Shown here: one piece after another, positions 1-64,000 of the stretch | How positions within the stretch are numbered: position 1 is the stretch's first letter | Layout: every line of letters starts with the position of its first letter | Origin: Escherichia coli | Lineage (GTDB): Bacteria > Pseudomonadota > Gammaproteobacteria > Enterobacterales > Enterobacteriaceae | Assembly (NCBI RefSeq): GCF_030013205.1 | Contig: NZ_CP122648.1 | Reading direction: 5' to 3' (one strand) | Length of the DNA stretch: 64,000 bases | Made by a program: the position numbers and the translations under genes | The notes under the pieces: generated by a model | The model's database searches: none | What the model was told of the DNA's origin: nothing | What the model saw: the letters and a program-made list of their open reading frames with translations, nothing else

Positions 1-447
1 CTGAACACTTTCAATTTCGTTATCATTTGAAATAGGAGTAATACAACCATTTATTATGGTATAACCAACGCCATGCTTTTTAAAGATGGAATTGAGATGC
101 TTCGATAGATTAATATATGAATTAGTTCTCTCAATGATGAACTCAATTAAATCATATACCAAATACCATGCTTCCCCATATATATAATCTCGGATAGCAG
201 TCAGCAACGTCTTATCACTTTTGTATCCACTTTCATAACGAGGAATATTATCCGCAGGTTGATTTAGATAATATATCCACACAGACTGCGCACATTTTGT
301 TGCTGTAGCAGTTTGACGATTGTTAGTCCAAAGGAAAAGATATAAGCAATTCCACAATGCCATGCGTGTATCAGAATTAAGATCATTCAGCTGGACATGC
401 TCTCTAACGTCAACATGACCATACCTCACAGAAAATGGCTTTATCAT
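1..447 (-). CDS. hypothetical protein, N-terminal ~149 codons only (gene runs off the window start)
   Basis: ATG at 445-447 on the minus strand opens a stop-free frame to position 1 (MIKPFSVRYGHVDVREHVQLNDLNSD...). Absent from the ORF track because it has no stop in the window. No family recognised. Confidence 0.35.
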   Translation of the reverse strand, partial: MIKPFSVRYGHVDVREHVQLNDLNSDTRMALWNCLYLFLWTNNRQTATATKCAQSVWIYYLNQPADNIPRYESGYKSDKTLLTAIRDYIYGEAWYLVYDLIEFIIERTNSYINLSKHLNSIFKKHGVGYTIINGCITPISNDNEIESVQ

Positions 448-977
448 TCTTCCCCTGCCTGATTGTTATGTTCGTTTAAATTATGCAGTCTAAGTTTGAT
501 ACAATCATATATTAAGCAATAGAATCCATAAAGCCCCGTTGGTGGTAAGACAACAAGCGGAGCCTCTTGCGACTTCATCAGGGTTATGTCAGTTAGTGAG
601 GCTTATCAGGATGACCATGTACCCAAGGGGAGCGAGGCCGAACCGCTGGCAGAGCTTGCATATGGTCTGCAAGTACCGTGACCACCATAAACCTGTTTAT
701 CCCCTGCGGCGTCTCGCGACGGCGACAGAATGGGGGCATCGGGCTAAAATGCGCTGCACTAAAAGTTTTGGGATTGTTTAGAGACGGTGGCTACGTCATA
801 GCTTTCAAGTTGAGTCAGTACGTGTTTGACGCTTGGAACGACACGCCGCTATGAGTTAACATCCCAATTACCACTATCAACCACAGCGGCTTTTTCAAGG
901 GACATAACAGAGCATTTCTTACAGGCAAAAGAGACAGATTTAATCGTCTAACTAACTGTATTGTAAGGAATTTAGTA

Positions 978-1005
978 ACTTGGTGCCGAAGGCCGGACTC
1001 GAACC
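978..1005. repeat. 28-bp direct repeat of the leuX 3' end (island att site, distal copy)
   Basis: acttggtgccgaaggccggactcgaacc is identical to 8292-8319, which covers the 3' end of tRNA-Leu. Classic att duplication of a tRNA-integrated element. Confidence 0.85.
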
Positions 1006-1484
1006 TAAGTCTCTATAACCTGCTGTAATCACGTTCCTGTTAGCTGTTAAGAGAGCAATCGTAGGACCTTTTTGTTCTAGGGGCTACATATTAAGTTTGA
1101 TCCGCTGGACGGAATCAAACCGAGTGTTCGTGGCGGCATAAAACATCAACGTGCCATACCTGCCTTTTAATGTTTCTGGAGGTCTGCCGAGTCGGGAGGA
1201 AAGAACATTTGTCAGCTATGTGGACGTTGAATAAACGCCACTGCGTTCGGATTTTGAAACCAGTTAGACCCCGGCAGACCTTGTTCAGAATAACTATTTA
1301 ACTCAATGTTATTTATATGAATTAAGCCATTAAGAGCCAAAGCGAAACGCCACCGTAACGCACCCGCATTTTGCTGTTTTATTCACTCTTATAGAAACAA
1401 AGGGCTGATGAAACATAAGACTATCAGCATCTAATGAATACTGTTCATCCATACAGCATAAAAATTCATAAACTTACACTTGAG

Positions 1485-1949
1485 CTACTTTCTCAGTTTG
1501 TCCCACCGAACCGCTGATACGATACCCCAGTTGCCGCTAGGATTAGGCCTACGCCATTTTGCTGTCTCCATGCTACGAAGATACTCAAGAGCTTCAGCAA
1601 ACGTGCCAAAACGCTTCTGAGCCGCTTTATCACCTACGCCAAACGAACCATCACGGGTGCTCGCCAAACCGGGGTGAAAACAGGAACCATCGGCTGCGTA
1701 TGGAACCAACAGTTCCGAGTCGTTATCTTCAGATGGGCCAGGCGCTAACAACTGCCACGGCTCAACGCTCAGAGCGTTAGCCAGCACCTCAATCGCATCC
1801 AGAGACGCATTAGAGCCACCACGTTCAATTCTGCTCATATAACTACGTGCAAACCCGCACCGATCGGCAAAGGCCTCTTGGCTCAATCCGGTGGCAATGC
1901 GCAGTTCTTTTACCCGCTCGCCAAACTGTATTCTCAGGGATTTTTTCAT
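1485..1949 (-). CDS. XRE-family (Cro/C1-type) HTH transcriptional regulator with ~90-aa C-terminal domain of unknown function
   Basis: HTH_XRE motif IQFGERVKELRIATGLSQEAFADRCGFARSYMSRIERGGSNASLDAIEVLANAL. Start placed at internal MKKSL; the ORF track extends to 2042 but the extension precedes the HTH and looks spurious. Confidence 0.7.
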   Translation of the reverse strand: MKKSLRIQFGERVKELRIATGLSQEAFADRCGFARSYMSRIERGGSNASLDAIEVLANALSVEPWQLLAPGPSEDNDSELLVPYAADGSCFHPGLASTRDGSFGVGDKAAQKRFGTFAEALEYLRSMETAKWRRPNPSGNWGIVSAVRWDKLRK

Positions 1950-2199
1950 GCACTGAATGTGCAATTTTGACCACTGTAAGGCCACGCTCCATATGAGATA
2001 TTTTGAATCCAATCTCACTTCAGCGAGCTTAGTCACTAGCATTCATCGGCTGTATCATGACAATCCTTTTTGATTCAAAACAAACACCAATGGTGACATT
2101 TAAAACCCAACAAGTATGATGATCATCATCGGTTGGGCGTCACCAGCGTTCGCTATCAGGCGCGATGTGGTTTGGAAAGTGAGGGAATCATGACGGGAG

Positions 2200-2684
2200 C
2201 AGACTTTTTATTACCGATTGCAGCGGGAGCCGCGATTAGCTGGGCCAGTTATAGTGTAGTTGCCCATGCTGTATCAAAGCAGCACATCAGCACGCTACGC
2301 GCAACTGTATGGGGTGCTCTGGGCACTCTCTCATTGGTGCTGGGCGTATGCGCCTTTTCTGCTGTAGGTGCTGAGCATCAGACAGCACGAAAAGATATCG
2401 TATGTGCAGATGACAACCCGGAATGCTATGCGAAAACGCACCATAACCCGGTCAGGGAGTGCAAAAAGGTAATGGATGAGAAAGCGAAGTTTCGCCATGT
2501 GTGGCAAGAAAGCGAAGCGCCTGTATTTAATACTTATCTCTGGCACGATGAGAACGCGAAGATTATTCAGGCATTTGGGCAACAAGCTAAGGTAGTTAAC
2601 AGCCTGGGGATGCTAGCTCCGCTTCAATACTTTTGTGTTTTCAACGCAAAAACAGGAGAAGTCATTGCGGCCTCTTTCGAATAA
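2200..2684 (+). CDS. hypothetical membrane protein: two N-terminal TM helices plus Cys-containing soluble domain
   Basis: Start at MTGADF (ATG 2200) preceded by GAGGGAA RBS. Hydrophobic helices LLPIAAGAAISWASYSVVAHAV and VWGALGTLSLVLGVCAFSAVGA. No family recognised. Confidence 0.55.
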
Positions 2685-2744
2685 AAATGTGAGGGAATTC
2701 ACCCTAACATCAAAAATAAACTTATGTAATGACCTCGCATTTAA

Positions 2745-3590
2745 TTATTCATTTAAAGATTCAAGAAATGTCCAGCCTTTATGAGTAACATAATACATTT
2801 GTCCTTTTGCCCCTCTTTCAATCACAAAATCAAAGGATAACAGTTCGTTAAGTGCGCCCTCCCAACGGGCTACCTCTCTAGCCGAACTTCCACCAAAGGA
2901 TTGATTTCCCGCTTGAATATCCGTGCCACCTAAATGCCTTATCACATAAATTGTTCCGCTATCATCGACACATGCTAATTTCAGCAAACTGAGTGCATCG
3001 GCGGACAAATTACTTTCTGGCAAAGATTGACTTGTATTCGCATCAGGAGAATTGTTAATGGTAGATATAAGAGAAGACAAATAAGGGCTACTAGAAATAA
3101 TTATCGAAAGTTGCCTACGGACTTTTTCTTTGAAATCAGATAAGTCATTAAAAGACTCTATCAATCCCTTTTGCATGCACTCAGTTTTGAACAATTTAAG
3201 AGACTCATATTGTTCTCTATCAAGGCTTTCAGGGGCAACAGGCTTTGAGGAAAAGTAAATCATTGCCGGTTTTCCCGCATTCAAATGACGGTGGATTTCT
3301 TCGACTGTTCCGCTGGCCTCGTTCCCAGTCGGTGAGCCTAGACGAGTCCAAAACACACCGATTAATAAATCACAATCTACTAATAATCTTTGATTAATCA
3401 ACTCCTGAGGCCTAACTCCTAATTCGGGTGATGTATGAGTTTCCCATCCAATTGGTGTCAACATTACTTTTGAACGAGCTGAATTTATATCATTCCACTC
3501 ATGGATCATTTCACGAATGACTTGTCTCTCTTCAGCGACATCACCAGGAGAAGCAATCATTACAGGGATAACAGTTGCTGTGTAAGCCAT
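2745..3590 (-). CDS. hypothetical protein with DUF4062-like (TIR/flavodoxin-like) N-terminal domain and unknown C-terminal domain
   Basis: 281-aa ORF; N-terminal motif VIPVMIASPGDVAEERQVIREMI resembles the DUF4062 signature (hydrophobic strand-S-x-D-x-EER) from memory. GGAGAG RBS 7 nt upstream; start is 14 bp downstream of the recombinase stop. Confidence 0.5.
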   Translation of the reverse strand: MAYTATVIPVMIASPGDVAEERQVIREMIHEWNDINSARSKVMLTPIGWETHTSPELGVRPQELINQRLLVDCDLLIGVFWTRLGSPTGNEASGTVEEIHRHLNAGKPAMIYFSSKPVAPESLDREQYESLKLFKTECMQKGLIESFNDLSDFKEKVRRQLSIIISSSPYLSSLISTINNSPDANTSQSLPESNLSADALSLLKLACVDDSGTIYVIRHLGGTDIQAGNQSFGGSSAREVARWEGALNELLSFDFVIERGAKGQMYYVTHKGWTFLESLNE

Positions 3591-3603
3591 AAACTCTCCA
3601 TAT

Positions 3604-4164
3604 TCAATCGGTAATAGCTGCTACAGTCGCTCTTGAAACGCCATATTGACGCGCTAACGCACTGATACTCAAACCGCTATTCTTTTTCTCTAAAATCTCT
3701 CTACGGGCTTCTGACGCGATTTTAGGAGGTCTGCCCAATTTCTTACCTTCGGCTTTTGCTCGTGATAGTCCCGCCTGAGTGCGCTCAATCAGCAGATCAC
3801 GCTCCATCTCCGCAACCGCGGCGAGCATAGATAATAGCAACTTCCCAGCGGCAGAAGTGAGATCTGTGTTACCAAGCTGGTGGACAAGAACCTTGATATT
3901 ACGGTCAGCCAGCGCCCTTACCGTTTGCAAGACGTCAATCGCATCACGCCCCAGACGATCAAGCTTCGCTACCACCAACGTTTCACCATCGCGGATTTTA
4001 TTGAGCATTTCAGAAAATGCTTTACGTTGCATTGCCGGAACCTTCCCGCTAACAACATCGGCAAACCAGTAATCAATTTGCCACCCAGCCTGCCCAAGCT
4101 CCAGCCGTTGGTTCTCAGTATCCTGCTGCGATGTCGAAACACGTCCGTAGCCAAAAGTTGCCAT
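3604..4164 (-). CDS. small serine recombinase (resolvase/DNA invertase family)
   Basis: MATFGYGRVSTSQQD catalytic-Ser N-terminus, ...LDRLGRD..., C-terminal HTH (LSISALARQYGVSRATV). Start at internal Met; the track extension to 4233 precedes the conserved N-terminus. Confidence 0.85.
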   Translation of the reverse strand: MATFGYGRVSTSQQDTENQRLELGQAGWQIDYWFADVVSGKVPAMQRKAFSEMLNKIRDGETLVVAKLDRLGRDAIDVLQTVRALADRNIKVLVHQLGNTDLTSAAGKLLLSMLAAVAEMERDLLIERTQAGLSRAKAEGKKLGRPPKIASEARREILEKKNSGLSISALARQYGVSRATVAAITD

Positions 4165-4355
4165 TGTTATCTCCCCATCTGACCCCTGCCAGAAAACGAG
4201 GCCAACATTAGGATGGCCTGCCAGAAAAGCCAAGGCTATTTTTCCAACAGTGTGAAAGCGTGCGATTGGGAGGTGCCAGAAAACGGTCGTTTGTTGGCGC
4301 TTAAAACGGATAAAGACATGTTAGGCTGAAACCATCACTTCATAAGGACAACCGA

Positions 4356-4823
4356 AATGATTAAAGACGCGATTTTTCACCGTGCGGTCAATATCGCTAC
4401 TCGTTATCACGAGTCTGGGACGAATCAAAACCATATGCCCTTTTCATAGGGCTAAACCCTTCATACGCCGATGCTGAGAAGGATGATCGCACCTTGAGCC
4501 GCTGCATATCGTTTGCCAAAAGCAGGGGCTACGGTGGCGTATACATGGCCAACCTGTTCGCATTCGTTCACACCCAGCGACATGAAATGATGAAAGCGTC
4601 TGATCCCATTGGCAAAGATAACGATAGCCACTTGATACGTCTTGTTAGCGGTGCCGGACTGGTTGTCGCCGCATGGGGAAATGAAGGAAGACACCTCAAA
4701 CGCTCAACGACCGTCCGACAGCTATTGCCAGAGAGCACAATGTGCTTCGTCTTAAACGCTACAGGTGAGCCGAAGCACCCTTTGTATATGAAAAACGACA
4801 GTGTTCTCATACCTTTAGGTTAA
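4356..4823 (+). pseudogene. DUF1643-like gene, apparently frameshifted
   Basis: ATG near 4356 gives MIKDAIFHRAVNIATRYHESGTNQNH... then a stop. A different frame carries the conserved core ...FIGLNPSYADAEKDDRTLSRCISFAKSRGYGGVYMANLFA... through to the stop at 4823. One frame change around 4410-4440 is needed to join them; exact position uncertain by a few nt. Confidence 0.5.
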
Positions 4824-5828
4824 CATCGATAACTGCGTTCAGAATATGAACGCAGCCATATGATATATATGACTTTTCTTTAAAATGATGGTGTGCTAGC
4901 TTCTCTCCTGACACCTACCTCATGCGGTAAACCGGTCCGGGTAGGTGGAGATCACCGCTGTTTAGCGGAAGACGTCAGGATGGGAACTCTGCGTAACGTT
5001 GATTGTGGTAGGTAGGGCGCGCAAGCGTTTGATGCAGCCAAGCAGAGGGTGAAAGTAGCTATCGGCGGATTCTTGAGTAGCTTCTTTTGCGCATAATGCA
5101 TCTTTCAAGAAAGGTCGTCACACCACGAGGAAGACTTGATCTTCATCTGGCAAGGGGAACCGAGCAACCTACAGGCTATCTTCTCAGATGGCCTTATGGT
5201 TGATATGTCCGGCTTCCCCCCCGAGGAAGGGTTTACATCTTAAAGAACAAGTTATGTTTTAACATTTTTAACAATTACACTTCTCTGCTGTTTGGTGTCT
5301 TATGGCGTTGCCGTCAAAAGTAAACCTGCCGTTTTTACCTCTCCTGCGTAACAACCAAATACGAACCAGAAGCTGCTAACGTTCAACGTGTTCGCGGTGT
5401 AAATGCAGCCAGATAAGTTGGGAGCGAAAAAGTGGATGCCCTAGGTTTGGAAGCGCCCCTCTCAGGCATAGCGTCCGAAAATTTCCACGGCGGCAGGCTT
5501 ATCCTTATAGAGCCAAACAGACTCAAAAGTTAAGAAGCGCGGTAAAGCTTAAAGCTCGCCCAGATTTCTCATTGATTGCTCGAACTCCGCTACGCTTGTT
5601 TCAACTGGCTTCGCCAGTCACTCTATGAGAGCGCCGCGAATTCTGCACCATGATTTCGACTACCTTCTTTAAAACACTCGCCAGAGAGCCTTACAGCGCG
5701 TTTGAACCGCATATCGCAGCTTTTGCTTACGGATGACTGTCTGATTAGCAGTAGCTTCATGGCCCAGTCCGGTTTACTTTATTGCTATCAACAAGGGAGC
5801 CGTCCAGAGGCGACGCGGAGATAATGCT

Positions 5829-6161
5829 TTGAGAACCGTCGAGATACTGCAATACACCTTACGCAAAGGCAGCGGTGCCGCTTTTCACGCCATTATGCAG
5901 GAAATCAGTGTTCCCCTACACCAACGCCACGGGATCGATGTTGTTTCGTTTGGTAACTCTCTGCATGACCCGGACTGCTATTACCTGATTCGCGCCTTTG
6001 TCAGCCCTAAAAGCATGACTACGGTTCTCGACGCTTTTTACGCAAGCGATGACTGGCGCAGCGGCCCGCGCGAAGACATCATTGGCAACATAGAGGCCAG
6101 CATTAAAACAGTGATAAATCTACCATCAGAAAGCGTAGAAGGGCTGCGGGTGCAATCGTAG
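5829..6161 (+). CDS. NIPSNAP/dimeric alpha-beta-barrel-like small protein
   Basis: 110 aa, TTG start with GGAG 8 nt upstream. Sequence pattern (EILQYTLRKG...YYLIRAF...DDW) resembles the NIPSNAP family from memory. Confidence 0.5.
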   Translation: MRTVEILQYTLRKGSGAAFHAIMQEISVPLHQRHGIDVVSFGNSLHDPDCYYLIRAFVSPKSMTTVLDAFYASDDWRSGPREDIIGNIEASIKTVINLPSESVEGLRVQS

Positions 6162-6293
6162 GTCATCAAGTTTCACCAAACGTGTTTTGAGCGTCTCCAA
6201 ATTCAGCACTATGAAATCCACCACCCTTAATAAAAAACGCGCCAGGAAGCGTCCCAGCGCATTCAAGCATCACTCAACTGAATAGTAACTGAT

Positions 6294-8246
6294 TCAACCT
6301 GTTTGTTTGCCACGCTTTCTTCGCAACGCATCTCTGACAGCATCCAGCCCGTCAGGAATGTTGAATTCCGCTATATCAGGTAACGAAAAATCAATTTTCT
6401 CCACGACTTCAATCATATGAATTGGTTTGAGGTCTTTGCTATATCGCACTTCCGTTTCAGTTTCGCCGCGCACATGCCCAAGTAGCTGCGCTCGTAATTC
6501 TGAGCTAACGCCCTTCTCCTTGAGCAAAGTCGAAACTGAGTGGCGAAAAGAATGGAAAGATTTGCTTCTGTTCCTCTCGAGTTTCAACCGCCCCGCAAGC
6601 AACGATTCATTGAACCATGCGGAAACTGGCCTACCATAGCCTTTTGTTTTATGTGGTTTAAGCTCCGGGAAGAGACGGGTATACCCTGCATCTTTTAAGG
6701 CGTTCACGTAGTCGATGAAACCGAGACTAATCAGCTTTGAATGGAGCGGAATCTTGCGGCGAGCATTAGCATTTTTGAGTTTCTTTCCGCTTTCATTATC
6801 GCTTTCAAGGTTCAAATAATAGACGCCGTCGTCTGCCAGAACATCACTCAGCAGTAACTGAGCGATTTCATTAACTCGCGCCCCCGTCATCAAGCCCAGC
6901 AAAGGTGCCCAATAGTTAAACGGGCAATATTGATGGAATCGCCCTTGCGCATTGCGTTCAACAGTTCCAGCCTCAAACCACGGTAACGAAAAAATCGCTT
7001 TAATTTCATGCGGTTCAAATATGTCAGTGTGATCCTGATCTCGCTCATCTTTATCATCGGATGGAAAAAAGTTTTCGCATGGCGATTTCAGTAGCTTACC
7101 GTCAGCAACAGCCCACTTCATTGCACCATAAATGCCGTTGATATACTTCCTAACGGATTCCTCAGTCATCAATTTATCGCCGCATTCTGCCGCTTTGGCG
7201 ATTAACTGATCCAGCGTTTTCACTCCATATTTAGCTTTGACTAAATTACGGTTTGCTGGGATCGTGCGCAGTTTGCTCTCATAAGCCCGGAGGAAATCGC
7301 GATCAAAATCTTCCAACTGAATGTCACCCATCGCTTCGATCATAAAGCTGAAATAGTTACGGATATCACTTATAGCCGACTCCGATACCTTGCCCTTGCG
7401 CCGATGCTTTAGATATTCAGAGCATAACCACGACAGATTCTTAGTGTAATACTTTCGATTAACATACTCGTTATCGATAGTAGGGGCAGGAGCGGCAAGA
7501 GGCACGGTAGGATGAACACTAGCGACTGGAGGCGTGGTCTTAGCCAGCCAATCAAGCCTTAGGCTTTCTGCATGGACTTTATTGATCAAAAGCGTATCGG
7601 GTTTAATTACCGGCCAACCGGAGGTGAAAAACCAACCGCCTTTAGCGTCGCTTCCGGCAGTTTTGAACACCGAAGCTTCTGAATAACCGTCGCTAATAAT
7701 GTTACGTAAATGTGCTGGTTGCGCAGTGAGTTGCAGATAGCCTTTAGCAACCCCCTCGATACCCTTCTCTTCGCCATAATTAAGAACGTAACTGCCATCA
7801 AGCGGGTCTAGCTCAGCCTCAGAGAGCGCTGCAACATAAAAGCCAGCCTGCCCCGTCGCCAGCCAGAATACGGGCAGATTACGGTTCATCACCGCCTGTA
7901 TTAATTGCGCAACAGGCAACTCAACTGACTGAGCAAAGTTAGAAAGCGAGATCATACCCTCACCAGCAAGCAGCGGGGCGCAGTCACTTAAAGTTCGATA
8001 ATCCAATTGTTCATACTCTTGTAAGGTCTGATACCAGACCGCCAACAGGAGCGCGGACTTCTGCTTTGCTTCATGAAGATCGTGAGTGCCTGTTGAAGTG
8101 TGAATCTCACACTGTCCTGCGTATCGACGAAAACGTTGGGGAATGCTAATGCGGACAACATAAATGCCGCTGGTTCGACGATAGAGTTTATATCGCTGAG
8201 ACATCGCCTCGTATACCCTTTTGTAAGAGGGGCTACGCGATTTCAA
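6294..8246 (-). CDS. tyrosine-type site-specific integrase (650 aa, unusually long)
   Basis: C-terminal catalytic region HSFRHSVSTLL...LLGH...; lambda-like arm-binding N-terminus (YKLYRRTSGIYVVRISIP); directly adjacent to tRNA-Leu. A ~250-aa central region is of unclear homology. Confidence 0.85.
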   Translation of the reverse strand: MKSRSPSYKRVYEAMSQRYKLYRRTSGIYVVRISIPQRFRRYAGQCEIHTSTGTHDLHEAKQKSALLLAVWYQTLQEYEQLDYRTLSDCAPLLAGEGMISLSNFAQSVELPVAQLIQAVMNRNLPVFWLATGQAGFYVAALSEAELDPLDGSYVLNYGEEKGIEGVAKGYLQLTAQPAHLRNIISDGYSEASVFKTAGSDAKGGWFFTSGWPVIKPDTLLINKVHAESLRLDWLAKTTPPVASVHPTVPLAAPAPTIDNEYVNRKYYTKNLSWLCSEYLKHRRKGKVSESAISDIRNYFSFMIEAMGDIQLEDFDRDFLRAYESKLRTIPANRNLVKAKYGVKTLDQLIAKAAECGDKLMTEESVRKYINGIYGAMKWAVADGKLLKSPCENFFPSDDKDERDQDHTDIFEPHEIKAIFSLPWFEAGTVERNAQGRFHQYCPFNYWAPLLGLMTGARVNEIAQLLLSDVLADDGVYYLNLESDNESGKKLKNANARRKIPLHSKLISLGFIDYVNALKDAGYTRLFPELKPHKTKGYGRPVSAWFNESLLAGRLKLERNRSKSFHSFRHSVSTLLKEKGVSSELRAQLLGHVRGETETEVRYSKDLKPIHMIEVVEKIDFSLPDIAEFNIPDGLDAVRDALRRKRGKQTG

Positions 8247-8294
8247 GCAAAATTATGGATTAAATTGTTTTAAAACAACGACTTAGATAAGACT

Positions 8295-8379
8295 TGGTGC
8301 CGAAGGCCGGACTCGAACCGGCACGTATTTCTACGGTTGATTTTGAATCAACTGCGTCTACCGATTTCGCCACTTCGGC
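8295..8379 (-). tRNA. leuX: tRNA-Leu (CAA), leuX
   Basis: Reverse complement reads GCCGAAGTGGCGAAATCGGTAGACGCAGTTGATTCAAAATCAACCGTAGAAATACGTGCCGGTTCGAGTCCGGCCTTCGGCACCA (85 nt, CAA anticodon, CCA end). Confidence 0.95.
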
Positions 8380-8574
8380 ACTGAAGAGGTATGCGGAAAA
8401 CGTTGTGGATTATACCTGTCGCACGCCACCATGCAAGCGCCAGCTTGCACCCACCTCGCTAAGTGCTGAAATTTTCAGCATTACACTCAGCGATATGTAA
8501 CCTTTGTCACACTCCAGGCACCCCGCCCTGCCATGCTCTACACTTCCCAAACAACACCAGAGAAGGACCCAAAA

Positions 8575-23448: not shown

Positions 23449-23952
23449 TTACTGATAGTGTTTTATGTTCAGATAATGCCCGATGACCTTGTCATGCAGC
23501 TCCACCGATTTTGAGAACGACAGTGACTTCCGTCCCAGCCTTGCCAGATGTTGTCTCAGATTCAGGTTATGCCGCTCAATGCGCTGAGTATAACGCTTGC
23601 TGATAACGTGCAGCTTTCCCTTCAGGCGTGATTCATACAGCGGCCAGCCATCCGTCATCCATACCACGACCTCAAAGGCCGACAGCAGGCTCAGAAGACG
23701 CTCCAGTGTGGCCAGAGTGCGTTCACCGAAGACGTGCGCCACAACCGTCCTCCGCATCCTGTCATACGCGTAAAACAGCCAGCGCTGACGTGATTTAGCA
23801 CCGACGTAGCCCCACTGTTCGTCCATTTCAGCGCAGACAATCACATCACTGCCCGGTTGTATGCGCGAGGTTACCGACTGCGGCCTGAGTTTTTTAAGTG
23901 GCGGAAAATCGTGTTGAGGCCAACGCCAATAATGCGTGCACTGGCGCGACAT
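23449..23952 (-). CDS. insB: IS1 transposase InsB (made as InsAB' by frameshift)
   Basis: [58 protein letters not shown]... Confidence 0.93.
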
Positions 23953-24146
23953 CCGACGCCATTCATGGCCATATCAATGATTTTCTGGTGCGTACCGGGC
24001 TGAGAGGCGGCGTAAGTGAACTGTAGTTGCCATGTTTTACGGCAGTGAGAGCAGAGATAGCGCTGATGTCCGGCGGTGCTTTTGCCGTTACGCACCACCC
24101 CGTCAGTAGCTGAACAGGAGGGACAGCTGATAGAAACAGAAGCCAC
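23871..24146 (-). CDS. insA: IS1 InsA (transposition repressor)
   Basis: [42 protein letters not shown]... zinc-finger N-terminus. Confidence 0.93.
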
Positions 24147-24196
24147 TGGAGCACCTCAAAAACACCATCATACACTAAATCAGTAAGTTGGCAGCA

Positions 24197-24988
24197 TCAC
24201 CCATCATTACCTTCTGTACCACTAGCAATTCTGGTATCATGTAACGCTTTCAGATCATTTATTTCTTCAAGTATACCACCTTCGCCTAGTAAGTATGGAA
24301 TCGTGTCATCACATACATGAGGCATTAATAGCAGATGTTCTTTCTTTATTTTTTCTAATGTACTGGCTAATGGCTTTTCTAATAACTCGTTATAATCAAT
24401 TGCGTCCTTCCAGTTCAACTGATGATTATTTAATAGAAGCGCCATATTCTTGTTAGCTTCGCGTTGGTAACACGCCAGAACCTTGTTAGTAATCAGATGT
24501 AATGAACTATCATCTTTTCTTTCAAAAGACTTACCTTCATAACGAAAACTCAAAAAATCAGATTGTGGAAATATAATGGCTGTATGTCCTTGACGAGTCC
24601 CCATAGTAGTGGTAGTAGAAAGTGAAATTTCTATAATCACCTTAGATGAATCCGCACGCTCACCTTCAGGATTATTCATAACAAAATTCATTATTTCACT
24701 GCCATCATTATTTTTGATATAAGATGAGGACTCAATATGAGCCATCATATTTCTACCCGCTTCGTTGGAGCGTTTGCTAAAATCCACATAACCCAGGGTA
24801 AATATTTTTGCCAAAAACTCCAAAAATGCTCCAGGAGATAGAATATTCCTTCTGCTATCCTGCCCCTCGGCATTACGAGCAAAATCATTCATTCCCACAC
24901 ACCAGGTATTTAAGACTTCATTTTTTGGTTTAACATTGTCGGCTGATGCCATGTGTTGATAACAATTCAAATCTGATATTTTTGCCAT
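24197..24988 (-). pseudogene. yjgL: yjgL N-terminal fragment (reading frame terminates inside IS1)
   Basis: MAKISDLNCYQHMASADNVKPKNEVLNTW...; stop codon lies within the IS1 terminus. Confidence 0.7.
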
Positions 24989-25110
24989 GACGGACTCCTT
25001 GAGTTAATAAGAACGTCTAAGCATTACAAATTCTACTCACAAAAAAATATCAAAAAACGCTCTTTTCACAAACTCGCCGTAAACCTGGAGTTATTTACGG
25101 CGAAAAGTCA

Positions 25111-25575
<465 letters not shown>

Positions 25576-25707
25576 TTAATTAAAACAATGTTTCATTTCC
25601 ACCGTTATACGAAAAGATGATCAATTCCGCTAGCCTTAACGCGTGAATTATTGTCTTATCACAACTTATCGGCAGGCGCGTTCCCGCCTTTCGGGTCAAG
25701 GCCAGCA

Positions 25708-26301
25708 TCACTCCTTGAGAATAGTTTTTATCGCTTCCCCCGCCAGTGCAGCTGTTGCACAGAGTTGTTCGATGGAGTGCCCCTCCCGTGCCTTCGCAGA
25801 AAGCCCTGACATCACGGTACTCATAAAATCAGTCACACATTGTGCGCTTTGTGGATGCCGCCTGGCGATATAGTCATAAATGGTCGTTTCTGCGGCGTGA
25901 TAATATTGAACGGCAATATCACGCGCTTGTGGATCATGACTATGAATACCTTCAAGAACCATACAGCCAGCGCAGCCGCCGTTTTGGCTATATCTGCGCG
26001 CCGCTTCTTTTAATACCTCAACCAGGCACTCGCCTACCGGACGATCATCACGAAGAATATCGGCAAGCGGAATAGCTTCCGTACCGACATATTCATTGAG
26101 TACACGGCTAAATAACCCAACTTTACTGCCAAAAGCTGCGTAGAGGCTCGGGGGGTTAATACCAAGATAATCAGTAACTTCAGCAACACTGACAGCATCG
26201 AAACCTTTTTGGTGAAAAAGCACTTTTGCCGCAGAGACTGCCTGCTCAGGAGCGAAACGTCTGGGACGACCTGGAACGCGAGATTGTTTTTTAGTGACCA
26301 T
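25708..26301 (-). CDS. bdcR: TetR-family repressor BdcR
   Basis: N-terminal TetR HTH (FHQKGFDAVSVAEVTDYLGINPPSLYAAF); divergent from bdcA. Confidence 0.88.
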   Translation of the reverse strand: MVTKKQSRVPGRPRRFAPEQAVSAAKVLFHQKGFDAVSVAEVTDYLGINPPSLYAAFGSKVGLFSRVLNEYVGTEAIPLADILRDDRPVGECLVEVLKEAARRYSQNGGCAGCMVLEGIHSHDPQARDIAVQYYHAAETTIYDYIARRHPQSAQCVTDFMSTVMSGLSAKAREGHSIEQLCATAALAGEAIKTILKE

Positions 26302-26371
26302 TACAAAACTTGTTGACAGAAAGTTAAAACAGTTTTGTAATGCATGTTACATAATAAATCAAGGAGTCCTT

Positions 26372-27085
26372 ATGGGCGCTTTTACAGGTAAGACAGTTCT
26401 CATCCTCGGTGGCAGTCGTGGAATCGGTGCCGCTATCGTACGTCGTTTCGTCACTGATGGGGCCAATGTACGATTCACCTATGCGGGGTCGAAAGATGCC
26501 GCTGAACATCTGGCACAAGAGACTGGAGCGACAGCAGTATTTACAGATAGTGCTGACAGAGACGCTGTCATTGATGTCGTTCGTAAGAGCGGCGCATTGG
26601 ATATCCTGGTGGTAAATGCAGGTATTGGCGTCTTTGGCGATGCCCTGGAATTAAATGCCGACGATATTGATCGCCTTTTCAAAATCAATATTCATGCTCC
26701 TTATCATGCCTCTGTTGAAGCCGCCCGGCAGATGCCCGAAGGCGGGCGCATCTTAATCATCGGCTCCGTGAATGGCGATCGTATGCCTGTTGCAGGCATG
26801 GCTGCTTATGCCGCCAGCAAATCTGCCCTGCAAGGCATGGCGCGCGGGCTGGCCCGTGATTTTGGACCGCGTGGGATCACCATTAACGTCGTCCAGCCAG
26901 GGCCAATTGATACCGACGCTAATCCCGCCAACGGGCCAATGCGCGATATGTTGCATAGTTTGATGGCTATCAAAAGACATGGGCAACCGGAAGAGGTCGC
27001 TGGTATGGTCGCATGGTTAGCAGGGCCAGAAGCCAGTTTTGTTACCGGCGCGATGCATACCATTGATGGCGCGTTTGGCGCATAA
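26372..27085 (+). CDS. bdcA: c-di-GMP-binding short-chain dehydrogenase BdcA
   Basis: MGAFTGKTVLILGGSRGIGAAIV Rossmann motif, YAASK catalytic motif; AGGAG RBS before ATG 26372. Confidence 0.9.
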   Translation: MGAFTGKTVLILGGSRGIGAAIVRRFVTDGANVRFTYAGSKDAAEHLAQETGATAVFTDSADRDAVIDVVRKSGALDILVVNAGIGVFGDALELNADDIDRLFKINIHAPYHASVEAARQMPEGGRILIIGSVNGDRMPVAGMAAYAASKSALQGMARGLARDFGPRGITINVVQPGPIDTDANPANGPMRDMLHSLMAIKRHGQPEEVAGMVAWLAGPEASFVTGAMHTIDGAFGA

Positions 27086-27215
27086 CCGACTACGCTCAAT
27101 TAAGCCCAGCCATTATCCATGATGTCTGGGTTTTGTTTACTCACGTCGTCCGCTAAAAGCGGCTCCCGGTAAAGAGAAATCTTCTGTTCATGTCGTAAAT
27201 CTTGAGGATAACCAA

Positions 27216-27611
27216 ATGGTAGAAAGAACCGCTGTTTTCCCTGCTGGCCGACATTCACTGTATGCTGAGCATCGTTATTCTGCGGCTATTCGTTCCGGCG
27301 ATTTGCTGTTTGTTTCCGGGCAAGTAGGAAGTCGAGAGGACGGAACACCAGAACCCGATTTTCAGCAACAAGTCAGACTGGCATTTGATAATTTGCATGC
27401 GACCCTGGCTGCTGCGGGATGCACTTTTGACGATATCATTGATGTTACGAGCTTTCATACCGATCCGGAAAAACAATTTGAAGACATCATGACGGTCAAA
27501 AATGAAATATTTAGCGCCCCTCCTTATCCAAACTGGACGGCGGTGGGCGTTACCTGGCTGGCAGGCTTTGATTTTGAAATTAAAGTGATAGCGCGCATCC
27601 CTGAGCTGTAA
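27216..27611 (+). CDS. yjgH: RidA/YjgF-family protein YjgH
   Basis: 131 aa, matches remembered YjgH. Confidence 0.85.
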   Translation: MVERTAVFPAGRHSLYAEHRYSAAIRSGDLLFVSGQVGSREDGTPEPDFQQQVRLAFDNLHATLAAAGCTFDDIIDVTSFHTDPEKQFEDIMTVKNEIFSAPPYPNWTAVGVTWLAGFDFEIKVIARIPEL

Positions 27612-27891
27612 GCAATAGTGTTAGCCGTTCGTTTTCACACTCCGCCCTATAAGTCGGATGAATGGAATAAAATGCATATCTGATTGCGTGAAAGTGAAAA
27701 AGAAAAAAGCAGGAAATGTCTGCAATTATTGATACCGAACGACAGTTCTCCTCCAGAATCAAAGCAAATAAAAATGCATACATTTTGACTTTTAATTCAA
27801 ATAAACCGTTTGCGCTGACAAAATATTGCATCAAATGCTTGCACCGCTTCTGGCTATGAGTATAATGCCGGACAATTTGCCGGGAGGATGT

Positions 27892-28026
27892 ATGGTTCAG
27901 TGTGTTCGACATTTTGTCTTACCGCGTCTGAAAAAAGACGCTGGCCTGCCGTTTTTCTTCCCGTTGATCACCCATTCCCAGCCCCTCAATCGAGGGGCTT
28001 TTTTTTGCCCAGGCGTCAGGAGATAA
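27892..28026 (+). CDS. pyrL: pyrBI leader peptide
   Basis: MVQCVRHFVLPRLKKDAGLPFFFPLITHSQPLNRGAFFCPGVRR (44 aa), ends just before pyrB. Confidence 0.9.
   Translation: MVQCVRHFVLPRLKKDAGLPFFFPLITHSQPLNRGAFFCPGVRR
27981..28007 (+). terminator. pyrBI attenuator
   Basis: gcccctcaatcgaggggc hairpin followed by an 8-T run, inside pyrL. Confidence 0.9.
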
Positions 28027-28029
28027 AAG

Positions 28030-28965
28030 ATGGCTAATCCGCTATATCAGAAACATATCATTTCCATAAACGACCTTAGTCGCGATGACCTTAATCTGGT
28101 GCTGGCGACAGCGGCGAAACTGAAAGCAAACCCGCAACCAGAGCTGTTGAAGCACAAAGTCATTGCCAGCTGTTTCTTCGAAGCCTCTACCCGTACCCGC
28201 CTCTCTTTCGAAACATCTATGCACCGCCTGGGTGCCAGCGTGGTGGGCTTCTCCGACAGCGCCAATACATCACTGGGTAAAAAGGGCGAAACGCTGGCCG
28301 ATACCATTTCGGTTATCAGCACTTACGTCGATGCGATAGTGATGCGTCATCCGCAGGAAGGTGCGGCGCGCCTGGCCACCGAGTTTTCCGGCAATGTACC
28401 GGTACTGAATGCCGGTGATGGCTCCAACCAACATCCGACGCAAACCTTGCTGGACTTATTCACTATTCAGGAAACCCAGGGGCGTCTGGACAATCTCCAC
28501 GTCGCAATGGTTGGTGACCTGAAATATGGCCGCACCGTTCACTCCCTGACTCAGGCGTTAGCGAAGTTCGATGGCAACCGTTTTTACTTCATCGCGCCGG
28601 ACGCGCTGGCAATGCCGCAATACATTCTGGATATGCTCGATGAAAAAGGGATCGCATGGAGTCTGCACAGCTCTATTGAAGAAGTGATGGCGGAAGTAGA
28701 CATCCTGTACATGACCCGCGTGCAAAAAGAGCGTCTGGACCCGTCCGAGTACGCCAACGTGAAAGCGCAGTTTGTTCTTCGCGCCAGCGATCTCCACAAC
28801 GCCAAAGCCAATATGAAAGTGCTGCATCCGCTGCCGCGTGTTGATGAGATTGCGACGGATGTTGATAAAACGCCACACGCCTGGTACTTCCAGCAGGCAG
28901 GCAACGGGATTTTCGCTCGCCAGGCGTTACTGGCACTGGTTCTGAATCGCGATCTGGTACTGTAA
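28030..28965 (+). CDS. pyrB: aspartate carbamoyltransferase catalytic subunit
   Basis: 311 aa, STRTR and HPTQ motifs. Confidence 0.97.
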
Positions 28966-28977
28966 GGGGAAATAGAG

Positions 28978-29439
28978 ATGACACACGATAATAAATTGCA
29001 GGTTGAAGCTATTAAACGCGGCACGGTAATTGACCATATCCCCGCCCAGATCGGTTTTAAGCTGTTGAGTCTGTTCAAGCTGACCGAAACGGATCAGCGC
29101 ATCACCATTGGTCTGAACCTGCCTTCTGGCGAGATGGGCCGCAAAGATCTGATCAAAATCGAAAATACCTTTTTGAGTGAAGATCAGGTAGATCAACTGG
29201 CATTGTATGCGCCGCAAGCCACGGTTAACCGTATCGACAACTATGAAGTGGTGGGTAAATCGCGCCCCAGTCTGCCGGAGCGCATCGACAATGTGCTGGT
29301 CTGCCCGAACAGCAACTGTATCAGCCATGCCGAACCGGTTTCTTCCAGCTTTGCCGTGCGAAAACGCGCCAATGACATCGCGCTCAAATGCAAATACTGT
29401 GAAAAAGAGTTTTCCCATAATGTGGTGCTGGCCAATTAA
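28978..29439 (+). CDS. pyrI: aspartate carbamoyltransferase regulatory subunit
   Basis: 153 aa, C-terminal Zn-binding Cys cluster (CPNSNCISH...CKYCEKEF). Confidence 0.97.
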
Positions 29440-29511
29440 TTGCGGTTGGTAATAAAAGTCTGGCTCCCTATAATGAGCCAGACTTTTTACCGCTGTAATA
29501 AAGGAGAAATC

Positions 29512-29898
29512 ATGAGCAAAACTATCGCGACGGAAAATGCACCGGCAGCTATCGGTCCTTACGTACAGGGCGTTGATCTGGGCAATATGATCATCACCTC
29601 CGGCCAGATCCCGGTAAATCCGAAAACGGGCGAAGTACCGGCAGACGTCGCTGCACAGGCACGTCAGTCGCTGGATAACGTAAAAGCGATCGTCGAAGCC
29701 GCAGGCCTGAAAGTGGGCGACATCGTTAAAACCACCGTGTTTGTGAAAGATCTGAACGACTTCGCAACCGTTAATGCTACCTACGAAGCCTTCTTCACCG
29801 AACACAATGCCACCTTCCCGGCACGTTCTTGCGTTGAAGTTGCCCGTCTGCCGAAAGACGTAAAAATTGAGATCGAAGCGATCGCTGTTCGTCGCTAA
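29512..29898 (+). CDS. ridA: enamine/imine deaminase RidA
   Basis: MSKTIATENAPAAIGPYVQGV...; AAGGAG RBS before ATG 29512; track ORF is N-terminally over-extended. Confidence 0.93.
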   Translation: MSKTIATENAPAAIGPYVQGVDLGNMIITSGQIPVNPKTGEVPADVAAQARQSLDNVKAIVEAAGLKVGDIVKTTVFVKDLNDFATVNATYEAFFTEHNATFPARSCVEVARLPKDVKIEIEAIAVRR

Positions 29899-29910
29899 TC
29901 TTGATGGAAA

Positions 29911-30090
29911 TCCGGGCTATCATGCCCGGATTAAATCTGATGACAAACGCAAAATTGCCTGATGCGCTACGCTTATCAGGCCTACGTGATTCCTGCAATT
30001 GATTGAATTTGTAGGCCGGATAAGGCATTTACGCCGCATCCGGCATGAACAACGCTCACTTTGTCTGCAATCTGAATCGGGGCTATCGTG
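29911..30090. repeat. ridA terminator hairpin plus REP elements
   Basis: tccgggctatcatgcccgga hairpin, then REP-type palindromes (gcctgatgcgctacgcttatcaggcctac...). Confidence 0.7.
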
Positions 30091-30103
30091 CCCAGTTTAT
30101 TCT

Positions 30104-32800
30104 TTACTGCCAGCCGTAACGACGGCTATAGAACCCTTTCACCAACTGGGTTAACGTCATATACCCTGCCAGAATCGCAACCAGCCACGGGAAATAGCTT
30201 AACGGCAGCGCCTGCAGCTGCAGATAACTGGCCAGCGGTGAAAACGGCAATGCGATCCCGACAATCATCACGATCACGGTCATGATCATTAACGGCCACG
30301 ATGCACAGCTCTGAATAAACGGCACACGGCGGGTACGGATCATATGCACAATCAGCGTTTGCGACAGTAAGCCCACCACAAACCATCCCGACTGGAACAG
30401 CGTTTGCGTTTCCGGCGTGTTGGCATGGAATACCCACCACATCAGGCAAAACGTCAGAATATCGAAGATCGAGCTGATCGGTCCGAAGAAGATCATAAAG
30501 CGCCCCAGATCCGCCGGATTCCAACGCTGCGGCTTTTGAATTTGCTCGTCGTCGACGTTATCAAACGGGATCGCCACCTGTGACACATCGTACAGCAGGT
30601 TCTGAATAAGCAAGTGTAACGGCAACATCGGCAGGAAGGGCAAGAAAGCACTCGCCACCAGCACGCTGAACACATTACCGAAGTTAGAGCTCGCCGTCAT
30701 TTTGATGTATTTCAGCATGTTGGCGAAAGTGCGACGTCCCTCAATAACCCCCTCTTCCAGCACCATCAGGCTTTTTTCCAGCAGGATGATATCAGCCGCT
30801 TCACGGGCAATATCTACCGCGCCGTCCACAGAAATGCCGATATCCGCAGCGCGTAAGGCGGGCGCATCATTAATACCATCGCCCATAAAGCCAACCACAT
30901 GCCCTTCGCGCTTCAGTAAGGTCACAATGCGTTCTTTATGCATCGGCGTCAGACGAGCAAACAGCGTGGTGCGCTGTGCGAGATTTGCCAGTTCGTCGTC
31001 AGATAGCGTTTCAATATCACTACCAATGACCACCTCTCCCGCGTCCAGCCCCACTTCATGGCACACTTTCGCTGCAACTAACTCACTGTCGCCAGTAAGG
31101 ATTTTTACGGTAATTCCACTCGCTTTTAATGCCTTCAGTGCCGGAGCAGTTGTCTCTTTTGGCGGATCAAGGAAAGCAATATATCCTTCGAGGATCAGGT
31201 CGGATTCATCCGCCCGCTGGTAATCTCCTTCACGCGCTGGCAGGTATTTCGTCGCCACCGCAACCACGCGCAGCCCCTGACGATTCAGCGTATCAGTAAC
31301 CCGCTTAATCTTACGCAGCATGATGTCATCGAGCGGCACAATCTCGCCATTGTGACGCACCTGCGAACACACATTGAGGATTTCCTGCAATGCACCTTTG
31401 CAAACCAGCTGATGGTGCTCGGTATTTTCTGCCACTACCACCGACATCCGGCGACGCTCGAAATCAAACGGAATCTCATCGATTTTTTGCCAACGACTGG
31501 CCAGCGAGCGCGCTGACTCTTCATCCGTACCTTCGAGCACCGCTGTATCGAGCAGGTTTTTAAGTCCGGTCTGATAATGACTGTTCAACCACGCGCTATG
31601 CAGCACGCGTTCGCTGGTTTTACCGGAGATATCGGTATGATTCTCCAGCACAATTTTGTCCTGTGTCAGGGTGCCAGTTTTATCAGTGCACAGAATATCC
31701 ATTGCGCCAAAGTTCTGAATAGCATCCAGATGTTTGACGATCACTTTCTGTTTCGACAGCTTTACTGCGCCGCGCGCCAGCGTCGAGGTAACAATCATCG
31801 GCAACATTTCCGGCGTTAAGCCTACCGCGACCGAAAGCGCAAACAGTGCCGCTTCCCACCAGTCGCCTTTGGTGTAACCATTGATTAACAGCACCACCGG
31901 AGCCATCACCAGCATAAAGCGAATCAGCAGCATACTGACGCGGCTGATCCCTTGCTGAAAGGCATTCGGCTCGCTTTCCTGCTCACTAACACGCCCCGCC
32001 AGTTGACCAAACCAGGTATTGGCACCTGTAGCAATCACCATTGCTTGTGCCGTGCCGCTCACCACGGTGGTGCCCATAAAACACAGGGTGTCGCACTCCA
32101 GCGGATTGCTGTGCTCCGGCTGGCGAGTGGTAGCTGCTTTTTCTACGGGCAGAGACTCACCGGTTAACGACGCCTGAGCGACGAACAGATCCCGCGCCTG
32201 CAAGATACGTAAATCTGCCGGGATCATATCCCCCGCCGCCAGTTTTATAATATCGCCGGGCACCAGCTGGTCGATCGGGATCTCCAGCCAGCCATTTTCG
32301 CCTTTGTCGTTAATTACGCGCAGCACCGTCGCAGTATTGCTGACCATCGCTTTCAGGGCATCTGCCGCTTTAGTGGAACGTGCTTCCTGAATAAAGTTCA
32401 GCAACGTAGAAATGGCGACCATTAGCGCGATAACGCCCGCGGCAAATAAATCTTCCGTGGCGTAAGAAATAGCGCCGAGAATGGTGAGTAAAATATTAAA
32501 GGGGTTGCGATAGCAGACCCATAAATGTACCCACCACGGCGACGGTTGTTGTGCGGGTAATTTATTTTCACCATGTTGTTCGCGGGCAGATTCCACTTCC
32601 GCCTGATTTAACCCTTCCGGATGGGTGTCGAACGTTTTCCACAATTCTTCTTCGGGCATCACCGCCATTTTCAGGCAATGCGCACTTAAGGACGGCGGGA
32701 CCACCGTATTCACTGTCTGCTGCGCGCCAGGCAATGGATCACGATGAACCAGACGGGAAGGTAAATGGCGAATGAGCCGGGTAAAAATTTCTTTAAACAT
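30104..32800 (-). CDS. mgtA: Mg2+-importing P-type ATPase
   Basis: 898 aa; DKTGTLT phosphorylation motif, GDGINDAPAL. Confidence 0.96.
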   Translation of the reverse strand: MFKEIFTRLIRHLPSRLVHRDPLPGAQQTVNTVVPPSLSAHCLKMAVMPEEELWKTFDTHPEGLNQAEVESAREQHGENKLPAQQPSPWWVHLWVCYRNPFNILLTILGAISYATEDLFAAGVIALMVAISTLLNFIQEARSTKAADALKAMVSNTATVLRVINDKGENGWLEIPIDQLVPGDIIKLAAGDMIPADLRILQARDLFVAQASLTGESLPVEKAATTRQPEHSNPLECDTLCFMGTTVVSGTAQAMVIATGANTWFGQLAGRVSEQESEPNAFQQGISRVSMLLIRFMLVMAPVVLLINGYTKGDWWEAALFALSVAVGLTPEMLPMIVTSTLARGAVKLSKQKVIVKHLDAIQNFGAMDILCTDKTGTLTQDKIVLENHTDISGKTSERVLHSAWLNSHYQTGLKNLLDTAVLEGTDEESARSLASRWQKIDEIPFDFERRRMSVVVAENTEHHQLVCKGALQEILNVCSQVRHNGEIVPLDDIMLRKIKRVTDTLNRQGLRVVAVATKYLPAREGDYQRADESDLILEGYIAFLDPPKETTAPALKALKASGITVKILTGDSELVAAKVCHEVGLDAGEVVIGSDIETLSDDELANLAQRTTLFARLTPMHKERIVTLLKREGHVVGFMGDGINDAPALRAADIGISVDGAVDIAREAADIILLEKSLMVLEEGVIEGRRTFANMLKYIKMTASSNFGNVFSVLVASAFLPFLPMLPLHLLIQNLLYDVSQVAIPFDNVDDEQIQKPQRWNPADLGRFMIFFGPISSIFDILTFCLMWWVFHANTPETQTLFQSGWFVVGLLSQTLIVHMIRTRRVPFIQSCASWPLMIMTVIVMIVGIALPFSPLASYLQLQALPLSYFPWLVAILAGYMTLTQLVKGFYSRRYGWQ

Positions 32801-32940
32801 AAGGAGTCCCTCCGCACTGTCTGAAACAGTACAGAAATGTCTTCAGGCGTGGCGAAGCCTTACCTGAAGGTAATAAAGCTGAGCAGGGACGTTAAAACGT
32901 CACGGCCTTACGCATCCGGTAACGCCGTGAAAAGACGGGC
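32801..32940 (-). promoter_or_regulatory. mgtA 5' leader (Mg2+/proline-responsive)
   Basis: Lies between the mgtL leader ORF and the mgtA start; assignment by position and established knowledge of the mgtLA leader. Confidence 0.6.
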
Positions 32941-32994
32941 TTACCGAAAAAGTTTTAATCTCCGTCGAGGGAGAGGCGTGGGATCAGGTTCCAT
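32941..32994 (-). CDS. mgtL: mgtA leader peptide
   Basis: [17 protein letters not shown] (17 aa), the last 18 codons of track ORF 32941-33282. Confidence 0.85.
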
Positions 32995-33178
32995 ATAACC
33001 TCCGGTAAGTGAAAAAAGCGCCGCAAATAATAAGGAGAATCCAATAATATTCGTAGCATTTATGGCGATATAATACCTGCTGGCAACTAAACCAACGATA
33101 AACCAGACTTTACCCATTGCTGAATGCACGGGTAAAGTTAGCCTCAAATAATTAAACAACACGTTACGGGACAACAGG

Positions 33179-34126
33179 ATGCAAAATCGGCTGACCATCA
33201 AAGACATCGCGCGCTTAAGCGGCGTGGGGAAATCTACGGTTTCCCGGGTGCTGAATAACGAAAGCGGCGTGAGCCAGCGCACGCGCGAGCGCGTGGAAGC
33301 AGTGATGAATCAGCATGGATTTTCCCCTTCCCGCTCTGCGCGCGCTATGCGTGGGCAAAGCGATAAAGTGGTCGCCATCATTGTTACCCGCCTGGATTCG
33401 TTGTCAGAAAATCTCGCCGTTCAAACCATGCTGCCAGCGTTCTATGAACAAGGTTACGACCCAATCATGATGGAAAGTCAGTTTTCCCCGCAATTAGTTG
33501 CCGAACATTTGGGGATCCTAAAACGGCGTAATATCGACGGCGTAGTGCTGTTCGGTTTTACCGGCATAACAGAAGAAATGTTAGCCCACTGGCAGTCATC
33601 GCTGGTTCTGCTGGCGCGTGACGCAAAAGGCTTTGCTTCGGTCTGTTATGACGACGAAGGGGCAATCAAGATCCTGATGCAACGGCTCTATGACCAGGGG
33701 CATCGTAATATCAGTTATCTCGGCGTGCCGCACAGTGACGTGACGACCGGTAAGCGACGTCACGAAGCCTACCTGGCGTTCTGCAAAGCGCATAAACTGC
33801 ATCCCGTTGCCGCTCTGCCAGGGCTTGCTATGAAGCAAGGCTATGAGAACGTAGCAAAAGTGATTACGCCTGAAACTACCGCCTTACTGTGCGCAACCGA
33901 CACGCTGGCACTTGGCGCAAGTAAATACCTGCAAGAGCAACGCATCGACACCTTGCAACTGGCGAGCGTCGGTAATACGCCGTTAATGAAATTCCTTCAT
34001 CCGGAGATCGTCACCGTAGATCCTGGTTACGCCGAAGCTGGACGCCAGGCGGCCTGCCAATTGATCGCACAGGTAACCGGGCGCAGCGAACCGCAACAAA
34101 TCATCATCCCCGCCACCCTGTCCTGA
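33179..34126 (+). CDS. treR: trehalose operon repressor (LacI family)
   Basis: N-terminal LacI HTH LTIKDIARLSGVGKSTVSRVLNN. Confidence 0.93.
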   Translation: MQNRLTIKDIARLSGVGKSTVSRVLNNESGVSQRTRERVEAVMNQHGFSPSRSARAMRGQSDKVVAIIVTRLDSLSENLAVQTMLPAFYEQGYDPIMMESQFSPQLVAEHLGILKRRNIDGVVLFGFTGITEEMLAHWQSSLVLLARDAKGFASVCYDDEGAIKILMQRLYDQGHRNISYLGVPHSDVTTGKRRHEAYLAFCKAHKLHPVAALPGLAMKQGYENVAKVITPETTALLCATDTLALGASKYLQEQRIDTLQLASVGNTPLMKFLHPEIVTVDPGYAEAGRQAACQLIAQVTGRSEPQQIIIPATLS

Positions 34127-34244
34127 TCGTTTCCTGAACGATAAATTGTGATCTTCGCTGCGTTTCGGGAACGTTCCCGTTTTTAAATTTTTCCGCGCAA
34201 TATATTCTGCAGCCAACCAAAAATGTCATCTGCCATGGGGCTTT

Positions 34245-35666
34245 ATGATGAGCAAAATAAACCAAACGGATATCGATCGGTTGATTGAACTGGTCGGCGG
34301 GCGCGGCAATATTGCGACGGTGAGCCACTGTATTACTCGCCTGCGCTTTGTCCTCAACCAACCGGCCAATGCCAGACCGAAAGAAATTGAGCAACTCCCC
34401 ATGGTGAAAGGCTGTTTCACCAATGCCGGGCAATTTCAGGTGGTGATTGGCACCAATGTGGGTGATTACTATCAAGCACTGATTGCGTCAACCGGACAGG
34501 CGCAGGTTGATAAAGAGCAGGTAAAAAAAGCCGCCCGGCAGAATATGAAATGGCATGAGCAGTTGATCTCTCATTTCGCGGAGATCTTCTTCCCGTTGCT
34601 GCCCGCGTTGATTAGCGGCGGTTTGATCCTCGGTTTTCGCAATGTGATCGGCGATTTGCCCATGAGCAACGGTCAAACGCTGGCGCAAATGTACCCTTCC
34701 CTGCAAACGATCTACGATTTTCTGTGGTTGATCGGTGAAGCGATCTTCTTCTACCTGCCGGTCGGGATTTGCTGGTCAGCGGTGAAAAAAATGGGCGGCA
34801 CGCCGATCCTTGGTATCGTACTTGGCGTAACGCTGGTTTCTCCACAGCTGATGAACGCTTATCTGCTCGGGCAGCAGCTGCCGGAAGTGTGGGACTTTGG
34901 CATGTTCAGCATCGCCAAAGTAGGCTATCAGGCGCAGGTGATCCCGGCACTGTTAGCCGGGCTGGCGCTGGGCGTTATTGAAACTCGCCTTAAACGCATC
35001 GTGCCGGATTACCTCTATCTGGTGGTGGTGCCCGTCTGTTCGCTGATCCTCGCGGTGTTCCTCGCCCATGCGCTGATTGGTCCGTTTGGACGCATGATTG
35101 GCGATGGCGTTGCCTTTGCGGTACGTCACCTGATGACCGGCAGCTTTGCACCTATTGGCGCAGCATTGTTTGGCTTCCTGTACGCCCCGCTGGTGATCAC
35201 CGGTGTACACCAGACCACGCTTGCTATTGATTTGCAGATGATTCAAAGCATGGGTGGTACGCCAGTGTGGCCGCTGATTGCGCTGTCGAATATCGCTCAG
35301 GGCTCCGCCGTGATAGGCATTATCATTTCCAGCCGCAAGCACAATGAACGCGAGATCTCCGTGCCTGCCGCTATCTCCGCCTGGCTTGGGGTCACTGAGC
35401 CTGCAATGTACGGCATCAACCTGAAATATCGCTTCCCGATGCTGTGCGCGATGATTGGTTCTGGTCTGGCAGGATTGCTATGCGGCCTGAACGGCGTTAT
35501 GGCGAATGGCATCGGCGTAGGCGGCCTGCCGGGAATTCTCTCGATTCAACCGAGCTACTGGCAGGTGTTTGCGCTGGCAATGGCTATCGCCATCATCATC
35601 CCGATTGTACTCACCTCGTTTATCTATCAGCGGAAATACCGCCTGGGCACGCTGGACATTGTTTAA
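34245..35666 (+). CDS. treB: PTS trehalose-specific EIIBC
   Basis: 473 aa; EIIB Cys motif (VSHCITRLRF); multiple TM segments. Confidence 0.93.
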   Translation: MMSKINQTDIDRLIELVGGRGNIATVSHCITRLRFVLNQPANARPKEIEQLPMVKGCFTNAGQFQVVIGTNVGDYYQALIASTGQAQVDKEQVKKAARQNMKWHEQLISHFAEIFFPLLPALISGGLILGFRNVIGDLPMSNGQTLAQMYPSLQTIYDFLWLIGEAIFFYLPVGICWSAVKKMGGTPILGIVLGVTLVSPQLMNAYLLGQQLPEVWDFGMFSIAKVGYQAQVIPALLAGLALGVIETRLKRIVPDYLYLVVVPVCSLILAVFLAHALIGPFGRMIGDGVAFAVRHLMTGSFAPIGAALFGFLYAPLVITGVHQTTLAIDLQMIQSMGGTPVWPLIALSNIAQGSAVIGIIISSRKHNEREISVPAAISAWLGVTEPAMYGINLKYRFPMLCAMIGSGLAGLLCGLNGVMANGIGVGGLPGILSIQPSYWQVFALAMAIAIIIPIVLTSFIYQRKYRLGTLDIV

Positions 35667-35715
35667 TTTTCTTCGGGGCGCAATTGCGCCCCCTCGCATT
35701 CGCAGGAATAACGTA

Positions 35716-37371
35716 ATGACTAATCTTCCCCACTGGTGGCAAAACGGCGTTATCTACCAGATTTATCCAAAGAGTTTTCAGGACACCACGGGTAGCGGTA
35801 CCGGCGATTTACGTGGCGTTATCCAACGCCTGGACTATCTGCATAAACTGGGCGTTGATGCCATCTGGCTAACCCCCTTTTATGTCTCTCCCCAGGTCGA
35901 TAACGGTTACGACGTAGCGAACTATACGGCGATTGATCCCACCTACGGCACGCTGGACGATTTTGACGAACTGGTGACGCAGGCAAAATCGCGCGGGATT
36001 CGTATCATTCTCGATATGGTGTTTAACCATACCTCTACCCAACATGCCTGGTTTCGCGAGGCGCTGAACAAAGAAAGCCCTTACCGCCAGTTTTATATCT
36101 GGCGCGATGGCGAACCAGAAACGCCACCGAATAACTGGCGTTCAAAATTTGGCGGTAGTGCGTGGCGCTGGCATGCGGAAAGCGAACAGTACTATTTGCA
36201 TCTCTTTGCACCAGAACAGGCGGATCTCAACTGGGAGAATCCAGCGGTACGCGCAGAGCTGAAAAAAGTCTGTGAATTCTGGGCCGATCGTGGGGTCGAT
36301 GGGTTGCGCCTGGATGTGGTGAATCTGATCTCCAAAGACCCGCGTTTCCCTGAAGACCTGGATGGCGACGGGCGTCGCTTCTACACCGACGGGCCACGAG
36401 CACACGAGTTTTTGCATGAGATGAACCGCGATGTGTTTACGCCACGCGGGTTAATGACCGTAGGTGAAATGTCCTCCACCAGCCTTGAGCATTGCCAGCG
36501 ATACGCGGCACTGGCAGGCAGTGAATTATCGATGACCTTTAATTTTCATCACCTGAAGGTCGATTATCCCGGTGGTGAAAAATGGACGCTGGCTAAACCT
36601 GACTTTGTGGCGTTGAAAACATTGTTCCGCCACTGGCAACAAGGAATGCACAACGTAGCATGGAATGCCTTGTTCTGGTGTAACCACGATCAGCCGCGCA
36701 TTGTTTCTCGCTTTGGTGATGAAGGTGAATACCGCGTGCCTGCGGCAAAAATGCTAGCGATGGTGCTGCATGGCATGCAGGGAACGCCGTATATCTACCA
36801 GGGCGAAGAGATTGGCATGACCAACCCGCATTTCACGCGCATTACTGACTATCGCGACGTGGAGAGCCTCAATATGTTTGCCGAGCTGCGCAACGATGGG
36901 CGTGATGCCGACGAGTTATTGGCAATCCTCGCCAGTAAATCCCGTGACAACAGCCGCACGCCCATGCAATGGAGCAACGGCGATAATGCCGGGTTTACGG
37001 CTGGCGAACCGTGGATTGGCCTGGGCGATAACTATCAACAAATCAACGTAGAAGCCGCGCTGGCCGATGATTCCTCGGTGTTTTACACCTACCAAAAGTT
37101 AATCGCACTGCGTAAGCAGGAAGCCATCCTGACATGGGGCAATTACCAGGATCTGCTGCCAAACAGCCCTGTATTGTGGTGCTATCGCCGTGAATGGAAG
37201 GGGCAAACCTTGCTGGTCATTGCCAACCTTAGCCGTGAGATCCAACCCTGGCAGCCAGGGCAAATGCGCGGCAACTGGCAGCTTGTGATGCATAACTACG
37301 AAGAAGCCTCACCACAACCCTGTGCCATGAATTTACGGCCTTTTGAGGCTGTCTGGTGGTTACAGAAGTAA
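35716..37371 (+). CDS. treC: trehalose-6-phosphate hydrolase
   Basis: MTNLPHWWQNGVIYQIYPKSF... GH13 alpha-amylase family; track ORF over-extended at N-terminus. Confidence 0.95.
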   Translation: MTNLPHWWQNGVIYQIYPKSFQDTTGSGTGDLRGVIQRLDYLHKLGVDAIWLTPFYVSPQVDNGYDVANYTAIDPTYGTLDDFDELVTQAKSRGIRIILDMVFNHTSTQHAWFREALNKESPYRQFYIWRDGEPETPPNNWRSKFGGSAWRWHAESEQYYLHLFAPEQADLNWENPAVRAELKKVCEFWADRGVDGLRLDVVNLISKDPRFPEDLDGDGRRFYTDGPRAHEFLHEMNRDVFTPRGLMTVGEMSSTSLEHCQRYAALAGSELSMTFNFHHLKVDYPGGEKWTLAKPDFVALKTLFRHWQQGMHNVAWNALFWCNHDQPRIVSRFGDEGEYRVPAAKMLAMVLHGMQGTPYIYQGEEIGMTNPHFTRITDYRDVESLNMFAELRNDGRDADELLAILASKSRDNSRTPMQWSNGDNAGFTAGEPWIGLGDNYQQINVEAALADDSSVFYTYQKLIALRKQEAILTWGNYQDLLPNSPVLWCYRREWKGQTLLVIANLSREIQPWQPGQMRGNWQLVMHNYEEASPQPCAMNLRPFEAVWWLQK

Positions 37372-37764
37372 ATCTTCCCTAAGCCCCGGTAATGCCGGTC
37401 ATTCCGGGGTTTTGTCTGTCAGCATGTTGTTTTTGTTGATTTTTCAACCAGCAAATTCATTAAAAAATTTACATAACGCTGTAGCGCCCGTCATCCGTAC
37501 GCTCTGCTTTTTACTTTGAGCTACATCAAAAAAAGTTCAAACATCCTTGATGCAAAGCACTATATATAGACTTTAAAATGCGTCCCAACCCAATATGTTG
37601 TATTAATCGACTATAATTGCTACTACAGCTCCCCACGAAAAAGGTGCGGCGTTGTGGATAAGCGGATGGCGATTGCGGAAAGCACCGGAAAACGAAACGA
37701 AAAAACCGGAAAACGCCTTTCCCAATTTCTGTGGATAACCTGTTCTTAAAAATATGGAGCGATC

Positions 37765-39903
37765 ATGACACCGCATGTGATGAAACGAGACGGCTGCAAA
37801 GTGCCGTTTAAATCAGAGCGCATCAAAGAAGCGATTCTGCGTGCAGCTAAAGCAGCGGAAGTCGATGATGCCGATTATTGCGCCACTGTTGCCGCGGTTG
37901 TCAGCGAGCAGATGCAGGGCCGCAACCAGGTGGATATCAATGAGATCCAGACCGCAGTTGAAAACCAGCTGATGTCGGGTCCATACAAACAACTGGCTCG
38001 TGCTTACATCGAGTACCGTCACGATCGCGACATTGAACGTGAAAAACGCGGTCGCCTGAACCAGGAGATCCGTGGTCTGGTCGAGCAGACCAACGCCTCG
38101 TTACTCAACGAAAACGCCAACAAAGACAGCAAGGTGATTCCAACCCAGCGCGACCTGCTGGCCGGGATCGTGGCTAAACACTATGCACGTCAGCACCTGC
38201 TGCCGCGTGACGTGGTGCAGGCACATGAGCGTGGCGATATTCACTATCACGATCTCGATTACTCACCGTTTTTCCCGATGTTCAACTGCATGTTGATCGA
38301 CCTGAAAGGCATGCTGACCCAGGGCTTTAAAATGGGGAACGCCGAGATTGAACCGCCGAAGTCGATCTCAACGGCAACCGCGGTAACTGCGCAGATTATT
38401 GCTCAGGTTGCCAGCCATATTTATGGCGGCACCACCATTAACCGTATCGATGAAGTGCTGGCACCGTTTGTCACCGCCAGCTACAACAAACATCGCAAGA
38501 CCGCAGAAGAGTGGAGCATCCCGGACGCAGAAGGCTACGCTAACTCTCGTACCATTAAAGAGTGCTACGATGCCTTCCAGTCGCTGGAGTACGAAGTAAA
38601 CACCCTGCATACCGCCAACGGTCAAACGCCGTTTGTAACTTTTGGTTTTGGTCTGGGCACCAGCTGGGAATCGCGCCTGATTCAGGAATCTATCCTGCGT
38701 AACCGTATCGCAGGTCTCGGTAAAAACCGTAAAACTGCGGTGTTCCCGAAACTGGTGTTTGCGATTCGCGATGGTCTGAACCATAAAAAAGGCGATCCGA
38801 ACTACGACATCAAACAGCTGGCGCTGGAGTGCGCAAGCAAGCGCATGTATCCGGATATCCTGAACTACGATCAGGTAGTGAAAGTCACCGGTTCGTTTAA
38901 AACCCCGATGGGCTGCCGCAGCTTCCTCGGCGTGTGGGAAAATGAAAACGGCGAGCAGATCCACGATGGTCGTAACAACCTCGGCGTGATCAGCCTGAAC
39001 CTGCCGCGTATTGCTCTGGAAGCAAAAGGCGATGAAGCCACCTTCTGGAAGCTGCTGGATGAACGTCTGGTGCTGGCACGTAAGGCGCTGATGACCCGTA
39101 TCGCTCGTCTCGAAGGCGTGAAAGCGCGCGTGGCCCCGATCCTCTATATGGAAGGTGCTTGTGGCGTGCGTCTCAATGCTGACGATGATGTTTCTGAAAT
39201 CTTCAAAAACGGTCGTGCGTCTATTTCGCTGGGTTACATCGGCATCCACGAAACCATTAACGCGCTGTTCGGCGGCGAGCATGTTTACGACAACGAGCAG
39301 CTTCGCGCGAAAGGTATCGCCATTGTTGAACGTCTGCGTCAGGCAGTGGATCAGTGGAAAGAAGAAACGGGTTATGGTTTCAGTCTCTACAGCACGCCGA
39401 GTGAAAACCTGTGCGACCGCTTCTGCCGTCTCGATACTGCTGAGTTTGGCGTGGTGCCGGGCGTGACCGATAAAGGTTACTACACCAACAGTTTCCACCT
39501 CGATGTGGAGAAGAAGGTGAACCCGTACGACAAGATCGACTTTGAAGCGCCTTACCCGCCGCTGGCGAACGGTGGTTTCATTTGCTACGGCGAGTATCCA
39601 AACATTCAGCACAACCTGAAGGCGCTGGAAGATGTCTGGGATTACAGCTATCAGCATGTACCGTATTACGGCACCAATACACCGATTGATGAGTGCTACG
39701 AGTGTGGCTTTACCGGTGAGTTCGAGTGCACCAGCAAAGGCTTCACTTGCCCGAAATGTGGTAACCATGACGCCTCCCGTGTGTCGGTAACTCGCCGCGT
39801 GTGCGGATATTTAGGTAGCCCGGATGCACGTCCATTTAACGCCGGTAAGCAGGAAGAAGTTAAGCGCCGCGTTAAACATTTGGGAAATGGGCAGATAGGT
39901 TAA
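37765..39903 (+). CDS. nrdD: anaerobic ribonucleoside-triphosphate reductase
   Basis: 712 aa; C-terminal glycyl-radical and Zn-ribbon region (CYECGFTGEFECTSKGFTCPKCGNHD ... RVCGYLG). Confidence 0.96.
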   Translation: MTPHVMKRDGCKVPFKSERIKEAILRAAKAAEVDDADYCATVAAVVSEQMQGRNQVDINEIQTAVENQLMSGPYKQLARAYIEYRHDRDIEREKRGRLNQEIRGLVEQTNASLLNENANKDSKVIPTQRDLLAGIVAKHYARQHLLPRDVVQAHERGDIHYHDLDYSPFFPMFNCMLIDLKGMLTQGFKMGNAEIEPPKSISTATAVTAQIIAQVASHIYGGTTINRIDEVLAPFVTASYNKHRKTAEEWSIPDAEGYANSRTIKECYDAFQSLEYEVNTLHTANGQTPFVTFGFGLGTSWESRLIQESILRNRIAGLGKNRKTAVFPKLVFAIRDGLNHKKGDPNYDIKQLALECASKRMYPDILNYDQVVKVTGSFKTPMGCRSFLGVWENENGEQIHDGRNNLGVISLNLPRIALEAKGDEATFWKLLDERLVLARKALMTRIARLEGVKARVAPILYMEGACGVRLNADDDVSEIFKNGRASISLGYIGIHETINALFGGEHVYDNEQLRAKGIAIVERLRQAVDQWKEETGYGFSLYSTPSENLCDRFCRLDTAEFGVVPGVTDKGYYTNSFHLDVEKKVNPYDKIDFEAPYPPLANGGFICYGEYPNIQHNLKALEDVWDYSYQHVPYYGTNTPIDECYECGFTGEFECTSKGFTCPKCGNHDASRVSVTRRVCGYLGSPDARPFNAGKQEEVKRRVKHLGNGQIG

Positions 39904-39904
39904 T

Positions 39905-40050
<146 letters not shown>

Positions 40051-40060
40051 AGGCGAAATA

Positions 40061-40525
40061 ATGAATTATCATCAGTACTATCCTGTCGACATCGTCAACG
40101 GCCCCGGCACTCGCTGCACCCTGTTTGTCTCCGGGTGTGTTCATGAATGCCCCGGTTGCTATAACAAAAGCACATGGCGGGTAAATTCTGGTCAGCCATT
40201 TACCAAAGCAATGGAAGACCAGATCATTAACGATCTGAATGACACTCGTATCAAACGCCAGGGGATTTCCCTCTCCGGCGGCGATCCGCTGCATCCGCAA
40301 AACGTGCCGGATATTCTGAAACTGGTAAAACGCATCCGCGCCGAGTGTCCGGATAAAGACATCTGGGTGTGGACAGGCTATAAACTCGACGATCTCAACG
40401 CTGCGCAAATGCAGGTTGTTGATTTGATTAACGTACTGGTCGACGGCAAATTTGTGCAGGATTTAAAAGACCCTTCCCTGATCTGGCGCGGCAGCAGCAA
40501 TCAGGTGGTGCATCATTTGCGATGA
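40061..40525 (+). CDS. nrdG: anaerobic RNR activating protein (radical SAM)
   Basis: 154 aa; Cys motif CVHECPGCYN. Confidence 0.93.
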   Translation: MNYHQYYPVDIVNGPGTRCTLFVSGCVHECPGCYNKSTWRVNSGQPFTKAMEDQIINDLNDTRIKRQGISLSGGDPLHPQNVPDILKLVKRIRAECPDKDIWVWTGYKLDDLNAAQMQVVDLINVLVDGKFVQDLKDPSLIWRGSSNQVVHHLR

Positions 40526-40569
40526 TAAGTTCCCTGTTACCTGAGTGCAGGCAACAGGGAAATGAGGAA

Positions 40570-40959
<390 letters not shown>

Positions 40960-41138
40960 TCACTTCCTTTTTTATTTACACTTCATCCTTCACACTGCCT
41001 CATCGACGGCTACGCTCATTCGCCCGGGTCACGTACTGCGAGTACGCTCCCCGGCCCTCATTCACTTTCCGTCTCGATGCAGTGCGAATGATTTTGTGTA
41101 ATTTTTTAGTTTATAGCGCGGCAGGTCGCGCCAGTTTT

Positions 41139-42491
41139 TTACTGCCCGGCGATTTTCATCTCCGGCAACAGCACAGAACCACACTGTATATTACTGCGTG
41201 TTTCAATATCGTTACCGACGGTGACAATATTGCGCCACATATCTTTTAAATTACCTGCGATGGTGATTTCGCTAACCGGATACTGAATTTCGCCATTCTC
41301 TACCCAGAAGCCCGCTGCACCACGGGAATAATCACCGGTAATGGCACTCACGCCCTGGCCCATCAGCTCCGTCACCACCAGCCCGGTACCCATCTCTTTG
41401 AGCATTTGTTCGAAGCTTAGCCCTTGTCCGGCAATCCGCCAGTTGTGAATACCGCCCGCATGTCCGGTGCTTTTCAGCCCCAGTTTCCGCGCCGAGTAGC
41501 TGGTCAGCAGCCACTGAGTCAGGATGCCATCTTTAATAATATCGCGACGCTCGGTGCGCACACCTTCGCTGTCAAATGGCGTCGATGCCAGCCCTTTCAG
41601 CAGATGCGGATGCTCTTCAATGGTCAGCCAGTCCGGCAGAATTTGTTTACCCAGCGAATCCAGCAGGAAGGTGGATTTACGGTAAACCGATCCACCCGCT
41701 ATCGCCCCCACCAGATGGCCAAAAAGCCCGGTTGCCACTTCATTGGCAAAAATGACCGGCGCTTTCATGGTGGAGAGTTTACGCGGTGACAGGCGCGATA
41801 AAGTACGGCGAGCACAGTCGGCCCCAACCCACTCTGGCGTTTGCAGATCGCTCATCGCACGACCAATGGTGTAGGCGTAATCACGCTCCATATCGCCATT
41901 TTCTTCGGCAATTACACAGCTGGAGAGCGAATGACGCGTTGAGCAGTAACCCTGCAACATGCCGTGGCTGTTGCCAAAAACTTTGACACCGTAGTGGCTG
42001 TTAAAGCTGCCACCTTCGGTATTGGTGATGCGTTTGTCCGCCTGCAATGCCGCCTGTTCTGCGCGGGCCGCCAGTTCAATGGCTTCATCCGGGGAAACTT
42101 CCGCAGGGTGGAACAAGTCGAGATCTGGTGCGTCAAAGGCCAGCAGCTCTTTGTCTGCCACGCCGGCACAGGGATCTGGCGAGGTATAACGGGCAATATC
42201 CAGCGCCGCCTGTACAGTACGGGCAATGGCCTGCGGGCTTAAATCGGTGGATGATGCGCTACCTTTGCGGTTCTGGTGATAAACAGTGATCCCCAGCGCG
42301 CCATCGCTATTGAATTCAACATTCTCCACTTCACCATAACGCGTGCTTACGCTAATGCCGGTGGTCTTGCTGACGGCAACTTCCGCACCGTCCGATTTGC
42401 CTGAGGCCAACTCCAGCGCAGTGGAAACTGCTTCTTCCAGAATCTTGCGCTGCGCTTCAACTTGAGAGATTACTTTCATTGCAAGTGCCAT
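41139..42491 (-). CDS. pmbA: metalloprotease PmbA (TldE)
   Basis: 450 aa; matches remembered PmbA. Confidence 0.93.
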
Positions 42492-42585
42492 AATGTAGAG
42501 AGTTTCTCTGAAGTCTAACAGAGAACCGTTTTTCAGTGCGCATCTTAACTGGTAACATTAGCCTCTTTTTTTTAAGGAGCCTGAG

Positions 42586-43137
42586 ATGACTAAGCAGCCC
42601 GAAGACTGGCTCGACGACGTTCCCGGTGATGACATCGAAGACGAAGACGATGAAATTATCTGGGTCAGTAAAAGTGAAATTAAACGTGATGCCGAGGAGC
42701 TAAAACGCCTTGGCGCGGAAATTGTTGATCTGGGGAAAAACGCGCTGGATAAGATCCCGTTAGATGCGGATCTGCGCGCGGCTATTGAGCTCGCCCAGCG
42801 TATTAAGATGGAAGGTCGCCGCCGCCAGTTGCAGCTCATCGGTAAGATGCTGCGCCAGCGCGACGTAGAGCCTATTCGTCAGGCGCTGGATAAGCTGAAA
42901 AACCGTCACAACCAGCAGGTGGTGCTGTTCCATAAACTGGAAAACCTGCGCGATCGTCTGATCGATCAAGGTGATGACGCCATCGCTGAGGTATTAAATC
43001 TGTGGCCCGATGCCGATCGTCAGCAACTGCGTACTCTGATCCGCAACGCGAAGAAAGAGAAAGAAGGGAATAAGCCGCCGAAATCCGCACGCCAGATTTT
43101 CCAGTATCTGCGCGAACTGGCGGAGAATGAAGGGTAA
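42586..43137 (+). CDS. yjgA: ribosome-associated protein YjgA (DarP)
   Basis: 183 aa, acidic N-terminus [43 protein letters not shown]. Confidence 0.9.
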
Positions 43138-43149
43138 TTTTCGTTGTTG

Positions 43150-43285
43150 ATGTGAGTATGGTTTGCCGGATGCGGTGCACCTGTAGGCCTGATAAGACGC
43201 ATCAAGCGTCGCATCAGGCACTATGCTCAAATGCCGGATGCGGCGTGAACGCCTTATCCGGCCTACGCACACTATATCAGGCTAA
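43150..43285. repeat. REP elements
   Basis: tgccggatgcggtgcacctgtaggcctgataagacgcatcaagcgtcgcatcaggc... Confidence 0.8.
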
Positions 43286-43292
43286 GGCCGAA

Positions 43293-44666
43293 TTACTGCG
43301 CGGCTTCCGCCTTCTTCGCCAGACCATCCAGCAGTTTCTGATGGATCCCACCAAAACCGCCGTTGCTCATCACCAGAATATGGTCGCCAGGCTGAGCGGT
43401 TTTCACCACCATATCTGCCAGCGTATCCACATCGCCACTCCAGTGTGCAGGCTGAACGCAGGCTTCTGCCACTTCTGCCACCTGCCACGGAATATGCGCC
43501 GGTTGCAGCAGGAAGACTTCATCGGCACGACCTAATGAAGGTGCCAGATCGTCTTTGCAGATCCCCATTTTCATGGTATTCGAGCGCGGTTCCAGCACGG
43601 CAATAATGCGCGCCGTACCGCCAACTTTGCCACGCAGCGCCGCAAGCGTTGCCAGAATCGCCGTTGGGTGATGGGCAAAATCGTCATATACCGTGACGCC
43701 ATTCGCTTCACCACGCAACTCCAGACGGCGACGAGCGTTAATAAACGAACCCAGCGCGTTAGCGGCATCTGCCGGCGCTACACCAACATGGCGAGCCGCC
43801 GCAATCGCCATCAGGCCATTGTGCATATTATGTTCGCCTACCAGCGACCATTTCACTTCGCCCACTTTTTCGCCATCCAGCAAAACTTCCCATTCGGAAG
43901 CATCGGTGGTCAGCTTTTTCGCCTGCCAGTGCCCCTGCTCACCCACCAGCCCCTGCTCGCTCCAGCAGCCCATCGCCATGGTCTGTTTCAGGTTGATGTC
44001 GTTTTCTGGCCAGATAATACGGCCCTGCCCCGGAACGATACGCACCAGATGGTGGAACTGTTTCTGGATCGCTTTCAGGTCGTCAAAGATATCGGCGTGA
44101 TCGAACTCAAGGTTGTTGAGGATCAGCGTACGTGGGCAGTAATGGACAAATTTAGAGCGTTTGTCGAAGAAGGCGCAGTCATACTCATCCGCTTCGATAA
44201 CAAAGAAGTCGCTTTCGCCCAGACGCGCCGAAACCTCAAAGTTCCCCGGCACACCGCCGATCACAAATCCCGGTTTGTAACCGCACTGTTCCAGAATCCA
44301 GGTTGCCATTCCCGCGGTGGTGGTTTTGCCATGTGTACCGGCAACGGCCAGCACCCAGCGGTCGCGCAGCACAAAATCGTGCAGCCACTGTGGACCTGAC
44401 ATATAAGGGATGTTTTTTTCCAGTACCGCTTCCACACACGGATTTCCACGGGTCATGGCGTTGCCAATAATCACCAGATCCGGCTGCGGATCGAGCTGGC
44501 TGGCATCGTAACCCTGAATCAGTTCAATGCCTTGCTTCTCAAGTAAGGTGCTCATCGGCGGATACACATTGGCGTCCGAACCCGTTACTTCATGGCCTAA
44601 CTGGCGCGCCAGCATCGCCAGACCGCCCATAAACGTGCCACAAATTCCTAAAATATGAATGCGCAT
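43293..44666 (-). CDS. mpl: UDP-N-acetylmuramate:L-alanyl-gamma-D-glutamyl-meso-DAP ligase
   Basis: 457 aa Mur ligase family (GTHGKTTT P-loop). Confidence 0.94.
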
Positions 44667-44841
44667 ACGTCACTATCCTTTTTTAATCTGCCGCTCATTT
44701 TACGCATATGTCGGGCAAGTGAGAAACGCATTTCAGGATAATCCGCAATTTGCTGGCGCGATTCACCTGAGCGCAACATTGAGATTATTTGTTAAGATTG
44801 TTGCGGTCGCTTTACTCCATAAACATTGCAGGGAAAGTTTT

Positions 44842-45840
44842 ATGAAAACGTTAGGTGAATTTATTGTCGAAAAGCAGCACGAGTTTTCTCATGCTACCGG
44901 TGAGCTCACTGCTTTGCTGTCGGCAATAAAACTGGGCGCCAAGATTATCCATCGCGATATCAACAAAGCAGGACTGGTTGATATCCTGGGTGCCAGCGGT
45001 GCTGAGAACGTGCAGGGCGAGGTTCAGCAGAAACTCGACTTGTTCGCTAATGAAAAACTGAAAGCCGCACTGAAAGCACGCGATATCGTTGCGGGCATTG
45101 CCTCTGAAGAAGAAGATGAGATTGTCGTCTTTGAAGGCTGTGAACACGCAAAATACGTGGTGCTGATGGACCCACTGGATGGCTCGTCCAACATCGATGT
45201 TAACGTCTCTGTCGGTACCATTTTCTCCATCTACCGCCGCGTTACGCCTGTTGGCACGCCGGTAACGGAAGAAGATTTCCTCCAGCCTGGTAACAAACAG
45301 GTTGCGGCAGGTTACGTGGTATACGGCTCCTCTACCATGCTGGTTTACACCACCGGATGCGGTGTTCACGCCTTTACTTACGATCCTTCGCTGGGCGTTT
45401 TCTGTCTGTGCCAGGAACGGATGCGCTTCCCGGAGAAAGGCAAAACCTACTCCATCAACGAAGGAAACTACATTAAGTTTCCGAACGGGGTGAAGAAGTA
45501 CATTAAATTCTGCCAGGAAGAAGATAAGTCCACCAACCGCCCTTATACCTCACGTTATATCGGTTCACTGGTCGCGGATTTCCACCGTAACCTGCTGAAA
45601 GGCGGTATTTATCTCTACCCAAGCACCGCCAGCCACCCGGACGGCAAACTGCGTTTGCTGTATGAGTGCAACCCGATGGCATTCCTGGCGGAACAAGCGG
45701 GCGGTAAAGCGAGCGATGGCAAAGAGCGTATTCTGGATATCATCCCGGAAACTCTGCACCAGCGCCGTTCGTTCTTTGTCGGCAACGACCATATGGTTGA
45801 AGATGTCGAACGCTTTATCCGTGAGTTCCCGGACGCGTAA
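44842..45840 (+). CDS. fbp: fructose-1,6-bisphosphatase class I
   Basis: [26 protein letters not shown]...; track ORF over-extended at N-terminus. Confidence 0.95.
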
Positions 45841-45848
45841 TCTCCTGC

Positions 45849-45875
45849 GCCTCTCCACACGGAGAGGCGTTTTTA
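45849..45875 (+). terminator. rho-independent terminator after fbp
   Basis: gcctctccacacggagaggc hairpin followed by gttttta. Confidence 0.7.
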
Positions 45876-46868
45876 TCGCTGCGCAATGTTGACTCTTGTC
45901 ACAGGCGAACTCTGACGATTCTCCCACAGCACCGTTAATCCACGCTGTAATGCTATAAAAATAAATAACAAAATACCGATGGCGATTTTCGTCCACCATG
46001 AGCTCAGCGTGCCATCAAAGTTGATATAAGTCTGTATTAGCCCCTGAATCGCCACGCCAAAAAGCGTCCCTAATACCGTTCCAACGCCACCGCTCAGAAG
46101 CGTACCGCCAATTACCACTGAGGCGATAGCATCCAGTTCCACACCTACGCCCGCCAGCGCATATCCGGCCTGGGTATAAATCGAGAAGACAATCCCCGCC
46201 AGCGTTGCCAGTCCGGTGGAGAGCATATAAATGCGAATAGTGGTGCTGCGAGTGGAAATCCCCATCAGGTTCGCCGACGTTGCGTTGCCGCCAATGGCGT
46301 ATACCTGATTACCAAAACGGGTACGATGCGCGAGGAAAATACCGATAACCACCACCGCCAACATCAGCAGTCCCATCGCACTTAAGCGACCGCCGCCAGG
46401 GATTTTCCACGCAAGGCTTGAGAGCGTGTCATAAATGGGATGGTTTATCGGAATCGACTCTTCCGAAACGAGATAGCTGACACCGCGCAAAAAGAACATC
46501 CCCGCCAGGGTAATGATAAATGCCGGGATCTTCAGGGCGTCGATCAAAAGCCCCATAAATGCGCCGAAGGCACAGCCCATCACCAGCACTAGCGGAAACG
46601 CCAGTAGCGGCGAGAGGCCGAAATCGCCAATCACTTTTGCCAGAAACACGCCAGTAAAGGCGATCACCGAACCGACGGAGAGATCGATCCCACCGGAGAG
46701 GATCACAAAGGTCATGCCAACGGCAATGATCCCAAGAAAGGCGTTATCGGTCAGGATATTGCAGATCACTCTTGTGGAAGCAAAACCGGGAAACTGGGTC
46801 AGGCAGTAAAGATAACCCAACACAAAGACGCCGATGGTGATCATCAGTGGCAAATTACGTTTTATCAC
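45873..46868 (-). CDS. yjfF: galactofuranose ABC transporter permease YjfF
   Basis: 331 aa polytopic membrane protein; last gene of ytfQRT-yjfF operon. Confidence 0.9.
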   Translation of the reverse strand: MIKRNLPLMITIGVFVLGYLYCLTQFPGFASTRVICNILTDNAFLGIIAVGMTFVILSGGIDLSVGSVIAFTGVFLAKVIGDFGLSPLLAFPLVLVMGCAFGAFMGLLIDALKIPAFIITLAGMFFLRGVSYLVSEESIPINHPIYDTLSSLAWKIPGGGRLSAMGLLMLAVVVIGIFLAHRTRFGNQVYAIGGNATSANLMGISTRSTTIRIYMLSTGLATLAGIVFSIYTQAGYALAGVGVELDAIASVVIGGTLLSGGVGTVLGTLFGVAIQGLIQTYINFDGTLSSWWTKIAIGILLFIFIALQRGLTVLWENRQSSPVTRVNIAQR

Positions 46869-47877
46869 GGCTACGTACTCCTTTAATCAGACTGATAAAG
46901 CGTTGCGACTGGACAATCAGCACGCAAAGAACCACCACCGCTTTTACAACCTGGTTCATCTCTGGCGGAAAGCCCGAAAGCAAAATTCCGGTGTTCATCC
47001 CCTGAATAATCAGCGCCCCCACCACCGAAAGCAGTAGGTTAAAACGTCCGCCCATCAGCGATCCGCCGCCAATAACCACCGCGAGAATGGCGTCCAGCTC
47101 CAGCCATAACCCGGCGTTATTGGCATCGGCACCGCGAATATCCGCCGCCACGATAATGCCCGCAATCGCCGCACACAGCCCGCTCAACACGTAGGTAAGC
47201 ATGACGATGATCCGCGTGTTTACCCCGGCATTTTTTGCCGCCCGAATGTTGATACCAACGGCTTCGATAAACATCCCCAGCGCCGTTTTGCGGGTCAACA
47301 GCCAGAACAGGATAAGCGTCAGCACCGCGATAATGACCGGCGTTGGCAGGAACAACAGCGATCCACTGCCAAACCATGAGAGATCCGGCGAGTTAAACGT
47401 GACGATCTGTCCGGAGGTGATCAGTTGCGCCACGCCGCGCCCGGCGACCATCAGGATCAGGGTGGCAACAAACGGCTGAATTTTGAGGATCGCTACCAGT
47501 ATGCCGTTCCACAATCCCGCCAGGATGCCAGTGCCCAGGGCGCTTAACAAAACAATCGGCAGGCTGAATCCCGCGACCGTCATCGCAGCCGTTGTGGCTC
47601 CGGCGATAGCCATCACCGCCCCCACGGAGAGATCAATCCCACCTGTTGCGATCACCAGCGTCATTCCGATAGCCAACAGCGCAACGGGGGCCGCACGGTT
47701 AAGAATGTCTATGGGGCTACCGAATAAACGCCCATCCTGGAGCACCACCTGCCAGAAATGCGGGGCCACCAGGCTATCGACCAGCAGCACCAGCAACAGT
47801 GCCGCCAGCTGCGGCATTCCCGTTGGCCAGCGAAAGCGCCTTTTCGGCGGCGTAGTGTCCGGGAGAGATTGAGGCAT
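46855..47877 (-). CDS. ytfT: galactofuranose ABC transporter permease YtfT
   Basis: Start placed at MPQSLPDTTPPKRRF; track ORF begins 8 codons earlier. Confidence 0.88.
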   Translation of the reverse strand: MPQSLPDTTPPKRRFRWPTGMPQLAALLLVLLVDSLVAPHFWQVVLQDGRLFGSPIDILNRAAPVALLAIGMTLVIATGGIDLSVGAVMAIAGATTAAMTVAGFSLPIVLLSALGTGILAGLWNGILVAILKIQPFVATLILMVAGRGVAQLITSGQIVTFNSPDLSWFGSGSLLFLPTPVIIAVLTLILFWLLTRKTALGMFIEAVGINIRAAKNAGVNTRIIVMLTYVLSGLCAAIAGIIVAADIRGADANNAGLWLELDAILAVVIGGGSLMGGRFNLLLSVVGALIIQGMNTGILLSGFPPEMNQVVKAVVVLCVLIVQSQRFISLIKGVRSRDKT

Positions 47878-47890
47878 CACACTGTTCTCC

Positions 47891-49393
47891 TTACGCCGCA
47901 ATGGCGTTCATGATCGCCGGAACGGAAAGCTCTGCCAGCGGGATCTCCGCCACCTGTTTGCGATCGCGCATGATGATCACCCGGTCGGCATAGCCCACCA
48001 GTTCTTCCAGTTCGGAGGAGATCACCAGCAGCGCCAGACCATCGGCGCATAGCGTTTCAATCAGGCGGATGATCTCGGCGTGGGCACCAACATCAATGCC
48101 GCGAGTTGGCTCATCAAGGATCAGAAATTGCGGTCGGGTCAGTAGCCAACGTGAAAGCAACACTTTTTGCTGATTGCCGCCAGAGAGAAATTCAATCGGT
48201 TGTTCAGTTGAAGGTGTGCGAATGCCAAGCTGGCGGATAAAGCGTTCGGCAATCTCTTGCTGTTCTTTGCGGGAAATGGGACGTAGCCAGCCGCGCTGGG
48301 CCTGGAGAGCGAGGATGATATTTTCCCGCACCGAGGCGGCAGCGATGATGCCATCGGTTTTCCTGTCTTCCGGGCAGAAGCCAATGCCCAGTACCGAAGC
48401 CTGATGTGGCGATCGCAGGTTTTGCGGTTTGCCTTTGATCAACGCCGTGCCGCTGTCAGCAGGTTTGATACCGAAGATCACTTCGGCGGTTTCGGTACGT
48501 CCTGATCCCAGCAATCCAGCCAGACCGACGATCTCGCCGGGGCGTACTTCGAGATCAAACGGTGCGATCGTTCCTTTTTTGCCGTAATTTTTGAACGCGG
48601 CAACGGGTTTGTCGCTCAACAATGTTCGCCCGGCACGCTGTAGCGCGTGGGTATCCAGCTCGCGCCCCAGCATCATTTTTACCAGTTCGATCTGCGGTAG
48701 CTCGCACGTTTCCCGACAGCCTACGAAACTGCCGTTGCGTAAGACGGTGATCCGATCGCTGACCTGATAGACCTGATCGAGAAAGTGAGTGACAAAAATC
48801 AGGCTGACGCCGCGATCGCGCAACTGACGCATCAGGTCAAACAGTAACTCCACTTCCTGGGTGTCGAGACTGGCGGTGGGTTCATCGAGGATCAGCACTT
48901 TGGCAGAGAGATCGATAGCCCGGCAAATAGCGACGATTTGCTGCATCGCGACTGAAAAGCGGTTGAGCGGTTCGCGCACGTCGAGGGAGAAACCGTAAGA
49001 TGCCATCAGTTCGGTGGCGCGCTTTTCCATCTCTTTGCGGCGTAGAAGGCCGAAGCGTTTGGGTTCGCGGCCTATAAATAGATTATCAGCGACCGACATA
49101 TTGGGTAGCAGGTTTACTTCCTGATAGACGGTGCCGATACCGAGTTGTTGTGCATGGGCGGTATTTTTCGGTGAGATAGCCTGGCCTTCCAGCCAGATGG
49201 TGCCGCGATCGGCGTGGTATACACCAGTTAATGCTTTGATTAGCGTTGATTTTCCTGCCCCGTTTTCACCGAGCAGCGCCATGATTTCGCCGCGGCGCAG
49301 GCTGAAATCAACGTTGTCTAACGCTTTGACGCCGGGGAAAAATTTACTTAATCCTTCGGTGCGGAGGATCTCCTGGTGTTGGTTAGTCGTCAT
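47891..49393 (-). CDS. ytfR: galactofuranose ABC transporter ATPase (duplicated ABC domains)
   Basis: 500 aa; two Walker A motifs (GENGAGKST; GLLGSGRTE). Confidence 0.93.
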   Translation of the reverse strand: MTTNQHQEILRTEGLSKFFPGVKALDNVDFSLRRGEIMALLGENGAGKSTLIKALTGVYHADRGTIWLEGQAISPKNTAHAQQLGIGTVYQEVNLLPNMSVADNLFIGREPKRFGLLRRKEMEKRATELMASYGFSLDVREPLNRFSVAMQQIVAICRAIDLSAKVLILDEPTASLDTQEVELLFDLMRQLRDRGVSLIFVTHFLDQVYQVSDRITVLRNGSFVGCRETCELPQIELVKMMLGRELDTHALQRAGRTLLSDKPVAAFKNYGKKGTIAPFDLEVRPGEIVGLAGLLGSGRTETAEVIFGIKPADSGTALIKGKPQNLRSPHQASVLGIGFCPEDRKTDGIIAAASVRENIILALQAQRGWLRPISRKEQQEIAERFIRQLGIRTPSTEQPIEFLSGGNQQKVLLSRWLLTRPQFLILDEPTRGIDVGAHAEIIRLIETLCADGLALLVISSELEELVGYADRVIIMRDRKQVAEIPLAELSVPAIMNAIAA

Positions 49394-49399
49394 GGTTTC

Positions 49400-49520
49400 C
49401 CCCGGTGTAAAGCGTGCTCCCAGTAGGCATGATAAGACGCGGTAAGCGTCGCATCAGGCTTCAGCGCACCACCGCCGGATGCGGCGCGAGCGCCTTATCC
49501 GGCCTACGAATCGGCATCAG
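49400..49520. repeat. REP elements
   Basis: gataagacgcggtaagcgtcgcatcaggc / gccggatgcggcgcgagcgccttatccggcctac palindromes. Confidence 0.8.
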
Positions 49521-49532
49521 GCATAGCAACCC

Positions 49533-50489
49533 TCAATACCCCATATTTTTCTTCTTCTCTAACTCTTCTTTTGCGGTATCAGGCAGATAAAGGGTGGATT
49601 TGGTCAGCGTCAGCTTTTCAGGCATGGTGCCGTCTTTTTTGTATTTCTCCAGCGCGTCGAAGGCGGGACCTGCCATATTCGGCGTCAGTTCAACACTGGC
49701 GTTCGCTTCGCCATCAATCATCGCTTTGTAGATATCCGGTACGCCGTCGATAGAACCTGTCAGAATATCTTTGCCTGGTTTCAGGCCCGCTTCTTTAATT
49801 GCCTGAATTGCACCAATCACCATGTCGTCGTTATGGGCGTAAACCATGCAGATGTTTTTGCCGTTGTTTTCCGCTTTGATAAAGCTCTCCATGACTTCTT
49901 TGCCTTTACTGCGGGTGAAGTCACCTGACTGCGAGCGGATAATTTTGATATTTGGCGCATTCTTAATGGCTTCGGCAAAGCCTTTCTTACGGTCAATGGC
50001 GACGCTGGCCCCAACAGTGCCCTGCAGCTCCACCACGTTGCATGGTTTGCCATTCACTTCTTTTACCAGCCAGTCACCAATCAACTTGCCTTCGAGAATG
50101 TTGTCGGCAGTGACGGTGGTCATATAGAGAGATTTGTCTTTCACATCAATAGAACGATCGAGCAAGAAGACCGGGATTTCGGCATCTTTCGCCTCTTTTA
50201 ATACCGGTTCCCAACCAGTCGCCACCACCGGAGCGATAAAGATCGCATCCACCCCTTGCGCGACGAAGGAACGTACCGCTTTAATCTGGTTTTCCTGCTT
50301 TTGCTGACCATCGGCAATTTTCAGCGTAATTCCGCGTTTTTCGGCCTCACTTTTCGCCACATTGGTTTCTGCGGCGCGCCAGCCAGATTCCGATCCGACC
50401 TGCGAAAATCCTACGGTTAATGGAGCGGCCAACGCCATAGACGACATGGCTGCCGAGACTGCAGAGACTACAAGTAAGCGTTTCCACAT
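49533..50489 (-). CDS. ytfQ: periplasmic galactofuranose-binding protein
   Basis: 318 aa with signal peptide MWKRLLVVSAVSAAMSSMALA. Confidence 0.93.
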   Translation of the reverse strand: MWKRLLVVSAVSAAMSSMALAAPLTVGFSQVGSESGWRAAETNVAKSEAEKRGITLKIADGQQKQENQIKAVRSFVAQGVDAIFIAPVVATGWEPVLKEAKDAEIPVFLLDRSIDVKDKSLYMTTVTADNILEGKLIGDWLVKEVNGKPCNVVELQGTVGASVAIDRKKGFAEAIKNAPNIKIIRSQSGDFTRSKGKEVMESFIKAENNGKNICMVYAHNDDMVIGAIQAIKEAGLKPGKDILTGSIDGVPDIYKAMIDGEANASVELTPNMAGPAFDALEKYKKDGTMPEKLTLTKSTLYLPDTAKEELEKKKNMGY

Positions 50490-50798
50490 AGGGTTGTCCT
50501 CGTCGGGGTAATTATTATTGGTGAAAAGATGTTCGCGAAAAAACTATAGACAATTCGTTATGTAACGGATTGCGTTACATCACACTTCAAAGAAGTAAAT
50601 AAAACGTTAATCACAAGTTTGTAATCGCTTTCATCTCACTATGAAAAATGCGGCTACGGTTATGGATTTTCCTGCTCTGTATACCGTCTTAAAATTGGCG
50701 AAAAAGGAAAATGAAGACGAAAACAAGCGAAGACATTCGGCGCGAGTTGGCTATAATACTCGGCACTTGTTTGCCACATATTTTTAAAGGAAACAGAC

Positions 50799-51329
50799 AT
50801 GAGCTTACTCAACGTCCCTGCGGGTAAAGATCTGCCGGAAGACATCTACGTTGTTATTGAGATCCCGGCTAACGCAGATCCGATCAAATACGAAATCGAC
50901 AAAGAGAGCGGCGCACTGTTCGTTGACCGCTTCATGTCCACCGCGATGTTCTATCCGTGCAACTACGGTTACATCAACCACACCCTGTCTCTGGACGGTG
51001 ACCCGGTTGACGTACTGGTCCCGACTCCGTACCCGCTGCAGCCGGGTTCTGTGATCCGTTGCCGTCCGGTTGGCGTTCTGAAAATGACCGACGAAGCCGG
51101 TGAAGATGCGAAACTGATTGCTGTTCCGCACACAAAGCTGAGCAAAGAATACGATCACATTAAAGACGTTAACGATCTGCCAGAGCTGCTGAAAGCGCAG
51201 ATCGCTCACTTCTTCGAGCACTACAAAGACCTCGAAAAAGGCAAGTGGGTGAAAGTTGAAGGTTGGGAAAACGCAGAAGCCGCTAAAGCTGAAATCGTTG
51301 CTTCCTTCGAGCGCGCAAAGAATAAATAA
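50799..51329 (+). CDS. ppa: inorganic pyrophosphatase
   Basis: 176 aa; [24 protein letters not shown]...DGDPVDVLV motif. Confidence 0.97.
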
Positions 51330-51679
51330 GTTCTTCTAGCGCAATAACCCTGAACGCCGGGCTTCGGTTAGTAAGGGTTTTTTTATGCCCGCGATAAATA
51401 AACTCTCTATTCCACCATCATTATTCTCAGCGGTTGCAAGGCTTGAACGGTAAGAACAAGCAAACCCGACCACCATTTTGCTGTTCATAGCCACTTGCTG
51501 GAAGTTAGCCGACCTCACTCATACTCACCGTTCAAAGCGTGCCCCCGTTTTACCCCTGCACATTTGTGAACGCCAGCAGAGTTTTTTATGCGATTGCAGA
51601 TATGGAAAGCGGCTCGGAGAGAAAAGCAAAAGATGGAAAAGTTACAAAAAAAAATCGCGAGATACATCGCATAAAACAA

Positions 51680-51710
51680 CGCCACCCGAAGGTGGCGTGC
51701 TTTTATTATT
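51680..51710. terminator. bidirectional rho-independent terminator (ppa side / ytfP end)
   Basis: cgccacccgaaggtggcg hairpin flanked by A-run and T-run. Confidence 0.7.
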
Positions 51711-52050
51711 ACTTATCCCTGTCTAACCAGTCGCCGCTCTCAATTAGCTTTAATCCATCGACGGGTCGTTGATAAACGTACATCCATGCACTCCCGTACG
51801 GCGTCTGAATCAACTGGCGCGCGTATTCACCGCCCCTGGTGCGCAAGGCATCAAGTTCGGCCAGCGTGGCGTTGTCAATACGATAAACTTCACCGTGTAC
51901 TGTTCCGTTCCCCGGAACTGCGCCTGGATAGTGGCCCAGGCTATACAACTGGTAGTTATCGATACTGAAATCGCCCAGTAACTGGGCATTGGTCATCCAG
52001 TGACTGTTGCCTTGTTTGTGGCGTAAACTGCCGTAGACAAATATTCGCAT
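51709..52050 (-). CDS. ytfP: gamma-glutamylcyclotransferase-like protein YtfP
   Basis: 113 aa MRIFVYGSLRHKQGNSHWM... Confidence 0.9.
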   Translation of the reverse strand: MRIFVYGSLRHKQGNSHWMTNAQLLGDFSIDNYQLYSLGHYPGAVPGNGTVHGEVYRIDNATLAELDALRTRGGEYARQLIQTPYGSAWMYVYQRPVDGLKLIESGDWLDRDK

Positions 52051-52052
52051 TG

Positions 52053-57604
<5,552 letters not shown>

Positions 57605-57767
57605 TTAAACGGCTTAACAAAAATCCAGTAATATGGATTAAAAAGCAGACTAAACCCCAAATATTTCTTATGTTTTACTTTAGACCTATTCACGGTGGTT
57701 ATTGTGTGCAAATACGCCTCTTGTTACAACCTTAACCCCAATGACCGATTTTCGGGAGAGCGACACC

Positions 57768-58406
57768 ATGAGTTTATTTGATAAAAAGCATCTGGTTTCC
57801 CCCGCCGATGCCCTGCCTGGACGTAACACCCCGATGCCCGTAGCCACGCTGCATGCGGTCAACGGTCACTCAATGACCAATGTACCTGACGGAATGGAGA
57901 TTGCCATTTTTGCGATGGGTTGTTTCTGGGGTGTGGAGCGTCTGTTCTGGCAGTTACCCGGCGTTTACAGCACCGCCGCAGGCTATACCGGCGGCTATAC
58001 GCCAAATCCGACTTATCGGGAAGTGTGCTCCGGTGATACGGGTCATGCCGAAGCGGTACGCATTGTTTACGATCCTTCCGTCATCAGCTATGAACAGTTG
58101 CTACAAGTATTTTGGGAGAATCACGATCCCGCCCAGGGAATGCGTCAGGGCAATGACCACGGCACGCAGTATCGTTCAGCGATTTATCCGCTGACCCCAG
58201 AACAGGATGCCGCAGCTCGCGCCAGTCTGGAACGTTTTCAGGCGGCAATGCTTGCCGCCGATGACGATCGTCGCATCACCACGGAAATCGTTAACGCCAC
58301 ACCGTTTTATTATGCCGAAGATGACCACCAGCAATATCTGCATAAAAACCCGTATGGTTACTGTGGAATTGGCGGAATTGGCGTCTGTCTGCCGCCGGAA
58401 GCATAG
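57768..58406 (+). CDS. msrA: peptide methionine sulfoxide reductase A
   Basis: [12 protein letters not shown]...GCFWG active-site motif; track ORF over-extended at N-terminus. Confidence 0.95.
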
Positions 58407-58439
58407 CGTTACGGGTACAAATGTAGATTGTTGATAAAG

Positions 58440-58560
58440 TGCGTTTTGTTTATGCCGGATGCGGCGTAAACGCCTTACCAGGTCTACAAAATCGTCCAAA
58501 TTCAATATATTGCATGGACTGCGTAGGCCTGATTGGCATAGCGCATCAGGCAGTTTTGCA
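58440..58560. repeat. REP elements
   Basis: tgccggatgcggcgtaaacgccttaccaggtctaca ... gcgtaggcctgattggcatagcgcatcaggc. Confidence 0.75.
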
Positions 58561-58728
58561 TTTATCAGCAGTCTGAATTTTAACCCTCTGGCGGCTTTAC
58601 AGTACCTTACGCTATACTAGCCACTGAAAATGCCGGTTCACTTTCTTCGAATCGGCTTTCAATGTGTATTTCACACAAATTAATCAACTTCCCCTTCCGA
58701 GGATCTGGCCTGAAAGGTCGGATAAGAT

Positions 58729-60072
58729 ATGTTAAACAGTATTTTAGTCATACTCTGCTTGATCGCTGTAAGTGCGTTCTTCTCGATGTCCGAGATCTCA
58801 CTTGCCGCCTCACGCAAAATCAAACTTAAACTGCTGGCTGATGAAGGCAATATAAATGCCCAACGCGTTCTGAATATGCAGGAAAATCCCGGCATGTTCT
58901 TTACCGTGGTCCAAATCGGTCTGAACGCAGTGGCGATTCTCGGCGGTATCGTCGGTGATGCGGCATTTTCTCCAGCTTTTCACAGCCTGTTCTCCCGCTA
59001 TATGTCGGCAGAGCTCTCTGAGCAACTGAGCTTTATTCTCTCTTTCTCGTTAGTGACTGGCATGTTTATCCTGTTTGCGGATTTAACCCCGAAACGCATC
59101 GGTATGATTGCGCCAGAAGCTGTCGCTTTGCGTATCATCAACCCGATGCGCTTCTGCCTGTACGTTTGCACCCCGCTGGTGTGGTTCTTCAACGGACTGG
59201 CGAACATAATCTTCCGTATTTTCAAACTGCCAATGGTACGTAAAGATGACATCACTTCTGATGACATCTACGCGGTAGTGGAAGCCGGTGCGCTGGCGGG
59301 CGTGTTACGTAAACAGGAACACGAGCTGATTGAAAACGTCTTTGAGCTGGAATCCCGTACCGTTCCGTCGTCAATGACACCGCGTGAAAACGTGATTTGG
59401 TTTGATCTCCACGAAGATGAGCAAAGCCTGAAGAATAAGGTGGCGGAACATCCGCACTCTAAGTTCCTCGTCTGTAATGAAGATATTGACCACATCATCG
59501 GCTATGTCGATTCTAAAGACCTGCTGAACCGCGTGCTGGCTAACCAAAGCCTGGCACTGAACAGCGGCGTACAAATTCGCAACACGCTGATTGTGCCGGA
59601 TACGTTAACCCTTTCAGAGGCGTTGGAAAGTTTTAAAACCGCAGGTGAAGACTTCGCGGTGATCATGAACGAGTACGCGCTGGTGGTGGGGATCATCACC
59701 CTCAATGACGTGATGACCACGCTGATGGGCGATCTAGTCGGTCAGGGGCTGGAAGAGCAGATTGTCGCCCGTGATGAGAACTCATGGCTGATTGACGGCG
59801 GCACCCCAATTGACGACGTCATGCGCGTGCTGGATATTGACGAGTTCCCGCAGTCGGGCAACTACGAAACCATCGGCGGCTTTATGATGTTTATGCTGCG
59901 TAAGATCCCGAAACGCACCGATTCGGTGAAATTCGCCGGCTACAAATTTGAAGTGGTGGATATCGATAACTACCGCATCGACCAGCTGCTGGTGACCCGG
60001 ATCGACAGCAAGGCCACCGCCCTTTCGCCAAAACTGCCTGACGCTAAAGATAAAGAAGAAAGCGTCGCGTAA
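58729..60072 (+). CDS. ytfL: CNNM/TlyC-family membrane protein (DUF21-CBS-CorC)
   Basis: 447 aa; matches remembered K-12 YtfL. Confidence 0.9.
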   Translation: MLNSILVILCLIAVSAFFSMSEISLAASRKIKLKLLADEGNINAQRVLNMQENPGMFFTVVQIGLNAVAILGGIVGDAAFSPAFHSLFSRYMSAELSEQLSFILSFSLVTGMFILFADLTPKRIGMIAPEAVALRIINPMRFCLYVCTPLVWFFNGLANIIFRIFKLPMVRKDDITSDDIYAVVEAGALAGVLRKQEHELIENVFELESRTVPSSMTPRENVIWFDLHEDEQSLKNKVAEHPHSKFLVCNEDIDHIIGYVDSKDLLNRVLANQSLALNSGVQIRNTLIVPDTLTLSEALESFKTAGEDFAVIMNEYALVVGIITLNDVMTTLMGDLVGQGLEEQIVARDENSWLIDGGTPIDDVMRVLDIDEFPQSGNYETIGGFMMFMLRKIPKRTDSVKFAGYKFEVVDIDNYRIDQLLVTRIDSKATALSPKLPDAKDKEESVA

Positions 60073-60088
60073 CCCCCAGAAACATCAA

Positions 60089-60115
60089 CGGCTCCTGAAT
60101 CAGGAGCCGTCTTAT
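60089..60115. terminator. bidirectional terminator between ytfL and ytfK
   Basis: cggctcctgaatcaggagccg hairpin plus T-rich tail. Confidence 0.7.
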
Positions 60116-60133
60116 TACTGCATAGCACTTTGG

Positions 60134-60340
60134 TTAAGCCATCTCTGTTTGCAGACGCATAACCTGACGGTTAACTTCGGACATCACTGACAAATGCAGC
60201 TTATCCTTCACTTTTGGGATAAGAATCTTACCCTTATCAAATTCAAAAGCGCCAACGTCCTTGATGTATAACCGTCCACGGAACAGGATCTTTACGTACT
60301 TCGCCACCTGAAGTGGGTTGTACCGTTGGAAAATTTTCAT
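60134..60340 (-). CDS. ytfK: small protein YtfK (DUF1107)
   Basis: [68 protein letters not shown] (68 aa); track ORF over-extended. Confidence 0.88.
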
Positions 60341-60664
60341 TGTTATCTCCTGCTGAGTATTACGCCTGTGCGGTGCCACAATCGGCCCAACTATTATGAG
60401 GCGCAAATTTTAATGCTTAGTGACTATAGACTATCCGGGCAATGTTTCCACCGCGTATAACTTTTTTTACCTAAAGGTTACAATTATTCAGAATTATCTT
60501 TTTACCGAAGCGCGGTCTTCAGTATAAGCATTCATTTTTCATATGATTTGTGCGCTTGACCGCAAACTGGCATCACACTTGCGGGAAATTCGATAAATAG
60601 CACATATGATTAAAACTCAGACCCAAGTGGTCGGATCACCTGCATATCATAAGAAGGAAACACC

Positions 60665-61222
60665 ATGACCCTACGCAAGATTCTGGCACTCACCTGCCTG
60701 CTGTTGCCGATGATGGCTTCCGCACATCAGTTCGAAACCGGTCAGCGAGTGCCGCCGATTGGCATTACCGATCGAGGCGAGTTGGTGCTTGATAAAGATC
60801 AGTTTAGCTACAAAACCTGGAACAGCGCACAGTTAGTGGGAAAAGTGCGAGTACTGCAACATATTGCTGGTCGCACCTCTGCAAAAGAGAAAAACGCGAC
60901 GCTGATTGAAGCGATTAAATCAGCGAAGTTACCGCACGATCGCTACCAGACCACCACCATTGTTAACACCGACGACGCGATTCCGGGTTCAGGGATGTTT
61001 GTGCGCAGCAGTCTGGAGAGTAATAAAAAGCTTTATCCCTGGTCGCAGTTTATTGTCGATAGCAATGGCGTCGCGCGCGGTGCCTGGCAGCTGGATGAAG
61101 AAAGTTCCGCTGTAGTGGTGCTGGATAAGGATGGTCGCGTGCAATGGGCCAAAGACGGGGCGCTCACACAGGAAGAGGTGCAGCAAGTGATGGACCTGCT
61201 GCATAAATTAATTAATAAATAG
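60665..61222 (+). CDS. ytfJ: periplasmic protein YtfJ
   Basis: 185 aa with signal peptide [20 protein letters not shown]. Confidence 0.88.
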
Positions 61223-61952
61223 ACACTCTGAATCCCGGATTCAGGAACGACTCGCGCGGAGTGTAATCCAGCGGTTTACCCTGCCAGTCATGAACGTGCG
61301 CTCCGGCAGCTGCAGCCACAGCATGACCAGCGGCGGTATCCCAAATATTCGTTGGTCCGAAGCGCGGGTACAGCTGCGCCTGCCCTTCCGCCACCAGGCA
61401 GAATTTCAGCGAAGAGCCGATGGACGTGGTCTGATGTTCGCCAAGCTGTTGCAGATACTCTTTCAGCTCCGCATCTGCATGGGAACGGCTGATAACCACC
61501 AGCGGCGGGCGCGCATCGCGGACCTGAATCTGCTTGCGCACACCGCACTCTTCTTTCCAGGCCTTGCCTTCTGCCGCGCTGTACATTATGTTCATTACCG
61601 GCGCATACACCACACCTAAAATCGGTTTGCCATGGTCAATGAGCGCAATGTTAACGGTGAATTCGCCATTACGTTTAATAAACTCTTTAGTACCATCCAG
61701 CGGGTCTACCAGCCAGTAACGCTGCCAGTGCTGACGGACTTCCCAACCGGGAGGATCTTCTTCAGAAAGGACCGGAATATCCGGTGTCAACGTACGTAAA
61801 CCGTCCATGATAACGGTGTGAGCGGCAATATCCGCTGCCGTTACCGGAGAATTGTCCGCTTTGCTGACGACGTCCATCGGTTTCGTCCCGTCGTAGACCT
61901 GCATAATGGCATCGCCTGCATTCCGTGCAAGCTGGCATACTTGATCTAACAT
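61212..61952 (-). CDS. cysQ: 3'(2'),5'-bisphosphate nucleotidase
   Basis: 246 aa; inositol-monophosphatase family motifs ([15 protein letters not shown]). Confidence 0.94.
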
Positions 61953-62141
61953 TTCTCCACCTCGTCTCTGTGAGCGGTGTTAACTTATTGTTTTACTTAT
62001 ACCCTATCGTTAATGAATGCGCCAACTGTGATAGTGTCATCATTTTCAAAGCGTAAAATTGTGGCATTCTTCACTGTTCTATAAGTAAGGCGTTTATTCT
62101 CCCTTTTCTTTCGTATTCCCGATGATAAAAGGATGTCCCTG

Positions 62142-64000
62142 ATGATTAAGTTTAGCGCAACGCTCCTGGCCACGCTGATTGCCGCCAGTGTGAATGCAGC
62201 GACGGTCGATCTACGTATCATGGAAACCACTGATCTGCATAGCAACATGATGGATTTCGATTATTACAAAGACACCGCCACGGAAAAATTCGGACTGGTA
62301 CGTACGGCAAGCCTGATTAACGATGCCCGCAATGAAGTGAAAAACAGCGTACTGGTCGATAACGGCGATTTGATTCAGGGGAGTCCGCTGGCCGATTACA
62401 TATCGGCGAAAGGATTAAAAGCAGGTGATGTTCATCCGGTTTATAAGGCGCTGAATACGCTGGATTATACGGTCGGTACACTCGGCAATCATGAATTTAA
62501 CTACGGTCTGGATTACCTGAAAAATGCGTTGGCGGGAGCGAAATTCCCTTATGTAAATGCCAACGTCATTGACGCCAGAACCAAACAGCCAATGTTTACA
62601 CCGTATTTAATTAAAGATACCGAAGTGGTCGATAAAGACGGAAAAAAACAGACGCTGAAGATTGGCTATATTGGCGTCGTGCCGCCGCAAATCATGGGCT
62701 GGGATAAAGCTAATTTATCCGGAAAAGTGACGGTGAATGATATTACCGAAACCGTGCGCAAATACGTGCCTGAAATGCGCGAGAAAGGTGCCGATGTCGT
62801 TGTCGTTCTGGCGCATTCCGGGCTATCTGCCGATCCGTATAAAGTGATGGCGGAAAACTCAGTTTATTACCTCAGTGAAATTCCTGGCGTTAACGCCATT
62901 ATGTTTGGCCATGCTCACGCCGTTTTCCCAGGTAAAGATTTTGCTGATATCGAAGGGGCTGATATCGCGAAAGGCACGCTGAATGGTGTTCCGGCGGTAA
63001 TGCCAGGCATGTGGGGCGATCATCTTGGTGTGGTCGACTTACAACTCAGTAATGACAGCGGTAAATGGCAGGTGACGCAGGCGAAAGCGGAAGCACGGCC
63101 GATTTACGACATCGCGAATAAAAAATCCCTCGCGGCGGAAGACAGCAAGCTGGTAGAAACACTCAAAGCCGATCACGATGCCACACGCCAGTTCGTCAGC
63201 AAGCCAATCGGTAAATCTGCCGACAATATCTATAGCTATCTGGCACTGGTGCAGGACGATCCGACCGTGCAGGTGGTGAACAACGCGCAAAAAGCGTATG
63301 TCGAGCATTACATTCAGGGCGATCCGGATCTGGCAAAACTGCCAGTGCTTTCAGCTGCCGCACCGTTTAAAGTTGGTGGTCGCAAAAATGACCCGGCAAG
63401 CTATGTGGAGGTGGAAAAAGGTCAGTTGACCTTCCGTAATGCCGCCGATCTTTATCTCTATCCCAATACGCTGATTGTGGTGAAAGCCAGCGGTAAAGAG
63501 GTGAAAGAGTGGCTGGAGTGCTCCGCCGGACAGTTTAACCAGATTGATCCTAACAGCACGAAACCACAGTCACTCATCAACTGGGATGGTTTCCGCACCT
63601 ATAACTTTGATGTGATTGATGGTGTGAATTATCAGATTGATGTTACCCAGCCTGCCCGTTATGACGGCGAGTGCCAGATGGTTAATGCCAATGCGGAAAG
63701 GATTAAGAACCTGACCTTTAATGGCAAGCCAATTGATCCGAACGCCATGTTCCTCGTTGCCACCAATAACTATCGCGCTTACGGCGGCAAATTTGCCGGT
63801 ACGGGCGACAGCCATATCGCTTTTGCTTCACCGGATGAGAACCGCTCGGTGCTGGCAGCGTGGATTGCTGATGAGTCGAAACGTGCGGGGGAAATTCACC
63901 CGGCGGCAGATAACAACTGGCGTTTAGCACCGATTGCTGGCGATAAGAAACTGGATATCCGTTTCGAAACCTCTCCGTCAGATATAGCCGCAGCGTTTAT
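62142..64000 (+). CDS. cpdB: 2',3'-cyclic-nucleotide 2'-phosphodiesterase / 3'-nucleotidase, 5' part only (runs off window end)
   Basis: ATG 62142 then signal peptide [42 protein letters not shown]...; open frame to window end, so absent from the ORF track. Confidence 0.9.

Follow-up and report, generated by a model that had tools for sequence, protein, structure and literature searches.

The leuX gene is a well-known insertion hotspot of E. coli, and the locus described here raises the question of whether the DNA between two copies of its 3' end is a discrete element with its own means of integration, and how such an element would have spread. The window, a 64-kb stretch of E. coli contig NZ_CP122648.1, contains the 28-mer ACTTGGTGCCGAAGGCCGGACTCGAACC exactly twice, at 978–1005 and 8292–8319, with a repeat-to-repeat spacing of 7,314 bp. 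No third copy occurs in the window even at 3 mismatches (the number expected by chance is 0). The leuX gene itself, a tRNA-Leu(CAA) on the minus strand at 8295–8379 (ARAGORN; Rfam tRNA, 59.4 bits), is the integration target and is still intact. The proximal repeat (8292–8319) forms its 3' end, comprising the final 25 nt of the gene and 3 nt downstream, while the distal repeat (978–1005) is a displaced copy of that end. The first-pass annotation had taken this duplication to delimit an element, in agreement with the exact match and with the position of the right copy in leuX. Very probably, positions 978–8291 make up a single small integrative element, 7,314 bp long when one repeat is counted, that encodes its own integrase.

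A repeat-bounded insertion beside leuX

The proposed repeat length of 28 bp is exact within the window, but the true block of identity is 26 bp. Beside other left flanks (O157:H7, strain 4973) the repeat common to the element is TTGGTGCC...GAACC, and homology to element variants with such flanks begins at 980; since only 26 bp are common elsewhere, the outer 2 nt are a coincidence of the present flank. A Yersinia relative narrows the crossover to the final 18 nt of the tRNA: owing to a polymorphism in that tRNA, the exact repeat there is only 18 bp long, and the distal repeat retains the element-type T-loop base. The G+C content is mostly 39–52% inside the element (about 47% overall), compared with about 54% in the core flank.

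The empty site was searched for with a synthetic junction made of the left flank, one repeat and leuX. Contiguous matches, with identities reaching 100%, occur in 219 complete E. coli genomes, among them E. coli C, ATCC 11775 and S88, and this comparison with insertion-free strains identifies the region as a discrete insert. The element is present in only 347 of 5,426 complete E. coli genomes.

The left flank (1–977) lies outside the element and holds the N-terminal part of an AbiJ-NTD4 gene on the minus strand, followed by 530 bp of non-coding DNA. The gene (ORF 1–447) runs off the window edge and was assigned by PGAP in strain ML35 and by PADLOC (PDC-S32, E = 4e-37). This flank abuts leuX directly in the 219 empty-site genomes. 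In ML35, 99.4–99.5% identity to K-12 KpLE2 begins ∼1 kb past the window edge, along a stretch with the order IS911/IS30/IS600 - fec - IS1F, and no integrase is found between that stretch and leuX. The left flank is the end, nearest leuX, of an older island of KpLE2/PAI-leuX(fec) type whose integrase has been lost. The earlier suggestion of an integrase-less remnant of an older tandem island is borne out by the AbiJ-NTD4 gene and the KpLE2 (fec) sequence behind it; its description as not K-12-like holds for the ∼2 kb beside the repeat and fails beyond. As first noted, leuX in K-12 is followed by intB of KpLE2, which is a pseudogene there.

Integrase, element ends and routes of spread

The integrase gene (6294–8204, minus strand) adjoins the tRNA, as first noticed, its start lying 88 bp from the tRNA-proximal repeat. 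The ATG at 8204 agrees with the family N-terminus MSQRY, and a terminator hairpin is found at 6235–6264. The 636-aa product is a tyrosine integrase according to Pfam, its invariant catalytic residues and AF2/Foldseek comparison. It has an N-terminal DUF6538 domain, an extra alpha/beta domain of ∼140 aa (about residues 80–222), a SAM-like core-binding domain and a catalytic domain (Pfam, AF2 model), and residues R443, H551-x-x-R554, H577 and Y588 do not vary among 19 homologues. With the AF2 model (pLDDT 79.5), the top Foldseek matches are lambda Int, Brujita Int, Tn1549 Int and XerH; the protein is full length, with conserved catalytic residues and a lambda-Int-like fold. It is larger than K-12 intB and different from it, as had been noted, being unrelated to intB or the P4-type integrases; with the P4-type enzyme of 420 aa acting at this site in other strains, BLASTP gave no similarity (E = 0.78).

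The ends of the element are conserved across genera. On the left, a non-coding arm occupies 1006–1484, and its first ∼90 bp are conserved in an alignment with relatives in E. coli, Yersinia and Serratia. It includes ACCTTTTTGTTCTAGGGGCTAC at 1066–1087, of which ACCCTTTTGTAAGAGGGGCTAC at 8215–8236, 56 bp from the core, is a direct repeat. The latter motif is also conserved across genera, and the two are candidate arm-type binding sites of the integrase. An excisionase (recombination directionality factor) was not recognised in the element.

Insertion into the leuX end is an ordinary kind of event. As the comparison between strains shows, the element's lambda-Int-type integrase recombined a leuX 3' end carried by the element (attP) with that of the chromosome (attB), rebuilding an intact tRNA beside the integrase gene and displacing the original leuX 3' end, together with the older integrase-less KpLE2/fec-type island, by 7.3 kb. 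Because unrelated P4-like satellites use the same site in other strains, arrays at leuX grow by successive insertions on the tRNA side.

It could also be argued that the element is immobile, that its repeat is an ancient fossil, and that presence or absence is determined mainly by homologous recombination, the leuX region being exchanged between strains, insert included or not, through its conserved flanks. Relative to Nissle 1917, the left flank, the element and ahr-yjgR are 99.8–100% identical, while the next 7.7 kb past yjgR are only 98.7% identical, an indication of en-bloc transfer with flanks. The element occurs in ∼300 near-identical copies, and the window's left junction is common to 285 of the 347 element-bearing genomes, nearly all the near-identical copies among them. 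One of the element's genes, DUF1643, is frameshifted, and the attP junction of an excised, circular form was not found in JGI metagenome contigs, IMG/VR or the 5,426 complete E. coli genomes. Against immobility, however, the integrase is full length with every catalytic residue present, and variants of the element, 94% and about 89% identical, have other neighbours on their left, the boundary falling precisely at the repeat. In O157:H7 and strain 4973 this neighbour is a truncated P4-type integrase, in strain 3359 an intact P4-like satellite. In O26 RM8426, between flanks 99.9–100% identical to those of the window, the site holds a P4-like satellite instead, and the repeat-bounded structure also occurs in other genera and at other tRNAs. 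Immobility is on the whole somewhat unlikely; homologous recombination explains the spread of the window copy, not its origin. For an integrative element, exchange of the whole leuX region with its flanks, as seen for the window copy, would be a second route of spread. Given the number of near-identical copies with the same junction, the exact variant in the window may go back to a single integration or to a few.

The element family: backbone, cargo and a second recombinase

Comparison between genomes shows the element to be a member of a conserved family of 6–11 kb elements in Enterobacterales and Pseudomonas. The family is widespread and apparently undescribed, as no publication describing it was found in the literature, including under 'DUF6538'. 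Its backbone consists of the integrase, a NIPSNAP protein, DUF1643, a small serine recombinase and an HTH regulator, in constant gene order and orientation in all family loci, while the cargo is variable. The insertion targets are tRNA-Leu(CAA), tRNA-Thr(CGT) and tRNA-Gly(CCC); 17 further family loci of the 34 scanned, covering all three targets, carry a repeat of 18–60 bp or more of the adjacent tRNA 3' end. Integrase identity between target classes goes down to 36–46%, whereas the HTH, recombinase, DUF1643 and NIPSNAP proteins are mostly 80–98% identical within Enterobacterales, which shows that family members have exchanged integrase modules.

At the left end, the backbone gene at 1485–1949 (minus strand) encodes an HTH_3/HTH_31 (XRE-type) regulator of 154 aa (Pfam HTH_31, 5e-14), which PADLOC classes as 'control protein'/CapH-like HTH. 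Its C-terminal half is uncharacterised, and identity across the family, Pseudomonas included, is 64–93%. A predicted membrane protein of 164 aa (2190–2684, plus strand; PGAP; phrog_20749 of unknown function, 1e-102) is semi-conserved, occurring in many members at 58–84% identity. The cargo gene at 2745–3590 (minus strand) encodes a DUF4062-domain protein of 281 aa (Pfam, 3e-4) that some family members have and others lack; in loci L005 and L014 it is missing from the interval separating the genes for the membrane protein and the recombinase. The protein is similar to the first 165 aa of the PADLOC candidate defence system PDC-S60 (6e-27), a match of one domain only, and is a candidate defence effector, which may act against phages, possibly together with the membrane protein. 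The cargo of relatives includes PDC-S06, AbiU/AIPR, a methyl-directed restriction enzyme and PDC-S49, and the family's variable cargo appears to be largely made up of known or candidate anti-phage genes.

Several features could mark a new type of phage satellite: a terminal gene for a repressor-like XRE HTH protein, a satellite-like size of 6–11 kb, a tRNA target and a site also used by P4-like satellites. Such a satellite would be silenced by the HTH protein, induced by a helper phage and, once the integrase had excised it, packaged into capsids of the helper in the manner of P4-like satellites and PICI. The defence-type cargo occupies fixed slots, as it does in P4 hotspots (PMC10121019), and Hochhauser et al. 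propose that integrase-only islands may be uncharacterised satellites. Yet Pfam, NCBIfam and PHROGs detect no primase/replicase, AlpA, capsid-remodelling or packaging gene, 50,697 phage records show no similarity except a weak match to the recombinase, and IMG/VR lacks the attP form, which makes a satellite very unlikely.

The DUF1643 gene (4357–4823, plus strand) is a pseudogene in the window, as indicated by tblastn, alignment and PGAP ('frameshifted'). The alignment traces its inactivation to a 1-nt deletion in the T-run at 4373–4377 (T5 instead of T6); from residue 7 onward it is 98% identical (tblastn) to the intact O157:H7 copy. It is followed by a perfect hairpin (4832–4855) that is 100% conserved wherever DUF1643 occurs. 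The non-coding stretch at 4856–5705 has three parts: a variable slot (4856–5387), block A (5388–5593), which nhmmer finds in most family members, and block B1 (5597–5705), which duplicates the region of the integrase terminator. No ORF of at least 50 aa, no Rfam match and no consensus RNA fold were found in this non-coding stretch. The NIPSNAP-family gene (5829–6161, plus strand; 110 aa; PGAP) lies between direct copies of block B (B1, and B2 at about 6170–6268); its identity across the family is mostly 80–89%, with one member at 43%.

Searches detected no gene for a relaxase, replication or packaging in the element, which would not be self-transmissible and may hitch-hike between cells on some helper. 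About 98 plasmids from E. coli, Salmonella and Shigella carry backbone fragments (HTH, membrane protein, recombinase, DUF1643), in one case adjoining IncA/C mobI/mobH. These fragments, the wide host range including Pseudomonas, and the conserved non-coding blocks without coding or RNA signature would suit an integrative mobilisable element, transferred by a conjugative plasmid or ICE from an unrecognised oriT, perhaps in those blocks. There is little chance of this, however, as the element encodes neither relaxase nor coupling protein and the plasmid copies, IS1-bounded and integrase-free, fit IS-mediated capture rather than mobilisation.

The remaining backbone gene (3604–4164, minus strand) encodes a 186-aa member of the small serine recombinases (resolvase/invertase type), matching gamma-delta resolvase (1e-25) and Gin invertase (6e-23) in the PDB and phrog_125 'DNA invertase' (1e-55), with 71–93% identity across the family. 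A res-like region lies upstream at 4183–4299, consisting of the motif TGCCAGAAAAC at 4187, 4219 and 4274 and a 26-bp dyad, TGCCAGAAAACG|GT|CGTTTGTTGGCG, at 4274–4299. The dyad is conserved with 0–3 mismatches in every recombinase-holding family locus, Pseudomonas included (5 in locus L038), and homology between family members stops just past it. In strains 4973 and MB51 the recombinase side is joined to foreign DNA at the dyad centre; the right half-site of this hybrid junction, CGATTGATGACA, differs but is related, and about 90 genomes contain the 1.8 kb of DNA joined at this point. Together, the hybrid junction and the recurring joined DNA have the signature of site-specific exchange at the dyad.

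Tn3 and gamma-delta resolvases also repress their own promoters at res, and the dyad might accordingly be a mere autoregulation operator, the recombinase being a captured transposon or plasmid relic with no role in the life cycle. There is a single dyad per locus, and homology would naturally stop where a conserved functional region stops. As only one site occurs in each locus, a crossover role rests on the breakpoints and one type of hybrid junction. Gene and site are nevertheless kept by almost every family member, in E. coli as in Pseudomonas, and this, along with the 4973/MB51 junction at the site centre and its joined DNA in about 90 genomes, renders the operator-only reading unlikely. 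No invertible segment was found in the family loci. As a crossover enzyme, the recombinase would act at the dyad to resolve multimers or tandem copies, and the integrase-side and cargo-side halves of related elements may be reassorted as a by-product.

Comparison with known systems

The leuX gene is defence hotspot #37 of Hochhauser et al. 2023, with 'integrase-only' islands (integrase/recombinase genes only) whose mode of mobilisation is unknown (PMC10121019, PMC12707154). The element follows the pattern of the leuX islands in general (hotspot #37, PAI-leuX, K-12 KpLE2): leuX is the target, the integrase gene lies beside the tRNA, whose 3' end is repeated directly, insertions accrue in tandem, and the cargo is of defence type. 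In KpLE2 and the majority of leuX islands, however, the integrase is a P4-type protein of about 400–420 aa, unrelated to the 636-aa DUF6538-type enzyme, and the element is only 7.3 kb long with a conserved backbone of its own. With P4-like satellites it shares the identical att site (O26 RM8426, strain 3359), a similar size and defence genes in hotspots, but it has another integrase family and lacks alpha primase-helicase, Psu, Delta/Ogr and Icd-like genes.

The serine recombinase has the domain layout of the Tn3/gamma-delta resolvases and the Gin/Hin invertases, although the element has no transposase and a single site. As in Tn3/gamma-delta res, a cluster of binding motifs lies just upstream, the outermost being a 12-2-12 dyad in the position of res site I; unlike res, there is one clear dyad and the remaining motifs are direct copies. 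A further parallel is with SCC, in which large serine recombinases (CcrAB/CcrC) integrate at rlmH, whereas the element uses a tyrosine integrase at a tRNA and its serine recombinase is of the small resolvase type, with weak catalytic-domain matches to Ccr only. DUF1643 is a conserved accessory gene of the SCC ccr complex (PMC10581047), and in both systems a serine recombinase gene adjoins a DUF1643 gene in a small chromosomal cassette with variable cargo.

Boundaries and occupancy of the leuX site

An integrase beside a tRNA gene, bounding repeats of the tRNA 3′ end and a clean empty site mark the element as a tRNA-integrating island, and its insertion at leuX, a known hotspot, is an event of an ordinary kind. 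Within the window, the 28-mer ACTTGGTGCCGAAGGCCGGACTCGAACC has exactly two copies (978-1005 and 8292-8319) and no third one at up to 3 mismatches (none is expected by chance). ARAGORN and Rfam both place leuX, a tRNA-Leu(CAA) gene, at 8295-8379 on the minus strand, so that the right copy consists of the final 25 nt of leuX and 3 nt beyond. The two-copy repeat with one copy in the leuX 3′ end, as described in the first-pass annotation, is therefore confirmed. Its length of 28 bp is exact in the window but falls to 26 bp where the element adjoins other flanks, meaning that 2 of the 28 bp are coincidental to the window's left flank. The G+C content between the repeats is mostly 39–52% (∼47% overall), against ∼54% on the right, where leuX is followed by the core genes ahr, yjgR and lptG. 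Also in the window, the pepA-holC intergenic region (15308-15606) contains a ∼100-bp tandem internal repeat (BLAST self-matches offset by ∼96 bp).

The distal repeat (978-1005) is followed by a non-coding arm (1006-1484) and by genes for an XRE-type HTH regulator (1485-1949, minus strand), a membrane protein (2190-2684, plus), a DUF4062 protein (2745-3590, minus), a small serine recombinase of 186 aa (3604-4164, minus), a frameshifted DUF1643 protein (4357-4823, plus), a NIPSNAP protein (5829-6161, plus) and a tyrosine integrase of 636 aa (6294-8204, minus), which starts 88 bp from the repeat in leuX.

A query made of the left flank (378-977), one repeat and the leuX side was searched in 5,426 complete E. 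coli genomes. The predicted empty junction was contiguous, over at least 80% of the query length, in 219 of them (best identities 99.9–100%), including E. coli C, the type strain ATCC 11775 and S88. The element itself, counted at ≥80% coverage, is present in 347 of the 5,426 genomes, 285 of which have the window's left junction; in the remaining carriers, homology opens at window position 980, within the repeat, beside another neighbour. Comparison with genomes lacking the insertion had been proposed as a check, and the empty junctions and limited distribution that it revealed bear out a discrete insert. Carriers include the well-studied strains Nissle 1917, ATCC 25922 and ML35, with a variant in O157:H7. 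In O157:H7 TW14359 and strain 4973, the element variant adjoins a truncated P4-type integrase, and in strain 3359 a 94% variant sits between leuX and an intact P4-like satellite with a reverse transcriptase. In O26 RM8426, flanks 99.9–100% identical to those of the window enclose a 14-kb P4-like satellite instead. Behind the variant in TW14359 (locus L003, 1-11800), after the truncated P4-type integrase, lies a defence-rich older island with type II Zorya, a phosphorothioate-dependent restriction endonuclease, a STY4851/ECs_5259 family protein and a DEAD/DEAH helicase.

In K-12, leuX is followed by an intB pseudogene and KpLE2, just as the first-pass annotation had stated. That annotation also took the sequence left of 978 to be neither K-12-like nor integrase-bearing, and suggested that an older tandem island might have left it behind. 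The edge-truncated ORF (1-447) belongs to an AbiJ-NTD4 gene (PADLOC PDC-S32). Strain ML35, 99.98% identical to the window over 20.5 kb, allows the flank to be followed outwards: ∼2 kb beside the distal repeat are missing from the K-12 leuX region, and from ∼1 kb past the window edge ML35 is 99.4–99.5% identical to KpLE2 (IS911/IS30/IS600 - fec operon - IS1F). No integrase lies between this KpLE2-like island and leuX in ML35, and in S88 the region is listed as PAI-S88-leuX (Fec, Ag43) (PMC7545054). Together, these observations support an older-island remnant without an integrase, while the description as not K-12-like holds only for the ∼2 kb beside the repeat and fails farther left. A search of 20 kb of ML35 and 46 kb of K-12 for another leuX 3′ fragment (13 bp or longer) that would mark the far boundary of the older island gave none.

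The integrase and its related family

The integrase start was set at 8204 because the family N-terminus is MSQRY. The protein has an N-terminal DUF6538 domain, an extra alpha/beta domain (confidently modelled), a SAM-like core-binding domain and a catalytic domain. Residues R443, H551-x-x-R554, H577 and Y588 are invariant across 19 homologues, and the best Foldseek matches of the model are lambda Int, Brujita Int, Tn1549 Int and XerH; it is predicted to be a catalytically competent tyrosine recombinase with a lambda-Int-like fold. Compared by BLASTP with a P4-type integrase of elements at this site, it shows no similarity (E = 0.78), in agreement with the claim that it differs from the K-12 enzyme. 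A 22-nt motif occurs in the same orientation 56–61 bp inside each repeat (1066-1087 and 8215-8236) and is kept at both ends in Yersinia and Serratia relatives, making its copies candidate arm-type sites. Integration by the element's own integrase is well supported.

Integrase homologues occur in Enterobacter, Cronobacter, Yersinia, Pectobacterium, Pantoea, Serratia, Kosakonia, Pluralibacter, Citrobacter and Pseudomonas, and in 17 further loci a second copy of the 3′ end of the integrase-adjacent tRNA gene lies 6–11 kb away (∼3 kb in one decayed locus). Repeat lengths range from 18 to at least 60 bp, with a maximum of 124 bp. This longest repeat, in Y. enterocolitica (L005, 9791-20840), contains a whole second tRNA-Leu(CAA) gene and is followed by a P4-type integrase, and the locus is a tandem array with a duplicated tRNA gene. 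In a Yersinia member, the tRNA gene and the element copy differ at one T-loop base, and the distal repeat has the element-type base, placing the crossover within the final 18 nt of the tRNA.

The integrases fall into three target classes: those at tRNA-Leu(CAA) are at least 67% identical to that of the element, those at tRNA-Thr(CGT) ∼45% and those at tRNA-Gly(CCC) ∼36%. In contrast, the HTH regulator, serine recombinase, DUF1643 and NIPSNAP proteins are mostly 80–98% identical across classes within Enterobacterales, and 64–71% in Pseudomonas, indicating that integrase modules have been exchanged on a common backbone. Cargo also varies between members, with PDC-S06 (AAA_13), an AbiU/AIPR protein, a methyl-directed restriction enzyme (DUF6998) and PDC-S49 among the genes carried. 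In the window, the N-terminal domain of the DUF4062 protein matches the candidate defence protein PDC-S60 (PADLOC, 6e-27), a match that covers residues 8-167 only, against profile positions 5-169 of 906; the protein shares a domain with PDC-S60 and is not a member, since a full-length 906-aa match is absent. The DUF1643 gene is broken by a 1-nt deletion, one T lost from a T6 run (4373-4377); the annotations of ML35 and Nissle 1917 show this pseudogene too, and the gene is intact in O157:H7 and in the plasmid copies. The family is conserved and apparently undescribed: no published description of it was found, nor any paper on 'DUF6538'. A 9.9-kb contig labelled 'MAG: Collinsella sp.' (JAIJJM010000048.1, L016) contains the E. 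coli element at 99.8–100% identity with the same 28-bp repeat, and is almost certainly a binning contaminant in an actinobacterial MAG.

The ∼1 kb preceding the NIPSNAP gene (4825-5828) has no ORF of 50 aa or more. Its left part (4856-5387, 540 bp) is 90% identical to an element of Y. enterocolitica (L009), where neighbouring genes are only 74–82% identical. In other family members this slot holds a 338-aa protein, itself with no Pfam, PADLOC or PHROG match; a decayed copy of its gene was sought in 4825-5828 by tblastn, with no match. Next comes block A (5388-5593), a non-coding segment that most of the family has in common across genera (L008, L018, L032 and L033 among others); its orientation never varies, and four loci have two copies. 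Its homology stops sharply after TCCTTATAG and after ...CTCGA(A/T)CTCCGC, and these ends are recurrent. The only ORF in the block is a mini-ORF of 19–21 aa, which some members keep intact but the window does not, and its per-phase variability (0.64 / 0.41 / 0.60) is not coding-like. A structured RNA is not supported for block A or the ORF-free region: Rfam gave no match at E ≤ 1, and the RNAalifold consensus energies were no better than -1.7 and -3.4 kcal/mol, and covariation was absent. Block B (5597-5705) duplicates the integrase terminator region (∼6170-6268), and the direct copies flank the NIPSNAP gene. In Yersinia relatives this gene is found across block B from its position in the window, an arrangement reminiscent of cassette movement.

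The small serine recombinase and its putative site

The second recombinase is of the small serine type, its catalytic domain being N-terminal and its HTH C-terminal; it matches gamma-delta resolvase over residues 1-183 (1e-25) and Gin (6e-23). Three copies of the motif TGCCAGAAAAC lie upstream of the gene (4187, 4219 and 4274), and the last forms the left half of a 12-2-12 dyad, TGCCAGAAAACG|GT|CGTTTGTTGGCG, at 4274-4299. This 26-bp dyad is present in every recombinase-bearing locus of the family with 0–3 mismatches (5 in one, L038), including two Pseudomonas loci where the recombinase is only 71% identical. In six comparisons, similarity between family members ends just past the dyad, at window ∼4296-4298. 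Strains 4973 and MB51 have a junction in the middle of the site, where the recombinase side meets unrelated DNA that brings a related but different right half-site, CGATTGATGACA; the unrelated 1.8 kb from this junction is found at full length in ∼90 genomes.

The layout is similar to that of Tn3/gamma-delta res, the candidate crossover site of the element being the one farthest from the recombinase gene. In the Tn3 family, res comprises three dimer-binding subsites beside the gene, and two res copies recombine; in the element, 4183-4299 contains one 12-2-12 dyad and further, direct copies of the motif. Neither a transposase ORF nor terminal inverted repeats were found in the element, unlike the Tn3 family with its DDE transposase. 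There being a single dyad per locus would suit an operator with no role in crossover; the conservation of the dyad, the breakpoints and the hybrid junction form the pattern expected of site-specific exchange. Under site-specific exchange, the recombinase may resolve multimers or tandem copies, incidentally reassorting the two halves of related elements.

Two other arrangements were considered and rejected. A recombinase-controlled invertible segment was discarded because the inverted repeat 2209-2229/3596-3616 is at chance level and gene order and orientation are constant in all loci. A hairpin at 4832-4855 with a weak copy at 1240-1263 was considered as a site pair, but the second copy is no better than background; the hairpin is the conserved 3′ flank of DUF1643.

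The rearranged leuX locus of 4973 (L004, 12001-17684) and MB51 (L092) recurs in ∼90 genomes without the integrase half of the element. Its order is leuX, an AbiJ-side flank fragment, the 1.8 kb, the hybrid recombinase site, the recombinase/cargo/HTH half, the repeat and a truncated P4-type integrase. Strain LD22-1 (L093, 6007-9694) has another type of leuX island, with no tyrosine integrase; beside leuX are a different serine recombinase (210 aa), a DUF3800 protein and a DEAD/DEAH helicase. In islands at leuX, serine recombinases seem to be a recurring feature.

Mobility and comparison with known elements

The predicted attP junction, ...TTAGATAAG-ACTTGGTGCCGAAGGCCGGACTCGAACC-TAAGTCTCTA..., was found in none of the metagenome contigs, IMG/VR or the complete E. 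coli genomes, although such forms are seldom captured in assemblies. The element has no recognised gene for a relaxase, replication, packaging or an excisionase, and 50,697 phage records showed no similarity beyond a weak recombinase match. Backbone fragments, bounded by IS1 and without the integrase, occur on ∼98 plasmids. There is sequence evidence that the window's copy spread together with its flanks. Relative to Nissle 1917, the left flank, element and ahr-yjgR are 99.8–100% identical, falling to 98.7% past yjgR, and nearly all near-identical copies have the same left junction, indicating that homologous recombination of the whole region contributes to its distribution.

Among the 41 defence hotspots of E. 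coli, leuX (#37) is the most occupied, and for most of its occupants no means of movement has been identified (PMC10121019). Many islands there have only integrase or recombinase genes, and how these islands move is not known (PMC10121019, PMC12707154). The element provides a concrete, sharply bounded example from this hotspot with a clean empty site. With interchangeable integrases, a resolvase-like module whose site can be identified, and slots for known and candidate anti-phage genes, its family is a practical system for studying excision, reshuffling and transfer in 'integrase-only' defence islands.

Several known classes do not accommodate the element. P4-like satellites and KpLE2 have a P4-type integrase (Arm-DNA-bind_3 + Phage_int_M), an alpha primase-helicase, psu and delta, and none of these genes was found in the element. 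PICI-type satellites carry int, alpA, a pri-rep replication module and packaging-redirection genes; no Pfam, NCBIfam or PHROGs match to a primase/replicase or AlpA was found in the element, which is not of this type. With no relaxase or T4SS match, it also does not appear, by recognisable genes, to be an integrative mobilisable or conjugative element.

Taken jointly, the data might be read as an unrecognised class of hitch-hiking mobile element in which two recombinases divide the labour, but we consider this improbable. Here, the swappable tyrosine integrase would pick the tRNA target, and the serine recombinase, acting at the 26-bp site and perhaps also at the sharp boundaries of blocks A and B, would reassort and capture cargo modules. 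If true, the element would be a platform on which cassettes of anti-phage genes are exchanged throughout Enterobacterales and Pseudomonas. Such an arrangement would parallel the serine-recombinase and DUF1643 core of staphylococcal SCC, in which DUF1643 beside a serine recombinase is a feature of the ccr complex (PMC10581047). SCC elements, however, integrate at rlmH by a large serine recombinase (Ccr), while that of the element has 186 aa and matches Ccr profiles at 23–45 bits, against cut-offs of 700–900. The link to SCC is thus a parallel and not membership, with the DUF1643 neighbour as the sole shared feature.

Follow-up and report, generated by a model that had tools for sequence, protein, structure and literature searches.

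A DUF4062 gene as the probable single-gene defence cargo of a small mobile island at leuX in Escherichia coli

Single-gene DUF4062 defence systems

Single genes that join a DUF4062 domain to an AUX domain protect E. coli and S. aureus by way of NAD+ depletion and abortive infection (bioRxiv 10.64898/2026.05.01.722283; 10.64898/2026.06.25.731849). The Swarozyc protein KpSwz of Klebsiella pneumoniae (WP_202404386) is triggered by the phage portal, and its authors also report identical DUF4062 proteins in different genera beside different defence systems and note that the Pfam DUF4062 model spans only about half of the true domain (bioRxiv 10.64898/2026.05.01.722283). In the Evangelion group, Eva03 acts on Dhillonvirus phages in E. 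coli; for Eva02, a further DUF4062 lineage, published tests showed no protection (bioRxiv 10.64898/2026.06.25.731849), so that DUF4062 membership is no guarantee of phenotype. The catalytic glutamate follows the third strand in KpSwz (E97), TEP1 (E1008) and Eva01 (E87).

The subject of this analysis is a 281-residue DUF4062 protein encoded on an island at leuX of E. coli, within a 64-kb window (the whole 64,000-nucleotide stretch of DNA analysed). By analogy with these systems it very probably acts against phage as an abortive-infection effector, and its carrier is a mobile island; Eva03 could be related to it. An earlier note on this DNA considered the gene to be without assigned function, a statement superseded by the two 2026 preprints. 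The region as a whole probably represents one self-contained defence gene, which a small mobile island carries in its cargo slot, and not a four-gene system.

KpSwz is similarly organised, as a single polypeptide with an N-terminal DUF4062 core bearing the catalytic Glu, a helical stalk and a compact C-terminal AUX. Swarozyc proteins are also of similar size (~280-295 aa) and, as here, are carried by mobile elements in the company of other defence systems, identical copies recurring across genera (here at loci L011-L014). The AUX of KpSwz has an HTH/winged fold; the corresponding compact segment here is helix, beta-hairpin and helix with a weak HTH_45 match (E = 0.22). Compared by published residues only, the KpSwz fingerprint (D16, R18, D71, E97, W176, W238, Y239) is matched at no more than 3 of its 7 positions in any close relative, and the lineage here therefore differs from KpSwz. 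The catalytic Glu of KpSwz appears, from the 15-C/16-C constructs, to lie ~15 residues nearer its true N-terminus, which would mean a longer BB-loop region in the present protein (residues 50-65, of low pLDDT).

Evangelion proteins (Eva01-Eva04) share with it the DUF4062 core and the required, fast-diversifying AUX, and constitute single-gene abortive defence with NAD+ loss, on mobile elements that include integrative elements. W51-E52 of Eva01 parallels W49-E50 here and an acidic catalytic motif is common to both; on the other hand, Eva01 is encoded on a Gram-positive plasmid, its AUX region is shorter, and its aromatic F11 contrasts with Met/Ile at positions 11/12. The PADLOC profile PDC-S60 shares this DUF4062 core subfamily: its positions 5-169 are matched by the first 160 residues of the protein (E = 6e-27), but the remaining ~740 of its 906 positions are absent here, so that the match is not full-length. 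PDB sequences include no relative of the cargo protein, and UPI0002A39D72, an E. coli DUF4062 protein tested in the literature, did not turn up in the homologue clusters looked up.

The island and its borders

The island is 7.3 kb long (980-8319) and is integrated at leuX by a DUF6538-type tyrosine integrase; the leuX site and the integrase gene next to it are as the earlier note had proposed. The four open reading frames that the note singled out are real, and its coordinates for the HTH, 281-aa and recombinase genes coincide exactly with RefSeq. For the membrane protein it gave a start at 2200, which is out of frame; translation starts at 2190. The features are:

978-1005, unstranded: distal att site, which repeats 28 nt of the leuX 3' end exactly and in direct orientation; left boundary of the island
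1485-1949, minus strand: XRE-family regulator, 154 aa, backbone (Pfam HTH_31 5e-14; HTH_31/HTH_3)
1950-2189, unstranded: divergent regulatory region, with ~60 nt beside the HTH start nearly invariant in an alignment of 9 variants
2190-2684, plus strand: 2-TM membrane protein, 164 aa, backbone, starting at ATG 2190
2688-3607, unstranded: variable cargo slot, between the membrane-gene stop and the recombinase stop
2745-3590, minus strand: DUF4062 cargo gene, 281 aa, predicted single-gene abortive-infection NADase of Swarozyc/Evangelion class
3604-4164, minus strand: small serine recombinase, 186 aa, backbone (Pfam Resolvase 1e-36, with HTH_7)
4357-4823, plus strand: DUF1643 gene, a frameshifted pseudogene here (RefSeq annotation of the identical ML35 locus)
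5829-6161, plus strand: NIPSNAP-family gene, an island passenger (RefSeq; 86-89% identity in related islands)
6294-8204, minus strand: tyrosine integrase, 636 aa, with DUF6538-type N-terminus, adjoining leuX (RefSeq; PHROG integrase 3e-32)
8292-8379, minus strand: leuX tRNA-Leu(CAA) with the proximal att repeat (8292-8319); the tRNA itself is 8295-8379 (ARAGORN; Rfam tRNA, 59 bits)

A repeat search identifies the left att site as an exact copy of 8292-8319, and homology to related islands with other left flanks starts at 980-981. The Rfam scan for non-coding RNA returned the tRNA only. Homologues of the integrase carry PF20172 and PF00589. The order of the backbone across Enterobacterales is XRE regulator, 2-TM protein, slot, small serine recombinase, DUF1643 or other genes, and DUF6538-type integrase. 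The DUF1643 gene is intact in O157:H7, CX21 and Klebsiella and is part of a second, semi-variable region. No phage or conjugation genes are seen in the ~7 kb of backbone.

A conserved backbone with a sharply bounded slot is also the plan of P4-like satellites, P2 prophages, ICE hotspots and E. coli tRNA-linked defence islands, and the slot turns over as in mobile-element defence hotspots (DUF4062 and type II R-M in the slot, PDC-S06 in the second variable region). In contrast with described defence hotspots, the combination of XRE regulator, 2-TM protein, small serine recombinase and DUF6538 integrase was not found described, and literature on PDC-S60, DUF6538 and leuX defence hotspots yielded nothing specific to this island family.

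The cargo protein

The protein is laid out as a TIR-like core (~1-147), a helical stalk (150-179), a disordered linker (180-196) and the AUX domain (197-281). Pfam profiles bear out the domain calls of the earlier note for the regulator and the recombinase; for DUF4062 (PF13271) the match is weak (E = 3e-4, residues 10-99). Precomputed PF13271 matches are carried by many homologues of 55-59% identity, of the top 50 AFDB50 neighbours 49 carry the DUF4062 annotation, the match mostly running the full length, and there are >2,000 full-length homologues of ~280 aa. The AF2 model (pLDDT 80) has a five-strand beta/alpha core followed by stalk and AUX, the last composed of a helix (197-207), three strands, a second helix (237-252), a beta-hairpin (256-268) and a final helix (270-280).

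E97 and E98 are invariant in 38 sequences and stand in the motif S93-G94-T95-x-E-E at the start of a helix (94-104). Either one of the pair is the likely catalytic residue, and the motif parallels the catalytic Glu of Eva01 and that of KpSwz. The earlier note had instead singled out a D-x-EER motif, which actually reads D-x-x-E-E-R (D17-V-A-E-E-R22, with D17, V18 and R22 invariant). The W-E motif is also present, W49 being invariant and E50 conserved in the homologue alignment.

The cargo slot

Nucleotide homology between island variants breaks at 2687 and at 3608-3613, and in this island the slot is exactly the DUF4062 gene. Its contents elsewhere are a DUF4062 gene of 87% identity (Serratia), a type II R-M pair (Pantoea; REase 3e-43, MTase 8e-63), a 190-aa gene of unknown kind (Edwardsiella), and two orphan genes of 250 and 438 aa that have no PADLOC or Pfam match (O157:H7, where the left breakpoint lies elsewhere, at 2009). 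Empty slots, which span 147-400 bp, occur in E. coli (L018-20). Of the four genes only the 281-aa one is cargo, and the other three belong to the conserved backbone of a mobile island.

Across island variants the regulator is 90-100% identical whatever the cargo, the recombinase 83-92% and the membrane protein 68-91%, and the DUF4062 protein is 63-81% identical or absent. Alleles occupying the same slot are 83-93% identical in the DUF4062 core, 31-78% in the stalk and 39-72% in AUX. Stalk and AUX accordingly diverge faster than the core, matching the published Swarozyc/Evangelion pattern of conserved core and diversified AUX.

Immediately downstream of the recombinase gene, and in the same orientation, comes the cargo gene. 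Between the recombinase TGA and the ATG of the DUF4062 gene is a spacer of 13 nt, in which GGAG occurs; the two genes are predicted from this arrangement to be operonic, the DUF4062 gene apparently having its own RBS, and the translational coupling of the earlier note gives way to this description.

The DUF4062 family extends to >2,000 clusters across phyla. In Kangiella and Iodobacter, homologues of 55% identity have no recombinase, HTH or membrane-protein neighbours, the former lying between housekeeping genes and the latter in a prophage/defence region. These genomic contexts are observed; that the cargo gene would also function autonomously we infer from them. Some dependence on the backbone for expression is possible, because the Enterobacteriaceae gene is nearly always downstream of this recombinase.

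Alternative readings of the locus

The earlier note combined the four genes into one defence system, in which an XRE regulator, a 2-TM effector or sensor and DUF4062 nucleotide processing would operate together under recombinase control of expression. Consistent with this, the block DUF1643, recombinase, DUF4062, membrane protein and HTH is found again in several Enterobacteriaceae contexts, its DUF4062 allele being 63% identical there, the DUF4062 gene is predicted to be operonic with the recombinase, and the HTH domain resembles defence controllers (C proteins, CapH). The comparative data nevertheless largely refute the four-gene reading and make it very improbable. Among 5,426 complete E. 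coli genomes the regulator gene is present in 913, the recombinase in 754, the membrane protein in 570 and DUF4062 in 437, so that frequencies differ about two-fold, with backbone genes in up to twice as many genomes as the cargo; the components are separable, and co-conservation of the four genes independent of the carrier element was not found. Regulator, membrane and recombinase genes persist with DUF4062, type II R-M, an unknown gene or an empty slot (the membrane gene stands without DUF4062 at L002, L004, L006 and L018-20), distant DUF4062 homologues lack all three partners, phyletic ranges are very unlike (the 144 clusters of the membrane protein family are confined to Enterobacterales and DUF4062 is spread across phyla), and published DUF4062 + AUX genes act alone. 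What survives of the proposed defence architecture is the 281-aa DUF4062/TIR-like effector, of a family validated in 2026; the four-gene module does not, since the backbone is independent of the cargo. The note further suggested regulation by DNA inversion or resolution. In a phase-variation model of this kind the recombinase would invert a segment, for instance that between 2209-2229 and 3596-3616, and thereby switch the DUF4062 and membrane genes on or off. The enzyme is catalytically intact (Y6, R8, S10 and the DRLGR motif), with invertase-like features (PHROG DNA invertase 1e-55; a weak Mpi-family match), and the two genes beside it are precisely those enclosed by an inverted repeat whose core is exact over 12 nt. 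But such 12-mer repeats are at chance level (6 observed; 3 on average and at most 9 in shuffles), both arms lie within genes (the last recombinase codons and membrane-gene codons 7-10), and when the predicted inverted junction was built and searched in the 5,426 genomes it was found in 0 of the 525 that carry these sequences: no match covered the junction and every full-length match was collinear. Phase variation is thus exceedingly improbable, and the locus differs in this respect from those of Hin, Gin and Pin. The present enzyme shares its Resolvase catalytic domain (R8, S10, DRLGR) and C-terminal HTH_7 with gamma-delta/Tn3 resolvases and Gin/Hin/Pin invertases, and its class is ambiguous, if slightly nearer resolvases than Gin (PDB gamma-delta resolvase 1e-25, Gin 6e-23). 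No res-like or hix/gix-like substrate was identified for it.

The same recombinase might instead load cargo, by integron-like site-specific exchange of cassettes just downstream of its own gene. The right edge of the slot is within a few bases of the recombinase stop in every variant, cargo follows the recombinase directly and in the same orientation in the slot variants examined, and slot contents are mutually unrelated. The slot edges, compared for eight variants, have no common repeat or conserved site among variants of different cargo, each having a terminator hairpin of its own and unrelated sequence. Moreover, the conserved flanks permit ordinary homologous recombination and the displaced O157:H7 breakpoint does not fit, all of which leaves cargo loading quite improbable. 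As to the chemistry of the cargo protein, its fold is equally close to nucleoside 2-deoxyribosyltransferases (NDT) and S-G-T-x-x-E is likewise similar to the motif of the NDT nucleophile, so that its substrate could differ from NAD+. It might then be an NDT-type nucleoside or nucleotide N-glycosidase/transferase, perhaps acting on deoxynucleotides or modified bases, and may still be defensive. This is unlikely: the DUF4062 domains for which there is biochemistry (KpSwz and human TEP1) all hydrolyse NAD(P)+, giving ADP-ribose plus nicotinamide, and Eva01 activation lowers NAD+.

Proposed mechanism and significance

On the preferred reading, of one self-contained defence gene in a cargo slot, we infer NADase chemistry, trigger, phenotype and transcript structure from the experimental work on two analogous proteins, KpSwz (Swarozyc) and Eva01 (Evangelion). 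The cargo protein would be made constitutively, probably by read-through from the recombinase promoter and from its own RBS, and would be held at rest as an autoinhibited oligomer. Sensing of a phage-made protein or replication intermediate by the AUX domain would then reposition the TIR-like domains, allowing Glu97/Glu98 to hydrolyse NAD+, and the infected cell would die ahead of phage release (abortive infection).

The DUF4062 gene is present in about 7-8% of complete E. coli genomes, laboratory and probiotic strains such as ML35, ATCC 25922 ("Seattle 1946") and Nissle 1917 among them. The defence family, first described in 2026, thus has in it a common member that is naturally chromosomal and whose host is amenable to genetics. 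The alleles of one slot, with their conserved core and divergent AUX, form a series for mapping the AUX sensor to phage specificity. The locus also illustrates that adjacency in a mobile element, even when operonic, is not proof of a multi-gene system.

Because its flanks are fixed and its occupants are DUF4062, R-M or orphan genes, the slot is a handle for finding further candidate defence genes, for example the O157:H7 pair. The island backbone, together with the integrase, may, more tentatively and on balance rather doubtfully, define an undescribed family of ~7 kb tRNA-integrating Enterobacterales islands whose chief role would be the carriage and exchange of defence cargo, in a slot dedicated to its expression directly downstream of the recombinase gene. 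If so, the regulator and membrane protein would provide a second function (exclusion or element maintenance, for example), the recombinase would load cargo or resolve the element, and the O157:H7 orphans would be a new defence system.

Regulator, divergent promoter region and membrane protein

The N-terminal HTH of the regulator resembles R-M controller (C) proteins (PDB C.AhdI 1.5e-11; PADLOC Control_protein 1e-18), and its C-terminal ~80 aa have no match in Pfam, PDB or PHROGs. An R-M controller role was considered and rejected: at 154 aa the protein has an extra domain (controllers have ~80 aa) and is kept whatever the slot contains. Among the slot variants examined, only that of Pantoea has R-M cargo.

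In the divergent region a 14-nt palindrome (2118-2131) was considered as a candidate operator and set aside, as its symmetry is not strictly kept throughout the family. A sigma-70-like promoter (-35 GTGACA, -10 TATGAT; 2093-2120; promoter scan 10/12), itself conserved, is directed toward the membrane gene. The membrane protein, whose AF2 model is poor (pLDDT 64), has two TM helices at its N-terminus and, at its C-terminus, a beta-rich domain that contains Cys. It has no Pfam, NCBIfam or PADLOC match; its one PHROG match is phrog_20749 (1e-102), annotated as of unknown function. Its gene is always beside the HTH gene.

Four genes at leuX

The window is a piece of E. coli chromosome that includes leuX, with tRNA-Leu(CAA) at 8295-8379 (-). 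The four open reading frames named in the earlier note exist, and the coordinates proposed for three of them are exactly those that RefSeq gives for the identical locus of ML35. The membrane gene does lie on the + strand, with its true start at 2190 and not at the claimed position 2200, which is out of frame.

1485-1949, -, HTH gene, XRE-family regulator (coordinates as in RefSeq)
2190-2684, +, membrane gene, protein with two TM helices
2745-3590, -, DUF4062 gene, 281-aa protein WP_000331917 (coordinates as in RefSeq)
3604-4164, -, recombinase gene, small serine recombinase (coordinates as in RefSeq)

The domain assignments are borne out for the regulator as an XRE-HTH protein (Pfam HTH_31/HTH_3, E = 5e-14), for the small serine recombinase (Pfam Resolvase, 1e-36, plus HTH_7) and, by a weak Pfam match (E = 3e-4, residues 10-99), for the DUF4062 N-terminus; no Pfam family matched the membrane protein. 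The coupling proposed for the recombinase and DUF4062 genes is operonic and does not involve overlapping reading frames: a 13-nt spacer with GGAG separates the recombinase stop codon from the DUF4062 ATG.

One cargo gene in an island backbone

The novel part of the earlier reading, a four-gene, recombinase-regulated system, has the comparative data against it. Gene order is constant in twelve related loci (E. coli leuX, tRNA-Gly and tRNA-Thr; an IncHI1B plasmid; Klebsiella/Enterobacter, Pantoea, Edwardsiella and Serratia): HTH, membrane, a variable slot, recombinase, a second variable region and a DUF6538-type integrase. Nucleotide homology stops at 2687 (the membrane gene stop) and restarts at 3608-3613 (the recombinase stop); hence slot and DUF4062 gene coincide exactly.

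Amino-acid identity to the window protein across variants, and number of genomes with the gene among 5,426 complete E. coli genomes
HTH: 90-100%; 913 genomes
Recombinase: 83-92%; 754 genomes
DUF1643: 86-99%
Membrane protein: 68-91%; 570 genomes
DUF4062 protein: 63-81%, or absent, or replaced; 437 genomes

Some of the HTH, recombinase and membrane gene matches in this census are plasmid-borne, and none of those of the DUF4062 gene. The membrane protein family comprises only 144 clusters, every one from Enterobacterales; the family of DUF4062 proteins with a C-terminal auxiliary (AUX) domain comprises >2,000 clusters, and structural neighbours of the window protein are found in Proteobacteria, Bacteroidota, Planctomycetota, Acidobacteriota and Firmicutes. 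In Kangiella and Iodobacter, the surroundings of the 55%-identical DUF4062 homologues contain none of the three neighbours (HTH, membrane, recombinase). Loci comparison, census, phyletic range and these last contexts all speak against the four genes as one functional module. Judged by sequence comparison, the region is one cargo gene (DUF4062) within an island backbone, and functional linkage of the four genes is not supported.

Contents of the slot in related loci
Serratia: DUF4062 gene, 87% identical
Klebsiella/Enterobacter: DUF4062 allele, 63% identical
Pantoea: complete type II R-M pair (REase 3e-43, MTase 8e-63)
Edwardsiella: 190-aa gene of unknown function
E. coli (loci L002, L004, L006 and L018-L020): filler of 147-400 bp
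O157:H7: two orphan genes in place of the membrane gene and slot

Comparison of slot edges among the variants disclosed no recurrent motif common to them, so that cargo turnover would be explained most simply by homologous recombination, which the conserved flanks allow.

The orphan genes of the O157:H7 leuX island (locus L003, 3551-4303, +, and 4455-5771, +) encode proteins of 250 and 438 aa, for which searches of Pfam and PADLOC, permissive thresholds included, returned no match. Their position makes them candidates for uncharacterised defence cargo; together with the island family and its defence slot, they are the most novel remainder of this analysis. In Pantoea alhagi (locus L015, 7606-9216) the slot R-M pair adjoins the HTH protein with its R-M-controller-like DNA-binding domain, and the backbone regulator might have been co-opted there as C protein. 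The second variable region, between recombinase and integrase, of an E. coli island at tRNA-Thr (locus L006, 8186-10795, +) encodes an 869-aa AAA ATPase for which the PADLOC candidate PDC-S06 is a full-length match (E = 1.7e-260). To the left of a related E. coli island (locus L018, 4812-6245, -), a 477-aa DUF8370 protein beside the HTH end matches the candidate PDC-M36A (E = 7e-50), a further defence-gene flank of these islands.

The recombinase

The catalytic residues of the recombinase are intact (R8, S10, DRLGR), and it resembles gamma-delta/Tn3 resolvases (1e-25) about as closely as it does Gin (6e-23). For recombinase-dependent regulation by DNA inversion, which had been suggested, the sole suggestively placed inverted repeat is 2209-2229/3596-3616. 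The exact core of this repeat is 12 nt and is coding (the last four codons of the recombinase gene and codons 7-10 of the membrane gene), such 12-mer inverted repeats occur at chance frequency, and the predicted inverted junction was found in 0 of the 525 genomes with these sequences, all of which argues against inversion. Resolution of multimers or co-integrates is a possible role of the recombinase, as is expression of the downstream slot.

The DUF4062 protein

DUF4062 is a TIR-like NADase, of which the Pfam model spans only half; E. coli is protected from BASEL phages by single-gene DUF4062 + AUX proteins taken from Klebsiella, E. coli and other species, through abortive infection in which NAD+ is depleted, and neither the catalytic Glu nor the AUX domain is dispensable for this defence (Osinski et al., 10.64898/2026.05.01.722283). 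At rest the enzyme forms an autoinhibited oligomer whose helical stalks are intertwined, and the AUX domain of KpSwz (Swarozyc of Klebsiella pneumoniae; WP_202404386, WP_341800075), an HTH/winged fold, binds the phage portal (10.64898/2026.05.01.722283). In the Evangelion lineages Eva01-04, which are separate from Swarozyc, the DUF4062 core is conserved and the AUX region is diversified and required; Eva03 is active in E. coli and Eva02 is inactive as tested (Ibarra-Chavez et al., 10.64898/2026.06.25.731849).

The proposal of a TIR-like defence gene on a mobile island is the sound part of the earlier reading, which is partly supported; by analogy with these proteins, the gene is a probable member of a newly described, already known kind of defence (DUF4062 + AUX). 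The window protein has the DUF4062 profile match, fold, predicted catalytic Glu and W-E motif, and lacks the N-terminal aromatic residue that is a further criterion; the single-polypeptide architecture of core, stalk and AUX is present in its predicted structure. Members of its family are ~280-290 aa long and 53-66% identical end to end, with W49 and the motif S93-G94-T95-x-E97-E98 among the invariant residues. Of the 50 top Foldseek hits in AFDB50, 49 are DUF4062 proteins, mostly aligned over their full length.

AlphaFold2 model of the DUF4062 protein (mean pLDDT 80)
Residues 6-147: five-stranded beta/alpha core
Residues 150-179: two long helices
Residues 180-196: disordered linker
Residues 197-281: compact C-terminal domain, ending in helix, beta-hairpin and helix

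Among alleles in this slot, identity is 83-93% in the core, 31-78% in the stalk and 39-72% in AUX, and at the nucleotide level alignment survives only in the 5' half of the gene; this divergence matches what a conserved effector with a diversifying sensor would be expected to produce. The same DUF4062 protein adjoins BREX, an OLD/UvrD pair, type I R-M or GmrSD in loci L011-L014, which is exactly the published pattern of identical DUF4062 proteins carried by different genera beside different defence systems (10.64898/2026.05.01.722283).

Close kinship to KpSwz was considered and rejected: no relative matches the published residue fingerprint at more than 3 of its 7 positions. A search of PDB sequences yielded nothing related to the window protein, and the PADLOC candidate PDC-S60 has only the N-terminal core in common with it (E = 6e-27). 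The window protein may turn out to be the tested E. coli protein UPI0002A39D72 or Eva03, or a sister to one of them.

The regulator and the membrane protein

The nearest matches of the HTH domain are R-M controller proteins (C.AhdI, 1.5e-11; PADLOC Control_protein model, 1e-18). However, these are half the size of the backbone protein, which occurs whatever the cargo. The ~60 nt directly upstream of the HTH start (1950-2010) hardly vary between genera, variants with a replaced membrane gene included, and show stronger conservation than the coding sequence on either side, which suggests an operator, a promoter or another cis-acting island site. A predicted promoter of its own, with conserved -35 and -10 elements, serves the membrane gene, whose product has two TM helices and a Cys-containing beta-rich domain and gave a structural model of low confidence. 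The membrane gene is always found with the HTH gene, and the two are likely to form one backbone module.

The carrier island

The 3' end of leuX is repeated exactly, as a 28-nt direct repeat at 978-1005 and 8292-8319. Since related loci whose left flanks differ widely join the window's homology exactly at 980-981, these repeats bound a discrete 7.3-kb island, which contains the HTH, membrane, DUF4062 and recombinase genes, a frameshifted DUF1643 gene, NIPSNAP and a 636-aa integrase. The DNA to the left of 978 accreted earlier at this tRNA; its annotation lists a partial AbiJ-NTD4 gene, IS fragments and the fec operon. That partial gene (1-447, -, extending beyond the left edge of the window; 19623-20447 in locus L001) is the 3' part of the AbiJ-NTD4-domain gene WP_000594911.1, lies outside the 980-8319 island and matches the PADLOC candidate PDC-S32 (E = 4e-37).

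Related islands are also hosted by tRNA-Gly and tRNA-Thr. A third, degenerate (68%) copy of the 28-nt att repeat at 1094-1121, ~90 nt inside the left end of the island, may be left over from an attachment site of another tRNA. The DUF1643 gene (4357-4823, +), divergent from the recombinase gene, is frameshifted in the window (a RefSeq pseudogene) and intact in O157:H7, CX21 and Klebsiella; some relatives have a NUDIX gene instead.

Follow-up and report, generated by a model that had tools for sequence, protein, structure and literature searches.

Three copies of the decamer TGCCAGAAAA upstream of a small serine recombinase gene in Escherichia coli are, with a probability of roughly 80%, the high-affinity half-sites of a Tn3-type res site (positions 4187 to 4299) that would be bound by the adjacent resolvase-like recombinase, a reading drawn from sequence comparison. 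The window, by which we mean the whole 64-kb stretch of DNA analyzed, contains exact copies of the decamer on the plus strand at 4187 to 4196, 4219 to 4228, and 4274 to 4283, with start-to-start spacings of 32 and 55 bp. Extended to 12 nucleotides, two of the three repeats read CCTGCCAGAAAA and one reads GGTGCCAGAAAA. A fourth exact copy, at 8987, is isolated inside ahr. In 100 dinucleotide-preserving shuffles, the count averaged 0.17 ± 0.38 and never rose to the four found in the window; thus, as a preliminary description of this DNA had claimed, the three copies are beyond chance.

The repeats lie 23 to 110 bp upstream of the recombinase gene, between its ATG at 4164 (minus strand) and a divergent DUF1643 pseudogene (4357 to 4823, plus strand). 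The longest mechanical open reading frame for the recombinase begins with a TTG at 4233 and would overlap two of the repeats. The RefSeq annotation and residue 1 of γδ resolvase agree on a start at 4164, however, and because that start is supported by homology, all three repeats are intergenic. The arrangement first described, with the repeats upstream of the recombinase and facing the DUF1643 gene, is therefore borne out.

The adjacent gene (3604 to 4164, minus strand) encodes WP_000190110.1, a small serine recombinase of the resolvase type with 186 amino acids and a C-terminal helix-turn-helix (HTH), named simply "recombinase family protein" in RefSeq. Full-length alignment matched it to γδ resolvase (E = 1.4e-25), to Tn3 resolvase (E = 2.5e-22), and to the Gin invertase in the PDB (E = 6.5e-23); Sin was a weaker match (E = 1.9e-14). 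The alignments with 2gm4, 1gdt, and 5cy1 run end to end. A search of NCBIfam returned no family-level name for the protein, as every hit was far below cutoff, the best of them being the Mpi invertase family. The catalytic N-terminal domain, the E-helix, and the C-terminal HTH that define the small serine recombinase family are all present. Moreover, the catalytic residues S10, R8, D67, R68, and R71 are retained, and the motifs YGRVSTSQQ, which includes the nucleophilic S10, and KLDRLGRD are intact. Residues R2, R32, and E56 of the γδ R interface are replaced in the alignment by A, Y, and R, respectively, and the synapse of this recombinase may therefore be built differently from that of γδ.

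The organization of the intergenic region resembles that of a known class of recombination site. Sites of the Tn3 family are about 120 bp long and lie upstream of the resolvase gene. They have three subsites, each assembled from 12-bp motifs in inverted orientation; box III adjoins the start codon, and box I is the farthest from it. The predicted site in the window is 113 bp long on the plus strand, and its subsites come in the order III, II, I with increasing distance from the recombinase gene; subsite III begins 23 bp from the ATG, and subsite I lies 110 bp off. Subsite III (4187 to 4211) consists of a strong half, TGCCAGAAAACG, at 4187 to 4198, which is the first repeat, and a second half, GGCCAACATTAG, at 4200 to 4211, which is directly oriented and degenerate in the window. 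Subsite II (4219 to 4249) is 31 bp in total and is made of the left half TGCCAGAAAAGC, which is the second repeat, a 7-bp center, and the inverted right half ATTTTTCCAACA. A T-tract accompanies its right half, the spacer is long and T rich, and the center, GCCAAGGCTA, is invariant across six aligned E. coli islands. Finally, subsite I (4274 to 4299), the presumed crossover site, reads TGCCAGAAAACG-GT-CGTTTGTTGGCG, its left half being the third repeat. It is palindromic in a 12-2-12 format, with symmetry at 9 of 12 positions, and the central GT at 4286 to 4287 is the putative point of strand exchange.

The correspondence with Tn3 and γδ extends to geometry. In Tn3-family res sites, the centers of subsites I and II are an integral number of helical turns apart, usually about five, and the 2 bp in the middle of site I are where cleavage occurs. 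The centers here are separated by 52.5 bp (4286.5 minus 4234), or about five turns. The spacing of I and II, the subsite order, and the location upstream of the gene agree with res of SGI1 as well as with that of Tn3 and γδ. Tn3 res has a 22-bp linker between sites I and II and a conserved A-tract in site II; if boundaries are drawn in the Tn3 style, the linker here is likewise 22 bp, and site II likewise carries an A/T tract. Also shared with Tn3 and γδ are homology over the full length of the recombinase, a res site upstream of the gene with III proximal and I distal, three dimer-binding subsites (predicted here) of 12-bp motifs with outer ends TG(T/C)C, and a promoter (putative here) over the accessory sites. 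The details differ. Site I is 26 bp here and 28 bp in Tn3, site II measures 31 bp here and 34 bp there, and site III is a direct repeat (a 31-bp inverted one in one clade) where Tn3 has a 25-bp inverted repeat. Moreover, the central dinucleotide is GT instead of AT, and the R-interface residues are not conserved.

The layout is widely conserved. We collected 80 loci encoding relatives of the recombinase (60 to 100% identity) from Enterobacterales, Pseudomonas, many Oxalobacteraceae, and other taxa, which together with the window gave 81 upstream regions. A 12-2-12 palindrome at a fixed distance upstream of the recombinase gene was found in 67 of the 81, and these 67, from dozens of species of gamma- and betaproteobacteria, have the three-subsite layout. 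Conservation in homologous islands, which the preliminary description had put forward as a check on the repeats, is thus what we find. Each region's own site I half-site was then used as a probe, with offsets counted from the left end of site I. Forward matches occurred at −87/−86 in 58 of the 67 regions (first half of subsite III, 4187 in the window), at −74/−73 in 30 (second half of subsite III, 4200), and at −56/−55 in 60 (left half of subsite II, 4219). Reverse matches occurred at −25/−24 in 49 regions (right half of subsite II, 4249) and at −57/−56 in 15, and any offset beyond these five gave a match in at most 4 regions. The offsets are constant within 1 bp between clades, and subsite III is proximal and subsite I distal throughout the 67 regions.

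Subsites I and II are clear inverted pairs throughout, and subsite III is the variable element. Its second half is direct in 30 of the 67 regions, inverted in 15, and degenerate in the window: one large group has a direct half-site repeat, clearest in locus L034 (TGTTAGAAAACGG followed by TGTCAGAATAT), and the TGTTCA clade has an inverted 31-bp pair. The central dinucleotide of subsite I is GT in 44 of the 67 regions. Half-site sequences differ by clade (TGCCAGAAA, TGTTAGAAA, and TGTTCAAAA), and the half-site classes TGCC, TGTT-RG, and TGTTCA follow the recognition-helix sequences SRAT, SRAN, and SRAS, respectively. The covariation agrees with the recombinase being the protein that would bind the half-sites, but it is confounded with phylogeny.

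The accessory subsites may also control the recombinase gene. A putative recombinase promoter on the minus strand (4205 to 4233) has the −35 element TTGGCT (4233 to 4228), a 17-bp spacer, and the −10 element TAATGT (4210 to 4205), such that the putative −35 falls in the center of subsite II and the putative −10 falls inside subsite III. The candidate is weak, matching the sigma-70 consensus at 7 of 12 positions, and a standard promoter/terminator scan of 4100 to 4420 with the default consensus found nothing. When the scan was relaxed and applied to the 67 regions, sigma-70-like candidates clustered at the promoter offset, with the best candidate there in 45. A promoter-like element over sites II and III suggests that the recombinase represses its own expression, and the placement matches that reported over the accessory sites of Tn3, γδ, and SGI1. 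Either recombinase subsites or operator repeats had been suggested initially as the role of the decamers, and the two roles together would fit, as in Tn3.

The recombinase and its putative site reside in a genomic island. The island is about 7.3 kb (1006 to 8291) and is bounded by 28-bp att direct repeats, one at the 3' end of leuX (8292 to 8319) and a distal copy at 978 to 1005 (plus strand); leuX itself is the tRNA-Leu(CAA) gene at 8295 to 8379 of this E. coli chromosome stretch. Proceeding inward from leuX, the island contains an integrase gene, a NIPSNAP gene, a 1-kb stretch free of open reading frames, the DUF1643 pseudogene, the repeats, and the recombinase gene, and beyond the recombinase lie a DUF4062/PDC-S60-like gene (2745 to 3590), a membrane protein gene, and an HTH gene (1485 to 2042). 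The integrase is a tyrosine-type site-specific enzyme (6294 to 8246, minus strand) that adjoins the tRNA-Leu gene, outermost in the right arm, and the HTH gene recurs at the end of the enterobacterial and Pseudomonas islands. Thus, unlike Tn3 and γδ, which are transposons, the present site is accompanied by no Tn3-family transposase and lies instead in a tRNA-integrating island with a tyrosine integrase. We considered whether the island might be a Tn3-family transposon nonetheless, an element with a large DDE transposase (TnpA) and terminal inverted repeats of 38 to 40 bp, and rejected that classification, as 1006 to 8291 contains no open reading frame of about 1,000 amino acids and the bounds are att direct repeats. 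In O157:H7 Sakai, the island's counterpart is annotated as the phage-like element SpLE5.

Several features of the island and its relatives deserve mention in their own right. The integrase has 650 amino acids and no NCBIfam match, and its relatives on sister islands, with identities of just 36 to 66%, lie beside tRNA loci of several kinds (Leu, Gly, and a Thr-adjacent locus). The DUF1643 gene (4357 to 4823, plus strand), the first of the right arm, is frameshifted in the window and in many other strains and is intact, at 155 amino acids, in O157:H7; a PADLOC search with it gave no match. The stretch of about 1 kb between the DUF1643 and NIPSNAP genes (4824 to 5828) has no open reading frame of at least 50 amino acids and is about 92% conserved, though unannotated, in O157, and an Rfam scan of the island returned the tRNA only, with nothing in 4824 to 5828. 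To the left of 978 lies an older, decayed island (AbiJ-NTD4 and IS30), and thus leuX carries a tandem array.

Antiphage defense genes are found on both sides of the res-like site. Adjacent to site I, related islands carry GajA/GajB (Gabija), PDC-S06, a type II methyltransferase, or HamB-like or PbeA-like genes. Between the recombinase and HTH genes, related islands carry DRT9 or SIR2/REase-like genes, and the window carries its PDC-S60-like gene. The latter interval, from the 3' end of the recombinase gene to the membrane protein and HTH genes, is a second variable cargo slot (2745 to 3590 in the window; also loci L008, L009, L010, L014, L018, and L022), occupied in the window by the DUF4062/PDC-S60-like gene; the other islands have DRT9, SIR2/REase-like genes, or unknown genes there. 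Among E. coli defense islands, a survey noted some having only an integrase or a recombinase, the mobilization of which was unclear.

Homology between related islands is lost abruptly within subsite I. In the alignment of six E. coli islands, homology of the window with E500002 and NU14 ends immediately after AACGGTCG. Flanks were then compared pairwise among 23 enterobacterial and Pseudomonas loci. In 28 locus pairs, the left flanks are at least 93% identical and the right flanks are unrelated, with identity running 4 to 17 bp past the center of the site; 11 locus pairs have the reverse pattern, with right flanks alike and left flanks differing. The window and E. coli E500002 (L002) are 100% identical over 700 bp on the left and 99.2% identical over 3.3 kb, and by sliding identity they are random-like on the right from +5 onward, the first mismatch being at 4290. 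Conversely, loci L017 and L022 are 99.7 to 100% identical over 700 bp on the right and about 82% identical on the left, and O157 (L005) and an Enterobacter (L015) exhibit the same switch, with 98 to 100% identity on the right and about 82 to 85% on the left. In these two pairs, divergence on the left starts at −7 or −8, the first mismatch being at 4279 or 4278 (4279 for L017 and L022). We infer that the exchange interval is bracketed to 4280 to 4289 (AAAACG-GT-CG), around the GT at 4286 to 4287. The signal of replaced right arms is strong, and cases of the same right arm with a different left arm amount to a few locus pairs.

The sequences on either side of the breaks bear on how the arms were joined. 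Every right arm bears its own, different right half-site (for example, CGATTGATGACA, CGATTTCTTACA, and CGTTTACTGGCA), and therefore the arms derive from complete partner sites and not from random insertions. Moreover, the 10-bp common core is too short for homologous recombination. Together, the homology breaks are what crossovers by a resolvase at site I would be expected to produce, which suggests that such crossovers took place. Exchange of cargo through res subsite I has likewise been proposed for Tn3-family transposons from a break in homology there, and cargo exchange at subsite I would be another likeness to Tn3 and γδ.

The same breakpoint is evident at the population level. The module is present in 744 of 5,426 complete E. 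coli genomes (about 14%), including O157:H7, Nissle 1917, and ATCC 25922. The DUF1643 arm is found in 595 of the 744, all of them collinear; about 149 diverge at 4292 to 4298, and 90 have the E500002 arm. Structural heterogeneity at the locus had been suggested as a check, and E. coli genomes differ in structure exactly at the res-like site. No clean four-gamete set was found among the compared loci. The TGGTGTTGA arm, seemingly common to L010 and L016, was rejected for the four-gamete test, as the shared segment is only 30 bp, and the sharp transitions in identity of L017/L022, L005/L015, and window/L002 were used in place of that test. A search of E. coli for the reciprocal recombinant, in which the arm with the 915-bp hypothetical gene would be joined to a different recombinase arm, found none, and the 915-bp hypothetical genes of E500002 and NU14 have no similarity at the DNA level.

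One genome examined carries the module twice. In NRZ101721 (L091), identical left arms comprising recombinase and res lie in direct orientation 17 kb apart (2282 to 3000 and 19515 to 20251) and flank the fec operon. The right half of site I is incomplete at the second copy, its outermost 2 bp having given way to the end of an IS1. We considered the pair as an array of tandem islands that could serve as a substrate but rejected it, as the second copy arose via IS1. That two direct copies persist is weak evidence against activity.

How the site would function can be proposed as follows. Recombinase dimers would bind all three subsites, and when two direct copies of res are present on one molecule, the accessory subsites would assemble a synapse, strands would be exchanged at the central GT of subsite I, and the intervening DNA would be deleted. 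Two copies would come together in cointegrates, in island dimers, or where islands lie in tandem at a single tRNA gene, and remnants of tandem islands are seen at the window's locus. In the usual single-copy state, the bound protein would only repress the putative promoter of its gene over subsites II and III; that is, the resting res would act only as an operator because there is one copy per locus. Resolution between nonidentical tandem islands would give the reassortment of arms that is observed. Over evolution, crossovers at subsite I would have reassorted an arm comprising the integrase and cargo with an arm comprising the recombinase, cargo, and the HTH gene, both of which often carry antiphage defense genes.

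Perhaps, instead, the site is a relic that acts solely as an operator, such that the recombinase, or what remains of its DNA-binding function, binds the repeats only to repress its own gene and the divergent one and recombination has been lost. Loss of recombination would agree with the single copy of res at each locus, with the promoter-like element over sites II and III, and with the two direct copies retained in NRZ101721, and TnpR of Tn3 was itself first named as a repressor acting at res. The recombinase, however, is full length with its catalytic residues intact, 67 regions preserve the perfect 12-2-12 arrangement of site I even though repression would not need it, and homology switches abruptly inside site I in many independent combinations. 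We consider a relic unlikely. The site might alternatively capture DNA, in the manner of an integron or an integrase, by intermolecular insertion of circular cargo bearing a matching site. Right arms are very diverse and each has its own right half-site, the arms are joined to integrases only 36 to 66% identical that target different tRNA genes, and some copies of site I are hybrid (L037, L038, and L060), all of which capture could produce. Nevertheless, a hallmark of topologically filtered, intramolecular resolution is the presence of accessory subsites II and III spaced as in Tn3, and small resolvases form cointegrates only under special circumstances. Moreover, no cassette-like second site was found to bound the cargo within 8 kb on either side, and capture seems quite improbable.

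Hin- and Gin-type DNA invertases recombine at hix and gix sites, which have a 12-2-12, 26-bp format. Site I has that format, Gin is nearly as good a match to the recombinase as the resolvases are (E = 6.5e-23), and the best NCBIfam hit, far below cutoff, is the Mpi invertase family, such that the 26-bp palindrome might be a hix-like site at which inversion controls a neighboring gene. A switch of that kind would need a second, inverted site, but no second site I-like palindrome was found within 8 kb on either side of the 67 loci or in the 64-kb window, and because none was found, we reject both the invertase and the cassette readings. All 595 E. coli genomes carrying the DUF1643 arm are collinear, and three subsites are a resolvase feature; an invertase switch is very unlikely. 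Finally, the repeats could be operators for another regulator unrelated to the recombinase, for example, the HTH protein encoded at 1485 to 2042, the gene for which is conserved at the island end in enterobacterial and Pseudomonas islands. The fixed offsets of the repeats, however, persist in distant relatives in which no HTH homolog is detectable, and the half-site class covaries with the recognition helix of the recombinase. We give an unrelated regulator almost no credence. A Tn3-type res for the adjacent recombinase, with repression by the bound protein at rest, accommodates the evidence best.

Recombination sites and resolvases have been reported on an integrative island before. SGI1 has a functional Tn3-like res/resolvase system, the restored form of which eliminates island concatemers. 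Like the present island, SGI1 combines a Tn3-like, three-subsite res with a small serine resolvase (Res/S027) encoded downstream of it, its central dinucleotide is nonpalindromic (AC, or GT when read from the complementary strand), and its box III is weakly symmetric. SGI1 differs, however, in that it replicates, is mobilized by IncC plasmids, and usually has a res-hunter integron interrupting its res, whereas the present island is about 7 kb, has no detected replication or transfer genes, and has defense genes as neighbors. An accessory subsite with direct half-sites, here site III in 30 of the 67 regions, is reminiscent of Sin and β recombinase. Sin nonetheless uses two subsites and a site for a host bending protein, whereas three subsites with Tn3 spacing are found here. 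If our reading is correct, an anonymous repeat becomes a defined candidate recombination site, with three subsites, a crossover dinucleotide, and an overlapping promoter, and the island would represent the second genomic island family, after SGI1, to have a Tn3-like resolution system.

A 2025 preprint on RADS reported that small serine recombinases mark diverse antiphage defense loci, for reasons that were only hypothesized. The islands studied here similarly have a small serine recombinase beside defense genes (Gabija, PDC-S06, DRT9, a methyltransferase, and a SIR2-like gene). The RADS work used an Enterococcus bait and reported no recombination site, whereas a predicted res site and comparative evidence of crossovers are described here for a proteobacterial family. 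If the homology breaks are real resolvase crossovers, the site would be a hotspot that reassorts defense cargo between islands, with implications for how defense islands are assembled and why serine recombinases mark them. We speculate further, and tentatively, with the odds against it, that the res-resolvase module serves as an exchange point for defense-loaded arms across integrases, tRNA targets, and genera, beyond the housekeeping resolution of multimers. Were that so, it would provide a concrete mechanism both for the unexplained linkage of serine recombinases to defense and for the islands that have only an integrase or a recombinase.

Certain loci in the comparison are unusual. Hybrid copies of site I, in which the two halves belong to different half-site classes, lie about 110 bp upstream of the recombinase start in L037, L038, and L060. 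In the Massilia locus L060, site I reads TGTTGGAAATCG-GT-CGATTGTTGGCA, with a right half that matches the one in the enterobacterial locus L011 exactly. Hybrid copies may be a trace of exchange between clades. Four loci are labeled as a Collinsella metagenome-assembled genome (MAG) (L007), Martelella alba (L010), a Bacillota MAG (L019), and Chryseobacterium (L022), yet each contains the enterobacterial island with 84 to 100% protein identity, and L007 is 99 to 100% identical to the window for all seven island proteins compared. The off-taxon labels likely reflect misbinning or contamination.

The arms joined at site I include some with peculiarities. In E. coli E500002 and ECONIH4 (L002 and L087; about 90 genomes), the same left arm as in the window is followed at site I by a 2.3-kb arm that lacks an integrase and encodes a hypothetical protein of 304 amino acids. 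Within that arm, the 460 bp nearest leuX are homologous to positions 516 to 977 of the window, which lie outside the window's island. Finally, the motif GTTGAAC-N-C-(T)ATAGC, located 3 to 20 bp to the right of site I, is common to the otherwise different arms of L010, L013, L014, and L016.

Follow-up and report, generated by a model that had tools for sequence, protein, structure and literature searches.

A one-thymine deletion probably inherited with the leuX island disrupts a DUF1643 gene in Escherichia coli

A gene resembling the DUF1643 family lies in the leuX island of Escherichia coli and appears to be broken in two, which raises the question of where its reading frame was lost and whether the break reflects decay, recoding or an error in the sequence. 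The first-pass annotation of the locus had left these three causes side by side, proposing that a set of N-terminal codons and the conserved core of the protein lay in different frames. Frame translation of the window (the whole stretch of 64 000 nt that was analysed) placed the gene on the plus strand at 4357–4823; the bounds given earlier, 4356–4823, were right at the end and one base early at the start. Translation in frame 1 from the ATG at 4357 gave MIKDAIFHRAVNIATRYHESGTNQNHMPFS and stopped after 30 codons at TAG 4447–4449. A second frame, one base back (frame 3), is open over 4365–4823 and ends at TAA 4821–4823. From 4371 this second frame reads DFSPCGQYRYSLSRVWDESKPYALFIGLNPS, and its translation runs in the order DFSPCGQYRYSLSRVWDESKPYALFIGLNPSYADAEKDD...GYGGVYMANLFA...HPLYMKNDSVLIPLG. 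The N-terminal signature of the family, FSPCGxYRYxLxRxWD, falls in frame 3 directly after the T5 run at 4373–4377, and the earliest canonical start in that frame is a TTG at 4494. Both parts of FIGLNPSYADAEKDD...GYGGVYMANLFA are in the frame open from 4365 to 4823 and not in that of ATG 4357, which bears out the proposal that the two peptides quoted in the annotation occupy different frames and that one shift is needed to join them.

Insertion of one T, giving ATT TTT TCA, produced a 155-aa protein that matches the Pfam DUF1643 profile (PF07799) in full (E = 8.8e-42; 142.8 bits against a gathering threshold of 22.5 bits; profile positions 1–134 of 134), and the family assignment, originally made from a motif, is confirmed by this match. 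As encoded, the longest ORF (109 aa from TTG 4494) covers PF07799 positions 35–134 only (E = 2.7e-24), and the 30-aa frame-1 peptide had no Pfam match of any kind. Alignment with intact homologues, which had been suggested as the way to locate the indel, did so: the nucleotide alignment against intact E. coli alleles contains a single indel, T5 (4373–4377) versus T6. The shift had been expected at about 4400–4450, a misplacement of ~30–70 bases, and the N-terminus had been drawn as 26 codons. As the indel lies in the T run, just the seven codons MIKDAIF are the authentic N-terminus, and the remainder, HRAVNIATRYHESGTNQNHMPFS, is out of frame. The features of the locus are collected in Table 1. 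The hairpin downstream of the stop codon marks a possible transcript end; the terminator scan made no call for it because a T tail is missing, and the promoter and terminator scan of 4100–5000 returned nothing over shuffled expectation.

Table 1. Features of the DUF1643 locus and its surroundings, in window positions
Feature	Position	Strand	Basis or remark
Serine recombinase (resolvase/invertase family), divergent from DUF1643	3604–4164	-	PGAP; Klebsiella counterpart matches Pfam Resolvase
Shine-Dalgarno-like AAGGA	4344–4348	+	8 nt 5' of ATG; read from sequence; identical in intact alleles
Authentic ATG and first seven codons, MIKDAIF, frame 1	4357–4377	+	Same ATG starts the intact 155-aa CDS of PGAP
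T5 homopolymer, site of the one-T deletion and point of frame change	4373–4377	+	T6 in intact alleles; sole indel in alignment
Rest of DUF1643 frame, S8 to G155 plus TAA 4821–4823, frame 3, unlinked from start codon	4377–4823	+	Translation, Pfam, alignment
Out-of-frame read-through HRAVNIATRYHESGTNQNHMPFS, ending at TAG 4447–4449	4378–4449	+	Translation; no Pfam match
W57R lesion, TGG to AGG	4524–4526	+	Nucleotide alignment with intact alleles and family alignment
Perfect 9-bp hairpin CTGCGTTCA / TGAACGCAG, 5-nt loop	4833–4855	+	10 nt 3' of stop; read from sequence, folded
Island integrase (tyrosine recombinase), adjoining leuX	6294–8204	-	ORF and PGAP annotation
tRNA-Leu(CAA) leuX	8295–8379		Island integration site

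We aligned the repaired protein with 35 homologues (36 members in all; 49–97 % identity), which are single ORFs of ~155 aa. Residues A5, S8, C10, Y13, R14, R19 and W21 are invariant in this alignment, and all of these except A5 are encoded by second-frame codons that lie 3' of the T run. The frame-3 translation retains S8, C10, Y13, R14, R19 and W21 together with IGLNPS, G60, N66, W107-G108 and H141-P-L, whilst the nearly invariant W57 is replaced by R. Among phage homologues, at least 80 % of the protein was matched by tblastn in 145 of 146 records, and among the 15 matches listed each consisted of one tblastn piece. DUF1643 occurs by itself in Shewanella and Marinobacter, where the contexts are unrelated. 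Measured against PF07799, a family of mobile elements and phages, the repaired window copy is a full-length match and the copy as encoded is inactivated. Published mentions of DUF1643 are incidental, and our search of the literature found no functional study. They place it, as a small gene, in ccr complexes homologous to those of staphylococcal SCCmec type V, beside SAUGI and DUF960 (PMC10581047; PMC12540322), in the cargo of an ISL3 element (PMC13231603), and among phage ORFs.

Allele counts were obtained by exact matching of 70/71-nt probes across the site in complete E. coli genomes carrying the locus (n=584). The T5 allele was present in 296 of these, and T6 alleles in 286, made up of 50 genomes with the type found in strain 510016 and 236 with an O157:H7 type that has two nearby SNPs. 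PGAP labels the gene 'frameshifted' in all seven T5 annotations examined (K_EC180, Nissle 1917, 300709, ML35, O141:H4, O2:H16 and WCHEC020032). Five of the seven sampled T6 loci are annotated as an intact 155-aa protein and the other two have a nonsense codon; the intact T6 proteins in PGAP are WP_000588537.1, WP_000588536.1, WP_001724293.1 and WP_007866157.1. The first two of these, from strain 510016 and O157:H7, respectively, represent the same gene in the same island slot beside the resolvase (98.7–99.8 % nucleotide identity). They differ from the window copy in carrying T6 rather than T5 and W57 rather than R57, and are therefore single 155-aa ORFs. The pseudogene of K_EC180 (IGX36_RS21240) has the same frameshift and frames as the window copy and is 100 % identical to it over window positions 4200–4900, with no difference at all, whereas that of E. 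coli Nissle 1917 (CIW80_RS16540) has the same frameshift but differs at one base, 4524, and is without W57R.

The history of the deletion was examined in eight loci with T5, one in the window and seven in other genomes, and in seven T6 loci, out of the 584 carrier genomes. Over ~4 kb the T5 loci differ from one another by 0–2 SNPs and constitute one haplotype, to which the nearest T6 haplotype, that of ABW_S38 and 1943, lies 11–13 SNPs away. Alleles of the flanking proteins co-vary with the T state, the same alleles surrounding the sampled T5 loci. These comparisons point to a single origin of T5. The shared haplotype fits one deletion event followed by spread with the island, and does not fit recurrent switching. 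The T5 alleles are mutually too similar for a purifying-selection test of the downstream frame.

We consider it highly probable (about 0.9) that the gene is an inherited pseudogene of the leuX island, in which one T was lost in a single event and the defect was carried into many lineages. Under this explanation, an ancestral 155-aa DUF1643 gene would have lost one T within ATT TTT TCA (Ile6-Phe7-Ser8), and ribosomes starting at ATG 4357 would leave the authentic frame past codon 7 and stop at TAG 4447–4449. The product would be a 30-residue peptide, with the other 148 codons left in the -1 frame and no start codon before TTG 4494; with a product of just 30 residues, the DUF1643 domain would not be made. 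We infer that functional protein is absent from T5 strains. The intact state is probably ancestral on grounds of parsimony, because all outgroups are intact, and the deletion would have arisen once, in one island haplotype, before being carried to many E. coli lineages.

Decay would then have continued after inactivation, with W57R arising in the lineage of the window and an IS3 insertion in another strain. The W57R change results from T to A at 4524 in the window and K_EC180, at a position where at least 90 % of family members keep the same residue, and direct alignment found T (W57) at this position in the Nissle 1917, 510016 and O157:H7 alleles. Thirteen other genomes match the window and K_EC180 at 100 % identity over 4200–4900 and probably carry W57R as well; the substitution serves as a lineage marker and speaks for relaxed constraint. 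An IS3 element additionally splits the T5 pseudogene of strain 300709. Damage is also found on the T6 background, in the form of an independent nonsense mutation, Y59*, in E1739 and AF10, L29R in a core strand in ABW_S38 and 1943, and P139Q, affecting an invariant proline, in E-93. Together, the lesions on both backgrounds indicate that the DUF1643 gene is dispensable in E. coli, where it is possibly even disfavoured. At the E1739 and AF10 loci, the Y59* copy of DUF1643 occupies 3018–3485 (locus coordinates) and the island integrase, from 4954, is likewise interrupted by a stop codon; in these two strains decay seems to extend to the entire island backbone.

A gene split by one missing T might still be expressed if ribosomes shift back. 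Programmed or leaky -1 frameshifting on the U run would restore full-length DUF1643 and keep the gene working, perhaps with a low, regulated output. The geometry allows for this, in that a P-site tRNA-Phe slipping from UUU 4375–4377 to UUU 4374–4376 would re-pair perfectly and the next codon, TCA, would give MIKDAIFSPCG, the ancestral protein. All 148 downstream frame-3 codons are still open, and the start codon and Shine-Dalgarno sequence are intact in the T5 allele. However, the zero frame reads GCG AUU UUU CAC, in which an X XXY YYZ heptamer is missing, and just the single tRNA-Phe could re-pair. Nor is the shift conserved, as 286 E. coli genomes carry the in-frame T6, each of the 35 homologues in the alignment is read in one frame, and the orthologue in Klebsiella quasipneumoniae (84 % identity) has ATA TTT TCA, lacking a long T run because its Ile6 codon is ATA. 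The later damage to T5 alleles (W57R, IS3 insertion) also speaks against constraint. The sequence downstream, 4378–4470 (93 nt), has a minimum free energy of -21.2 kcal/mol (z = -1.88), with 10 of 200 shuffles folding as well and just 5–6-bp hairpins in the structure. We judge functional recoding to be very unlikely, whilst an occasional spontaneous -1 slip of tRNA-Phe on the U run may occur and would then restore the ancestral protein at a low level.

Slightly less probable still is reversible phase variation, in which the T run would act as a contingency tract that is on at T6 and off at T5. Both states are indeed common (51 % T5 and 49 % T6 among carrier genomes) and the T5 and T6 coding sequences are otherwise almost identical, but a tract of merely 5–6 bases argues against such a switch. 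All eight sampled T5 loci sit on one haplotype at least 11 SNPs from every sampled T6 locus (15 loci in total), and the flanking protein alleles co-vary with the T state, a pattern better explained by a single mutation than by repeated switching. We also considered an invertible switch operated by the neighbouring resolvase and rejected it, having found no convincing inverted repeats flanking the promoter or the gene.

The chance that translation from the internal TTG at 4494 yields a functional short protein is lower again. The 109-aa product would keep PF07799 positions 35–134 (E = 2.7e-24), but would be without the first 46 residues, a part that holds the invariant I-G-L-N-P-S motif and three predicted beta strands. 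The region upstream of 4494 has no evident Shine-Dalgarno sequence, and among the full-length homologues listed none starts at the corresponding position. Least credible of all, to the point of being negligible, is a homopolymer sequencing or assembly error in a genome that truly has T6: the defect is one base in a T run and homopolymer indels are a common type of error, but 5–6 bases is short for a systematic one, sampled T5 is always found on the same flanking haplotype, and the exact allele occurs in 296 complete genomes that many laboratories produced, Nissle 1917 being represented by two independent assemblies. Error is excluded because T5 recurs in hundreds of independent assemblies. The frameshift most probably reflects real decay and not programmed recoding, and it is not a sequencing error; of the causes offered at the outset, the first alone is supported.

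The surroundings of the pseudogene were examined for evidence on the island that carries it. An Rfam search of 3500–8600 returned the leuX tRNA and nothing else. The module of resolvase and DUF1643 is common to Klebsiella, with window positions 3614–4877 being 85 % identical to the K. quasipneumoniae locus. The resolvase ORF reaches a TTG at 4233 (3604–4233, minus strand, 209 aa), with the PGAP start at 4164 (186 aa, 561 bp); the 209-aa version would extend the gene into the divergent promoter region. A sharp mosaic breakpoint was observed at ~4279–4285, in the intergenic region between resolvase and DUF1643, where identity between island haplotypes is 77–80 % leftward (78–80 % for the resolvase) and ~94–100 % rightward, toward the integrase, and a small hypervariable patch was present at 5463–5549. 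The pattern is that of a mosaic, with a conserved backbone and a cargo that varies. Candidate defence genes lie on the cargo side. On the minus strand at 2745–3590 is a gene for a 281-aa protein, annotated as DUF4062 in some genomes, that matches the PADLOC model PDC-S60 (E = 5.8e-27); PDC-S60 is a candidate defence model, and the match covers the N-terminal 169 of its 906 positions. K. quasipneumoniae has SIR2_2 and DUF4365 genes at the same place, flanked by the genes for the membrane protein and the resolvase, and this suggests a slot in which defence cargo can be exchanged.

Downstream of the pseudogene, ~1 kb separates DUF1643 from the NIPSNAP gene (4824–5828) and contains no ORF of more than 50 aa. 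At the K. quasipneumoniae locus, a 337-aa ORF without a Pfam match (locus positions 6627–7640) directly follows DUF1643; the gap in the window was considered as a decayed copy of this gene and the idea was rejected, since tblastn similarity was absent. Annotation of 4824–5828 was absent in 12 sampled genomes aligned at ≥97 % identity, and in more diverged matches only the adjacent NIPSNAP gene is annotated. The region was found with at least 80 % query coverage in 583 E. coli genomes, at a median of one place per genome. Its first part, 4824–5150 (327 bp), is 99.7–100 % identical between haplotypes that differ by ~20 % in the resolvase, folds better than shuffled sequences (z = -3.2 on the plus strand and -3.9 on the minus strand) and has no Rfam match. 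The region as a whole could be an unrecognised RNA or a regulatory region of the island backbone.

As to what the intact protein might do, AlphaFold2 applied to the alignment of 36 sequences gave a confident model (pLDDT 91.1, pTM 0.89) of a small alpha/beta domain. The G-L-N-P-S that follows predicted strand 27–31 resembles the G-I-N-P-G motif of Mug, and H-P-L-Y near the C-terminus resembles motif B of UDG; members of the uracil-DNA glycosylase superfamily (Mug/TDG, family 4/5 UDG) are likewise small alpha/beta proteins. Comparison of DUF1643 with E. coli Mug and a 17-sequence Mug-family profile by hhalign gave probabilities of 2.2–3.6 %, the best alignment covering 14 motif A columns only, and comparison with Ung gave 0.2 %, none of which is significant. 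PF03167 was absent from a Pfam scan of the 36 members at E ≤ 10, and Foldseek of the model against the PDB returned nothing at E ≤ 0.001. Scores from fold comparison of the model were low, with Toprim, TIR and hydrolase folds scoring equally. Neither the single protein nor the family profile matched a solved structure by sequence, and the repaired protein had no match in PADLOC-DB v2 or NCBIfam. A role as a UDG-like DNA-base-processing enzyme of mobile elements and phages is, in our estimation, unlikely. It is suggested by the GLNPS and HPLY motifs, by the serine recombinases that adjoin DUF1643 here and the UDG inhibitor SAUGI that adjoins it in staphylococcal SCC-type elements, and by its repeated independent loss or damage in E. 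coli (T5 in 296 genomes, Y59*, IS3, L29R, P139Q and W57R). Defence glycosylases of the UDG superfamily do exist, namely Brig1 and Brig2 (PMC11078745; bioRxiv 10.1101/2025.10.29.685425), and the present tests found no tie between these and DUF1643.

In sum, the DUF1643 frameshift is already annotated as a pseudogene in RefSeq and is hence ordinary; what is gained here is the exact placement of the lesion (T6 to T5, 4373–4377) and a corrected N-terminus. The pseudogene occurs in roughly half of the E. coli genomes that have this leuX-island backbone, including the probiotic Nissle 1917, and is of little importance in itself. If the UDG-like reading of the family were true, repeated loss of the gene could mean that its activity burdens the host and is selected against, in place of neutral decay. 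T5 strains are presumably natural DUF1643 nulls that can be set against the intact O157:H7 and 510016-type strains, providing a ready comparison for the role of the family.

Follow-up and report, generated by a model that had tools for sequence, protein, structure and literature searches.

A candidate structured RNA cassette in a mosaic gap of a leuX-integrated island of Escherichia coli

A gap of about 1 kb (4824-5828) in a 64,000-nucleotide stretch of Escherichia coli DNA, hereafter called the window, contains a non-coding cassette, CORE, which is present in roughly one in nine complete E. coli genomes (EDL933, Sakai, Nissle 1917 and ATCC 25922 among them) and has never been annotated. CORE is probably a structured RNA, undescribed so far, which is borne by an integrative island and serves the replication, maintenance or regulation of this element, the function being suggested by its position. 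It would be transcribed rightwards (+ strand) from the operator/promoter region on its left, and the transcript would open with two hairpins. The RNA could then control or support the replication or maintenance of the excised circle, and since CORE is convergent with orf69 and the integrase gene (int), it could also influence how these two genes are expressed. XECs453, published as a 'novel small gene', is re-read here as part of this non-coding RNA.

Composition of the gap and of its island

The first-pass annotation had reported that ORFs of 60 aa and above are missing from the gap, and this is correct for all frames, the longest overlapping ORF having 49 aa (4952-5101, - strand). The neighbouring genes are also DUF1643-like and NIPSNAP-like as it had claimed, with the addition that the DUF1643 copy here is a frameshifted pseudogene. 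The intact EDL933 copy of this gene matches Pfam DUF1643 at 1.3e-42; for the 110-aa 'NIPSNAP' protein the Pfam search gave no match, and its name comes from RefSeq. RefSeq leaves the gap unannotated in each of the ~600 complete E. coli genomes in which it occurs.

When compared with related islands, the gap splits into blocks of different history. Judged from the aligned sequences, it is a mosaic of an operator/promoter region, CORE, block A, the stump of a gene called orf69, and block B (Table 1), and this mosaic is conserved far beyond E. coli islands of one type. Decayed coding sequence, a non-coding RNA and a cis-acting site had all been offered earlier as explanations of the gap as a whole, and each of them turns out to fit one sub-segment. 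Decay accounts for the orf69 stump at 5549-5593 alone and fails for the larger left part, which is without any pseudogene trace. The non-coding RNA option fits 4905-5351 by virtue of the promoter region, the compensatory hairpins, the purifying selection, the + strand fold and the RNA-seq signal described below, and a cis-acting role suits the junction modules A (5352-5510) and B (5597-5704), which are repeated. The covariance-model search that had been suggested returned no RNA family in the gap: with Rfam 15, no family was found in 4700-5950 at gathering thresholds, two chance snoRNA matches of 14-16 bits appeared at E up to 10, and nine related loci gave no match inside the islands.

Table 1. 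Positions of the features in the window
Feature	Coordinates	Strand	Remarks
Element borders	978-1005 and 8292-8319		28-nt direct repeat of the tRNA-Leu 3' end
Xre-type HTH regulator	1485-2042	-	
Invertase-like serine recombinase	3604-4164	-	
Putative operator/promoter region	4833-4902		palindrome and promoter-like motifs; also precedes the 338-aa gene in sister islands
Palindrome	4833-4855		perfect 9-bp palindrome/hairpin CTGCGTTCA-GAATA-TGAACGCAG; left boundary of the conserved unit
Promoter-like region	4862-4902	+	TGATATATA (4862-4870) and extended -10-like T.TGCTAnnnT (4892-4902)
CORE	~4905-5351 (~450 nt)	+	non-coding cassette, candidate structured RNA; ultra-conserved centre 4969-5290
Hairpin 2	4912-4947	+	first hairpin of the first-pass annotation; cacctacc/ggtaggtg, 8-bp stem, 20-nt loop
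Hairpin 3	4955-4968	+	second hairpin of the first-pass annotation; CCGCU-GUUU-AGCGG
Block A	5352-5510		conserved cargo-junction element, common to all island types
Block A, left part	5352-5439		non-coding, conserved, common to CORE-type and Rep338-type islands
A-core	5440-5510		71 nt, linear; ends in invariant TCCTTATA, with cargo-dependent sequence directly after
orf69 remnant	5549-5593	-	last 14 codons (VAEFEQSMRNLGEL) and stop
Block B, internal copy	5597-5704	-	degenerate copy of the integrase-terminator module; weaker hairpin GGCGAGTGTTTTAAAG
NIPSNAP upstream region	5705-5828	+	contiguous with NIPSNAP in all NIPSNAP-carrying loci
Block B, integrase-proximal copy	6163-6265	-	intrinsic terminator of int; scan call at 6264-6235 (-)
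Tyrosine integrase (int)	6294-8246	-	650 aa; DUF6538, SAM-like (SAM_5) and Phage_integrase domains
tRNA-Leu(CAA) gene	8295-8379	-	

The integrative element that contains the gap measures 7.3 kb and is inserted at leuX-tRNA, and the gap lies towards this tRNA end. Besides the genes in Table 1, the element has a membrane protein gene, the frameshifted DUF1643 gene and the 110-aa 'NIPSNAP' gene; one element protein shows a weak sub-threshold match to DUF4062 and also matches the PADLOC candidate family PDC-S60. The equivalent element in Sakai is annotated as 'phage-like element SpLE5', which appears in the literature merely as an element name. Nissle 1917, ATCC 25922 and many further genomes share 4700-5950 at 100% identity.

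The islands used for comparison (loci numbered with the prefix L) lie at tRNA-Gly, at tRNA-Leu and on plasmids, and they come from E. coli, Enterobacter, Yersinia, Serratia and metagenomes. A scan of genome contigs with the integrase yielded only 5 loci, five short ORF calls from the protein search led to diverged CORE loci, and a metagenome scan with the loop of hairpin 2 added 28 loci, giving 20 distinct variants in total. Over ~45 loci, the order from left to right is the HTH gene (-), the recombinase gene (-), DUF1643 or another gene, either CORE or a 338-aa gene, and A-core. Next come orf69 (-), or hyp190 plus DUF4468 (+), or nothing, and then block B; behind this first B copy stand an optional NIPSNAP gene (+) with its B copy, optional other cargo with its B copy, and the integrase gene (-). 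What emerges is a family of small tRNA-integrated islands with a modular grammar of promoter, slot, block A, cargo, block B repeats and integrase. The islands also carry candidate defence genes, namely those for a Shedu SduA_C-domain protein and for HNH and AIPR proteins, together with AbiJ-like neighbours.

Mosaic recombination is rampant among these islands. For example, some islands share DUF1643 and the left part at 98-100% identity although their recombinase genes agree at 80% only, which indicates a recent exchange of blocks. An invertible segment of the serine recombinase was also considered and rejected: the search for flanking inverted repeats gave chance matches alone, and the orientation of orf69 and of the cargo is constant across the loci.

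Conservation, hairpins and transcription of CORE

The centre of CORE has a pairwise identity of 96-98%, compared with 67-84% in the flanks, and 13% of the sites segregate in 4969-5290 versus 48-68% in the flanks. The boundaries of the conserved unit are recurrent at 4831 and 5509, and within this unit the ends are 16-33% diverged while the central 320 nt are 2-4% diverged, in ten lineage pairs. The conservation of the centre holds even for islands with integrases just 35-46% identical to that of the window. These values point to strong purifying selection on CORE, and recombination among the islands could add to its apparent conservation. The centre contains short indels (1-2 nt) and a duplication of 17 nt, and the ORFs of CORE are broken in variants by indels or stops. 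Coding is therefore excluded for CORE. When 4824-5399 was queried in six frames against 1.84 billion protein representatives, nothing came back but 5 short ORF calls, all of them spurious and lying on homologous DNA.

Of 5426 complete E. coli genomes, 595 have CORE, always on the chromosome and always at an identity of at least 90%, with a median of one place per genome. The + strand gives the better fold: its minimum free energy is -145.2 kcal/mol (z -2.1), that of the - strand -123.1 (z -1.0), and the corresponding alifold energies are -108.6 and -86.7. The GC skew is positive solely over 4801-5250.

CORE starts with both hairpins of the first-pass annotation, which were recovered exactly where it had placed them (4912-4919/4940-4947 with a 20-nt loop, and 4955-4968). 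A lone perfect 8-bp stem per 1 kb is approximately at chance level (~0.4 expected by our own estimate), so the hairpins become meaningful through comparison only. Together with the palindrome at 4833-4855, they are 96% paired over 23 distinct homologues, as against 27-46% in slid controls. Both partners have changed in 17 cells, spread over 4 pairs, and the covariation score was reached by 0 of 500 shuffles. The hairpins thus keep their pairing through compensatory changes. In hairpin 2, which is predicted to be the 5'-terminal stem-loop of the CORE RNA, two pairs change from C-G to U-A in 3-4 sequences with U-G intermediates present, and the loop is invariant in the loci that were obtained independently of it (L018, L020 and L021). 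The four G-C pairs of hairpin 3 are invariant, and at its fifth position 13 sequences have U-A, 2 have A-U and 8 have no pair. At the outermost pair of the palindrome, 8 of 22 sequences have G-C instead of C-G. Other ways of pairing the ACCTAC/GGTAGG repeats were rejected, as the arms of hairpin 2 covary with each other only.

Conserved structure in the form of compensatory pairs is seen for the three 5' hairpins only, the 320-nt core being too invariant for covariation. The G-U versus C-A intermediates in the hairpins leave the strand undecided, and hairpins in single-stranded DNA or symmetric protein sites should likewise give rise to compensatory changes. That RNA rather than DNA is the selected entity is what we infer in the reading preferred here.

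To the left of CORE, TGCTA and the final T of the extended -10-like motif are invariant in CORE-type and Rep338-type islands alike, with the three middle bases variable. In this form, T.TGCTAnnnT is invariant in 9 diverged sequences (Rep338-type included) and in 24 CORE sequences. From the position of the motif, the transcription start is predicted at ~4910, directly before hairpin 2, and the exact ends of the transcript are likewise predictions. A simple consensus promoter scan did not call the putative promoter at 4862-4902, where a good -35 is absent, and the parts of the EDL933 supplement that are available (PMC10469882) contain no TSS or ncRNA coordinates for the locus. The palindrome is a candidate operator, or else the terminator of the upstream gene. 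A second copy with 3 mismatches lies at 1242-1262, where the chance expectation is 0, and this suggests an operator. The same palindrome is present upstream of the 338-aa gene in L002, L005 and L009, and recombination breakpoints are recurrent at 4831.

Transcription of CORE in O157:H7 Sakai can be read from published data. XECs453 was reported as a 'novel small gene without annotated homologs' of 120 nt (Huecker et al. 2017, PMC5597208, S2 Table), and its peptide MLASLLTPTSCGKPVRVGGDHRCLAEDVRMGTLRNVDCGR equals the 40-aa product of the window ORF 4893-5015 (+). In LB, its RNA-seq RPKM is 52.9 and its Ribo-seq RPKM 35.2, with a ribosome coverage value (RCV) of 0.79; in the BHI control the three values are 117.2, 9.6 and 0.08, and under BHI stress they are 132.0, 2.0 and 0.02 (PMC5597208). 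There are accordingly + strand transcripts from CORE in Sakai, with little ribosome occupancy in two of the three conditions, and the RNA-seq signal lies on the + strand directly downstream of the promoter-like region. The same study gives a conservation of 99.99% over 705 Escherichia matches and notes that it is near 100% in Yersinia as well, and its classifier labels XECs453 as 'pseudo' (PMC5597208). Among our 16 distinct variants, 8 retain just 3-16 codons of the ORF or have a shifted frame, with the downstream nucleotides conserved. As the ORF is shortened or shifted in half of the variants, the signal is better read as that of a non-coding transcript. The DNA is therefore the same as that of XECs453 (PMC5597208), but it was reported there as a 120-nt candidate protein gene, whereas the conserved unit found here is a non-coding cassette of ~450 nt that has a promoter region of its own, hairpins and a fixed place in the island.

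Other non-coding transcripts that lie on horizontally acquired DNA and outside standard annotation, as CORE does, are the Salmonella Isr RNAs and EcOnc, AsxR and AgvB of EHEC. These are mostly Hfq-type sRNAs of 50-300 nt with terminators. CORE differs from RNAs of this type in being longer and in having neither a terminator nor an Rfam family. The EcOnc list of Tree et al. and its supplements hold no ECs52xx entry and nothing for this locus.

The slot shared with an initiator-like gene, and other readings of CORE

L002, L005 and L009 have, in place of 4905-5351, a 338-aa gene together with its 5'UTR and a 3' stretch of ~165 nt. The two alternatives, 4905-5351 of the window and 4751-6004 of L005, lie between the same left region and block A: ~80 nt upstream of CORE are common to the islands having the 338-aa gene instead, and homology with L005 resumes at 5352-5354, in block A. 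CORE and the 338-aa gene co-occur in none of the ~45 loci. Descent of the gap from a decayed copy of the 338-aa gene was rejected, since tblastn of the window gave chance matches only. The 338-aa protein has no match in Pfam, NCBIfam, PHROG or PADLOC, and its predicted fold appears to match RepD-type (Rep_trans) rolling-circle initiators. A comparison with RepD/RepC (Rep_trans, pT181 family) or with the MobT relaxases concerns this alternative occupant and not CORE.

Because the same promoter region drives an initiator-like protein in the sister islands, CORE is placed in a 'replication/initiator' slot. It is rare for a mobile element to show so clean an exchange, in which one promoter region stands before a protein gene in some islands and before a non-coding cassette in others. 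The exchange offers a direct experimental handle on the role of the RNA, the swapped protein being a replication-initiator-like enzyme.

The slot bears equally on a different reading, which we consider unlikely, namely that CORE is cis-acting DNA: a rolling-circle origin (double- or single-strand) of the excised circle, used by a Rep338-like protein acting in trans, or else a transfer origin, with the hairpins formed in single-stranded DNA. CORE does stand in the place of a RepD-like initiator in islands that have no initiator gene of their own, its hairpins show compensatory changes, and its primary sequence is conserved to the extreme degree expected of sites read by trans-acting proteins. 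Against this, CORE has no match in 72,556 plasmids and 50,697 phages, as a transfer origin or cos site mimicking that of a helper would have (the hairpin-2 loop likewise gave 0 matches in the IMG/VR contigs), and E. coli genomes have no second CORE copy that could be the site of a helper. The 338-aa gene is found in 47 complete E. coli genomes only, mostly at 80-90% identity, versus 595 for CORE. DnaA boxes, an IHF site and AT-rich 13-mers, the marks of a theta-type origin, are also absent from 4800-5620, which has just two AT-rich stretches, and a conserved putative promoter reads into CORE, which is transcribed.

Within the preferred reading of CORE as a structured RNA, a more specific version is rather doubtful. 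CORE could be an RNA-only replication module, in which a pre-primer-like transcript from the rep promoter would be the origin of the excised island and the host enzymes would suffice. This is suggested by analogy, from the position of CORE, from its variable 5' hairpins and conserved body, and from the traffic of modules with ColE1-type plasmids described below. The ColE1 pre-primer RNA II is likewise non-coding and several hundred nt long, has a promoter reading into the replication slot, and combines variable 5' stem-loops with a strongly conserved downstream part. CORE is unlike ColE1 in that there is no RNA I (RF00106) match, no Rop and no demonstrated origin, and the element is integrative; a CORE profile (nhmmer) found no similarity in the ColE1-type plasmids L007 and L015-L017. 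If this version were true, RNA-based and protein-based (RepD-like) initiators would be interchangeable cassettes in one family of integrative elements.

It is also quite improbable that CORE is a structured 5' untranslated region or long leader, through which the putative promoter at 4862-4902 drives the + strand cargo (NIPSNAP here, and elsewhere hyp190-DUF4468). Cargo on the + strand does follow block A in many loci (L005, L021, L027, L031 and L038), and CORE is not closed by a conserved terminator, the sole intrinsic candidate at 5329-5337 not being conserved. However, the Rep338-type islands L005 and L009 have the same cargo after the protein gene and without CORE, and in the CORE islands L003, L020, L028 and L030 CORE is followed by orf69, which is encoded on the other strand. 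The nearest + strand gene of the window comes only after 920 nt, past a - strand stump, and the riboswitch and leader families of Rfam are unmatched.

We give little credence to the gap being junk or a decayed gene that looks conserved through recent spread by recombination. The block exchange between islands (98-100% versus 80% identity) is indeed recent, and the element is decaying here, with DUF1643 frameshifted and orf69 truncated. But the unequal divergence of ends and centre inside the unit 4831-5509 in ten lineage pairs, the pairing of the hairpins kept via double changes, and the absence of a protein remnant among the 1.84 billion representatives all speak against it. Finally, that the region encodes the 40-aa protein XECs453 is hardly credible, since the LB values (Ribo-seq RPKM 35.2, RCV 0.79) are opposed by the RCVs of 0.08 and 0.02 in the other conditions and the 'pseudo' label of the authors' own classifier (PMC5597208), by the 8 of 16 distinct variants with a cut or frameshifted ORF, and by homologues that are spurious calls only.

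Junction blocks, orf69 and exchange of modules

The right-hand 480 nt of the gap comprise block A, the orf69 stump and the internal copy of block B. For A-core, 26 distinct copies were gathered. It was rejected as a small coding gene, as there are 1-nt indels and no 3-nt periodicity and the C-termini differ from copy to copy, and as a structured RNA, with an alifold energy of ~0 on both strands and no conserved secondary structure. A MITE or transposon with terminal inverted repeats, formed by A-core and block B, was rejected as well, the match being a weak 10/12 without covariation.

The hairpin of block B is 83% paired over 32 copies (30-56% in slid controls), has many G-U pairs and is followed by T5-6, a U-run in the RNA. 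The G-U pairs are valid on the integrase-sense strand only, and block B is an RNA terminator on that strand. Over the ~45 loci, B copies are found 3' of int and bracketing NIPSNAP or other cargo; every NIPSNAP gene has one B copy 5 nt past its stop and another ~125 nt upstream. The arrangement resembles that of integron cassettes, in that the cargo lies beside the integrase gene, each item is followed by a repeat of ~100 nt (B), and the modules recur across replicons. Unlike in integrons, B is a terminator hairpin with a U-run and not attC, and the array is 3' of int. The integrase scores 18 bits against the XerA/integron-integrase model (cutoff 220) and is not IntI. Homologous recombination at the shared repeats explains the pattern of cargo and B copies equally well.

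The stump between blocks A and B is what remains of an unannotated, widely conserved gene of 69 aa. A deletion of ~225 nt at 5593/5594 took the rest of orf69, and the same deletion is present in O157:H7 EDL933 and in L018, a metagenomic relative. An intact 69-aa ORF stands at the same place, also on the - strand and also unannotated, in L002, L003, L004, L020, L028 and L030. We found 71 homologues of orf69, nearly all of 69-70 aa and reaching into the alpha-proteobacteria, and the gene matches the PHROG family phrog_27283. Its model (pLDDT 81) has a weak likeness to the helix-turn-helix headpieces of LacI type, with Z of at most 5.

The islands also exchange modules with ColE1-type plasmids. 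A-core borders a module of hyp190 and DUF4468 that is also present in ColE1-type Klebsiella plasmids, and the stretch from A-core via hyp190 and DUF4468 to a fragment of B is 97.6% identical between an island and 6-kb plasmids of this kind, where the module occupies an accessory region adjoining a cer-like Xer site.

Cargo and exchange with plasmids

The island family appears to be a carrier of candidate anti-phage genes. Cargo genes lie between the B repeats (copies of the integrase-proximal terminator module) and in the left arm; among their products are an SduA_C (Shedu) protein, an AIPR protein, HNH endonucleases and an AAA ATPase. The loci are listed in the table together with some of the other features discussed here. 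The islands also share a module with plasmids. The module formed by the A-core (the 71-nt end of block A), hyp190, DUF4468 and a fragment of block B is 97.6% identical between L005, an island carrying the 338-aa gene, and the ColE1-type Klebsiella plasmids L007 (540-2123) and L017. The plasmid copy lies in an accessory region and adjoins a cer-like XerCD site; in L017 each of the two module junctions has CAGTTATT|TAGG, in inverted orientation.

The 3' flank of the 338-aa gene has plasmid copies as well. The 117-nt piece directly 3' of this gene in L005 (5846-5962) has 95.7% copies in about 25 large plasmids from E. coli, Salmonella and Shigella. In the one plasmid inspected, H80, the piece sits after a copy of the 338-aa gene, is cut short by IS1, and has MobI/TraI (MOBH) genes adjoining it. 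In the related locus L004, about 640 nt between the recombinase and block A (5362-6000) are unrelated both to CORE, the non-coding cassette of the window, and to the 338-aa gene. This sequence likewise has no annotated gene and may be a third type of slot occupant.

Decay of the element and the orf69 gene

The DUF1643 gene (window 4357-4823) is a pseudogene by frameshift in this strain, while the EDL933 and PapM-36-2 copies are intact. This frameshift, together with the deletion of orf69, shows that the element is undergoing decay here. The 69-aa gene orf69 is conserved: its 71 homologues are constant in length, it also matches one PHROG family, and it is unannotated by RefSeq in the genomes of L002, L003 and L004. 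From the weak likeness of its predicted model to LacI-type HTH headpieces, the product could be a small regulator that binds DNA, or a small excision factor.

Repeats and neighbouring features

The invertase-like serine recombinase is separated from DUF1643 by a 192-nt spacer, which contains three direct copies of TGCCAGAAAA(C/G)(G/C). These are candidate binding sites for the recombinase or a regulator. The left-boundary palindrome of the conserved unit (4834-4854) recurs with 3 mismatches at 1242-1262, where none is expected by chance; this copy is near the left end of the island, and the att repeat lies about 240 nt away.

A second, older island remnant lies in tandem with the element at leuX and directly abuts it (window 1-977; L001 1-5278). 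It contains an AbiJ-NTD4 protein, IS30 and IS3 fragments. Elsewhere in the window, Rfam matches were found to Ysr276, the Mg riboswitch (Magnesium-II), naRNA4 (four matches), ES036, STnc450 and ES239.

Coordinates of features in the window and in related loci
Feature	Coordinates	Strand	Remark
SduA_C/AIPR/HNH/AAA cargo loci	L020 3845-5002; L021 8505-9662; L002 1960-3735; L004 7953-9128; L003 7940-10234		
orf69, 69-aa gene	L002 6189-6395; L003 6728-6934; L004 6125-6331	-	conserved ORF
orf69 remnant	window 5549-5593		
TGCCAGAAAA(C/G)(G/C) direct repeat, 3 copies	window 4187, 4219, 4274 (within 4185-4285)		recombinase-DUF1643 spacer
Rfam matches elsewhere	window 14352-14546, 32894-33009, 15380-15551, 43186-43263, 49426-49504, 58488-58667, 62019-62141

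Follow-up and report, generated by a model that had tools for sequence, protein, structure and literature searches.

A NIPSNAP-family protein gene beside the integrase of a leuX island in Escherichia coli

The leuX island and the NIPSNAP gene

The window analysed here, a 64,000-nt stretch of Escherichia coli DNA (contig NZ_CP122648.1), carries a small island at the tRNA gene leuX. As judged by paired 28-nt att repeats, this island spans ~7.3 kb (978-8319), with a GC content of 40-49% vs. 53-55% in the flanking core. Its genes run in the order HTH regulator, membrane protein, DUF4062, serine recombinase, DUF1643, an ORF-free kilobase, NIPSNAP and integrase, with no recognisable excisionase in the leuX island by domain, annotation or PHROGs comparison. 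The main features of the island are as follows:

978-1005, unstranded, 28-nt att direct repeat, 100% identical to 8292-8319, distal boundary
1485-2042 (PGAP 1485-1949), minus strand, XRE-type HTH regulator, backbone
2133-2684 (PGAP 2190-2684), plus strand, small membrane protein, backbone, phrog_20749
2745-3590, minus strand, DUF4062 protein, cargo slot 1 (variable), N-terminal domain matching the PADLOC candidate PDC-S60
3604-4233 (PGAP 3604-4164), minus strand, serine recombinase of resolvase/invertase type, backbone
4357-4823, plus strand, DUF1643 pseudogene with a 1-nt deletion after 4372, cargo slot 2 (variable)
5817-5821, plus strand, Shine-Dalgarno sequence GGAGA (GGAG at 5817-5820), 8 nt 5' of the TTG
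5829-6161, plus strand, NIPSNAP-fold protein CDS, 110 aa, TTG start, TAG stop at 6159-6161; PGAP call identical
6294-8246, minus strand, tyrosine integrase, ORF of 650 aa with N-terminal DUF6538, Phage_int_SAM_5 and Phage_integrase domains (636 aa, 6294-8204, with the start chosen by PGAP)
8292-8319, unstranded, 28-nt att direct repeat overlapping the 3' end of leuX, integrase-proximal boundary
8295-8379, minus strand, tRNA-Leu(CAA) leuX, the integration target, abutted by the integrase ORF

The original prediction had described a 110-aa ORF with a TTG start and a GGAG Shine-Dalgarno sequence between an ORF-free segment and the integrase, and all of this was confirmed: the 5' neighbour of the ORF is the stretch 4824-5828, which lacks any ORF of at least 50 aa, and its 3' neighbour is the convergent integrase ORF on the minus strand, across a gap of 132 nt. 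Many E. coli chromosomes match the region at 100% identity. In strain ML35 and others, the PGAP annotation has this very CDS, starting at the same TTG, under the name 'NIPSNAP family protein' (WP_001261095.1); after it come 'site-specific integrase', tRNA-Leu, ahr and yjgR. The supposition that the gene is unannotated did not hold, as RefSeq names it in hundreds of genomes; because it stands in RefSeq under the very name that had been guessed, the finding itself was already known. Taken alone, the gene is therefore of small import, being an annotated protein of a family without known bacterial function. The predicted product is a 12-kDa acidic, soluble protein (pI 5.7, charge -3) with neither a transmembrane segment nor a signal peptide, and acidity is common to the family at large (median pI 5.5, with a pI above 8 in just 3 of 61 members). 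A search upstream of the gene for a sigma-70 promoter consensus yielded no match.

Homologous loci were gathered from one-genome-per-species contigs, contigs encoding exact homologues, other E. coli genomes and metagenomes; the close-relative alignment, used as query, gave 20 loci from the one-genome-per-species contigs. Among 5426 complete E. coli genomes, 706 matched the gene at the DNA level; the strains Nissle 1917 and ATCC 25922 carry copies with 100% identity. At the protein level, a database clustered at 90% identity returned 358 matches, named 'NIPSNAP family protein', from Escherichia, Klebsiella, Enterobacter, Serratia, Cronobacter, Yersinia, Pectobacterium, Edwardsiella, Rahnella and other genera, and 461 clusters at 50% identity matched at E<=1e-3. 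An absence of homologues had been named as grounds for discarding the prediction; with 358 close and 461 cluster-level homologues, this is not the case. Pairwise dN/dS (Nei-Gojobori) of the window gene against 20 homologues ranged from 0.05 to 0.28, and protein length was conserved across genera. Of 23 homologous loci, drawn from many genera, 16 have kept the start region cGGAGA(t/c)aac..TTG; given this retention, the weak start is a conserved feature of the clade and not an accident of annotation. Distant copies start with ATG or GTG. As judged by these substitution patterns and by conservation, 5829-6161 was shown to be a real gene of the translated type, under purifying selection.

Several minor features of the region were also noted. 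In this copy alone, an out-of-frame mini-ORF, ATG-CTT-TGA (5824-5832), overlaps the TTG of the NIPSNAP gene (gatAATGCTTTGAg); it is probably incidental, since the other loci read ...ataacgcTTG at this point and have no ATG. An inverted repeat between the start region (5823-5848) and the inside of the CDS (6012-6037) was judged to be due to chance. The island membrane protein matches phrog_20749 almost end-to-end (E 1.6e-102), indicating that copies of the island backbone have already been catalogued as 'phage' proteins. The deletion in DUF1643 falls in a T-run, with intact copies in O157:H7 and Enterobacter. Beyond the distal att, positions 1-978 of the window are low in GC (41%), a degenerate third att copy (68%) was found at 1094-1121, and the corresponding distal flank in ML35 holds AbiJ-NTD4, IS30 and transposase fragments; these features suggest that a second island once lay in tandem at leuX and has left remnants.

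Family and fold of the protein

By itself, the window protein matched 0 Pfam families, at E<=1 as well as at E<=10, and had no match in NCBIfam. Its relatives did match the NIPSNAP family PF07978: of 24 close ones, 20 gave a hit (E<=10, best 1.3e-5), and of 61 diverse ones, 37 did so (E<=0.01, best 5.9e-11). A profile of the alignment of diverse relatives (A2), searched against the PDB, found 1VQS (E 2.5e-5), 2AP6 (E 3.9e-5) and 5K9F (E 0.028) as well as the Burkholderia NIPSNAP structures 5IXU and 5KAK, and hhalign of A2 vs. Atu4242 gave a probability of 95.9% (E 6e-9). The diverse alignment was needed to detect this relationship: PDB sequence searches with the single sequence or the close family returned xylose-isomerase matches only, which we attribute to chance. 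The proposal of a NIPSNAP-like alpha/beta barrel was thus upheld by the PF07978 matches of relatives, the A2 hit to 1VQS and the nearest structures, and the HHpred/Pfam check that had been proposed for it came out mixed, failing in Pfam for the window protein alone and succeeding in hhalign of A2 with Atu4242.

AlphaFold2 with A2 predicted a ferredoxin-like alpha+beta domain with high confidence (pLDDT 97.1, pTM 0.88), in the order strand-helix-strand-strand-helix-strand. In a Foldseek search with this model, ranks 1-15 were all NIPSNAP crystal structures (TM 0.78-0.85), followed by ABM monooxygenases (TM 0.55-0.70). These data support placing the window protein, at the level of family and predicted fold, in the NIPSNAP branch of the dimeric alpha/beta-barrel superfamily; the assignment rests on the PF07978 matches of its relatives, the A2 profile and the nearest structures, and not on a Pfam match of its own. 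The ABM or cofactor-independent monooxygenases (PF03992: ActVA-Orf6, SnoaB, YgiN, LsrG, IsdG) were a poorer structural match than NIPSNAP proteins, and no ABM catalytic residues were identified in the window protein. Membership in PF03992 was therefore rejected in favor of NIPSNAP, which gave the best match. In addition, there are relatives with two domains in tandem, P0124 (222 aa) and P0126 (245 aa), both of which align to the query twice, as would be expected if the fold functions as a dimeric barrel.

The solved bacterial members of PF07978 are Atu4242 (1VQS/2AP6), Atu5224 (1VQY) and the Burkholderia xenovorans proteins 5IXU, 5K9F and 5KAK. Unlike the PF07978 NIPSNAPs, the window protein is by itself below Pfam detection, has L for R in the E-I-R-x-Y motif and is found on mobile elements. 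In NIPSNAP proteins the first strand carries the motif E-[IL]-R-x-Y, which is also seen in the alignment with Atu4242; the window protein and its Enterobacterales clade keep E5 and Y9 with L7 in place of the arginine, and the consensus of the wider NIPSNAP subfamily retains VEIRxY. By this alignment, the window clade is a divergent edge of the NIPSNAP family. Conserved positions of the window protein include E5, Y9, Y51, R55, F70, Y71 and W76, with G79-P80-R81 specific to the subfamily; the longer W-R-x-G-P-R-E motif (residues 76-82) is likewise found in the subfamily of the window protein and not in Atu4242.

An optional module and its island family

Comparison of all contexts in which the NIPSNAP gene was found delimits a common block of about 5700-6245, which comprises the CDS, a leader of ~125 nt and a short tail. 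The elements around the gene, together with a conserved element further upstream, are:

4860-5270 (~411 nt; core ~4912-5242), plus strand, conserved, putatively structured non-coding element, by conservation and fold z-score
5629-5702, unstranded, 74-nt direct repeat flanking the NIPSNAP module, upstream copy
5703-5828 (~125 nt), plus strand, conserved leader of the NIPSNAP gene, kept in every genomic context, even in loci without the island
6189-6263, unstranded, 74-nt direct repeat, downstream copy, holding the integrase intrinsic terminator
6264-6235, minus strand, hairpin of the integrase intrinsic terminator, with a T-run after it

The two copies of the repeat are 71.6% identical over 74 nt, with an alignment score of 59 vs. 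18.8 +/- 2.8 (max 36) for shuffles. Five islands (L061, L064, L069, L073 and L081), retrieved from metagenomes via a marker other than NIPSNAP, have no NIPSNAP gene and a single copy of the repeat directly beside the integrase; the gene is also absent from a thrW island found via its integrase (L051). The 74-nt bracketing repeat derives from the integrase-terminator region. Judged by these presence/absence comparisons, the gene was shown to be a discrete, optional and self-contained module of ~0.5 kb, placed at the integrase-proximal end of the island. The leader has no unusual RNA structure (fold z-score -0.15) and no Rfam match, and does not resemble a riboswitch or thermosensor.

The module resembles the 'morons' of phages and islands: a small autonomous gene that brings its own leader, it lies beside a terminator and between the copies of a duplication, is carried by some elements and missing from others of otherwise similar make-up, and is not required for the life cycle of the element; unlike morons, it has no identified promoter or terminator of its own. 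In O157:H7 (L002 9455-9832) and in a thrW island (L052 6526-6903), a DUF4160 gene lies between NIPSNAP and the integrase, and O157:H7 likewise has an IS3 element inserted there, which makes the NIPSNAP-integrase junction itself an insertion hotspot. We also considered an invertible promoter upstream of NIPSNAP, flipped by the resolvase between inverted repeats at 4927-4941 and 5763-5777. The left arm resembles a gix half-site; this pair (15 nt, 87%) does not stand out from ~12 chance pairs and lacks the palindromic form of a crossover site, and the idea was dropped.

The island in the window belongs to a modular family with the layout att, HTH regulator (minus), membrane protein (plus), slot 1 (minus), serine recombinase (minus), slot 2 (plus), NIPSNAP (plus), DUF6538 integrase (minus) and a tRNA or other target; its members are the window island (978-8319) and those of L002, L004-L008, L014, L018-L022, L042, L044, L051 and L052. 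Across islands, backbone proteins are 83-98% (HTH), 81-92% (resolvase) and 82-88% (NIPSNAP) identical, and the identity of the DUF6538 integrase to that of the window is 36, 45, 47, 78, 90 or 100%. Targets comprise leuX (window, O157:H7), thrW beside proA (Klebsiella and some E. coli) and a dhaR-adjacent site. The slots hold DUF4062 and DUF1643 in the window, AAA_21+RloB and GrpB in a Klebsiella island, a reverse transcriptase in a Pectobacterium island, and an AAA ATPase with a UvrD helicase in another E. coli island. Counts in complete E. coli genomes are similar in magnitude: 706 for the NIPSNAP gene, 649 for the window integrase lineage and 954 for the HTH block. The NIPSNAP gene marks a coherent family of small 'integrase-only' islands in Enterobacterales, which, by swapping integrases, swap their tRNA targets too, while the anti-phage cargo varies. 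The description of the gene as cargo of unknown role was about right, in that it is a discrete optional module; it is not random cargo, though, as it recurs in one island family with swapped integrases. Co-occurrence with the integrase family, proposed as a further check, was partial, the gene lying beside a DUF6538 integrase in most islands, with some islands lacking NIPSNAP and some NIPSNAP genes lacking an integrase.

Hochhauser et al. (2023, PMC10121019) described, at hotspots of E. coli genomes, 'integrase-only' mobile islands that carry defence systems and whose mobilisation is unclear. The present family matches this category: its islands are small, lie at tRNA genes, have an integrase and a recombinase as their sole mobility genes, and carry defence-like cargo that varies. 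As far as that paper was searched, it mentions neither leuX nor tRNA-Leu nor yjgR.

Two further observations bear on individual islands. The leuX island of L044 has an integrase 100% identical to that of the window, with NIPSNAP just 87% and DUF4062 65% identical, which points to mosaic recombination even among leuX copies. An E. coli leuX island with 99-100% protein identity was found on a contig labelled 'MAG: Collinsella sp.' (L010), and a NIPSNAP/integrase island of enterobacterial type on one labelled 'Martelella alba' (L021); by their sequence, both are probably mis-binned or contaminating enterobacterial contigs.

The 'ORF-free' kilobase upstream of the gene proved to contain a conserved element (4860-5270). 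Island copies from E. coli and Enterobacter share 97-100% identity over the block 4320-5400, which comprises DUF1643 and ~580 nt downstream of it, vs. just 70-90% for the flanking genes, which suggests a recently exchanged cassette; Pluralibacter matches the block from ~4736 to ~5270. A 20-mer from the block retrieved 26 metagenomic copies of the element at 92-100% identity, and all copies of the element lie within this island family, some of them in islands that lack DUF1643 or NIPSNAP. Its fold z-score is -4.4, with an MFE of -154.7 on the plus strand vs. -142.3 on the minus strand. Helix 1 contains 3 compensatory CG-to-UA pairs on the plus strand, together with nine one-sided changes that keep standard pairs on that strand (seven of them via G-U wobble), and most of the core is invariant among copies. 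The element has no Rfam match and is missing from the plasmid and phage collections, and pattern scans of viral contigs gave chance matches only. From its sequence, it is a candidate for a new structured RNA or for a cis-acting DNA site, e.g. an oriT; either one, if true, would bear on how these islands move.

The NIPSNAP gene is also found outside the island. Five loci (L013, L015, L016, L017 and L029) have an intact ORF although an integrase is missing within 10 kb or survives as decayed fragments only, and dN/dS for NIPSNAP in loci without an adjacent integrase is 0.09-0.19. In Raoultella and Enterobacter, the module sits at the edges of variable regions without a DUF6538 integrase, beside Hcp/Rap1a genes or decayed recombinase fragments; in Kosakonia it occurs with no detectable island backbone gene. 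The gene is present on 56 plasmids and in ICE-like elements, and tblastn against 50,697 phage records gave no match. Neighbours are heterogeneous among distant homologues and on plasmids, with no recurrent gene partner. Homologues 60-69% identical are located between paaK and paaE in the phenylacetate operons of Chryseobacterium and Elizabethkingia (L034 10001-10342 and L027 9992-10330, respectively, these two at 60-61% identity to the window protein), both genera being members of the Weeksellaceae; this identity across phyla suggests horizontal transfer, and the link to paa is limited to one lineage.

What the protein may do

We know of no ligand, active site or phenotype for bacterial NIPSNAP proteins, and literature searches for a link of NIPSNAP to integrases, islands or anti-phage function, and for DUF6538 and SpLE5, found nothing relevant. 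The characterised structural neighbours of the predicted fold are all enzymes or ligand binders (SnoaB, ActVA-Orf6, YgiN, LsrG, IsdG/MhuD, mutarotases and cyclases). Based on these neighbours and on the paaK-X-paaE synteny in two genera, we infer that the window protein probably forms a homodimeric barrel which binds or transforms a small metabolite, probably of aromatic or hydrophobic nature. The gene would be kept because it benefits the host cell, as a moron-like accessory standing outside the integration/excision machinery and outside the variable anti-phage cargo. We put the probability of this reading as a whole at roughly 60%.

In most islands the gene keeps its place next to the integrase, and this could still mean that it serves the element in some way. 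It might be a life-cycle factor, e.g. an RDF or another cofactor or regulator of the DUF6538 integrase, which would control excision or integration at tRNA genes; this would fit the direct adjacency to the integrase even at 36-47% integrase identity, an island without a recognisable excisionase, and a weak TTG start as is typical of tightly dosed regulators. However, the protein is acidic (pI 5.7, in a family with 3 of 61 members above pI 8), has neither an HTH domain nor a DNA-binding structural neighbour as would be looked for in an excisionase or RDF, and is encoded convergently with int, not co-transcribed with it. In addition, sister islands with intact-looking integrases do without NIPSNAP, and the gene stays intact under selection in the absence of an integrase, on plasmids and in a metabolic operon. 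The comparison of loci has shown, at the level of sequence, that the gene persists without the integrase, moves with its own leader and is dispensable for islands that otherwise look complete. We thus regard a life-cycle role as highly improbable; recombination machinery can be discarded as a label for the gene, which should be treated as an accessory module prone to gain and loss. The notion of a non-functional ORF, arisen by chance or decaying and carried neutrally with the integrase, could draw on the DUF1643 pseudogene in the same island, the lack of a promoter consensus and the lack of a direct Pfam match for the window protein, but it is effectively refuted by the selection and conservation data, i.e. 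the low dN/dS in all 20 comparisons, the length, start codon and Shine-Dalgarno sequence conserved across genera, the 461 homologous clusters and a fold prediction of very high confidence.

A part in phage defence, whether as an accessory, sensor or regulator of the defence cargo or in anti-defence and self-protection, would be in keeping with the two slots of defence-like cargo (DUF4062/PDC-S60, AAA_21+RloB, reverse transcriptase, AAA ATPase with UvrD), with the location of NIPSNAP at the end of slot 2 in the orientation of the slot 2 cargo, and with the defence-carrying 'integrase-only' islands described in E. coli (PMC10121019). Yet the protein matches 0 families in PADLOC-DB 2.0 and PHROGs v4, is encoded in none of the phage genomes searched and also occurs far from any defence genes; since NIPSNAP stays constant where the cargo changes wholly, it is not specific to any one defence system. 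On balance, we consider a defence role unlikely. A broader scheme would view NIPSNAP as a cassette of a hitherto undescribed modular island system, captured and lost at the 74-nt junction repeats, perhaps via the serine recombinase, with the protein tied to the element, for instance as a metabolite sensor that links host physiology to the island or its defence functions, and with the ~330-nt element 0.6 kb upstream being part of the system; we hold this scheme to be quite improbable.

For the preferred reading of a small-molecule-binding barrel that benefits the host, the placement in paa operons is the first testable lead for this NIPSNAP subfamily, pointing to aromatic or CoA-thioester metabolites. 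This lead, together with the module and its flanking repeat and the integrase-swapping island family, is not described in the literature searched.

Follow-up and report, generated by a model that had tools for sequence, protein, structure and literature searches.

The leuX locus of Escherichia coli carries, within the 64,000-nt stretch of contig NZ_CP122648.1 (assembly GCF_030013205.1) analysed here and referred to as the window, a tyrosine integrase gene with an open reading frame of 650 codons, and it raises the question of what occupies the long middle of this protein and what it contributes to recombination at a tRNA gene. The initial annotation had described an integrase with a lambda-like arm-binding N-terminus, a recognisable catalytic C-terminus and a central insertion of about 250 aa (residues 90-330), and regarded its length as unusual. 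The frame is indeed uninterrupted, from a TTG codon at 8246 to position 6294 on the minus strand. The gene is real and not a chance ORF, since it is found in 601 of 5,426 complete E. coli genomes and its central region has dN/dS values of 0.14-0.29. The match covers at least 80% of the gene in 599 of these genomes; among the carriers, 350 have an allele of at least 99% identity and 242 an allele at 80-90%, the latter group including O157:H7, where it is likewise at leuX.

The start codon had been left between a Met codon at 8246 and one 14 codons downstream. The codon at 8246 is a TTG, and the second choice, ATG 8204, is favoured: GAGG lies 4 nt upstream of it, and NCBI has the identical gene of E. 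coli ML35 begin at this codon (WP_000083138.1, 636 aa). Part of the 14-codon extension coincides with a conserved non-coding DNA motif (see below), which makes 636 aa the better length, and ATG 8204 is almost certainly the true start. Residue numbers refer to the 636-aa protein unless stated otherwise, and Pfam coordinates are given in the 650-aa numbering.

Table 1. Positions in the window of the integrase gene, its domains and the surrounding island features.
Feature	Coordinates	Strand	Remarks
attR core, second copy of the 28-bp repeat	978..1005	.	Distal end of the 7,314-bp island
Distal arm, tandem candidate arm-type sites CCTAGAACAAAAAGG + GTCCTACGATTGC	1055..1081	-	13 bp apart; position conserved in Yersinia, Pantoea and the tRNA-Thr element
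HTH_31 (Cro/C1-type) regulator, 154 aa	1485..1949	-	Third co-conserved gene
Small serine recombinase, 186 aa	3604..4164	-	Co-conserved partner gene of the island family
Terminator-like hairpin and T-run	6235..6264	-	30 nt past the int stop codon
Integrase CDS, 636 aa plus stop	6294..8204	-	From ATG 8204; the 650-codon ORF from TTG 8246 is the mechanical maximum
Catalytic domain, residues 393-636	6297..7028	-	R443, K477, H551, R554, H577, Y588
Core-binding domain (Phage_int_SAM_5), residues 257-380	7065..7436	-	Pfam, Foldseek
Pro/Ala-rich tether, residues 227-256	7437..7526	-	Residues 223-243 predicted disordered (pLDDT <50)
Central module, residues 63-226	7527..8018	-	No annotation; one compact unit, acidic (pI 4.6), limited to this integrase clade
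Lobe 2 of the module, residues 126-205	7590..7829	-	Hypervariable mosaic cassette
Lobe 1 of the module, residues 84-125	7830..7955	-	Beta-alpha-alpha-beta hairpin; pattern G.I.L..AA...G.....L..E..N
N-terminal DUF6538 domain, residues 1-62	8019..8204	-	pI 10.2; predicted beta-beta-alpha-beta then long helix; presumed arm-binding
Int-proximal candidate arm-type site CCTCTTACAAAAGGGT	8215..8230	-	Conserved in at least nine module-bearing loci
attL core, 28-bp direct repeat over the tRNA 3' end	8292..8319	.	Adjacent to int
tRNA-Leu(CAA), leuX	8295..8379	-	Integration target; directly upstream of int, same strand

The protein is an intact tyrosine integrase and a member of the tyrosine recombinase superfamily. 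Pfam (650-aa numbering) assigns DUF6538 at 21-77, Phage_int_SAM_5 at 273-390 and Phage_integrase at 450-596 (PF00589, 37.6 bits, cut-off 27.1), the main integrase family of PHROGs covers residues 256-617, and all six catalytic residues listed in Table 1 are intact and conserved. A sequence search of the PDB with the whole protein returns nothing significant. Foldseek with the full-length AlphaFold model matches the lambda, Tn1549, Brujita, XerH and Cre recombinases at E-values of 1e-6 to 1e-3, these matches being limited to the C-terminal ~370 residues. The catalytic C-terminus had thus been read correctly; the N-terminus had not, as Pfam gives neither a lambda nor a P4 arm-binding family there and no known arm-binding Pfam family matches its sequence. 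It matches PF20172 (DUF6538) alone (33.7 bits against a cut-off of 27, and 38.9 bits for the isolated N-terminus), and the protein belongs to this uncharacterised DUF6538 group, for which a literature search found no papers. The AF2 secondary structure of the N-terminal domain (strand 7-9, strand 15-20, helix 23-29, strand 33-37, helix 43-75) is compatible with a three-stranded-sheet-plus-helix arm-binding domain, and an arm-binding role is presumed from this predicted fold together with the conserved arm sites, and not from homology.

The element that the integrase presumably moves can be delimited precisely. It is bounded by the 28-bp direct repeat, and the empty site reconstructed from window 600-1005 and 8320-8720 occurs without interruption, at 100% identity, in E. 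coli ATCC 11775, C, S88 and others (222 genomes match the sequence at 80% coverage or more). The 7,314 bp have therefore entered the 3' end of leuX by a precise, site-specific insertion. On the other side of leuX is the E. coli core (ahr, yjgR, lptGF and pepA). The cargo genes are, in order, the HTH_31 regulator, a membrane protein, a 281-aa protein, the 186-aa serine recombinase, a frameshifted DUF1643 gene and a NIPSNAP-family protein. The 281-aa protein (2745-3590, minus strand) matches the N-terminal part of the PADLOC candidate PDC-S60 (E 6e-27) and, just under the Pfam cut-off, DUF4062; it is probably the defence payload of the island. leuX is described as the defence-island hotspot that is most heavily occupied in E. 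coli (PMC12707154). No excisionase-like ORF was found in the island, small ORFs included, and an Rfam search of window positions 1-9000 returns only the tRNA. A segment of about 1 kb within the island (4824-5828) lacks both ORFs of at least 50 aa and Rfam matches, and the Yersinia element holds a comparable gene-poor gap. To the left of the distal repeat (window 1-978 and L001 1-6700) lie the remains of an older island, which include the fec operon, copies of IS3 and IS30 and an AbiJ-NTD4 gene; the 7.3-kb element therefore inserted in tandem, ahead of an island already resident at leuX. The element is followed by a P4-type integrase, or what remains of one, in E. kobei and O157:H7.

Motifs resembling TCCTACAAA flank the crossover core at fixed distances, one on the int-proximal side and two in tandem on the distal side. 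The int-proximal motif, which begins 66-67 nt past the tRNA end and lies 8-14 nt before the int start, overlaps the int leader and is shared, with the consensus CTCCTACAAARGGGT, by all module-bearing loci. The spacing between the distal pair and the repeat end stays at 84-85 nt in the E. coli, Yersinia, Pantoea and tRNA-Thr elements, and the positions of the motifs are conserved across elements at leuX, tRNA-Gly and tRNA-Thr. They are good candidates for arm-type sites. The motif is absent upstream of three DUF6538 integrases that do not have the central module and that likewise adjoin tRNA or tmRNA genes. Past the tandem motifs, about 90 bp inside the distal end, a 28-nt stretch (window 1094-1121) is 68% identical to the att core repeat and may be due to chance or represent a degenerate secondary site. 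In a simple scan the interval from leuX to the int start (8205-8294) shows no sigma-70-like promoter, and a candidate arm site lies close to the start codon; this suggests that int is expressed by read-through from leuX or is autoregulated by integrase binding.

Between the N-terminal and core-binding domains Pfam leaves some 195 residues unassigned (78-272 in the 650-aa numbering, 63-256 in the 636-aa protein). These comprise a module of about 164 aa and a tether of about 30 aa, and the insertion was thus overestimated, its proposed range overrunning the core-binding domain by some 60 residues. The interpretation as an inserted accessory domain fares better: predicted alone by AF2 from 51 diverse sequences, residues 63-226 have a pLDDT of 94.6 and a pTM of 0.85, and on the strength of this model we regard the module as a genuine discrete domain that folds independently. 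The full-length model has a folded stretch at residues 80-222 (pLDDT 85-90) and a disordered one at 223-243, the arrangement of the domains relative to one another being uncertain (pTM 0.49). The centre also lacks recognisable sequence homology, as had been noted. Pfam, NCBIfam, PHROGs and PADLOC searches with the protein or its centre give only integrase and DUF6538 signals, the centre yielding nothing even at E ≤10; Pfam has no match to any of the 51 module members, the best PDB hit with a profile of the same 51 sequences has an E-value of 0.11, and Foldseek of the module against viral structures (BFVD) finds no match (best E 0.057).

The module is composed of two lobes. Lobe 1 has a predicted topology that resembles MerR/Xis-type winged helices over ~52-60 residues, with one of the 51 members matching HTH_17 (MerR/excisionase) at an E-value of 0.2 and no significant Pfam match; no structural match was found for lobe 2. 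An exhaustive profile search of 1.84 billion cluster representatives places the module in only 75 clusters at E ≤0.001. Where the N-terminus is retained, the module nearly always starts near residue 63, in proteins of ~630-725 aa or fragments, and in none of the 75 is it a free-standing gene. From this distribution the module is confined to one clade of long DUF6538 integrases. The length of the protein is not unusual within its own family, the DUF6538 integrases recovered spanning 415-725 aa and commonly having long middle regions.

Full-length homologues adjoin leuX in Yersinia, Pantoea and E. kobei, and the Yersinia and Pantoea elements are 7.3-8.9 kb long and bounded by tRNA 3'-end repeats. 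Remoter homologues (35-39% identity) adjoin tRNA-Gly(CCC) or tRNA-Thr(CGT). One tRNA-Gly relative has the tRNA 3'-end repeat twice, 179 bp apart, upstream of int (L011 1479-1682), suggesting that a tandem or previous integration has left a trace there. Most of the module-bearing elements examined have the integrase, the serine recombinase and the HTH_31 regulator in common and vary in the cargo between them. The serine recombinase (window 3604-4164, minus strand, compared with L009 15476-16042 and L010 9300-9866) keeps 69-88% identity even between elements that differ in their tRNA target and have integrases of only 35-39% identity.

Two properties of the module bear most directly on its role. 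All 51 members have an acidic module, whose net charge averages -7.3 (range -15 to -1) and whose pI averages 5.0, whereas in the window protein the domains on either side of it have pI values of 10.2, 9.0 and 9.3. The module also evolves faster than the rest of the protein, while remaining under purifying selection as all of the integrase domains are, and the variation is greatest in lobe 2, which has 29-42% identity to the window allele in proteins with 55-98% identity over the other domains. In the E. kobei protein a lobe 2 of the window type (89%) is joined to a C-terminal half of the Yersinia type (72-73%), and the window and O157 alleles have near-identical N-terminal domains and the same attL arm with different lobes 2. 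There are at least two very divergent lobe-2 types (~30-40% identity), shuffled among otherwise similar integrases.

The integrase could bridge arm and core sites in the manner of the lambda-type integrases, the basic DUF6538 domain reading the arm sites and the core-binding and catalytic domains acting at the core. The central module would most likely be an accessory, non-catalytic domain acting through protein-protein contacts, and we put the chances of this explanation as a whole at about even. The module might help to assemble or regulate the recombination complex (intasome), it might determine direction where the island itself has no gene for an excisionase, and together with the tether it might fix how far apart the arm-bound and core-bound parts can lie. 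Because the module is acidic in every member and lobe 2 is hypervariable, a protein-interaction or regulatory role is favoured over that of a further DNA-binding domain, and the exchange of lobe 2 while the att and arm sites stay unchanged also supports the explanation. Against it, the fold of lobe 1 is one typical of DNA-binding domains, no structural homologue gives the module a function, and no partner protein was found, the lobe-2 type showing no co-variation with either the recombinase or the HTH_31 protein of the island in the few data points available.

The fold of lobe 1 also leads to the foremost alternative, in which the module would be one more sequence-specific DNA-binding domain, its winged-helix lobe reading TCCTACAAA-type or other accessory sites, and would serve as an excisionase-like architectural element built into the integrase. 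The motif occurs only with module-bearing integrases, so the module could be its reader, and both the helix-turn-helix-like sequence pattern of lobe 1 and the lack of a separate excisionase gene fit with this. We nonetheless think it doubtful, if possible: no basic DNA-contacting surface is found on lobe 1, which has a mean net charge of -2.2 within a module that is acidic throughout, its presumed recognition helix (helix 2) has a conserved Glu and few basic residues, no Pfam helix-turn-helix family matches significantly, and the basic DUF6538 domain is equally clade-specific and would be the conventional reader of arm sites.

A passive role is another alternative, the module being a spacer with no specific partner and one clade's version of the variable middle region of DUF6538 integrases. 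Other members of 500-620 aa have 150-200 unalignable residues at the same position, and lobe 2 tolerates replacement of 60-70% of its sequence. A spacer would not, however, be expected to have so compact and so confidently predicted a fold, to be retained from Enterobacterales to Variovorax at 17-30% identity under purifying selection, or to conserve surface-type residues (D68, W119, D126, R132, D135, K209, E213 and R216), and we consider this reading unlikely.

A more elaborate form of the protein-contact explanation would make the acidic module and its fast-evolving lobe 2 a partner-recognition or sensor domain that ties the integration or excision of such small islands with defence genes to a rapidly evolving host, phage or island protein. 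This is a speculation that we would not expect to prove correct; if it did, directionality or trigger control would be built into the integrase instead of residing in a separate excisionase, and the module might work together with the unusually conserved serine recombinase of the island. Finally, that the ORF is an artefact, either a frameshift fusion of two genes (as the initial annotation had considered) or a decaying pseudogene, is hardly credible, for although some genomes have truncated or partial copies (P0017, P0037-P0041, H28 and H29), collinear full-length homologues of 630-690 aa are present in at least six genera, near-complete matches are the rule in E. coli, purifying selection acts on all domains and the module is never seen as a separate gene.

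These observations define a small clade of integrases that target tRNA genes and in which a folded domain, hitherto undescribed, separates the presumed arm-binding from the core-binding domain. Its members also share conserved candidate arm sites and a constant set of three backbone genes (integrase, serine recombinase and HTH regulator). The observations supply a ready-made domain definition for databases, and the function of the module, once known, would show how very small excisionase-less islands control their insertion and excision. Nothing known of tyrosine recombination is overturned, and the enzyme is otherwise an ordinary one.

Among the closest known systems are the other, uncharacterised PF20172 (DUF6538) integrases, which have the same N-terminal domain and C-terminal half, adjoin tRNA or tmRNA genes and are also long (415-620 aa), but have middle regions with no detectable homology to the module and int leaders that lack the TCCTACAAA motif. 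Clade-specific extra domains that decorate the core-binding and catalytic core are familiar from the tyrosine recombinase survey of Smyshlyaev et al. 2021 (PMC8138268), examples being RitA with two core-binding domains, TnpR with DUF3701 and the insertions in TnpA; the passages of that survey consulted describe no domain between arm-binding and core-binding domains and no acidic winged-helix-like module. Lobe 1 shares its predicted beta-alpha-alpha-beta hairpin topology with MerR/Xis-type winged helices (pSK1 Par, RacA, TorI and CbpM), from which it differs in being acidic and not basic, in lacking membership of their sequence families, and in sitting inside an integrase, packed against a second lobe. 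By its domain content the protein does not group with the P4 or lambda families, and P4/IntSXT-type membership was rejected in that DUF4102, Arm-DNA-bind_3 and Phage_int_M give no match at E-values up to 1-10; a true P4-type integrase adjoins the E. kobei relative, for contrast. It nevertheless shares with lambda Int and the P4/IntSXT-type integrases the catalytic and core-binding domains and a small basic N-terminal domain, integration at a tRNA 3' end with a short direct repeat and int adjoining attL, and repeated motifs on both arms, here candidate arm-type sites. It departs from them in having no Xis gene in its island, in the N-terminal domain, which is DUF6538 and not Arm-DNA-bind or DUF4102, in its length of 636 aa against roughly 350-420 aa, and, relative to lambda Int, in the 164-residue acidic folded module and tether that stand in place of a short coupler.

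Follow-up and report, generated by a model that had tools for sequence, protein, structure and literature searches.

A chpB relic between ppa and ytfP in Escherichia coli: a probable dead allele of the chpS-chpB toxin-antitoxin locus

Introduction

The chpS-chpB locus of Escherichia coli K-12 (chpBI-chpBK; b4224-b4225) is a type II toxin-antitoxin system of the MazEF/PemIK family. In strain MG1655, the gene order at this site is ytfP-chpS-chpB-ppa, with the pair lodged in an 886-bp interval, and the published arrangement places 211 bp between ytfP and chpS and 79 bp between chpB and ppa (PMC5120126, Table 1). The occupancy of the site varies within the species. In the passage that Pastorello et al. 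(2013; mBio, PMC3735183) devote to this locus, 47 genomes were divided among chpBS (53%), esiB (15%) and neither (32%), and a gain of chpBS in ST131 clade C has been reported in a preprint. More broadly, the part of a review dealing with E. coli chromosomal toxin-antitoxin systems describes them as residing at conserved locations, some of them degenerating (PMC7167474), and the decay of ccdO157 in E. coli (Mine et al. 2009) is known to us from the descriptions in that review and another (PMC2654758).

Here, we analyze the interval between ppa and ytfP in a 64,000-nucleotide stretch of E. coli DNA (hereafter the window). An initial annotation, made from the sequence alone, had noted that the chpBS pair is missing here and had proposed a presence/absence polymorphism of a chromosomal toxin-antitoxin system. 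Through comparative sequence analysis, we find it highly probable that the interval is a dead allele of the chpS-chpB locus, destroyed by two deletions and thereafter subject to neutral drift.

Organization of the ppa-ytfP interval

The interval (Table 1) measures exactly 379 bp and coincides with the ppa-ytfP intergenic region, in agreement with the approximately 380 bp given in the initial annotation, which had also correctly stated the position of ChpBS in K-12. The window is read in the orientation opposite to K-12. Both the ORF list and tblastn agree with the earlier statement that no MazF/PemK-type toxin ORF is present: nothing resembling ChpS or ChpB is encoded in 51330-51708. However, the description of the interval as holding only a terminator hairpin proved incomplete, as it contains two terminators, a relict chpS-upstream spacer and a degraded chpB fragment. 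In a three-way alignment of the window with K-12 and the chpBS-positive strain ARS-C101, all three sequences share the first 75 bp next to ppa and the last 163 bp next to ytfP. The ppa terminator is conserved relative to both strains and corresponds to the 79-bp chpB-ppa spacer of K-12, and the ytfP terminator hairpin is conserved across the Enterobacteriaceae. Because the interval is made up of the relic, its junction and the relict spacer in addition to the terminators, about 270 of its 379 bp are debris of a chpBS locus, and the ppa and ytfP terminators are the only elements in it that we predict to be still working.

Table 1. Features in and around the ppa-ytfP interval (coordinates are positions in the window)
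Feature	Position	Strand	Basis and remarks
ytfQ	49533-50489	-	
ppa (inorganic pyrophosphatase), left flank	50799-51329	+	176-aa ORF; annotated ppa in the 100%-identical strain K_EC180
S15-leader Rfam match, 3' end of ppa	51264-51320	+	16.8 bits against a gathering score of 39.5; E = 0.61
ppa-ytfP intergenic region	51330-51708		
60-aa ORF	51336-51518	-	rejected as a gene
ppa terminator	51346-51385	+	stem AACCCU...AGGGUU, then a U7 run; fold -13.5 kcal/mol, not better than shuffles
chpB relic, 130 nt	51407-51536	-	MAFFT and local alignments, tblastn, blastn
Relict chpB stop codon (TAG)	51407-51409	-	TAA in intact chpB
Best tblastn match to K-12 ChpB	51430-51513	-	
5' deletion junction, 9 nt	51537-51545	-	alignment with K-12
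Relict ytfP-chpS spacer, ~133 bp	51546-51678	-	approximately positions 31-162 of the 211-bp K-12 spacer
28-aa ORF	51588-51674	+	rejected as a gene
Weak hairpin followed by T9	51656-51671		within the relict spacer; fold no better than shuffles, not claimed as a terminator
Bidirectional ytfP terminator hairpin	51679-51698	.	ACGCCACC-CGAA-GGTGGCGT; dG -19.9 kcal/mol, z -4.5
ytfP (gamma-glutamylcyclotransferase family), right flank	51709-52050	-	ORF list; annotation in K_EC180
tamB	52053-55832	-	

Homology of the central segment to chpB

The alignment with K-12 that the initial annotation had suggested as a check shows no intact chpS or chpB in the window. The middle of the interval is nevertheless not empty: in the alignment with K-12 and ARS-C101, approximately 51405-51545 aligns to part of chpB at about 70% identity. 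The homology can be read directly at the DNA level, where the relic is 72% identical to K-12 chpB over 125 nt, at the same position and in the same orientation. Its local alignment score of 53 far exceeds that of 1,000 dinucleotide shuffles (9.6 ± 1.4, maximum 16; z ~31), and a blastn search with 51400-51545 against 28 Gb of E. coli genomes retrieved annotated chpB at 72.4% identity over 125 nt (E = 1e-7). At the protein level, the best tblastn match to K-12 ChpB in the whole window falls within this segment (E = 0.005 for the window and 5e-6 when the interval is searched alone). This match spans residues 15-42 (50% identity) and is interrupted by an in-frame stop; residues 33-48 continue in another frame. 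The same search for ChpS gave no trace in the interval, and the local DNA score against chpS equaled the shuffle mean. A chpBS remnant detected by tblastn was the very outcome that the initial annotation had named as counting against it; as it turned out, the ChpB remnant refines the proposed polymorphism without overturning it, making it one between an intact locus and an ancient relic instead of one between an inserted and an empty site.

The anatomy of the relic described here is based on MAFFT and local alignments, as global pairwise alignment with cheap gap extension scattered it into meaningless blocks. A search of its frameshift-repaired 44-aa translation against Pfam returned no PemK_toxin match and nothing at E <= 10, whereas K-12 ChpB matches PF02452 at 1e-25. 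Because the repaired peptide has no PemK_toxin match, the homology rests on DNA similarity, tblastn and synteny.

This failure of Pfam to recognize the peptide, together with an identity to chpB of 72% that is low beside flanks at 95-100%, would also be expected if another member of the MazF/PemK family had been the source, for example a paralogue or a plasmid-borne pemK that landed here. We consider such an origin highly improbable, given that the relic resembles Escherichia chpB more closely than it does the chpB of other genera: identity is 70-73% for five Escherichia lineages, and 46-60% for the chpB genes that occupy this site in Enterobacter, Lelliottia, Kluyvera, Pseudocitrobacter and strain RIT691. 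In addition, all 3,098 genomes that match at 60-80% identity do so, among the matches listed, on annotated chpB at the syntenic locus. Also retained in register are the position of the chpB stop, the 79-bp spacer that follows it and, on the other side, the spacer upstream of chpS, and every one of the 18 polarizable fixed differences discussed below falls on the relic branch, as expected for the decay of chpB itself.

Two deletions and loss of coding capacity

Both deletions are directly visible in the alignments. In the relic, chpB nt 19-139 are joined directly to nt 341-351; the first piece represents 121 nt of the 5' part, and the second the last 11 nt including the stop codon, whose position is kept even though TAA has become TAG. 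The fusion lies exactly at TGGTGG direct repeats (chpB nt 140 and 341) and corresponds to a 201-nt in-frame deletion that removed ChpB residues 48-113. On the 5' side, a deletion of approximately 290-310 bp took away the whole of chpS along with the Shine-Dalgarno sequence and a putative operator palindrome, as well as chpB codons 1-6; the junction of this deletion carries a TTTG microhomology, and TTTG occurs at intergenic positions 188 and 475 in K-12. The palindrome concerned, GAGTTATACTTTGTATAACT, is found upstream of chpS in six genera (that of K-12 and five others) and is absent from the window; its position and conservation lead us to regard it as the putative chpS operator. What survives of the frame is further damaged by in-frame stops and by two 1-nt deletions, one of them a frameshift absent from B2-type alleles, and a promoter scan of the interval found no sigma-70-like promoter.

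A functional ChpS-ChpB or other MazEF-type module would be recognized by a PF02452 toxin ORF, an upstream MazE/AbrB-type (PF04014) antitoxin ORF and a promoter/operator, and none of these three was found. In contrast, each of the three marks of a chpB pseudogene was found, namely syntenic homology, a disrupted frame, and a neutral pattern and rate of substitution, the last being read from 124 sites. On this evidence, the strain is predicted to have neither ChpB endoribonuclease activity nor ChpS.

Neutral decay and age of the relic

The differences between the relic and chpB are distributed over the three codon positions as 12:9:13, against 5:4:21 to 10:4:27 among functional orthologues, a neutral pattern observed directly in the aligned codons. 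The rate points the same way: 16 of the 124 relic sites aligned between the window and E. albertii are different (12.9%), equal to the four-fold-degenerate divergence of its neighbors (ytfP 6/46 and ppa 10/79, ~13%), although any dating rests on just these 124 aligned sites. A separate feature of the neighborhood is that, across 50799-55050, the four-fold divergence from E. albertii reaches 34% (175/507) in tamB and only ~13% in ytfP and ppa. This contrast could mean that E. coli and E. albertii swapped the ytfP-ppa region at a later date than tamB; the alternative is that synonymous sites in this region are under constraint. Two strains labeled E. coli, E69 (L009) and SCPM-O-B-8794 (L012), differ from the window by approximately 25-27% at four-fold sites in tamB, ytfP and ppa, as much as E. 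whittamii or E. albertii does, and are probably cryptic-clade Escherichia.

Direct comparison shows identical junctions in all chpBS-less alleles analyzed (the window type, RM7190, 2012C-4502, Ecol_448, E2348/69, E. albertii NBRC 107761 and SCPM-O-B-8794), which indicates that the relic arose once. Since the allele with these junctions is shared with E. albertii, the relic also predates the current E. coli and E. albertii copies. Compared with intact chpB, 18 substitutions are fixed across the relic alleles with the outgroups favoring the intact state, placing them on the relic stem before the alleles diverged. Conversely, the intact lineage has no substitution assigned to its stem, although by our own estimate a few synonymous ones would be expected there; given this, the relic stem may have been accelerated, or the outgroup polarization may be unreliable.

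These patterns also bear on the possibility that the relic and its spacer were co-opted, for instance to produce a small RNA, to encode a small protein or to regulate ppa or ytfP, which would explain why E. albertii and 43% of E. coli genomes still have them. In keeping with co-option, approximately 270 bp of non-coding relic survive despite the bacterial deletion bias, no clean deletion was seen among E. coli genomes with a match, and the interval does contain small ORFs of 60 aa (-), 28 aa (+) and 82 aa (+). However, the 60-aa and 28-aa ORFs were rejected as genes because their frames are not conserved between alleles: a 1-nt indel between the window-type and B2-type alleles shifts the frame inside the former, and the latter is stopped early in K-12. 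An Rfam scan of 50400-52200 at E <= 1 returned only the sub-threshold S15-leader match inside ppa (Table 1), which is almost certainly due to chance. Together with divergence at the local synonymous rate and a promoter scan that came back empty, these results make co-option very unlikely.

Distribution of intact and relic alleles

We surveyed 5,426 complete E. coli genomes, counting the relic at >=80% identity and chpB matches at 60-80% identity. By direct count, complete chpBS is present in 3,098 genomes (57%) and the relic in 2,324 (43%), of which 1,527 carry it at >=99% identity. Carriers of chpBS and carriers of the relic together account for all 5,422 genomes with a match, and a clean empty site was found in none of these 5,422. 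Therefore, the polymorphism proposed in the initial annotation is real and common, but the allele that it had taken as absence is a decayed copy and not an unoccupied site. Strains BL21(DE3) and C41(DE3) match the window exactly over 146 bases around the relic. The esiB gene was detected in 188 of the 5,426 genomes (3.5%).

The spacer haplotype of chpBS-positive ARS-C101 is that of the window, whereas chpBS-positive K-12 has a different one. The haplotype is thus not tied to the chpBS state, which points to recombination beside the cassette. As a separate case, E. coli HH45 (H95; NZ_CP116411.1, 4261412-4261512) matches the chpBS cassette over only 101 nt (nt 264-364, 100% identity), beneath a gene annotated as a PemK/MazF toxin, and may carry another independently damaged or rearranged chpBS allele.

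The site in other genera and its insertions

The wider comparison comprised 80 ytfP-ppa loci, a list that does not include E. fergusonii. In many Enterobacteriaceae, ytfP and ppa are separated by only ~100-170 bp containing two terminators, while others carry chpBS at the same distance of ~211 bp from ytfP, and the operon is intact in E. whittamii and several other divergent Escherichia lineages. Independent remnants were observed in Citrobacter sedlakii (a 3' chpB fragment encoding residues 63-107; L031 ~3430-3562) and, beside other cargo, in Enterobacter cloacae DSM 26481 (a 5' chpS fragment encoding residues 1-31; L037 ~5085-5168). Given these independent remnants and the presence of chpBS at the same site in other genera, the system seems to have been resident here for a long time and to have been lost on several occasions.

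The short two-terminator intervals of so many other genera might be taken to mean that E. coli ancestrally had nothing at this site and that K-12-like strains gained chpBS by horizontal insertion, in line with a published account in which toxin-antitoxin systems on chromosomes are cassettes that move horizontally and integrate between genes (Ramisetty & Santhosh 2016, as cited in PMC5120126). This naive reading is already refuted by the relic itself, and we assign it next to no probability: the window contains chpB sequence (the z and E values being those given above), and no E. coli genome with a match is free of both chpBS and the relic. The window further retains the chpS-upstream spacer, a type of sequence that was seen only in loci with a present or past chpBS and that is missing from eight short 'empty' intervals of other genera.

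Apart from the fate of chpBS, the ytfP-ppa site is an insertion hotspot, and insertions seem to have recurred at the ytfP terminator hairpin, among them esiB, a P2-like prophage and, in other genera, cargo of diverse kinds. In E. coli A37, the one esiB-positive strain examined, the 1,473-bp esiB (encoding a secretory IgA-binding protein) lies between the relic and ytfP and is bracketed by two copies of the ytfP-terminator hairpin (L089 4201-6235); the relic is still present in this strain, whose interval shares 89% identity with that of the window. The interval of the window lacks esiB, since 379 bp leave no room for it. In E. coli N50 (L090 1-4029), a P2-like prophage with genes for tail sheath, tail tube, gpD, Ogr and Hok/Gef abuts the hairpin, and the match to the window's interval is limited to its final 29 bp, beside ytfP, so that the hairpin looks like a phage attachment site. 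Unrelated cargo in other genera, located downstream of ytfP from position 3343 of the respective loci (L020, L021, L045, L049, L058, L037, L055 and L066), includes an Hcp (type VI secretion) domain protein followed by a small ORF in Salmonella arizonae, with a closely similar protein in Citrobacter youngae; a methyl-accepting chemotaxis protein in Enterobacter soli, with similar ones in Silvania and Pluralibacter; a RelE-like and HTH pair in a Pluralibacter metagenome-assembled genome; and a three-gene cluster without Pfam match in Enterobacter cloacae and E. mori. This insertion point provides useful context for pangenome annotation.

Discussion

Taken as a dead chpS-chpB allele, the interval would have originated from an ancestral Escherichia chpSB operon between ytfP and ppa. 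A deletion of ~290-310 bp, with TTTG microhomology at its junction, would have taken out chpS together with the ribosome-binding site and operator palindrome ahead of it and the opening six codons of chpB, and an in-frame deletion of 201 bp between the two TGGTGG direct repeats would have removed ChpB residues 48-113; this order of the two events is one that we infer. Since both genes would fall silent together through the 5' deletion by itself, the loss need not have been lethal. The remaining 130 nt would then have drifted neutrally, accumulating stop codons, 1-nt deletions and ~27% substitutions, to leave a relic presumably able to encode neither toxin nor antitoxin. Relic and intact alleles would since have been exchanged among strains by homologous recombination through the conserved flanks.

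It is conceivable, though on balance doubtful, that intact chpBS and the single ancient relic allele form a long-lived polymorphism spanning the genus Escherichia. The proportions of 57% and 43% in E. coli, the occurrence of the relic in E. albertii and another divergent lineage, that of the intact operon in E. whittamii and several further divergent Escherichia lineages, and at least 18 substitutions on the relic stem all suggest this; the 124-site data allow such a reading but are insufficient to establish it. If it were true, the persistence of both alleles would exceed the neutral expectation and could reflect a balance between an addictive toxin-antitoxin pair that resists recombinational replacement and the cost of its carriage, with alleles also moving between species.

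The presence polymorphism of chpBS was already published in 2013, and the relic is a small refinement of it; the finding is real and ordinary. Its practical value is small: the toxin-antitoxin set of K-12 is not applicable to this strain in experiments or annotation, and the same caveat about the absence of ChpB and ChpS extends, through their exact match, to BL21(DE3) and C41(DE3). Beyond this, identifying the chpBS-less state of E. coli as a decayed copy corrects a common reading of the locus as a site that was never occupied. The case argues against a simple recent horizontal insertion into an empty intergenic region and supports the slow decay of chromosomal toxin-antitoxin systems at fixed sites. 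No description of the chpB relic was found in the literature searched, which did not extend to the text of Fiedoruk 2015 and Ramisetty & Santhosh 2016.

Among described systems, the closest is chpS-chpB of K-12 itself, with which the window shares the site and the orientation, the upstream spacer, parts of chpB with its stop and the chpB-ppa spacer. Unlike K-12, the window lacks chpS, the operator palindrome, the chpB start codon and ChpB residues 48-113, and it carries stops and a frameshift; the locus is predicted to be non-functional. Relative to the survey of Pastorello et al. (2013), the window represents the 'neither' state, with ytfP and ppa adjacent and no chpBS or esiB ORF in the 379 bp between them. 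Against the frequencies of that study, our 5,426 genomes comprise 57% chpBS, 3.5% esiB and approximately 39% neither, the last being the relic carriers minus the esiB carriers. The passage on this locus in that study makes no mention of chpB remnants in the esiB or 'neither' states, whereas we find the relic in the 'neither' state and in the one esiB-positive strain examined. As portrayed in the reviews, ccdO157 is likewise a chromosomal type II system at a fixed intergenic site with intact and degenerate alleles within the species, and the likeness fits a drift to inactivity, although ccdO157 belongs to the CcdAB family and not to MazEF. In contrast to ccdO157 as described there, a single relic allele with fixed junctions that is shared with E. 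albertii indicates one old decay event instead of many recent ones.
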